A stretch of DNA of 32,000 bases from a virus: IMG/VR virus record IMGVR_UViG_3300047649_000007, positions 2,366-34,365 of that record; one strand, given 5' to 3'. The notes below the pieces were generated by a model, which made no database searches, was not told where the DNA came from, and saw only the letters and a list, made by a program, of their open reading frames with translations. Positions within the stretch are counted from its first letter, which is position 1. The number at the start of each line of letters is the position of its first letter. A program made the translations under genes and the position numbers. Of this stretch, positions 1 to 32,000 are shown one piece after another.

Positions 1-134
1 TATTCTATACTGCTAAGTGTATCAAACTGGTCTTGATATTCCTCCACGAGATCATTGCGGTGCTTCACAGCCGCGTTATATGCTACATGATGATAATAGT
101 TGTCTAGTGCATATTCAAGCTCTTTTAGTGTCAT
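1..134 (-). CDS. hypothetical phage protein, partial (continues left of window)
   Basis: ATG at 134 with AAGGTG 5 nt upstream; frame open to position 1 (MTLKELEYALDNYYHH...); no motif recognised. Confidence 0.3.
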   Translation of the reverse strand, partial: MTLKELEYALDNYYHHVAYNAAVKHRNDLVEEYQDQFDTLSSIE

Positions 135-507
135 CCTGCACCTTTCTTATTCTCGGCGTATACTCCCTGTGCTTTGGAATTTCTGCCTTTCTTATCAGTC
201 CTAGAAGTTGTTCTACTTTGGGAATAATAGCTTTATTAGTTTCAAGAAAATCTATTACTTGCTTATAATCTTGTACAAAATTTTTTGCTTGCCTGCGTTC
301 AACACGAACTTTATGCAAAATAGTTGCAAGGCGTGAGCGAACTTTACTATGCGGTTCAAATTCAATCTGATGCATCAAGTCTTGGTCTTCTTCATCCTTG
401 ACGTGAACTTGTTCAAATCGCATATCATAAAGTTGCTGAATTTCACGAATGGCAGACAAAAACTGTTCAACACTTTCTGAATATTTCAAATCGCGTTTAT
501 TTGGCAT
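115..507 (-). CDS. hypothetical phage protein
   Basis: 130-aa ORF abutting the upstream gene (508); charged helical sequence, no motif recognised. Confidence 0.55.
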   Translation of the reverse strand: MPNKRDLKYSESVEQFLSAIREIQQLYDMRFEQVHVKDEEDQDLMHQIEFEPHSKVRSRLATILHKVRVERRQAKNFVQDYKQVIDFLETNKAIIPKVEQLLGLIRKAEIPKHREYTPRIRKVQDDTKRA

Positions 508-828
508 CTAATCCCTCTTTTTCTTTGCTCTTAAATAAGTTGTCTGCACTGAATTTGCAGTTGAACCAAGCATTTCAGCAATTTCAGCAAATTTCAGGCC
601 TTGGTCCCTTAAATCTATAATTCGCTTTTCCCTCTCACTTACTGGATTTTTGGGCTTAGGAGGGTGTAGCTCGTCCCATTCTCTTGTATATTCGTCGCTG
701 ATTAATTGGTTATCTACTGAACCGTGATCTATTTTCAGCCCGCGGTGACATGGGTCAAACTTATCTGCCATATCTTCAGCTAAAATTTGATGTAGGCCAT
801 CCCTTGTAAACTGCATATTAAGGCTCAT
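508..828 (-). CDS. small regulator with sigma-70 region-4 / LuxR-type HTH
   Basis: C-terminus EREKRIIDLRDQGLKFAEIAEMLGSTANSVQTTYLRAKKK fits the region-4 HTH pattern; start overlaps end of radical-SAM gene. Confidence 0.55.
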   Translation of the reverse strand: MSLNMQFTRDGLHQILAEDMADKFDPCHRGLKIDHGSVDNQLISDEYTREWDELHPPKPKNPVSEREKRIIDLRDQGLKFAEIAEMLGSTANSVQTTYLRAKKKRD

Positions 829-1549
829 GACTTATTTTATCCATCTCTTTTCTCAAATCCTCTTTGATATAATAATTACAGCCATATTCTTTGCAAAGTC
901 TTTCACATTCACGTCCAAATTCACCCCAATTGATGTCTGACGGATAATAATTGAGCTTGCCGATTTTGTAAAAGTCGATAAATTCAGTGTAAATAATCAA
1001 ATCGTATATTTGGTCAACATCAAAAACTGGCTCACAGCTTAACCATGTTTTAATGCCAAGAGAGTGCGCATCTCTTAATGTTCGTAACCGATTTGTGGTA
1101 TTGTCTGCTCGCGGTTCGTTTATGTTACTTGTTTCTCTGTAACCACTTATAGTCACTCCAAAACTATCCCCGCTGTCGAGCAAATCAAAATCTCTTTCGG
1201 CTCTTATACCGCCCTTTGTAAGTATTTGAACATGTGCGCCCGCCGCCTTGATAGCCTTGATAATTCCCCTTGTTGGTGTAGTATCAATATCTGCCGGATA
1301 GGGGTCACACATAAAACAGAGTTGAATTGTCTTGCCCTCATATTTGCCACTTGCAAGTTGTTTCTGCGTGGCTTCTACAATGTCTTTGCGCGGTTCAGGC
1401 ACTTTGCAAAACGTATCTTTACCATGATAACGTTCATACATTTTGCGAGCATAGCAGTATGTACAGCCATGATTGCAGGTATCATAAATGTTGATTGCGA
1501 GACTGCAATATTCACCGGCGCGTCCGGATAGTTCATATATCGGTTTCAT
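818..1549 (-). CDS. radical SAM enzyme (SplB/COG1533-like by eye)
   Basis: CNHGCTYC (CxxxCxxC) 25 aa from N-terminus, then barrel-like strand/helix alternation (LCFMCDPYP, ILTKGG, SCEPV). Confidence 0.75.
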   Translation of the reverse strand: MKPIYELSGRAGEYCSLAINIYDTCNHGCTYCYARKMYERYHGKDTFCKVPEPRKDIVEATQKQLASGKYEGKTIQLCFMCDPYPADIDTTPTRGIIKAIKAAGAHVQILTKGGIRAERDFDLLDSGDSFGVTISGYRETSNINEPRADNTTNRLRTLRDAHSLGIKTWLSCEPVFDVDQIYDLIIYTEFIDFYKIGKLNYYPSDINWGEFGRECERLCKEYGCNYYIKEDLRKEMDKISHEP

Positions 1550-2163
1550 GATTTATCCTCCGGTTTATAGCGATAGGCAAGCCATGTTTTACCGTAATCT
1601 TCAAGTAACAAATTTACGCTATGTGCATCTACCCATTCCTTTGGCATTTTGCATCTGCCGTCTGCTTTTATAAGATTGCGTGTAATTTGACACGATATTT
1701 TCCCATCTGGAATAGTCTTTATCCAAATTGGACCATACACTTTTTTAAATGTTGCCTGACACATCTTTCTAAACTCGTCCAATGTAAGCGGTGAGTTTTC
1801 GGGTTGGGTGCTCAGCCGTACGACTTCCGACTGTAAAAATTTTATATAGTGTAAAACAACGTCTGCGTAGCGCTTCAAAATGTATGCTCCATCACCGTTA
1901 TCGATTTTTAAAGCGTTAACTGCTGCTCTTTCGGCTATAGTAAACGGGCATTCTCTCAATTCCTCAAGGGTAAGCGGTGAGTTTTTAGTTTGTGGGCGTT
2001 CGGGTATTAATTCAGCAAGTTTTATAGCGCTTGTGTATGCTTGAACTTTTGCGCGGTAATAAACTTCGTCTTGCCCGTGTGATTGATTTTCAGAGCGTTG
2101 GCAACTATCAACAAGGGATTTCGGTCTGTTAATCAGCCATTGCTTGTTCAATTCTTCACTCAT
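1546..2163 (-). CDS. hypothetical phage protein with internal duplication
   Basis: 205-aa ORF; NSPLTLEELREC and NSPLTLDEFRKM about 60 aa apart (nt repeat gtaagcggtgagtttt near 1786 and 1968). Confidence 0.55.
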   Translation of the reverse strand: MSEELNKQWLINRPKSLVDSCQRSENQSHGQDEVYYRAKVQAYTSAIKLAELIPERPQTKNSPLTLEELRECPFTIAERAAVNALKIDNGDGAYILKRYADVVLHYIKFLQSEVVRLSTQPENSPLTLDEFRKMCQATFKKVYGPIWIKTIPDGKISCQITRNLIKADGRCKMPKEWVDAHSVNLLLEDYGKTWLAYRYKPEDKS

Positions 2164-2408
2164 TTTAATTTCTCCTCTGTAACAACCTCAAAATGTTCTG
2201 TACGCTCAACAATTTGTAAAAGATATTTAGTGACTTTAAGTACCATATCTTTGGTGATTCCATTATGCGTTGGCATTTTCAAAACCTCATGTATTGCTAG
2301 CGCTTTTTCTTCCTCGGTATATTTATCCGATTCAATTTGCATAAATATAGCAACTGCTTTACCTATCTGCATTTCGATTCCTCCAATTTTCTGCCACACA
2401 TAGGGCAT
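2160..2408 (-). CDS. hypothetical phage protein
   Basis: 82-aa ORF; ATGA start/stop overlap with downstream gene, so operon-coupled. Confidence 0.5.
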   Translation of the reverse strand: MPYVWQKIGGIEMQIGKAVAIFMQIESDKYTEEEKALAIHEVLKMPTHNGITKDMVLKVTKYLLQIVERTEHFEVVTEEKLK

Positions 2409-2411
2409 AGT

Positions 2412-2666
2412 TTAGATTCCATTGTCTACCTCACTTTCTGTGTAAATTGATTCAGTTACTTCAATTGCTTTATAATAATCGTCATCATATTCTGTGTTCC
2501 AGCTGCTATTAAACGCCGATATAGCCTTATCACGGCTAAGATACGTTTTAATAGATGTGTTACCAATTTCATTGATAGGCTTAAATTGATAGCAACGGGC
2601 AAGCCCACAAAATATATCTGCACCGTTATTTCTTGTAATCACCCACCGTTTGCGTGATATTTTCAT
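2412..2666 (-). CDS. hypothetical phage protein
   Basis: ORF track 2412..2684; ATG at 2666 preferred because GTGAGGT lies 5-6 nt upstream (MKISRKRWVITRNNG...). Confidence 0.5.
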   Translation of the reverse strand: MKISRKRWVITRNNGADIFCGLARCYQFKPINEIGNTSIKTYLSRDKAISAFNSSWNTEYDDDYYKAIEVTESIYTESEVDNGI

Positions 2667-2723
2667 TTGCAACCTCACTTTCAAACATAATTTTCATTCC
2701 TAGTTCTGCTATGTAAGTGATGT

Positions 2724-2885
2724 TCATTTTCGTTTCCCACATTTTACGCATACCCATATTCCCCTATCTTCGTTAAGCGAAACAAAACCACACGGATTAC
2801 TCTTTTTATCTATTGGGGTCTCGAAATTCTGATAATCGTGATTACAAAAGTATTGCGCAACACGGTTTTTGATTGGTACTTTCAT
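2724..2885 (-). CDS. small Cys-rich (zinc-ribbon-like) protein, 53 aa
   Basis: Below the ORF-track cutoff; ATG 2885 overlaps upstream stop (ATGA); MKVPIKNRVAQYFCNH...CGF...WVCVKCGKRK. Confidence 0.4.
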   Translation of the reverse strand: MKVPIKNRVAQYFCNHDYQNFETPIDKKSNPCGFVSLNEDRGIWVCVKCGKRK

Positions 2886-3190
2886 CCCTTTTCATCATCC
2901 TTTCCCGTTATGTGATTTCCCGTATTGGCATCCATTCTTGAACCGCATGAGGGGCAATAATCAGTCATGTTTCCACCTTTGGGTTCTACGTGGCAGTTAG
3001 AGCAATATGGATAGTAGCCGTCACTATTTATAATCCACCTTGCATGTACCGCTTTCACCAGTTCACCGCGTTCAACTTGGCAGGCTATCTCGGTGGCGGC
3101 GCGAATTGCAGCAGGGTCAAACGCGCCACACCCTCTTACAAGATTATATTGTAGCCTCCCTGCACACTCTTTTGCACTCATTTCATTCAT
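2882..3190 (-). CDS. hypothetical zinc-ribbon phage protein
   Basis: ATG 3190 follows AAAGGAGGG and overlaps upstream stop (ATGA); C-terminal YCSNCH...YCPSCGSRMD. Confidence 0.6.
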   Translation of the reverse strand: MNEMSAKECAGRLQYNLVRGCGAFDPAAIRAATEIACQVERGELVKAVHARWIINSDGYYPYCSNCHVEPKGGNMTDYCPSCGSRMDANTGNHITGKDDEKG

Positions 3191-3585
3191 GGTCTGCCCT
3201 CCTTTGGTGGTTTTGGTAAGGACATCCATTTAACAACTTTCCATATACATAGTCTTCCATGCCATGTATATCGTCCGATAATTTTCCCGCGTATTTTAGC
3301 CGTTTCCCATTCAGCACCTAATACTAACCCGTTGTCGGTATATATAACTACACCATAAGATTTGTTATATCCGGGATATTCGCTTAATGGTTGTGGCCCT
3401 TTCACTGCATCATGCCACCGTTGGGATTCTTGCAACTGTTCAGCCTCTGCAATCAGAACGCCAATTTTTTCATACATCAAATGTAATGTGCAGTCTTTCT
3501 TACCATCACAATCAACAGGAACAACCACACTTGGGCATACTTTGCACGGATCCATAAACTGTGCCTTTATTTCATCAAGATTCAA
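3187..3585 (-). CDS. DUF551-like phage protein
   Basis: C-terminal ...VVKWMSLPKPPKE resembles the DUF551 signature (W-M-P-L-P-x-P-P), from memory. Confidence 0.5.
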   Translation of the reverse strand: MNLDEIKAQFMDPCKVCPSVVVPVDCDGKKDCTLHLMYEKIGVLIAEAEQLQESQRWHDAVKGPQPLSEYPGYNKSYGVVIYTDNGLVLGAEWETAKIRGKIIGRYTWHGRLCIWKVVKWMSLPKPPKEGRP

Positions 3586-3883
3586 TTTGATTCCTCCTTA
3601 GGGCAAATTTACTGCCCCTATTCATTATTTCATCAAGTGCTTGTTTAACTTTCCCTCTGCCTATTTCATCCTCATAGCAAGCGTTGTACTCGTCCACAAG
3701 GGCATTGGCAACCTCATTAAATTCTATAAGGCGTTTTCTCCCCACCTTAAATTTACGATTGGCGGCAATCAGATCAATGTCACGCCCATCAGATAGCCCC
3801 TCGTTGTACGCCTGCTGTAATTCCTCTTTCATTGCTGCTTTGAGGTCGGATTTACGAATTGTATTGGGAAGATGTGATTTCAT
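3575..3883 (-). CDS. hypothetical phage protein
   Basis: 102-aa ORF with AGGTGA RBS 6 nt upstream of ATG 3883. Confidence 0.55.
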   Translation of the reverse strand: MKSHLPNTIRKSDLKAAMKEELQQAYNEGLSDGRDIDLIAANRKFKVGRKRLIEFNEVANALVDEYNACYEDEIGRGKVKQALDEIMNRGSKFALRRNQIES

Positions 3884-3896
3884 GTAATATCACCTC

Positions 3897-4664
3897 TCAA
3901 AATAGCCTTGTTTGAGCTTCTAACAATTCCAAATTGAGCATTTTTTCTTTTGACTCCTTGAAGAAACTTTTAGAAATCTCAAATCCATAACTTTTCCTGT
4001 TAAGTTCATAAGCGGCTCGGAGTGTTGTTCCACTTCCTGCGCACGGGTCAATAACAACATCGTTTTCGTCTGTAAAGATGCTTATTAACTGTTTCAGCAG
4101 CGCAACTGGCTTTTGATTTGGGTGTATTTTGGGGTAATCATTCGCATTGTCTTTTTTCCAGTTAAACCAATCAAAAACCATTTTTCCGTTGTTGTTGAAT
4201 TTTGGGAGTTTATCGCGGTAAAGAACTATTGCGTGTTCTGTAGCTCCGACAACTTTCATGTTAGCTTTAAGTACCTGAGCAGAATAGTTTTTAATAAAGA
4301 AAATAGGGTAGCTGTGATTAAACCCATGCTTTTTACCATATTCAGCTACCATGCTCGCCTGTTGAAATGAGCAAAATACAATCATTGCGGGTGATTTTCC
4401 ACACTCTTTAGGCTCTTTTTTTAACAGTCTGTTACAAAAGTGAAAGTATTCGGCAATGTTGAAGTTAAAATCAGTATTAAAAAATGCTTTTCCTGCTTTT
4501 TTGCTTGCTCCATTTTTGTTATCACCATCAACATACCATTCAGGGCTTGAAGCATAAGCATAATTTCCGAGGTTATACGGTATATCGGCAATGACAAGTT
4601 GCGCTTTTGGAATGTTATATCGCTTATAATTTTGAAAGTTGTCGTTGAACAATTCAGCTTTCAC
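3897..4664 (-). CDS. N6-adenine/N4-cytosine DNA methyltransferase (beta-class motif order)
   Basis: VIADIPYNLG (DPPY-type motif IV) near N-terminus; VVIDPCAGSGTTLRAA (motif I) near C-terminus. Confidence 0.85.
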   Translation of the reverse strand: MKAELFNDNFQNYKRYNIPKAQLVIADIPYNLGNYAYASSPEWYVDGDNKNGASKKAGKAFFNTDFNFNIAEYFHFCNRLLKKEPKECGKSPAMIVFCSFQQASMVAEYGKKHGFNHSYPIFFIKNYSAQVLKANMKVVGATEHAIVLYRDKLPKFNNNGKMVFDWFNWKKDNANDYPKIHPNQKPVALLKQLISIFTDENDVVIDPCAGSGTTLRAAYELNRKSYGFEISKSFFKESKEKMLNLELLEAQTRLF

Positions 4665-4858
4665 TGCTCTATCTCCTCTATCAAGCTGATGTTATCCCAG
4701 TTGAATATAAATATTCTTTGGTCGTAAGAGTAAACCGTAAGTACATTTCCGTTCCGCTCGACCGTCATAACATCTGCGACATTGCGGCTATAATTTCCGC
4801 CAGAAAACCAAACTTTTAACATTGCATGGTCAAACTGTTGAATTGTTGGTTCTGCCAT
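4661..4858 (-). CDS. hypothetical phage protein
   Basis: ATG 4858 preceded by GAGGAGG; ORF track lists a longer 4661..4873. Confidence 0.5.
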   Translation of the reverse strand: MAEPTIQQFDHAMLKVWFSGGNYSRNVADVMTVERNGNVLTVYSYDQRIFIFNWDNISLIEEIEQ

Positions 4859-5024
4859 GGTTTGCCTCCTCACAAATCTGCCCTATTCCGTCATTTTCGC
4901 TGTCTTCACACTTCATGCAGCAATAGCGACAAATCTTTTGCTGTGACTTCGGGCATGTACGGATTTCACAGTTGTATAATTCATGCTTGCAGACGGTGCA
5001 TGTGGAGCTGCTTTCACTGCTCAT
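4830..5024 (-). CDS. small Cys-rich protein
   Basis: 64 aa with 10 Cys (CTVCKH...C...CPKS...CRYCCMKC); overlaps neighbours as in a packed operon. Confidence 0.4.
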   Translation of the reverse strand: MSSESSSTCTVCKHELYNCEIRTCPKSQQKICRYCCMKCEDSENDGIGQICEEANHGRTNNSTV

Positions 5025-5604
5025 ACTTCAATGCTTCCTTTTTGCTGATTCTCTCTATGGAATAAACCCACATCCACGGACAATCTAATCCATATTGACC
5101 TGTCCAAAAGTTATTGAATTTACAAGATGCAGACAACCCACAATCTGCCTTAAAACCATCATCAACCGCGTCCTGCACTGTCATATCCTTGATGTTTTGT
5201 ACCTTTACATCAGTCACACGAAACCACAGACGTGAGGCTTTGCGGGGCATGTGGAGGGATGGATGCCAGCTTAAAATTCCTTTATCAATTTCAGGGTCAC
5301 ATCCATCAGCTTTATAATCATATTCGTCTTCACGACCATTCCAACCGATAATACGAAACGTTTCACGCCCATACATAATATCTCCAGACTGATATTTTGG
5401 CTTAATTTCATATTGACGGCTTTCATCAACCTTTGTCTGAATGTCAAAGTAAAATTTACCGTTTTGCTCATATGGTGGTCTGTCCAAACCGTCACCATGT
5501 TTAAAATCATAGTCAAGTTGTATTGGTCTGCTTGTGCGCCCTTTTCTATTTTCCAGAAATGCTACAGTCATATCTTGATTAAATAATTCACCCTTGATGT
5601 TCAT
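5014..5604 (-). CDS. phage protein, possibly ASCH/PUA-like
   Basis: N-terminal ELFNQDMTVAFLENRKGRTSRP resembles the F..eMv.Ail.GrKTqTRR start of ASCH-like phage proteins (from memory); ATGA coupling to upstream gene. Confidence 0.4.
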   Translation of the reverse strand: MNIKGELFNQDMTVAFLENRKGRTSRPIQLDYDFKHGDGLDRPPYEQNGKFYFDIQTKVDESRQYEIKPKYQSGDIMYGRETFRIIGWNGREDEYDYKADGCDPEIDKGILSWHPSLHMPRKASRLWFRVTDVKVQNIKDMTVQDAVDDGFKADCGLSASCKFNNFWTGQYGLDCPWMWVYSIERISKKEALKYEQ

Positions 5605-5933
5605 TTCACAACCTCCCTAAACTCATATTGTGGATAAATCTGCTTCATTAATTTTCGCTTGATAATATAAGCATGTTCTTTGACTGTTACAGGACTTTTT
5701 GTGTCCTCAACAACAGGTTTACCATTCTCAAAGTACACAAAATCTGCTATGTAAACACAGGCTTGTTCGCCTTTTTGCTTGGGTATCAATTCAAACTTGA
5801 TTTGCCGCTGCAGCCCTGTAATTGCCTTGGATCGCTCCAATAGTTTCAACTCTTGATATCTTGTTGATTCAAATTTACTATCAAACTTAATTCCATCAAC
5901 GATTGTTTTTTTAGCGCCATATTTATTTGGCAT
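5601..5933 (-). CDS. DUF1064-family phage protein (endonuclease-like)
   Basis: MPNKYGAKKTIVDGIKFDSKFESTRYQELKLLE matches the DUF1064 N-terminal signature as I remember it. Confidence 0.65.
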   Translation of the reverse strand: MPNKYGAKKTIVDGIKFDSKFESTRYQELKLLERSKAITGLQRQIKFELIPKQKGEQACVYIADFVYFENGKPVVEDTKSPVTVKEHAYIIKRKLMKQIYPQYEFREVVK

Positions 5934-5964
5934 AAGTAGTTTTTATTCCCTCCATTTCCATTAT

Positions 5965-6444
5965 TCAATTATCATTTTTGGCTATTTCAGATTTCATAAA
6001 TACAAGCCAATGAGTTTTACTGCGTTGGTCTCCGAACAAAGGTTTTTGTTCAATTAAATCAAGTATTTGTTTAAGCTTTATTTGTTCCTCATTCCATTTG
6101 AAAATCAGAACTCCAAAAGGTTCAAGCACTCGCATACACTCGTTAAACCCTTGTTTTATATCTTGTGGCCATGAATCATTTAATTTGCCATACTTCTTGG
6201 CCATCCACGAACTTTCACCGATTTTGAGTAAATGTGGCGGGTCGAAAACAACAAGTTTGAATGTTTCAGACGGAAACGGAATGTTGCGAAAATCTGCAAT
6301 AACATCTGGGCTGATTACAAGTTTTCGGTTGTCACATAATGTATCTTCAAGTTTTCTGTTGTCCATAAAAATCGTATTTTTATTTTGCTTATCAAACCAA
6401 AACATGCGACTTCCACAACAAGCATCCAATATAGTTTTATCCAT
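5965..6444 (-). CDS. small SAM-dependent (probable DNA) methyltransferase
   Basis: ILDACCGSRMF (motif I-like) and VVFDPPH (DPPY/H-type catalytic motif); bracketed by ttggctatttcag repeats. Confidence 0.65.
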   Translation of the reverse strand: MDKTILDACCGSRMFWFDKQNKNTIFMDNRKLEDTLCDNRKLVISPDVIADFRNIPFPSETFKLVVFDPPHLLKIGESSWMAKKYGKLNDSWPQDIKQGFNECMRVLEPFGVLIFKWNEEQIKLKQILDLIEQKPLFGDQRSKTHWLVFMKSEIAKNDN

Positions 6445-6449
6445 GTTTC

Positions 6450-6632
6450 CTATTCCTCCTTGGCTATTTCAGCAGGACTGTTGAGCCAATCTAATAATTT
6501 TTCATCGCCTACCCCACCAGTGCATAAAGTTCCATTGAAAGCACAATCATCGCAATGTTTTACAGCACCGCACAACCATTTAATTAGTGACTCAGGACTT
6601 TCAAATATAACTTCAAAATTAGTCTTCGGCAT
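6450..6632 (-). CDS. hypothetical small protein
   Basis: ATG 6632 after GAGGAAG; ORF track 6450..6644; Cys/His-rich (CGAVKHCDDCAFNGTLC). Confidence 0.4.
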   Translation of the reverse strand: MPKTNFEVIFESPESLIKWLCGAVKHCDDCAFNGTLCTGGVGDEKLLDWLNSPAEIAKEE

Positions 6633-6804
6633 TATCTTCCTCACATTCTTCTAGATACCCCTCGTATGCCCGAGGACATCTTCTGCCCTCACATAAATTA
6701 AACTGATTAGTGTTGACAGATTCCCCGTGTCTGGTAAACTCGCAATATTTGCATATTTCCCCGTCATTAATTTCTTCAAGGGGTTTTGGAATCTTTGCCA
6801 TCAT
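6619..6804 (-). CDS. hypothetical small Cys-rich protein
   Basis: 61 aa with CKYCEF...CEGRRC. Confidence 0.4.
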   Translation of the reverse strand: MMAKIPKPLEEINDGEICKYCEFTRHGESVNTNQFNLCEGRRCPRAYEGYLEECEEDNAED

Positions 6805-6845
6805 ATCCCTTCTAATTCCCTTTCTACTGCATTTTTATTTTTAGC

Positions 6846-7247
6846 TTATAATTCTGCGATTTTACTGTTTTCTGCGCTCTGTGAAACTGTTTCACCATTC
6901 ATATCTATTTCAACACGCTCACCCTCATAATAGGTTGGGTAATTTGCCAAAACCTCATTTATCTTTTCCTCGTTTAAAACTTCTTTGAGGGCATCACATA
7001 CATTTTCTTTCCAATCCTCATACATTTCATCTGCTAAATTTTCAAGAATGCTGTCAAAGTCAAAACGTGCCACTAGAGGGTCAGCAACTGTGACTTCGGG
7101 AATTGTGGTAAAATCCTTTTTATCCATATCAAGAAATTCAGAACTGTTTAAAAAGTCTTCTTTGTCCATAACTCCCAAATCACGACCTGCCATCTGAACG
7201 CAAAGCATAGTATTGTTGCTTAACTCCGATAATTTAATTGTTACCAT
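6846..7247 (-). CDS. acidic hypothetical protein
   Basis: 133 aa, very D/E-rich (DKEDFLNSSEFLDMDKKDF, DEMYEDWKEN); sits between methyltransferase genes. Confidence 0.5.
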   Translation of the reverse strand: MVTIKLSELSNNTMLCVQMAGRDLGVMDKEDFLNSSEFLDMDKKDFTTIPEVTVADPLVARFDFDSILENLADEMYEDWKENVCDALKEVLNEEKINEVLANYPTYYEGERVEIDMNGETVSQSAENSKIAEL

Positions 7248-7312
7248 TACAAACCTCTCTCCGCCCTTACAGGCTACAAAATATTTTATGGTGTGATTCT
7301 GTGGTTATTGGG

Positions 7313-8389
7313 TTATCGCGCGGTGCGAGGTGAATTTGAGGGGTTACATACACCTTGACGCTCTATCTCTGCAATTGCTTTGAAAATGGGATATGCCTGT
7401 TGGGGTACAACTGCATTGCCTAAGCATTTAAGTCTGTCCACCCGATTGGGAACCCCTGAAGCCACTCTACCCACGTTGGGTTCAACTGCCCACCAGTTTG
7501 AACCACTACCGACGCTAAATCCTTTTGATTCTGACCTAGCATGTATTTCCCCGCTGTATTCTCGCTGTCGTGTGGGCGGGGTGTTGTTGGTGTCGGGTAA
7601 AGTGACACTGCTGTCGCTAGTGCATTTCCTTGCTGAATCCCTCTCGGATTGTTCGGATTTTTCCCAGGACCACCGGCCGATGCTCTTGGTGTTGGCCACA
7701 TTCTCACTGCAGTTGCTAATCCGTCTCCCGATGATTTCGACAGGCCTTTGCAATTGTAATTTCCGTTCAATGTCGGGGTCGGCCACATCTTCATACACTT
7801 TGGAGGTTCCCCGATTGGAGCAACTTTCACTTGTACTGATAGTTTCGGCTCTCCACGACTGTTGTGTGCAAATGTCCTGTTTGCTGAATCCCCCGCCTCT
7901 GGTGTACGCCACAAAGAAGAACCGTTCTCGTCTATGTTTTGCTCCGACAGCCGCAGCTTCATAATTGAATATCCCGACTTCGTAGCCCTCATGCTCCATG
8001 TCCTTGCAAACGTCGTCAGCGGCAATGTGCAAGATTCCAGGTACATTCTCACCGATGATATAATCCGGATGTAATTCTCGGATAACTCGGAGCATTTCGG
8101 GCCACAAGTACCGGTTGTCCTCTTTTCCTTTTTGCTTTCCGGCCACGGAAAAGGGCTGGCAGGGGAAACCACCTGAAATAATGTCAACTGTTCGTAATCC
8201 TGTTCGCTCATAAAAACTATCTCCTGTCAGTGTGCGAATATCTTTCCACCTCGGCACATCCGGCCAATGCTTTTCTAAAACTTTTGTTGGATAATCTGCC
8301 CATTCGCATTGCCCAACTGTTGTAAATCCTGCCCATTCAGCAGCCAAATCTAAGCCGCCGCTAAATACCAGAAAACAGACTGAGATGAG
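7313..8389 (-). CDS. DNA cytosine-5 methyltransferase (frame A; start codon unresolved)
   Basis: FSGGLDL (motif I), GGFPCQPFS (IV), ENVPG (VI), RRERFFFVA (VIII), LGNAVVPQ (X). First canonical start (TTG 8347) lies downstream of motif I; ORF is open back to the HNH stop at 8390. Confidence 0.8.
   Translation of the reverse strand, partial: LISVCFLVFSGGLDLAAEWAGFTTVGQCEWADYPTKVLEKHWPDVPRWKDIRTLTGDSFYERTGLRTVDIISGGFPCQPFSVAGKQKGKEDNRYLWPEMLRVIRELHPDYIIGENVPGILHIAADDVCKDMEHEGYEVGIFNYEAAAVGAKHRRERFFFVAYTRGGGFSKQDICTQQSWRAETISTSESCSNRGTSKVYEDVADPDIERKLQLQRPVEIIGRRISNCSENVANTKSIGRWSWEKSEQSERDSARKCTSDSSVTLPDTNNTPPTRQREYSGEIHARSESKGFSVGSGSNWWAVEPNVGRVASGVPNRVDRLKCLGNAVVPQQAYPIFKAIAEIERQGVCNPSNSPRTAR
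7420..8211 (-). CDS. 263-aa ORF overprinted in the +1 frame of the C5-MTase gene (WPTP-repeat protein)
   Basis: AGGAG 9 nt upstream of ATG 8211; LWRTPEAGD/MWPTPTLNG/MWPTPRASA/LYPTPTTPR repeats; C-terminal LNPTWVEWLQGFPIGWTDL; repeat copies differ only at this frame's synonymous sites. Confidence 0.5.
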   Translation of the reverse strand: MSEQDYEQLTLFQVVSPASPFPWPESKKEKRTTGTCGPKCSELSENYIRIISSVRMYLESCTLPLTTFARTWSMRATKSGYSIMKLRLSEQNIDENGSSLWRTPEAGDSANRTFAHNSRGEPKLSVQVKVAPIGEPPKCMKMWPTPTLNGNYNCKGLSKSSGDGLATAVRMWPTPRASAGGPGKNPNNPRGIQQGNALATAVSLYPTPTTPRPHDSENTAGKYMLGQNQKDLASVVVQTGGQLNPTWVEWLQGFPIGWTDLNA

Positions 8390-8959
8390 TCAGCTTATTT
8401 TTTGGCATTTGGCATCACCTCTTCTCATTTCGTTGTGTAGTTCCATATGACTTGCATATGTCATGATTACAAGGTTTTCAGGTCTATTGTCATTTTTAAT
8501 TCCGTTAATGTGATGCACAACCTCGGATTTTGGGTTTCCAGTGCCGAACCATTTAAGAGAACGCCCAATCATTTGTTCGGCTACAATAATGTGTTCAAAA
8601 ACATATCCTGAAATATCTGCTCTCGGATGCTCAGGCTGTGTTAGTAACACGTACCCAGCACGATTTTTAATTTTGCCGCCTTTCCAATACGAATTGAGTT
8701 CTCCAAATTGATTTCTTTTAGCGGGAATTCTTGCTTTAATTCCATTAACTTTCATGTGATTCCAAATTACTTTTTGAGACACTCCAAGTTCTTTCGCAAT
8801 TTCACATTGCGTCATTCCGCCCTCATACATTTGCCTTACCTTTCCTGTGTCGAGTGGAGTTATAAGCCTGTTTCTTGTATTTTCACGCCACGTTGACGTG
8901 CACCTTAATTTTGCTGATTTAGACATTCTGTCTTTAGTTTCTTTTGAAAGATGATACAT
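8390..8959 (-). CDS. HNH homing-type endonuclease with N-terminal HTH
   Basis: MTQCEIAKELGVSQKVIWNHM (HTH) plus YVFEHIIVAE...VVHHINGIKNDNRPENLVIMTYASHMELH (HNH); own GGAGG RBS and promoter. Confidence 0.8.
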   Translation of the reverse strand: MYHLSKETKDRMSKSAKLRCTSTWRENTRNRLITPLDTGKVRQMYEGGMTQCEIAKELGVSQKVIWNHMKVNGIKARIPAKRNQFGELNSYWKGGKIKNRAGYVLLTQPEHPRADISGYVFEHIIVAEQMIGRSLKWFGTGNPKSEVVHHINGIKNDNRPENLVIMTYASHMELHNEMRRGDAKCQKIS

Positions 8960-8994
8960 TTTACGTCCTCCGTGTAGTTTATTTATCTTACCTT

Positions 8995-9046
8995 ATTATA
9001 CCACAAACTACATGTAGTTGCAAGGTAAACAAAGGTATGATATAAT
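8995..9046. promoter_or_regulatory. back-to-back promoters sharing one palindromic -35 (TTGCAA), plus a 14-bp operator palindrome
   Basis: Plus: TTGCAA(9018-9023)-17-TGaTATAAT(9041-9046). Minus: the same TTGCAA-17-TGgTATAAT (9000-8995). AACTACATGTAGTT palindrome at 9006-9019. Confidence 0.6.
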
Positions 9047-9066
9047 ACTTTTTGAGGTGTAAAAAA

Positions 9067-9234
9067 ATGAATAGTAGAGGATTAAAGACGCGAGTTCCGC
9101 TGTCTAATTCCATAGATAAGGATTTATCAGAAAAGTTAAAAGCGCTGTCAAATGAAACTATGATTCCAATGTCAAAATTGCTTGATAAGGCAATAGCATT
9201 ACTCTTGAATGAATACTCTAAGGCTGCAAAATAG
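9067..9234 (+). CDS. ribbon-helix-helix (CopG/Arc-like) DNA-binding protein
   Basis: MNSRGLKTRVPLSNSIDKDLSEKLKALSNETMIPMSKLLDKAIALLL fits beta-helixA-helixB; GAGGTG 7 nt upstream; opposite strand to the surrounding operon. Confidence 0.6.
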   Translation: MNSRGLKTRVPLSNSIDKDLSEKLKALSNETMIPMSKLLDKAIALLLNEYSKAAK

Positions 9235-9249
9235 CAGCCTTATTTTTTT
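9221..9249 (+). terminator. rho-independent terminator after the RHH gene
   Basis: AGGCTGC-aaaata-GCAGCCT stem followed by TATTTTTTT. Confidence 0.65.
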
Positions 9250-9321
9250 ACACCAATTCCTGTAAAAAGTGATAAATGTGTCACATCAACACCTCATAAG
9301 ATTTTCTACACCTCAACTGCA

Positions 9322-9915
9322 TCAAATCCTTGCCTCCACTCGTTGTTTTGCCTCTGCAAGCAAATTATCGAGCGGCACAGTGTTTCTCTCTGCCAGTCTT
9401 GCAACATCAGCTTGCACTATTCCCGGCAATCGTCCAAACTCTGCCTGTGCCTTTGACTGCTTTTCATAGTTGGTCAAAAATCGGGTTTGTGCGAAGTTTT
9501 CAAATTCACTTTCCTCCGACATTGCCCAACTTCTTAATTGTGCCTTATCGCCTACAACACGCCTTACAAGCGCAGGGAGAGCATTAAAGGCTCGAGTATA
9601 ATCGTAACCGCCTTGCATGTATTCGCCCTGCTGAACGGCTTTACGGACTAACTGCCACGCTTCTATGCCTGACACTTGACTAGACTCGTCCATTTTGCTT
9701 ATGTATTCCTTGATTTCTGCGATGGACGGTTGCCACTTGCTATTGACAATGTGGAGAGTAACAGCAGCTTTAACTTTTTCAACTGGGGTATCTGAAAACA
9801 TTGATTGCCATAAAGAAATTGTTGCGTCAACCTCTTGGTCTGTCATATCTTTATAGGCTCGGGGGTAAGCAGTCGATAAAACTGTAAAAATAGCTGTTGT
9901 TTCAATGTCATTCAT
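9322..9915 (-). CDS. helicase-loader-like protein (SPP1 G39P family by eye)
   Basis: N-terminal IFTVLSTAYPRAY...ISLWQSMFSDTPVEKVKAAVTLHIVNSKWQPSIAEIKEYI resembles G39P; directly downstream of the replisome organiser. Confidence 0.55.
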   Translation of the reverse strand: MNDIETTAIFTVLSTAYPRAYKDMTDQEVDATISLWQSMFSDTPVEKVKAAVTLHIVNSKWQPSIAEIKEYISKMDESSQVSGIEAWQLVRKAVQQGEYMQGGYDYTRAFNALPALVRRVVGDKAQLRSWAMSEESEFENFAQTRFLTNYEKQSKAQAEFGRLPGIVQADVARLAERNTVPLDNLLAEAKQRVEARI

Positions 9916-10825
9916 TTTGTTTCTCCCTCAACCTGTCGGCGAATCGGTTTCCGGTACTCTGCGCCCCGGGACCTGTGCTGTTACCTGACTTGTTATCATA
10001 ATTTCCCTCGAGTGTTTTGGTCATATTATCGTCATTGAGAAGCCAATCGAACGTAGCAGACCAGTTACGCGGATTAGTACCCTTTAAAAATTCACTTGCT
10101 TCGGCTTTTTCAAAAAGTTCTTTAAATTTATCAATGTCGTGGTATTTTACCCACCGTGCATGAATAGCCTTTTTTCGTTCCGCAGATAAAGTTTGAATTT
10201 TTGGGTAAGAAACACAAACGGTAAGAAAAAGGTTTTTAATATCTTCATAAGGTGTTACATCGGATTTTGGAGGTGGTTCATCCGGTGGCTTGTCCGCCGC
10301 GTTTCCTGCTAGTGATCCTTCTACTGGATACGGGATACTGTTACTGGATACGGGATACGGTACATCGATATCCCTTGCCATGCCATTCGATAGGGTATCG
10401 ATAGGGCATCGATATGGTATCAATAGGGTATCAAAAAGTTGTAGATAGTGCTTGCAATGGGTTTCAACACACTCTAAAAATTCATTGACAAGTGCAGGAT
10501 TAACACTGCCAAGTTTCATGTCGCTAAGCCGTTTTATTGCGCCTTTGGCTTGTTTTTCGTTGTTGAGTGGATTGTATTTCAAGAACTTTTTTACAAGCAC
10601 ATAATCGCCTAGATAACTAACCATGCCGTTGCTTATAAGCTCTTTCATAAGTTCTAAAATTTTGGATTCATTAAATCCCGTGTCGCTTGAAATGTACTTG
10701 ATTGTTAGCCGGTAAAGTCCAACCATGTTCCGATGGGGAGAAGAAAAGAGGTAAATGAATAGCAATTTAGCCTCAACACTTAAAGCACAAAATTTTTCAT
10801 CCTCCCATATAGAACTTTCAATCAT
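9908..10825 (-). CDS. phage replisome organiser / DnaD-like replication initiator
   Basis: N-terminal SIWEDEKFCALSVEAKLLFIYL; C-terminal LSAERKKAIHARW...SEFLKGTNPRNWSATFDWLL...EGNYDN (conserved phage C-terminus pattern); iterons inside the gene. Confidence 0.7.
   Translation of the reverse strand: MIESSIWEDEKFCALSVEAKLLFIYLFSSPHRNMVGLYRLTIKYISSDTGFNESKILELMKELISNGMVSYLGDYVLVKKFLKYNPLNNEKQAKGAIKRLSDMKLGSVNPALVNEFLECVETHCKHYLQLFDTLLIPYRCPIDTLSNGMARDIDVPYPVSSNSIPYPVEGSLAGNAADKPPDEPPPKSDVTPYEDIKNLFLTVCVSYPKIQTLSAERKKAIHARWVKYHDIDKFKELFEKAEASEFLKGTNPRNWSATFDWLLNDDNMTKTLEGNYDNKSGNSTGPGAQSTGNRFADRLREKQNE
10322..10432. repeat. iteron cluster (candidate replication origin) inside the organiser gene
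   Basis: tactggatacgggatac twice (10322-10338, 10342-10358); then four tandem 11-mers tcgatagggta/tcgatagggca/tcgatatggta/tcaatagggta (10387-10430); inverted atcgatatccc between them. Confidence 0.6.
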
Positions 10826-10879
10826 GCTATATCCTGCCGTAATATCACCCCTTTATAGGGAGGGCGGCATAATAACCGC

Positions 10880-10907
10880 CCTATTAAATTTTTGGCTATT
10901 TTAGAAA
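10880..10907. repeat. left copy of a perfect 28-bp direct repeat
   Basis: cctattaaatttttggctattttagaaa, identical to 11367-11394; contains the last codons and stop of ORF 10896..11357. Confidence 0.9.
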
Positions 10908-11357
10908 CAGCGATATATCATCGTCATCTTTATGCCTTATTGGGCAAATAACTCCAATTGTTGTACCATATTCTTGAACCACGATAGGAAGGTAAAGACT
11001 GGGGGATGTGCCTTTAAATGTGCAGTGGTCCGGAAACAAATCAAGATATTTTTTACTTATCCACGTAATACCGGTTTCTCCTTTTAGAGGGATAATAACT
11101 CCATTGTTAAGTCGTTCAAAAACGTTGACTAATTTCAAATTTTCTCCACTTTCAGCTTTTTCAATAATATCAGCGAGCTTACTATCGAAACTTCTAAAAA
11201 GAGATGGATTCAATTCCATATCGCTTTCTGCTATAGCAACGACGACATACCCATCGAGAAGCCAATACTTGTTATCCATTTTGACTAAAGCAGGACATCT
11301 TGAATCGTGTCTCAAACAGTTGCGAAAATAATCCAATGCTTTATATATTTTTTTCAT
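10896..11357 (-). CDS. hypothetical protein, possibly a beta-clamp (DnaN)-like single domain
   Basis: 153-aa ORF with AGGAGG RBS; ISKKYLDLF...LPIVVQEYGTTIGVICPIR recalls the DnaN C-terminal domain; bracketed by a 28-bp direct repeat. Confidence 0.5.
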   Translation of the reverse strand: MKKIYKALDYFRNCLRHDSRCPALVKMDNKYWLLDGYVVVAIAESDMELNPSLFRSFDSKLADIIEKAESGENLKLVNVFERLNNGVIIPLKGETGITWISKKYLDLFPDHCTFKGTSPSLYLPIVVQEYGTTIGVICPIRHKDDDDISLFLK

Positions 11358-11366
11358 TATGTACCT

Positions 11367-11394
11367 CCTATTAAATTTTTGGCTATTTTAGAAA
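11367..11394. repeat. right copy of the perfect 28-bp direct repeat
   Basis: Identical to 10880-10907; here it runs into the AGGAGG RBS of ORF 10896..11357. Confidence 0.9.
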
Positions 11395-11416
11395 GGTATC
11401 ACCACGTTTCTGTAAG

Positions 11417-11845
11417 TTAGTTAAAAGGTAAATCATCGTCCTCATCTATCTCTACAAAGTCCCCATTATCACCTGTTGATGGAGTTGGCTGTTGCCCTTG
11501 ATATCCGCCGGATGCTTGTCCGTCTCTGCGAGGCTCTGCAAAATGGACATTGTTTGCGACAACTTCAAACGCTTTGCGCTTATTGCCTTGATTATCGGTA
11601 TAAGAGCGCGTTTGGACTGAACCCTCAACCGCAACCAATTGACCTTTGACAAAATGGTTTGCTGCAAATTCAGCCGTTCCTCGCCAACATACAATGTTAA
11701 TAAAGTCTGCTTGGCGTTCTGCCCCTGCTTTTTGATACGAACGGTCTACTGCAAGGGTAAAGCTACATACGGCAATGTCTGACGGTGTATGCTTTAATTC
11801 GGGGTCTTGAACGCATCTTCCATTCAATGCAACTACATTTAACAT
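11417..11845 (-). CDS. ssb: single-stranded DNA-binding protein
   Basis: OB-fold N-terminus (MLNVVALNGRCVQDPELKHT...FINIVCWRGTAEFAANH), Gly/Gln-rich linker, acidic tail DEDDDLPF. Confidence 0.9.
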   Translation of the reverse strand: MLNVVALNGRCVQDPELKHTPSDIAVCSFTLAVDRSYQKAGAERQADFINIVCWRGTAEFAANHFVKGQLVAVEGSVQTRSYTDNQGNKRKAFEVVANNVHFAEPRRDGQASGGYQGQQPTPSTGDNGDFVEIDEDDDLPFN

Positions 11846-12339
11846 TTACTTTTCCTCGATTCGCTTATTTTCTGCCGGGTTTCATCCGATTCATGTATTC
11901 CTAAATGGTGGAATGCTGTATGTGCTCCAAATTTCATAAGGCAAAGATTTTCAATTCGGTTATCATCCTTTTTCCCATTCAAATGATGAATACAGCAATC
12001 TTTTTTAACTGAAATTCCAGTAGCTTCTTCCCAGACAAGGATATGTTCCATTACATATCCTTTTTTATCTGCTCTTGGATGTCCGCGCATAAGTCTTAAA
12101 ATATAGCCTTTACGGTTGGTTGTTTTCCCTCCGTGCCAATTAGGGCTCTTTTCGCCTTTTTTAGAAGCAGAACGGTTTAAAAATTCAATTGCTTTATTAC
12201 GGCGGAGCCCCATTCCAGTTGCTTCTTTGTAAATTGAAAGCCATGAACGATTATTAAAATGTTCCATTAGTTGTATATCTGTCATAAGATTGTAATTGCT
12301 TTTTAGATAGCTTTTATCTGTTTCTGACCATCTCTGCAT
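11839..12339 (-). CDS. HNH homing-type endonuclease (paralogue of 8390..8959)
   Basis: ATG 12339 after TAGGAGG; GYVMEHILVWE...CCIHHLNGKKDDNRIENLCLMKFGAHTAFHH. Confidence 0.8.
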   Translation of the reverse strand: MQRWSETDKSYLKSNYNLMTDIQLMEHFNNRSWLSIYKEATGMGLRRNKAIEFLNRSASKKGEKSPNWHGGKTTNRKGYILRLMRGHPRADKKGYVMEHILVWEEATGISVKKDCCIHHLNGKKDDNRIENLCLMKFGAHTAFHHLGIHESDETRQKISESRKSKC

Positions 12340-12349
12340 ATGATTCCTC

Positions 12350-12604
12350 CTATAAATAATTTTTACCAAATATTTTTAAGAAACTTTCGCCGGGATGTTC
12401 ATCCTCAAACTTCTGCTGAAACTCACGTTTTAACCTTAATTCATTTTCTCGATTAAAATGGATGCCGTTTGGTGGTTCATTGTGGCAAAAGTGGCAGAGG
12501 TCAACTACAAGTCCAAACTTTTCAGAATTTTTCTTGTTTGATGCTCCAAAAACATGGTGAGATTCAATCCAATATGTAGAGCCACAAAGCCAGCACTCTC
12601 TCAT
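12350..12604 (-). CDS. small Cys/His nuclease-like protein (NinG/HNH-like)
   Basis: MRECWLCGS...ESHHVFG...LCHFCHNEPPNGIH; ATGA overlap with upstream gene. Confidence 0.45.
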   Translation of the reverse strand: MRECWLCGSTYWIESHHVFGASNKKNSEKFGLVVDLCHFCHNEPPNGIHFNRENELRLKREFQQKFEDEHPGESFLKIFGKNYL

Positions 12605-13134
12605 TCTCCCCACGCATTCGTTAACCGCGATAATTCATCCGGTGTCATGGTTTCAATGCCTTGTTCCTTGCAATCCTGCACCAAAAGCTCGATTAGCCTT
12701 GACATTTGAAGCGTGTCATATGTAGAGGAACCGTAATAGCAAATGATGTTCTTATAACCCTCTAATTTGCTCTCACAGAGCTCCTCACACACCCACCCTT
12801 TACCGTGTAGTTTCCAGTTTTTAATCCATTGCTCGGCGGCATCAGAGCGAATAGGAACAATCTGAAAATTGTCTCCGATTTCTCGTATATACTCACGGTA
12901 AAGATCAGTTGTTGAAGCATGTAAGACAGCGGCAAGCTTACCAATAAGCACCCAAAAATAAGAATTGGCATCACGGGAGCGTTTTTCTCGGTATTCCTTG
13001 ATATCTGCAACATAGAGTTTGTTAAGCATATTTGAAACAAAATCTTTTGCAAATTGAGGGATCTTAACTCTTAAAGACAGCCAAAATCCCTCGTTGTCCT
13101 GTGACCACTTCACACGGTCAAATTGGATGGTCAT
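12601..13134 (-). CDS. recombination-module protein (putative nuclease family, uncertain)
   Basis: EKRSRDANSYFWVLIGKLAAVL resembles the RSxxxNxYxW signature of HNHc_6-type phage proteins (from memory); lies between erf and ssb. Confidence 0.45.
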   Translation of the reverse strand: MTIQFDRVKWSQDNEGFWLSLRVKIPQFAKDFVSNMLNKLYVADIKEYREKRSRDANSYFWVLIGKLAAVLHASTTDLYREYIREIGDNFQIVPIRSDAAEQWIKNWKLHGKGWVCEELCESKLEGYKNIICYYGSSTYDTLQMSRLIELLVQDCKEQGIETMTPDELSRLTNAWGE

Positions 13135-13748
13135 AACTTGTATGCCTCAATAATTTTTGCAATCTCGTCGTACCTTGCTATAGGAACTTCGGATAATTTA
13201 TCATGACCAGTCAATGGTTTAACCATATCGTTTGCATTTGCGCCAAATTTGGCTTTGATAGCATGCCATAGCTGTTTGGCTTGCGTTTCCGATAAATTCC
13301 CTATTGTCGGTGTGGTTGCCTTTGAAGACTGTACCTTCTCCGGTTTGCTCACCTGTTCTTGATATTCATTGGTATCAGCGTCTTTCGTGTCATCGATGAG
13401 GAATAAGCCGTTAAGCGCATACTTACGAGCGTAGCTTGATGCCGCTCCAGTAATTTGACTGTCATCCATGCCTTTTTTTGTTTCAGATTCACGCGCATAA
13501 CCACGATTGAATATTGTCTGCTTTTCAGCATTGGTGAGTGTAGCTGTTGCTTGTATGTACGCATGGGTGCCAACCTGTTCGACTTTATCATCAAGTGTTA
13601 AAGTTAACCCAACTTCTTTTAAAAGCGGCTTGGAGGCTTCGAGAATGTCCTCACAGCTGCGGTAATTGTATTTGCCAAAGTCATTGTATTGACCTTTTGG
13701 CACTTTAAGCTTAGACTGTATTTCCAAAAGTTGTTCCGAAATATTCAT
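13131..13748 (-). CDS. erf: ERF-family single-strand annealing protein
   Basis: YNYRSCEDILEASKPLL...GAASSYARKYALNGLFLIDD is the typical ERF core. Confidence 0.8.
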   Translation of the reverse strand: MNISEQLLEIQSKLKVPKGQYNDFGKYNYRSCEDILEASKPLLKEVGLTLTLDDKVEQVGTHAYIQATATLTNAEKQTIFNRGYARESETKKGMDDSQITGAASSYARKYALNGLFLIDDTKDADTNEYQEQVSKPEKVQSSKATTPTIGNLSETQAKQLWHAIKAKFGANANDMVKPLTGHDKLSEVPIARYDEIAKIIEAYKL

Positions 13749-13794
13749 TCAATCATTCCTTTTCATTTTCAAATACAATAGGGCATTCATACCC

Positions 13795-15228
13795 TTATGA
13801 TTCATCAGTCACCGTCAAGTCCCCATCAGCAACGCAAGTGATAATGTACTGGAACTCGTCCTCTTTTATGGATGCAATAAACTTGTCCTGTTCTTCTTTG
13901 TTGAGGGCTTCAAATCCATTGATAAGTATTAGTTTGAGTTCACCGGCTGTTGCCTTTGCAATATTCAGAGCAACTTCGATTCTTTCGCCACCGGAAAGAT
14001 TATTTAACGGTCTGCCATTAACTTGAATGTTCCCATCTTCGCCAATTCCAAGCCCATCAATAGGCATTTTTGCAGATTTGAGGAGTATAGATGGCTGATT
14101 ACGAGCACGTTCAATCCGGTTCGCCAAAGTTATAACTTCAATCTTTTTGTTTTTTAACCTTTCCTGTTTTTCAAAAAGGTCATCAGCAGAGAGAACAAAG
14201 CCTTTCATAATTTCCATTTCGTCGACTTTGTCGTTTAAAGGTTGAATGTCGATAGTTTTATTGGTTTTAAGCCATTCTGCGGACTTTGCAGCCTTTTCAT
14301 CAACTACAGCACAATCTGATTCTGATTTTTTAATAACTGCGTCACAATCCAATATTGCCTTGTTTGAAATATCTGATTTTTCAGCTTTTAGCTCATCTAT
14401 CCTTTTAAGAAGTTGGCCAATTTTTGATTGCTTAGATTCTTCATTGGACTTTGCAACCGCCAATATGCTGTTTTTATCAGCCTTTGCAATCTCAAGGATG
14501 TTATCTTTTTGACCTTGTGCCTGTTCGGCAACATTGATGCAGTTCGTAACAAACTTGTTATGCTCGGTTGCTTCGTTTATTTGCTTAGTAATATCTAAAA
14601 CTGTTGCGCTGCGCCACGCCTCCACATCGTAGCCCTGTGGCAACTTTGCTTTAAGGTCTATAATGTTAGCCTCAAGGCTTTTAACGTCTGCGTTGACCGT
14701 TGTGCGCTTGTCAAAGTAGATTTTTTCAATATCTTTGCAAAGCTTCAAGGCATGTTTTGATGTATCAATGCCGACAGGAATTTCACCAAATATTTCAACG
14801 ATTTGCTCCGGTGAAAGAGACATCTTCATAGTATTTAAGACTATTTCTGTCTGCTCTTTTTCGGGTTTAAAAATAAATGAGATAGGGTTGATTTGTGTGT
14901 CTGACATGAGGGACTTTAGAAACGCTTCGGGTTTCTTTTGCGTCATGCCATCTCGCTCGACGCTTACGTTGGGCGCACCACCATCAACTGAGTATGTTTT
15001 TTTGACGGTCATGTCATTATCAAAAACAAGGAATACCTCGGCTTTTTCGCTGTCGCTGTTCACAAACACAGTGCGTTCGCTCTTGTTAGTAAGAGCCTTC
15101 TCAAGAGTTTCAACGATTGAAGTCTTGCCTTTGCCTTTTGCACCTTTAATGAGAGTGATTTTCCCTGGGGTAAATTCAAATTCCTTAACCCCTAAACAAC
15201 CTTTTTCAACGATTGAAGTAATTTTCAT
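13795..15228 (-). CDS. SMC/SbcC-like ABC-type ATPase with coiled-coil insert
   Basis: Walker A GAKGKGKTS, ABC signature LSGGERIEVAL, Walker B LKLILINGFEAL; ATG 15228 preferred (GAGGA upstream) over 15255. Confidence 0.8.
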   Translation of the reverse strand: MKITSIVEKGCLGVKEFEFTPGKITLIKGAKGKGKTSIVETLEKALTNKSERTVFVNSDSEKAEVFLVFDNDMTVKKTYSVDGGAPNVSVERDGMTQKKPEAFLKSLMSDTQINPISFIFKPEKEQTEIVLNTMKMSLSPEQIVEIFGEIPVGIDTSKHALKLCKDIEKIYFDKRTTVNADVKSLEANIIDLKAKLPQGYDVEAWRSATVLDITKQINEATEHNKFVTNCINVAEQAQGQKDNILEIAKADKNSILAVAKSNEESKQSKIGQLLKRIDELKAEKSDISNKAILDCDAVIKKSESDCAVVDEKAAKSAEWLKTNKTIDIQPLNDKVDEMEIMKGFVLSADDLFEKQERLKNKKIEVITLANRIERARNQPSILLKSAKMPIDGLGIGEDGNIQVNGRPLNNLSGGERIEVALNIAKATAGELKLILINGFEALNKEEQDKFIASIKEDEFQYIITCVADGDLTVTDES

Positions 15229-15346
15229 TGATGTCCTCATTTCTTTCACATTCACATTTATTTATCGGTCTGCCACATACCCTACAACGGTAAGGCTGTG
15301 GCTCGGGTTCGGCTAAGTATTGGGATTCTATTTGGTCAAAGGTCAT
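15206..15346 (-). CDS. 46-aa zinc-knuckle ORF
   Basis: Below ORF-track cutoff; GAGGA 9 nt upstream of ATG 15346; ...YRCRVCGRPINKCECERN...; overlaps both neighbours. Confidence 0.35.
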   Translation of the reverse strand: MTFDQIESQYLAEPEPQPYRCRVCGRPINKCECERNEDINENYFNR

Positions 15347-15920
15347 TGGGCTTGTCCTCTGGCTTTAAGTGAACTGGTAAAACCATCTTGTAATCATCAC
15401 GGTTAGTCCTTAATAAAATTGGTTCGACTGGACTTCGAAATTCAAGAATAACCGGTTGCCTAAAAGAGTTCCCAACAGATGATTTTGCAGATTGTAACGC
15501 TGCCAGAAGTGCATTCCCATCAAATCCAATGCGGTAAATCGGGTTCTTATCAACGACATCATTAAGAACCTTATTCCAGTCAAGAAATTCGCCGTCCGGC
15601 TGCTGATAACCGGATATATTGCCATTAATGCTGATAAAGCAAACGTGCTCTTTTACTTCTATAATTGCATAGCTGTCTTTTTTAAATTTTGGAATATCTG
15701 ATTTTATGTAGGCCGTAAAATCTTCATCCACTTGGCTACATATAGAATGTTCAACTGGCATTTTATATCCATCAACAGCAATCGCAGTTACCAAATTAAA
15801 TTCCTTTTTGAATTCTAGCCGAATGTAACAATGTACAGGTTTACAATTATCAGTTGAAGAAAATTTATAAGTTGATAAAATAAGTTTTTTTAAGTCGCTT
15901 GCCTTAATTAAAGCTTTCAT
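15336..15920 (-). CDS. beta-clamp (DnaN)-like two-domain protein
   Basis: AIAVDGYKMPVEH..., YRIGFDGNALLAALQSAK...PVILEFRSPVEPILLRTNRDDYKMVLPV resembles DnaN domain patterns (by eye). Confidence 0.45.
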   Translation of the reverse strand: MKALIKASDLKKLILSTYKFSSTDNCKPVHCYIRLEFKKEFNLVTAIAVDGYKMPVEHSICSQVDEDFTAYIKSDIPKFKKDSYAIIEVKEHVCFISINGNISGYQQPDGEFLDWNKVLNDVVDKNPIYRIGFDGNALLAALQSAKSSVGNSFRQPVILEFRSPVEPILLRTNRDDYKMVLPVHLKPEDKPNDL

Positions 15921-16297
15921 TCAGCAAATTCCTCCCTTAAATCCCACATTTCATATCTTTTCATTTTTCCAATATCCAATTCAACAAGTACGCCACCATA
16001 AATTTCGTTTTTGATTTCTCCGTGATGCCCGTCAACGGTTATAACGCGTGTTCCTGCCTCATAGCTTGACAAACTGTCTGCATTGGTGTACTCTGTTGGT
16101 GATTTATTGTTTCCACTGTTCGCTGCCTTTGATGTTTCAGCATCAAGGGCGGTTTTTTCTTCATCCAAAGCATGTTTCAAAGTGCAAAACAAATTATTTA
16201 GCGTTCCTACATAAGGCATTGATTCTTCGCTATATGCCGTTTTTGCGAGAGCTGCGGAATTTACTCTAATTGCTTTTAAAATTTCATAGCTTGTCAT
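15917..16297 (-). CDS. hypothetical phage protein
   Basis: 126-aa ORF coupled to neighbours; C-terminal SH3-like stretch GTRVITVDGHHGEIKNEIYGGVLVELD. Confidence 0.5.
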   Translation of the reverse strand: MTSYEILKAIRVNSAALAKTAYSEESMPYVGTLNNLFCTLKHALDEEKTALDAETSKAANSGNNKSPTEYTNADSLSSYEAGTRVITVDGHHGEIKNEIYGGVLVELDIGKMKRYEMWDLREEFAE

Positions 16298-16338
16298 TCA
16301 GATTCCTCCTTTACATATTTTTCACCATTGATTGTGAC

Positions 16339-17004
16339 TTAAAGTTTTGCAGGCTGTGGAATTTTTTCAAGTGTATCAGCCGACCAATTCCATGCACCAC
16401 CATCAATGTCAAGACAAAAACCTGCCAAAAATTCTCTAGTTATTTTTGCAATTTTTCCTGCGTATTGAAGCATTTGATCAACAATAAAAATTTCATATTT
16501 ATTATTTTTGCTTAGACTAGGACTAATTCTTACCGTTTCTCCAACCTCAAAAGTAACTGGTTCTGCAATCGGTTCTGTTGGTGCTTCCTGCGGCTGTGAA
16601 AACAGCATGTCCACTATATCTGTGGGTGTGTTTGTAGCCTTACAAAATGCTTCAAGAACGCTTAAATATGGTTGCTCTGAATTATATGGGGATTCACCTT
16701 TTCGCCCATCTGCAAGCTGTATGGTGTATTGATTGCCATGCTTTCTACCGGACTTGATGCGGAATGAGGGTGCTTTGGGTTCTATGTAGGGCTCAAAGTC
16801 AGAGGCGTTGAAATAATCTCCGCTGTTGGAATCTTTTACAACGTCAAGCGTAAAAAAGTCGTCAGTTTTTTTAGTAACATATAGAAAACGTTGCTCTAAA
16901 CCGCCTTGATAATTCCACACATTGCTATCATTAAGCCCCCTACCAGCAAATGTTTTATTATGTGGAACTACCCTCATGCCAACCTTTACCTTACTTGTTT
17001 CCAT
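16339..17004 (-). CDS. hypothetical phage protein
   Basis: 221-aa ORF; GGAG 7 nt upstream of ATG 17004. Confidence 0.55.
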   Translation of the reverse strand: METSKVKVGMRVVPHNKTFAGRGLNDSNVWNYQGGLEQRFLYVTKKTDDFFTLDVVKDSNSGDYFNASDFEPYIEPKAPSFRIKSGRKHGNQYTIQLADGRKGESPYNSEQPYLSVLEAFCKATNTPTDIVDMLFSQPQEAPTEPIAEPVTFEVGETVRISPSLSKNNKYEIFIVDQMLQYAGKIAKITREFLAGFCLDIDGGAWNWSADTLEKIPQPAKL

Positions 17005-17138
17005 TTTTTCTCCAACCTTTCAAATTTTTTATAAATCCTGTATCCAAACTTATCAACTAGCCACATTACAGTGCATATGTAAATCATTAGCGCAGCGATG
17101 ATGCAAAGGACAATCAAAAACATATGTAAATTACTCAT
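16986..17138 (-). CDS. 50-aa single-pass membrane protein
   Basis: AAGGAGGG RBS before ATG 17138; MSNLHMFLIVLCIIAALMIYICTVMWLV then basic tail. Confidence 0.5.
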   Translation of the reverse strand: MSNLHMFLIVLCIIAALMIYICTVMWLVDKFGYRIYKKFERLEKKWKQVR

Positions 17139-17148
17139 ATATCCCTCC

Positions 17149-17355
17149 TTATCTGACCGAATGGCATAAATTTTTAAATGTGTTGTGCCTATTCTTACGG
17201 CCTTGATAGATGCTTTCAACGGTTGCTGCGATAAAATCATTTTCTTGACTGATTGCCTTTAACCTCTTTGCGTTCTGGCCTGCCTCTGCCAAATATCTAG
17301 GGCAAGCAGAGTGGCAGCCTACAAATCTTTCGTCACAGTTGCGACAGCAAGTCAC
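17149..17355 (-). CDS. small Cys-rich protein
   Basis: GTG 17355 after AGGGAGGTG; MTCCRNCDERFVGCHSACPRY. Confidence 0.45.
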   Translation of the reverse strand: MTCCRNCDERFVGCHSACPRYLAEAGQNAKRLKAISQENDFIAATVESIYQGRKNRHNTFKNLCHSVR

Positions 17356-17385
17356 GATAACGCACCTCCCTTTAATTTTTATTGA

Positions 17386-17799
17386 TTACTCAATTGGCGT
17401 TAAGCTCTTAACTTCTTTAGGTAAAAATGTCCACGACGGGTAATTGCTTTCCCAATATTGTGCGTTATAGAGCCAATCGTTTAGCTTGATTTTTTCAGTT
17501 GTAAGGGCTGCATCTTCGATTGAATTTTTAGAAACATGTGATTCTATGTAAGACTTTTGAGAAACAAAAACGCTTGTATCTTGCCGGTCTTGAATGGGAC
17601 AAAATATACAAAAAAATAAAAGAATAGGCACAATGATAAATGAAGTTATGGCAACAATTGTGCCTCCGAAATCTAAAGCATCCTCAAACCACATTGAATT
17701 TGCCCTATATGAATTGCAAGAAGAAACAACACCCAAAACTCCCAAGAGTACAAATGCAACCGTTAAAATATCAAAAAGCACAAAAATAACCTCTTTCAA
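17386..17799 (-). CDS. membrane protein (2 TM segments)
   Basis: FVLFDILTVAFVLLGVLGVV and IVAITSFIIVPILLFFCIFC; start uncertain (TTG 17799 or GTG 17781 after AGAGG). Confidence 0.55.
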   Translation of the reverse strand: MKEVIFVLFDILTVAFVLLGVLGVVSSCNSYRANSMWFEDALDFGGTIVAITSFIIVPILLFFCIFCPIQDRQDTSVFVSQKSYIESHVSKNSIEDAALTTEKIKLNDWLYNAQYWESNYPSWTFLPKEVKSLTPIE

Positions 17800-17928
17800 A
17801 TCAATTTTTAAATCTGCTCAAATACTGCCTGTGCCTATGCCGAAAGAAATAAGTTATACCATTTTGCTTGAGCTGGAAATGCGATACTTTTTGCTTCGTT
17901 GTGGTCAACTCCTTTTACTTTAAATTTA

Positions 17929-17957
17929 TTGTCCTTTTCTCCACTTTGATGTAAAAT
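17929..17957 (+). promoter_or_regulatory. promoter of the plus-strand moron
   Basis: TTGTCC-17 nt-TAAAAT, then AAAGGAG RBS. Confidence 0.45.
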
Positions 17958-17982
17958 TGTGGGGAAAGGAGATGATATAACT

Positions 17983-18252
17983 ATGGTTTACTTAATAAGC
18001 TATGATTTAATAGAAAAACCAGAAGAATCCTATGAAAAGCTATTTGATGTTATAAAATCATGCAAAGACTACCGCCATCCGTTAAAATCTCAATGGTTTA
18101 TAGCATCAGCTAGAACTGCAACAGAAATTTACAACAGTCTTGCGGCATACGTAATGAAAAACGATCGATTATTTGTAAACGAAATCACGCCTAATAGATG
18201 TGGATGGTTAAGTACCGAAGATGTAGAATGGCTTAATAAACATGGTGCTTAA
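17983..18252 (+). CDS. small opposite-strand protein with a Cas2/VapD-like beta-alpha-beta pattern
   Basis: MVYLISYDLIEKPEESYEKLFDVIKSCKDYRHPLKSQWFIAS...DRLFVNEI; own promoter and RBS; 3' end overlaps a convergent gene by 4 nt. Confidence 0.55.
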   Translation: MVYLISYDLIEKPEESYEKLFDVIKSCKDYRHPLKSQWFIASARTATEIYNSLAAYVMKNDRLFVNEITPNRCGWLSTEDVEWLNKHGA

Positions 18253-18491
18253 TCCAATGTACCGGATGGAACAGATCCTCCTTTGTCAGTGCAACAAGCT
18301 TGTGGCTCTGAACAATTTGAACCCGGTGCACAACGTTTCATTTCATTTGGGCGAGCCCCATTGCTATCCTCTGGAATAAATCTTCTCCCAGGCTGTTCTT
18401 GAGCTTGTCCTTCAAGGGCAGTCACTCTTTTTTCAAGAGCTTCGTTGCGCTTGATAAGTGTCTCTATGCACATTTCAGTTACCTTATTCAT
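18249..18491 (-). CDS. hypothetical protein
   Basis: 80-aa ORF; coiled N-terminus, Cys-containing C-terminus. Confidence 0.45.
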   Translation of the reverse strand: MNKVTEMCIETLIKRNEALEKRVTALEGQAQEQPGRRFIPEDSNGARPNEMKRCAPGSNCSEPQACCTDKGGSVPSGTLD

Positions 18492-18509
18492 TCTTCTTTC
18501 ACCTCACTT

Positions 18510-19601
18510 TCAAAATAACCTTGTTTGTGATTTTACCGATTCAAGCTGTTCCGCTTTGCGCCGAGCATCCTTGTATTCGTTGTACTGTTGCCTATACCTG
18601 TAGCTATCGCCAAACACATTCCATGCGGCCTTTACCAAATTTGGCTCATACGGTCGAATCTTTTCTAAATCCTTTACCGCTCTCGCCGAAATAGAACATC
18701 CACAGCAACCTGTGCGCGTAAGACCATATACCTCATAGGCGTCAGAATAGCGAATCCCATAGTATTTTTTATACCATTGTTTATCAGCATCAGACGCATA
18801 AAACAGAGGTCGAAGTCTATATTTTCCGTCAGCCGCTTCGGAAAAGCACATTGATGTATTGTCTTTGCGTGGAACAGATCGCATACCACCTTCGTCACGC
18901 CGTTCTCCGGTGATTACCATGTCAAATGGCTTTTGAACGCTATGTGCGAGATTCTTTTTACAGTATGTACAGCATTTGTTACTTACTCGGAACGGGATCG
19001 GATTTTCCTTGATAAAATCCAGCATATATTTTGAAGAATTTATGACCAATTGTATATCCGGTCGTGGCTCACCTTTCGAGTTACACCCACACAAAAAATT
19101 AATTGTTGATTCGCATTTTGGGTAGCGTTCGCGAAGTTCCGCGCGCTTTGCCATTTTATTCTCTGTCTCTGCGTACTCGTCAGCAATCGATAGTGGAATA
19201 TTTTTCTTTTGGACACCCTCCAATCCAGCAGACATAATTTTGGACACAAACGGCTGTCCATACTCTCGCGTTGCCAACACTATATTTTTCTTGGGTCGGT
19301 ATTCGGTGATTGTGACCCCATACAGTGCCTCCGTTTCGTGAACATGACGCTTTATTGCGTCCATCTCAAGTCCTGTATTAAAAAAACAGTACTGGACGGC
19401 CGGAAGATTAAATGTTTTGCGCACTGTCTCAATGAGATGCAGCATGATGTCGCTGTCGCTCCCACCTGAATATGAACATATCGCGTTAGGATGCTCATGC
19501 AGCCTTTTTGCGATTATGCTTTTAATGGCTTCAAATTTGGCTGGAGCATCAAAGTCTGCATATGCCGGGCGGTCTGTGTATACCTTGCTTTTATATTCCA
19601 T
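18510..19601 (-). CDS. PAPS-reductase-like PP-loop enzyme with C-terminal Cys cluster
   Basis: SYSGGSDSDIML (SGGxDS PP-loop), ...VITGERRDEGGMR..., LTRTGCCGCSIS. Confidence 0.75.
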   Translation of the reverse strand: MEYKSKVYTDRPAYADFDAPAKFEAIKSIIAKRLHEHPNAICSYSGGSDSDIMLHLIETVRKTFNLPAVQYCFFNTGLEMDAIKRHVHETEALYGVTITEYRPKKNIVLATREYGQPFVSKIMSAGLEGVQKKNIPLSIADEYAETENKMAKRAELRERYPKCESTINFLCGCNSKGEPRPDIQLVINSSKYMLDFIKENPIPFRVSNKCCTYCKKNLAHSVQKPFDMVITGERRDEGGMRSVPRKDNTSMCFSEAADGKYRLRPLFYASDADKQWYKKYYGIRYSDAYEVYGLTRTGCCGCSISARAVKDLEKIRPYEPNLVKAAWNVFGDSYRYRQQYNEYKDARRKAEQLESVKSQTRLF

Positions 19602-19641
19602 TTCTCACTTTCCTTTCACCCATTCTAATTTTTAGAACAGC

Positions 19642-20346
19642 TCAATTTTCCGCACCCTCCAGACCATGTTTAACCGCCATTTCTTTGACGATTGCTACAT
19701 AAAGCTCAATTAAAACCTTGTCGTCTGCCATGCGGCACCGCATATTTGTAAGGCGAGTTTTAAGGCTCTTGCCGCCGCGCTTGTCAATGAGCTTGTACAC
19801 TTCTGCATTGATATCCCTTATGTATTCATTACTACCCATTCGCTGTGCAATGCGTACAATAAGCTTGCGTGCATCCTCACGCCACGAACGAGTATCAAGG
19901 GCAATAATATCGCCTATGTTATCTATGCGCTTGTTGGTGTCTGCAAGGGCTTGCTGTTGGTCTTTCATAGCCTTGACGGTGTATTCCATAAAATCCAGAG
20001 CAGTTACCGGTTTGATGCTGTATGTACCAGTTTTGCGGATTTGAGGTAGGATTTCATCAGCAACTTTGCATTGGAAATCAACCGCCGTCTTATTGCTTGC
20101 TTTGAATGCAAGACGATAGAAGATATTTTCGGGAATAAACTCGGGTAATGAATCATCGCAGAATGTTGCGATGCCAAATTCGGAAAGATATCCTCTAATC
20201 GTGCGCCATCTGAATGTCTCATTACCGCTTGCGGCAACCTCCGTAAAGCCTAACCCCATTGCTACATTTTTAAGATTTAACTGTGCTATGCCATTTTCGT
20301 CTATGTAGCCGGATACGCCGGAAACAGTTATTAATTGCTTGTCCAT
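19642..20346 (-). CDS. Bro-N-domain antirepressor-like protein
   Basis: ATG 20346 after AAAGGAG; FIPENIFYRLAFKASNKTAVDFQCKVADEILPQIRKTGTY is the Bro-N pattern. Confidence 0.65.
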   Translation of the reverse strand: MDKQLITVSGVSGYIDENGIAQLNLKNVAMGLGFTEVAASGNETFRWRTIRGYLSEFGIATFCDDSLPEFIPENIFYRLAFKASNKTAVDFQCKVADEILPQIRKTGTYSIKPVTALDFMEYTVKAMKDQQQALADTNKRIDNIGDIIALDTRSWREDARKLIVRIAQRMGSNEYIRDINAEVYKLIDKRGGKSLKTRLTNMRCRMADDKVLIELYVAIVKEMAVKHGLEGAEN

Positions 20347-20359
20347 ATTGATACTCCTT

Positions 20360-20593
20360 TTAAATAGGCTGTTGAGTGTTGCACGGCTGCATTTCGCCGT
20401 GAAAACATCTATCGAAGCACTCACGAAATATAACATAACGGTATGAGCCTGGTGTTTTGCCTGGAATCGCTGTCCCAAAGGTGAAAAGATGATTTTTCAA
20501 GCCTGATTCAAGTGTTTGATGGGCGATACCCATTAGTTCCGATGCTTCCTTAACGCCAATCAAAACATTTTCATTAGGTTCTAACTTGTCCAA
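20360..20593 (-). CDS. small HTH protein (excisionase/MerR-like)
   Basis: LIGVKEASELMGIAHQTLESGLKN; TTG start abutting the upstream stop. Confidence 0.45.
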   Translation of the reverse strand: MDKLEPNENVLIGVKEASELMGIAHQTLESGLKNHLFTFGTAIPGKTPGSYRYVIFRECFDRCFHGEMQPCNTQQPI

Positions 20594-20594
20594 A

Positions 20595-20819
20595 TTAGGA
20601 TGCCTCCTTTAATTCGCTTTCAAGTTCCAATTCTCTTATAAACGCTTTGAGGTAACCATCAGCGCATTTTTTCTTGCCATGAATTATGTAACTGTATTGG
20701 GCAACGCTCATGCCAACTCGCTTGCACAGTTCTACTTTGGTCATACCCCATTTCTTGCGCCTTGTTTCGAGGATTAACCCAAGTTTACTGTAATTGGTGT
20801 CCGGTTGTTGAAAATTCAA
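20595..20819 (-). CDS. XRE-family HTH, Cro-like
   Basis: GMTKVELCKRVGMSVAQYSYIIHGKK; GGAGG RBS before TTG 20819. Confidence 0.65.
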   Translation of the reverse strand: MNFQQPDTNYSKLGLILETRRKKWGMTKVELCKRVGMSVAQYSYIIHGKKKCADGYLKAFIRELELESELKEAS

Positions 20820-20834
20820 TTAAAAGCCTCCTTT

Positions 20835-21590
20835 CTATGCTGAAATTTCAGTCAAAAACTTGTTAATGAAATATTGCTGACCCTTGCCGGTTACTTTAGT
20901 TGTTTTGCTGACCGTTACATGTCCATCTGAATGGTTAATAGTGGTTTCCTTGACTTCAAACAACTTTAAATCCATTGATTTTTGTGTTGGTGCATTATGG
21001 TCTGTCCCATACCGGCTAATTAGATAACCATTTTGTCTAAGCCATTCAAATAGTCGTTTTTCACCGGTATCAACGCCATTTTGCCGAATAATTTTTGCCA
21101 ACTCGCCAATGAGTATTGATGTTTTTGCCGTTGCAACGCTATCAGCAAACAACACTTTAGGCTTGTCCTGCTCTATTTTGCTATTAAGTACGCTGTTTTC
21201 TTGCATCACATTTGATAATTCAGCGTTGGCTAGTACAAGCGCACGAGCCATAAGCTTTGCAGGGCTGTTCCATTCCTTTTCAACACCAATGAAATACTTA
21301 CGGACTATGTGACCTTGTTCGGTGGATTCAGCCATTGCTATTTCTTTGGCGCAATCAAGGGTAAGGGCATATTCGGTTTTAGGTTTGCCCGGAAGTCCAT
21401 CCGACCTATCCCCCAAATATGGGGAATAGCTATCTCCCTCCACAAACCCATATTTTTCAAGCCTGTCCTTAATCCATGTTGAAAAATCTTTGCCAACATT
21501 TAAACCGTTATGTAATGTTCGAGCATCGACCGTTGCGCCATTTTCAGATTCATATACCGGAACGATTCCGTTTGCAATAAGCTTGTCCAT
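20835..21590 (-). CDS. phage antirepressor (AntA/Rha-type N-domain + KilA-C domain)
   Basis: VDARTLHNGLNVGKDFSTWIKDRL...EYALTLDCAKEIAM; C-terminal LIGELAKIIRQNGVDTGEKRLFEWLRQNGYLISR. Confidence 0.7.
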   Translation of the reverse strand: MDKLIANGIVPVYESENGATVDARTLHNGLNVGKDFSTWIKDRLEKYGFVEGDSYSPYLGDRSDGLPGKPKTEYALTLDCAKEIAMAESTEQGHIVRKYFIGVEKEWNSPAKLMARALVLANAELSNVMQENSVLNSKIEQDKPKVLFADSVATAKTSILIGELAKIIRQNGVDTGEKRLFEWLRQNGYLISRYGTDHNAPTQKSMDLKLFEVKETTINHSDGHVTVSKTTKVTGKGQQYFINKFLTEISA

Positions 21591-21681
21591 GTTTTCAATC
21601 CTTTCTATTTTAAATTCGTGGTCTCCGATACGTTCGGAGCGGACGTTCTGAAAACTCTGTTGAATTTTCTGTAAAAAATTG

Positions 21682-21710
21682 TTGTACTTGTTGTCATAAG
21701 GTTGTACAAT
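21682..21710 (+). promoter_or_regulatory. plus-strand promoter inside a quasi-palindrome
   Basis: TTGTAC-17 nt-TACAAT. The reverse strand reads TTGTAC-17-TACAAC, a possible face-to-face promoter for the antirepressor operon. Confidence 0.4.
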
Positions 21711-21896
21711 TTATAACAAGAGATAACGCCGAGCCAAGCCCTTTTCGGGGAAGGTGTAACGACTGGACACGGAGCAACCAATGGCAATTGGTTGAAGGCA
21801 CAGTCTGAACTTTGCGGTGACGTAAAGAGCCTGACGGAAACGATTAGACCACGTAGAAATGCGGAGTAACAAAATTGGATTACAGGGATAAATAAC

Positions 21897-22058
21897 ATGT
21901 CAACTATAGGTAACTTACTTGAAGAATCAGCCAAGGTCATGTGGAACCCAGCAGCAGAAGCTATAGTTTCTAGCTTGGCAACAATGGATAACTTTACAAA
22001 AGGAATTACATCAATAAAAATTAATCCAGAGGTAAGTAATTGCCCTGCCATGTGGTAA
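21897..22058 (+). CDS. 53-aa ORF behind a ~180-nt structured leader
   Basis: AGGGA 9 nt upstream of ATG; MSTIGNLLEESAKVMWNPAAEAIVSSLATMDNFTKGITSIKINPEVSNCPAMW; coding-like codon pattern but no homology recognised. Confidence 0.3.
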   Translation: MSTIGNLLEESAKVMWNPAAEAIVSSLATMDNFTKGITSIKINPEVSNCPAMW

Positions 22059-22146
22059 CGCGTGGTTTGTACTCCGTAAACTCGGCGAAAATCTCTTATT
22101 AACGCTATTTAACTCAAAATTATTGCAGAATTGCCCTCCTAACTTA

Positions 22147-22174
22147 TTGACATAGCTTGTCAATGTGATATAAT
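22147..22174 (+). promoter_or_regulatory. strong plus-strand promoter
   Basis: TTGACA-16 nt-TGaTATAAT (extended -10); the -35 is part of the palindrome TTGACAtagctTGTCAA. Confidence 0.6.
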
Positions 22175-22180
22175 CAATAT

Positions 22181-22236
22181 TGTTACGGCAAACGATAACA
22201 AAATAACAGGTAAGCAAACGTCAATTTGCTTTTTTA
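22181..22236 (+). ncRNA. candidate ~55-nt sRNA, antisense to the leftward transcript
   Basis: Starts ~7 nt after the -10 at 22174; ends at AAGCAAA-cgtcaa-TTTGCTT hairpin plus T6 (22212-22235); no ORF. Confidence 0.4.

Positions 22237-32000: not shown

What the first reader, a model, noticed from the sequence alone, without database searches (positions are those of the whole stretch)
7313..8389. C5-methyltransferase gene carries a second protein-like reading frame for ~790 nt (overprinted gene or double frameshift)
Frame A reads a C5-MTase: FSGGLDL (motif I), GGFPCQPFS (IV), ENVPG (VI), RRERFFFVA (VIII) and LGNAVVPQ (X). Between VIII and X, however, it is S/R/E-rich low complexity and has no motif IX. 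Frame B is +1 relative to A (7420-8211) and runs 263 codons without a stop. It has its own AGGAG 9 nt upstream of ATG 8211. It reads four WPTP-type repeats (LWRTPEAGD, MWPTPTLNG, MWPTPRASA, LYPTPTTPR) and ends LNPTWVEWLQGFPIGWTDL, which looks like the missing motif IX (..RLQGFP..). The two copies of the internal repeat LATAV..(W/Y)PTP differ over LATAV only at frame-B synonymous sites (tta gca act gca gtg vs cta gcg aca gca gtg). The same changes are non-synonymous in frame A (ISNCS vs CTSDS), so selection appears to act on frame B in that stretch. The frame-A peptides VADP, VANT and LPDT are simply the shifted reading of WPTP. So either two proteins are encoded on top of each other, or the active enzyme is assembled A->B->A. 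Candidate shift points for the second model are the G5 run at 7890-7894 and C-UUA-AAU at 7426-7432. By a rough estimate (~1 stop per 21 codons), an alternate frame this long staying open by chance has odds of about 1e-5 to 1e-6.
Basis: partly seen in the sequence, partly recalled or inferred. Interest (0 to 1): 0.85.

Follow-up and report, generated by a model that had tools for sequence, protein, structure and literature searches.

The report
Methylase gene with nested second gene
This prophage cytosine-methylase gene really does carry a second protein gene in a shifted reading frame, an arrangement shown experimentally for one E. coli enzyme in 1995 and found here to be conserved in thousands of phage and bacterial methylase genes that annotation pipelines list as one gene.

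Summary
On the minus strand, frame A (8359-7313) is a C5-cytosine methyltransferase and frame B (+1; ATG 8211 to TAG 7420, 263 codons) is open inside it.

The same nested pair occurs in at least 32 of 41 viral loci. It also occurs in 72 of 77 bacterial loci fetched with the frame-A catalytic domain alone.

- Synonymous-codon shuffles show selection against stops: 1 observed vs 129 expected for frame B over motifs IV-VIII, and 0 vs 159 for frame A over the variable region. The third frame behaves as expected.
- Substitution patterns switch A, A+B, B, A+B, A along the gene.
- Frame B has a conserved ATG with a Shine-Dalgarno site.
- The proposed shift sites are not conserved.

[quoted passage not shown] This is the architecture shown experimentally for M.EcoHK31I. 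It is a new member of a known but obscure kind, and far more widespread than recognised.

The insert arrived with an HNH endonuclease cassette.

The parts
7313..8359 (-). Frame A: main body of the alpha polypeptide (C5-MTase large domain). GGLDL.., motif IV PCQ 8173-8147, VI ENV 8050-8036, VIII 7933-7907, an unconstrained linker of about 130 aa, then WWAVEPNVGRVASGVPNRVDRL and motif X LGNAVVPQ 7423-7400. Stop at 7315-7313.
   Evidence: PF00145 6.9e-34; phrog_363 1e-71; AF2: residues 1-150 pLDDT about 90, 155-295 at 33-50, 300-335 at 67-92.
7420..8211 (-). Frame B (+1): nested beta ORF of 263 aa. It has an N-terminal extension over motifs IV-VIII, four W/Y-PTP repeats, and the C-terminal motif IX-like LNPTWVEWLQGFPIGWTDL.
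   Evidence: 5154 homologues, best with 100% coverage; phrog_1008 1.8e-22; 11,084 representatives at E<=1e-3.
8221..8225 (-). Shine-Dalgarno AGGAG for beta, 9 nt before ATG 8211, embedded in alpha codons T-G-D-S-F-Y.
   Evidence: AAGGAG-type sites 7-9 nt upstream of the homologous ATG in the Firmicutes-type loci.
7927..8091 (-). Doubly constrained stretch: beta residues 41-95 (predicted helix plus beta-hairpin) over alpha motifs V-VIII.
   Evidence: pLDDT 75-87; alpha-synonymous rate 0.12-0.25 here, against about 0.44 before the overlap and 0.32-0.50 after it.
7492..7914 (-). Variable (target-recognition) region. It is read under selection in frame B (PTP repeats). In frame A it is an S/R/E/D-rich passenger reading with VADP/VANT/LPDT.
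   Evidence: 55% of substitutions at frame-B third positions; frame A still free of stops: 0 vs 159 expected; frame A disordered.
7423..7491 (-). Second doubly constrained stretch: beta GGQLNPTWVEWLQGFPIGWTDLNA over alpha WWAVEPNVGRVASGVPNRVDRLKC.
   Evidence: similar rates at all three codon positions; alpha residues W286, E289, P290, R294, G298, R302-L306 nearly invariant; beta N244-T259 nearly invariant.
8361..8408 (-). Mini-ORF F1: SD GAGGTG, ATG 8408, MPKNKLTHLSLFSGI, TAG 8363-8361. It encodes the first half of motif I and is out of frame with frame A.
8360..8363 (-). 4-nt insert TAGC that splits motif I (GGT ATT | TAGC | GGC GGC). Removing it restores LFSGIGGLDL.
   Evidence: The same site carries TAGC, TAGT or TAGTC in seven other distinct MTase genes.
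8390..8959 (-). HNH endonuclease gene (HTH plus HNH_3). Its end overlaps the F1 start. Probable homing endonuclease of the inserted cassette.
   Evidence: PF13392 1.1e-9; homologous N-terminal halves upstream of the interrupted genes L176, L178, L180.
9052..9234 (+). Small ribbon-helix-helix gene inside the cassette on the opposite strand, with promoter-like sites (9018-9046 on +, 9023-8995 on -) and a terminator-like hairpin at 9219-9242.
   Evidence: RHH_3 8.9e-17.
9251..9284 (-). Remnant of the native 5' end of the MTase: GTG ACA CAT TTA TCA CTT TTT ACA GGA ATT GGT G = VTHLSLFTGIG. It is cut off by the cassette and runs into TAA 9242-9240.
   Evidence: Same start context as the uninterrupted homologue L001.

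Best explanation
The locus encodes a two-polypeptide C5-cytosine DNA methyltransferase of the M.EcoHK31I type.

Frame A gives alpha. This is the catalytic large domain (motifs I-VIII), then about 130 residues of unconstrained, probably disordered linker, then the motif X helix.

Frame B starts at its own SD and ATG, 16 codons upstream of the PCQ motif, and lies entirely inside alpha in the +1 frame. It gives beta, which has three parts:
- an N-terminal part overprinted on motifs IV-VIII, including a small folded helix-hairpin unit;
- a variable array of W/L-PTP repeats, which is the real target-recognition region;
- a C-terminal LNPxWVEWLMGFPxGWT segment that looks like motif IX.

Inferred, not shown here: alpha and beta associate to form the active enzyme, with beta supplying the small domain that alpha lacks.

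Shown here: both ORFs are maintained by selection, and selection switches frame along the gene.

In this window, alpha is additionally cut in motif I by a 4-nt TAGC insert. The insert came in with an HNH-endonuclease/RHH cassette (9250-8360). Here alpha is therefore either inactive or needs a recoding event.
For: 1. Frame B is a real, large family. It has 5154 homologues at E<=1e-3, the best covering 100% of the query. It has 11,084 representatives at the 50% identity level and matches phrog_1008 'DNA methyltransferase'.
2. The nested arrangement is conserved.
   - Both ORFs are nested in at least 32 of 41 viral loci.
   - In 77 genome loci chosen only by the frame-A catalytic domain (40-81% identity, several phyla), the +1 frame has an open stretch of at least 150 codons in 72. 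The +2 frame never exceeds 131 and is usually 30-85.
   - It is also present in GenBank phage MW202733, where only frame A is annotated.
3. Stops are avoided in both passenger readings.
   - Alpha-synonymous shuffles over motifs IV-VIII: +1 stops 1 observed vs 129.4 expected; +2 stops 277 vs 266.
   - Beta-synonymous shuffles over the variable region: frame-A stops 0 vs 159; third frame 299 vs 296.
4. Codon-position spectra differ by region.
   - Before the overlap, 78% of changes fall at A3.
   - In the catalytic overlap, 63% fall at A3 and 22% at B3.
   - In the variable region, 55% fall at B3.
   - After beta's stop, 58% fall at A3.
   - The alpha-synonymous rate falls 2-3 fold exactly where beta is predicted to fold.
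5. The beta ATG sits at a conserved position with a conserved SD.
6. AF2 models alpha with a confident catalytic domain and motif X helix but a disordered 155-295.
7. There is experimental precedent. [quoted passage not shown] Both chains are required, beta holds motif IX, and beta's N-terminus is needed for association (PMC2836561).
Against: - No expression data exist for either product.
- The assignment of motif IX to beta rests on pattern resemblance only. There was no Pfam or PDB hit for beta. A chimera does not score better against PF00145 than frame A alone: 137.9 vs 141.6 bits.
- The alpha reading of the same nucleotides (EPNVGRVASGVPNRVDRL) is also conserved and has the same spacing.
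- AF2 confidence for beta is low overall (mean pLDDT 59).
- Sequence homology to M.EcoHK31I itself could not be tested.
- The loci used in the shuffle tests are related by descent, so the counts are not independent events. The set used for one search was also pre-filtered for frame A reaching motif X.
- In this window alpha lacks an intact motif I.
Confidence: 0.78

Rival explanations
1. One enzyme is assembled A->B->A by two programmed ribosomal frameshifts: +1 after motif VIII (for example at the G5 run) and -1 at C-UUA-AAU before motif X.
For: The order of selected frames along the gene is A, B, A, which is what a chimera would use. Natural single-frame joins exist. A-to-B occurs in L026, L027, L039 and L041. 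B-to-A with motif X occurs in L035, L040, P0001, P0292 and P0293.
Against: CTTAAAT is present in only 16 of 54 lineages, and synonymous variants such as CTGAAAA and TTAAAAA are common. The longest homopolymer after motif VIII is at most 4 nt in 44 of 54. C-UUA-AAU is not an X-XXY-YYZ heptamer. The model does not need frame B to be open for about 100 codons upstream of the shift, nor frame A to be open through the variable region, yet both are kept free of stops. It also does not explain the conserved SD and ATG of frame B or the constraint on beta residues 41-95.
Confidence: 0.07
2. Only frame A is expressed. Frame B is a by-product of composition or of the repeats.
For: Annotation pipelines call frame A (P0121 'DNA (cytosine-5)-methyltransferase 1'; MW202733 and plasmid records). 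Frame A alone gives a full-length PF00145 match.
Against: In the variable region, substitutions pile up at frame-B third positions, and frame-A third positions change least. Frame-B stops are specifically avoided while the +2 frame behaves as expected. Frame A is predicted disordered there. Gene callers chose frame B over a longer frame A in thousands of contigs, for example L044.
Confidence: 0.03
3. In this particular window the methylase is a dead or dying gene. The HNH cassette insertion and the TAGC insert knocked out alpha, and the open frames merely reflect recent inactivation. This concerns the state of this copy and is compatible with the two-polypeptide architecture of the family.
For: Motif I is split by an in-frame TAG and a frameshift. 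There is no matched take-off and landing codon pair for a hop. Among interrupted alleles, alpha fails to reach motif X in 3 of 7 (L247, L249, L273), against 10 of 77 uninterrupted loci. The RNA fold around the site is unremarkable (z = -1.26).
Against: Alpha and beta are intact downstream in WIN, L131, L176 and L178/L180, although these genes have diverged considerably. The cassette brings its own SD, ATG and a copy of the N-terminal peptide, whose THLSL codons differ only synonymously among five alleles. L131 has lost the endonuclease but keeps the insert and both ORFs.
Confidence: 0.5
4. The second frame is a sequencing or assembly artefact (indels).
For: None beyond the odd appearance of one gene with three frames in use.
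Against: The same two-frame layout is present in over 100 independent contigs from many projects, including isolate genomes.
Confidence: 0.01

Closest known systems
M.EcoHK31I (E. coli HK31; Lee, Kam and Shaw 1995, NAR 23:103; as described in PMC2836561)
   Same: It is a C5-MTase made of alpha and beta chains. Beta is encoded entirely inside the alpha gene in another reading frame. Alpha carries motifs I-VIII and X. Beta carries motif IX, and its N-terminal part is needed for association. Sizes are comparable: from memory, alpha is about 309 aa and beta about 176 aa, against 250-350 aa and 170-290 aa here.
   Different: In that literature the recognition domain is assigned to alpha. Here the region between VIII and X is selected in the beta frame and is disordered in alpha. 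Beta here has variable PTP-repeat arrays. Sequence homology to M.EcoHK31I was not tested. M.EcoHK31I belongs to a restriction-modification system, whereas this gene sits in a prophage replication module with no restriction enzyme identified next to it.
M.AquI (split C5-MTase with alpha and beta subunits; from memory)
   Same: The enzyme is split in the variable region into an N-terminal catalytic chain and a C-terminal chain with motifs IX and X. Variants seen here (P0001, P0292, P0293, L040) carry IX and X on the beta-type chain.
   Different: The M.AquI ORFs overlap only by a few tens of bases. Here the overlap is 500-1100 nt, and in most members motif X stays on alpha.
T4 gene 60 coding gap plus mobA homing endonuclease cassette (bioRxiv 10.1101/2022.08.31.505936)
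   Same: This comparison concerns the motif I interruption. An HNH endonuclease cassette is inserted in a conserved gene and brings a new start. A short untranslatable insert begins with UAG directly after a sense codon, at an invariant protein motif. The cassette is found repeatedly in diverged copies of the same gene.
   Different: The gap here is 4-5 nt rather than 50 nt. There are no matched take-off and landing codons (AUU vs AGC, AGU or GUC). No nascent-peptide signal or stem-loop was shown. Bypass is unproven.
Classical overprinted phage genes (e.g. phiX174 A*/B/K/E; review PMC8227390)
   Same: A same-strand +1 nested ORF has its own start inside an older gene.
   Different: Here the nested frame carries an ancient functional module of the same enzyme, not only a de novo accessory protein. 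Dominance of the two frames alternates along the gene.

Membership tests
M.EcoHK31I-type heterodimeric C5-MTase (alpha with nested beta) | The beta ORF lies entirely within the alpha gene in a different reading frame on the same strand. | tested here: met
   Window 8211-7420 lies inside 8359-7313, +1 frame. The arrangement is conserved in homologues.
M.EcoHK31I-type heterodimeric C5-MTase (alpha with nested beta) | Alpha carries motifs I-VIII and X. | tested here: met
   Motifs IV, VI, VIII and X were read in frame A and PF00145 matches. Homologues have motif I in frame. In this window motif I is split by TAGC.
M.EcoHK31I-type heterodimeric C5-MTase (alpha with nested beta) | Beta carries motif IX. 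| tested here: inconclusive
   LNPTWVEWLQGFPIGWT has the L-P-x7-G-F/Y-P pattern of motif IX (compared with M.HhaI from memory) and is nearly invariant. No Pfam or PDB profile match was found. The alpha reading of the same DNA is also conserved.
M.EcoHK31I-type heterodimeric C5-MTase (alpha with nested beta) | Both polypeptides are made and both are required for methylation. | not testable with these tools
   Only indirect evidence: selection on both frames and an SD plus ATG for beta.
M.EcoHK31I-type heterodimeric C5-MTase (alpha with nested beta) | Sequence homology to M.EcoHK31I alpha and beta. | not tested
The original paper (PMC306636) is not held.
C5 cytosine DNA methyltransferase (Pfam PF00145) | Profile match above the gathering score, with the catalytic Cys in the PCQ motif. 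| tested here: met
   Frame A scores 118 bits (cut-off 22) and has GGFPCQPFS.
C5 cytosine DNA methyltransferase (Pfam PF00145) | Intact AdoMet-binding motif I (FxGxGG) in frame with the rest of the protein. | tested here: not met
   In this window it reads LFSGI-TAG-C-GGLDL. The feature is met in 100+ homologues.
Programmed ribosomal frameshift gene | A conserved slippery site at the frame junctions. | tested here: not met
   CTTAAAT occurs in 16 of 54 lineages, and there is no conserved run after motif VIII.
Homing-endonuclease cassette with translational bypass (T4 mobA / gene 60 type) | Endonuclease gene next to a coding gap that starts with a stop codon at an invariant residue. | tested here: met
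   HNH 8959-8390 and the gap TAGC 8363-8360 after Ile of FSGIGG. The endonuclease family was found only beside interrupted genes: 5 loci vs 0 of about 115.
Homing-endonuclease cassette with translational bypass (T4 mobA / gene 60 type) | Matched take-off and landing codons, and demonstrated bypass. | tested here: not met
   Take-off is AUU. The triplet before GGC GGC is AGC, AGU or GUC, each one mismatch from AUC. Bypass itself cannot be tested here.
Group I or group II intron | Intron RNA structure spanning the insert. | tested here: not met
   There was no Rfam match at E<=1 in 7000-9600. The insert contains an opposite-strand RHH gene with its own promoter-like and terminator-like sites. 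L178 and L180 have no upstream exon copy.

The most novel reading that the evidence does not exclude
The 4-5 nt UAG-containing inserts (TAGC, TAGT, TAGTC) in motif I are not knockouts. They would be the immunity scar of an HNH homing-endonuclease cassette that targets the conserved motif I DNA of phage C5-methylase genes. Ribosomes would read across them by a very short hop or a +1/+2 shift at AUU-UAG. Alpha would then still be made, probably at a low level. This would be a second natural family of homing-endonuclease-linked translational bypass, after T4 gene 60.
Probability: 0.25. Interest if true: 0.85.

Novelty: new member of a known kind. Interest (0 to 1): 0.62.

Why it matters
Long same-strand overlapping genes in bacteria and phages are rare and often disputed. 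Here one architecture, known from a single enzyme since 1995, turns out to be the rule for a very large clade of phage and prophage C5-methylases. There are over 11,000 protein clusters for the nested frame.

The comparative evidence for dual coding is unusually clean. Stops are avoided in both frames, and selection switches frame along the gene.

Three practical consequences follow:
- Genome annotation lists only one of the two genes, usually alpha and sometimes beta as a 'hypothetical protein'.
- Specificity predictions for these methylases should look at the beta frame, where the variable PTP-repeat region is selected.
- The family is a natural model for how two proteins share DNA under conflicting constraints.

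The linked endonuclease cassette with a stop-containing mini-insert is a testable candidate for a new recoding or gene-drive phenomenon.

Tried and rejected
- Megablast of the region against GenBank phages found no match. tblastn of frame B against phages found one partial hit.
- phmmer of frame B and the profile of alignment A1 against PDB sequences found nothing.
- Foldseek of the frame-B model against the PDB gave no match below E = 0.68, and the model's confidence is too low.
- Pfam and NCBIfam on frame B and on longer beta-type proteins gave no MTase match.
- Pfam scoring of an artificial A-B-A chimera against frame A alone did not discriminate: 137.9 vs 141.6 bits.
- Literature searches for overlapping frames in phage cytosine methylases and for the WPTP motif found nothing relevant. 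The original M.EcoHK31I paper is not held, and PMC2836561 has no supplementary sequences.
- The Rfam scan for introns was negative.
- The RNA fold around the TAGC insert is not different from shuffles.
- A first diversity analysis over all 62 lineages was too saturated to be decisive. It was replaced by comparisons of closer pairs.
- The synonymous/non-synonymous count on the last four F1 codons is biased by my own search pattern. Only the THLSL codons count.
Full report
ANATOMY

The gene is on the minus strand. Three reading frames are in use.

- F1 is a 15-codon ORF (ATG 8408, MPKNKLTHLSLFSGI, TAG 8363-8361). It encodes the first half of motif I.
- Frame A follows after a 4-nt insert, TAGC (8363-8360). 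It reads GGLDLAAEWAGF..., then GGFPCQPFS (8173-8147), ENVPG (8050-8036) and RRERFFFVA (7933-7907). Next come about 130 residues rich in S, R, E and D. It ends with WWAVEPNVGRVASGVPNRVDRLKCLGNAVVPQ... and a stop at 7315-7313.
- Frame A matches PF00145 at 6.9e-34 and phrog_363 at 1e-71.
- Frame B is +1 relative to A. It runs from ATG 8211 (AGGAG at 8225-8221) to TAG 7422-7420, 263 codons.

The sequence-level observation is therefore correct, with one exception. 'FSGGLDL' is not an intact motif I but the product of the insert.

FRAME B IS A REAL PROTEIN FAMILY

- A search with frame B returned 5154 proteins at E<=1e-3. The best are 45-51% identical over 100% of the query, 170-290 aa long, have no Pfam domain, and nearly all begin M-x-x-Q-D-Y-E-Q-L-T-L-F.
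- An exhaustive HMMER scan of 1.84 billion representatives gave 11,084 hits at E<=1e-3 and 2,409 at E<=1e-10.
- PHROGs holds the family as phrog_1008, annotated 'DNA methyltransferase'.
- Frame A has more than 8000 PF00145 homologues.
- Public gene calls therefore contain both readings of the same DNA. In contig L044 the caller chose the 272-aa frame-B ORF although frame A is open for about 345 aa.

THE NESTED ARRANGEMENT IS CONSERVED

Of 41 IMG/VR loci found with frame B:
- At least 32 have a complete frame-A methylase (motifs I to X in one frame) with frame B nested in +1.
- Six are frame-swapped by indels (L026, L027, L035, L039, L040, L041).
- One is truncated.

To avoid choosing loci by frame B, I fetched 80 genome loci with the frame-A catalytic domain only. 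They are 40-81% identical and come from Oscillospiraceae, Lachnospiraceae, Bacteroidota, Paenibacillus, Proteobacteria, Acidobacteria and others. Among the 77 with a PCQ motif:
- The +1 frame has an open stretch of at least 150 codons in 72 (up to 387). The five exceptions include loci cut by a contig end.
- The +2 frame never exceeds 131 codons and is usually 30-85.
- Frame A reaches motif X in 67.

GenBank phage MW202733 shows the same layout, with only frame A annotated. So do annotated plasmid genes of Paenibacillus, Salmonella and Ralstonia.

IS IT SELECTION?

Two shuffle tests were run on lineages sharing less than 85% DNA identity.
- Keeping the frame-A protein and permuting synonymous codons from 10 codons before PCQ to the end of motif VIII: 129.4 stops expected in +1, 1 observed. 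In +2, 266 expected and 277 observed.
- Keeping the frame-B protein over the variable region: 159 stops expected in frame A, 0 observed. In the third frame, 296 expected and 299 observed. This set had been filtered for frame A reaching motif X. The unfiltered figure is 67 of 77.

Both 'passenger' readings are therefore kept open on purpose.

Substitutions between pairs 80-98.5% identical fall as follows:
- before the overlap: 78% at frame-A third positions;
- catalytic overlap: 63% at A3 and 22% at B3;
- variable region: 55% at B3 and only 21% at A3;
- motif IX region: 50% at B3;
- after the frame-B stop: 58% at A3.

In 6-codon blocks, the frame-A synonymous rate is about 0.44 before the overlap. 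It falls to 0.16-0.18 at the frame-B start and to 0.12-0.25 over alpha codons 90-143. It returns to 0.32-0.50 after the frame-B stop.

Alpha codons 90-143 are beta residues 41-95. That is the only part of the beta N-terminus that AlphaFold models with confidence: pLDDT 75-87, a helix plus a beta-hairpin.

In the AlphaFold model of frame A, residues 1-150 have pLDDT about 90. Residues 155-295 score 33-50 with no secondary structure. The motif X helix is again confident.

TRANSLATION SIGNALS

- The frame-B ATG lies 16 codons upstream of PCQ in the window's clade. It sits at comparable positions in distant clades.
- It is preceded by AAGGAG-type sites at 7-9 nt in the Firmicutes-type loci. There is none in Bacteroidota, where SD sites are not used.
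CTTAAAT occurs in 16 of 54 lineages, with many synonymous variants. There is no conserved homopolymer after motif VIII.

INTERPRETATION

The data fit two polypeptides.
- Alpha is the large domain (motifs I-VIII plus X) with a looped-out, unconstrained linker.
- Beta is an N-terminal extension, then the PTP-repeat recognition region, then a motif IX-like end.

This is the architecture of M.EcoHK31I. PMC2836561 gives the following points, citing Lee et al. 1995 and Fung et al. 2006:
- Alpha and beta must associate for activity.
- Removing about 42 N-terminal residues of beta weakens association.

That a beta N-terminus matters fits the constraint seen on beta residues 41-95 here.

What differs: that literature places the recognition domain on alpha. 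Here the region between VIII and X is selected in the beta frame and looks disordered in alpha.

Steps shown here: both ORFs exist, both are maintained by selection, and frame B has its own start signals. Steps inferred: both are translated, they associate, and beta supplies recognition.

Direct homology to M.EcoHK31I could not be tested. Assigning motif IX to beta rests on pattern resemblance (searches gave no profile support).

Variants exist in which the beta-type chain also carries motif X (P0001, P0292, P0293, P0258, L040). They resemble the split enzyme M.AquI (from memory).

THE INTERRUPTION OF MOTIF I (not in the original finding)

Homologues read CTG TTT TCT GGT ATT GGC GGC. The window has TAGC between ATT and GGC.

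The same site carries TAGC, TAGT or TAGTC in seven other distinct methylase genes: L137, L131 (same contig as L050), L176, L178/L180 (also L253 and L268), L247, L249 and L273. Some of these are only about 45% identical to the window in frame A.

In the window the insert is the 3' edge of an 891-nt cassette (9250-8360). The cassette cut the native gene after VTHLSLFTGIG; the remnant lies at 9284-9251. The cassette contains:
- a hairpin (9241-9220);
- an opposite-strand RHH_3 gene at 9052-9234;
- divergent promoter-like sites;
- an HNH endonuclease gene at 8959-8390;
- a new SD and ATG with a second copy of the N-terminal peptide (F1).

Related endonuclease genes sit in the same place in L176, L178, L180 and L268. 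L176 also keeps the native 5' copy. L131 keeps only a remnant of the endonuclease. By a motif search, this endonuclease family was found beside interrupted genes only: 5 loci against 0 of about 115 uninterrupted loci.

This resembles the T4 mobA / gene 60 cassette, where an endonuclease travels with an untranslated gap that starts with UAG. Whether ribosomes cross the 4-5 nt gap is open.
- For read-across: alpha and beta are intact downstream in four diverged alleles. The THLSL codons of F1 differ only synonymously among five alleles.
- Against: there is no matched landing codon. There is no significant RNA structure. Alpha is broken further downstream in 3 of 7 interrupted alleles.

I put read-across at about 0.25. 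Otherwise alpha is inactive in this prophage.

CONTEXT

The window is a temperate-phage region. It holds an integrase (23673-24770), a DnaD/O-like replication initiator (9908-10825) and a NinB-like protein (12601-13134). It also holds a PAPS-reductase-like protein (18510-19601) and two further DNA methyltransferase genes (5965-6444 and 3897-4664). The closest relatives are in gut Oscillospiraceae and Lachnospiraceae genomes.

VERDICT

The system is a member of a known but little-known kind, the M.EcoHK31I-type alpha/beta methylase. It is shown here to be widespread and systematically under-annotated, and the recognition region probably lies on the nested chain.

Noticed in passing
window 8360-8363 (TAGC), with F1 8361-8408; also L131/L050, L137, L176, L178, L180, L247, L249, L253, L268, L273: Motif I of the methylase (FSGI|GG) is split by a 4-5 nt insert that starts with a stop codon (TAGC, TAGT or TAGTC). 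The insert lies at exactly the same position in eight distinct, partly very diverged genes. Removing it restores the canonical motif. It is either a knockout scar or a recoding site.
   Followed up: partly
window 8360-9250: An 891-nt cassette was inserted into the methylase 5' end. It holds an HNH endonuclease (8959-8390), an opposite-strand RHH_3 gene (9052-9234) with promoter-like and terminator-like sites, and a replacement SD/ATG/N-terminal peptide. The native start survives as a remnant at 9284-9251. Homologous endonucleases occupy the same place in L176, L178, L180 and L268, and were found only beside interrupted genes.
   Followed up: partly
L026, L027, L039, L041 (A to B); L035, L040, L043/P0001 (B to A with motif X): Natural indel variants join the two frames in one ORF in either direction. 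In some lineages motif X sits on the beta-type chain. The DNA for beta's LNPxWVEWLMGFPxGWTDL and for alpha's EPxVGRVAxGxPxRVDRL is either the same stretch (window, L001) or two tandem stretches (L031, L043, L176). This suggests one arose from the other by duplication and frameshift.
   Followed up: partly
P0357, P0356, P0312: These are beta-like proteins of 380-420 aa with a long different N-terminus (MSW-YLP...), PTP repeats and a motif IX-like segment; P0357 also carries a motif X-like segment. Their 'SPVSHSP' stretch cannot be the +1 reading of a PCQ motif. They may be non-overlapping, stand-alone versions of beta.
   Followed up: no
P0010, P0014, P0035, P0370; L249: These ORFs read motif I (and sometimes PCQ) in frame and then continue as beta-type sequence without motifs VI and VIII. 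They could be frameshift mutants or a further architecture. This was not resolved.
   Followed up: no
window 3897-4664 and 5965-6444 (minus strand): Two more DNA methyltransferase genes (phrog_67 and phrog_954) lie within 4 kb of the C5-methylase. The prophage therefore carries at least three methylases.
   Followed up: no
window 18510-19601 (minus strand): A PAPS-reductase-like protein (phrog_424, 9e-25) is encoded in the phage early region.
   Followed up: no
L247 (metagenome contig Ga0310691_10196454): A CA/TG dinucleotide run inside the variable region reads HTHTHTHTH in both frames. It is a possible slippage-prone tract that could toggle the two frames.
   Followed up: no
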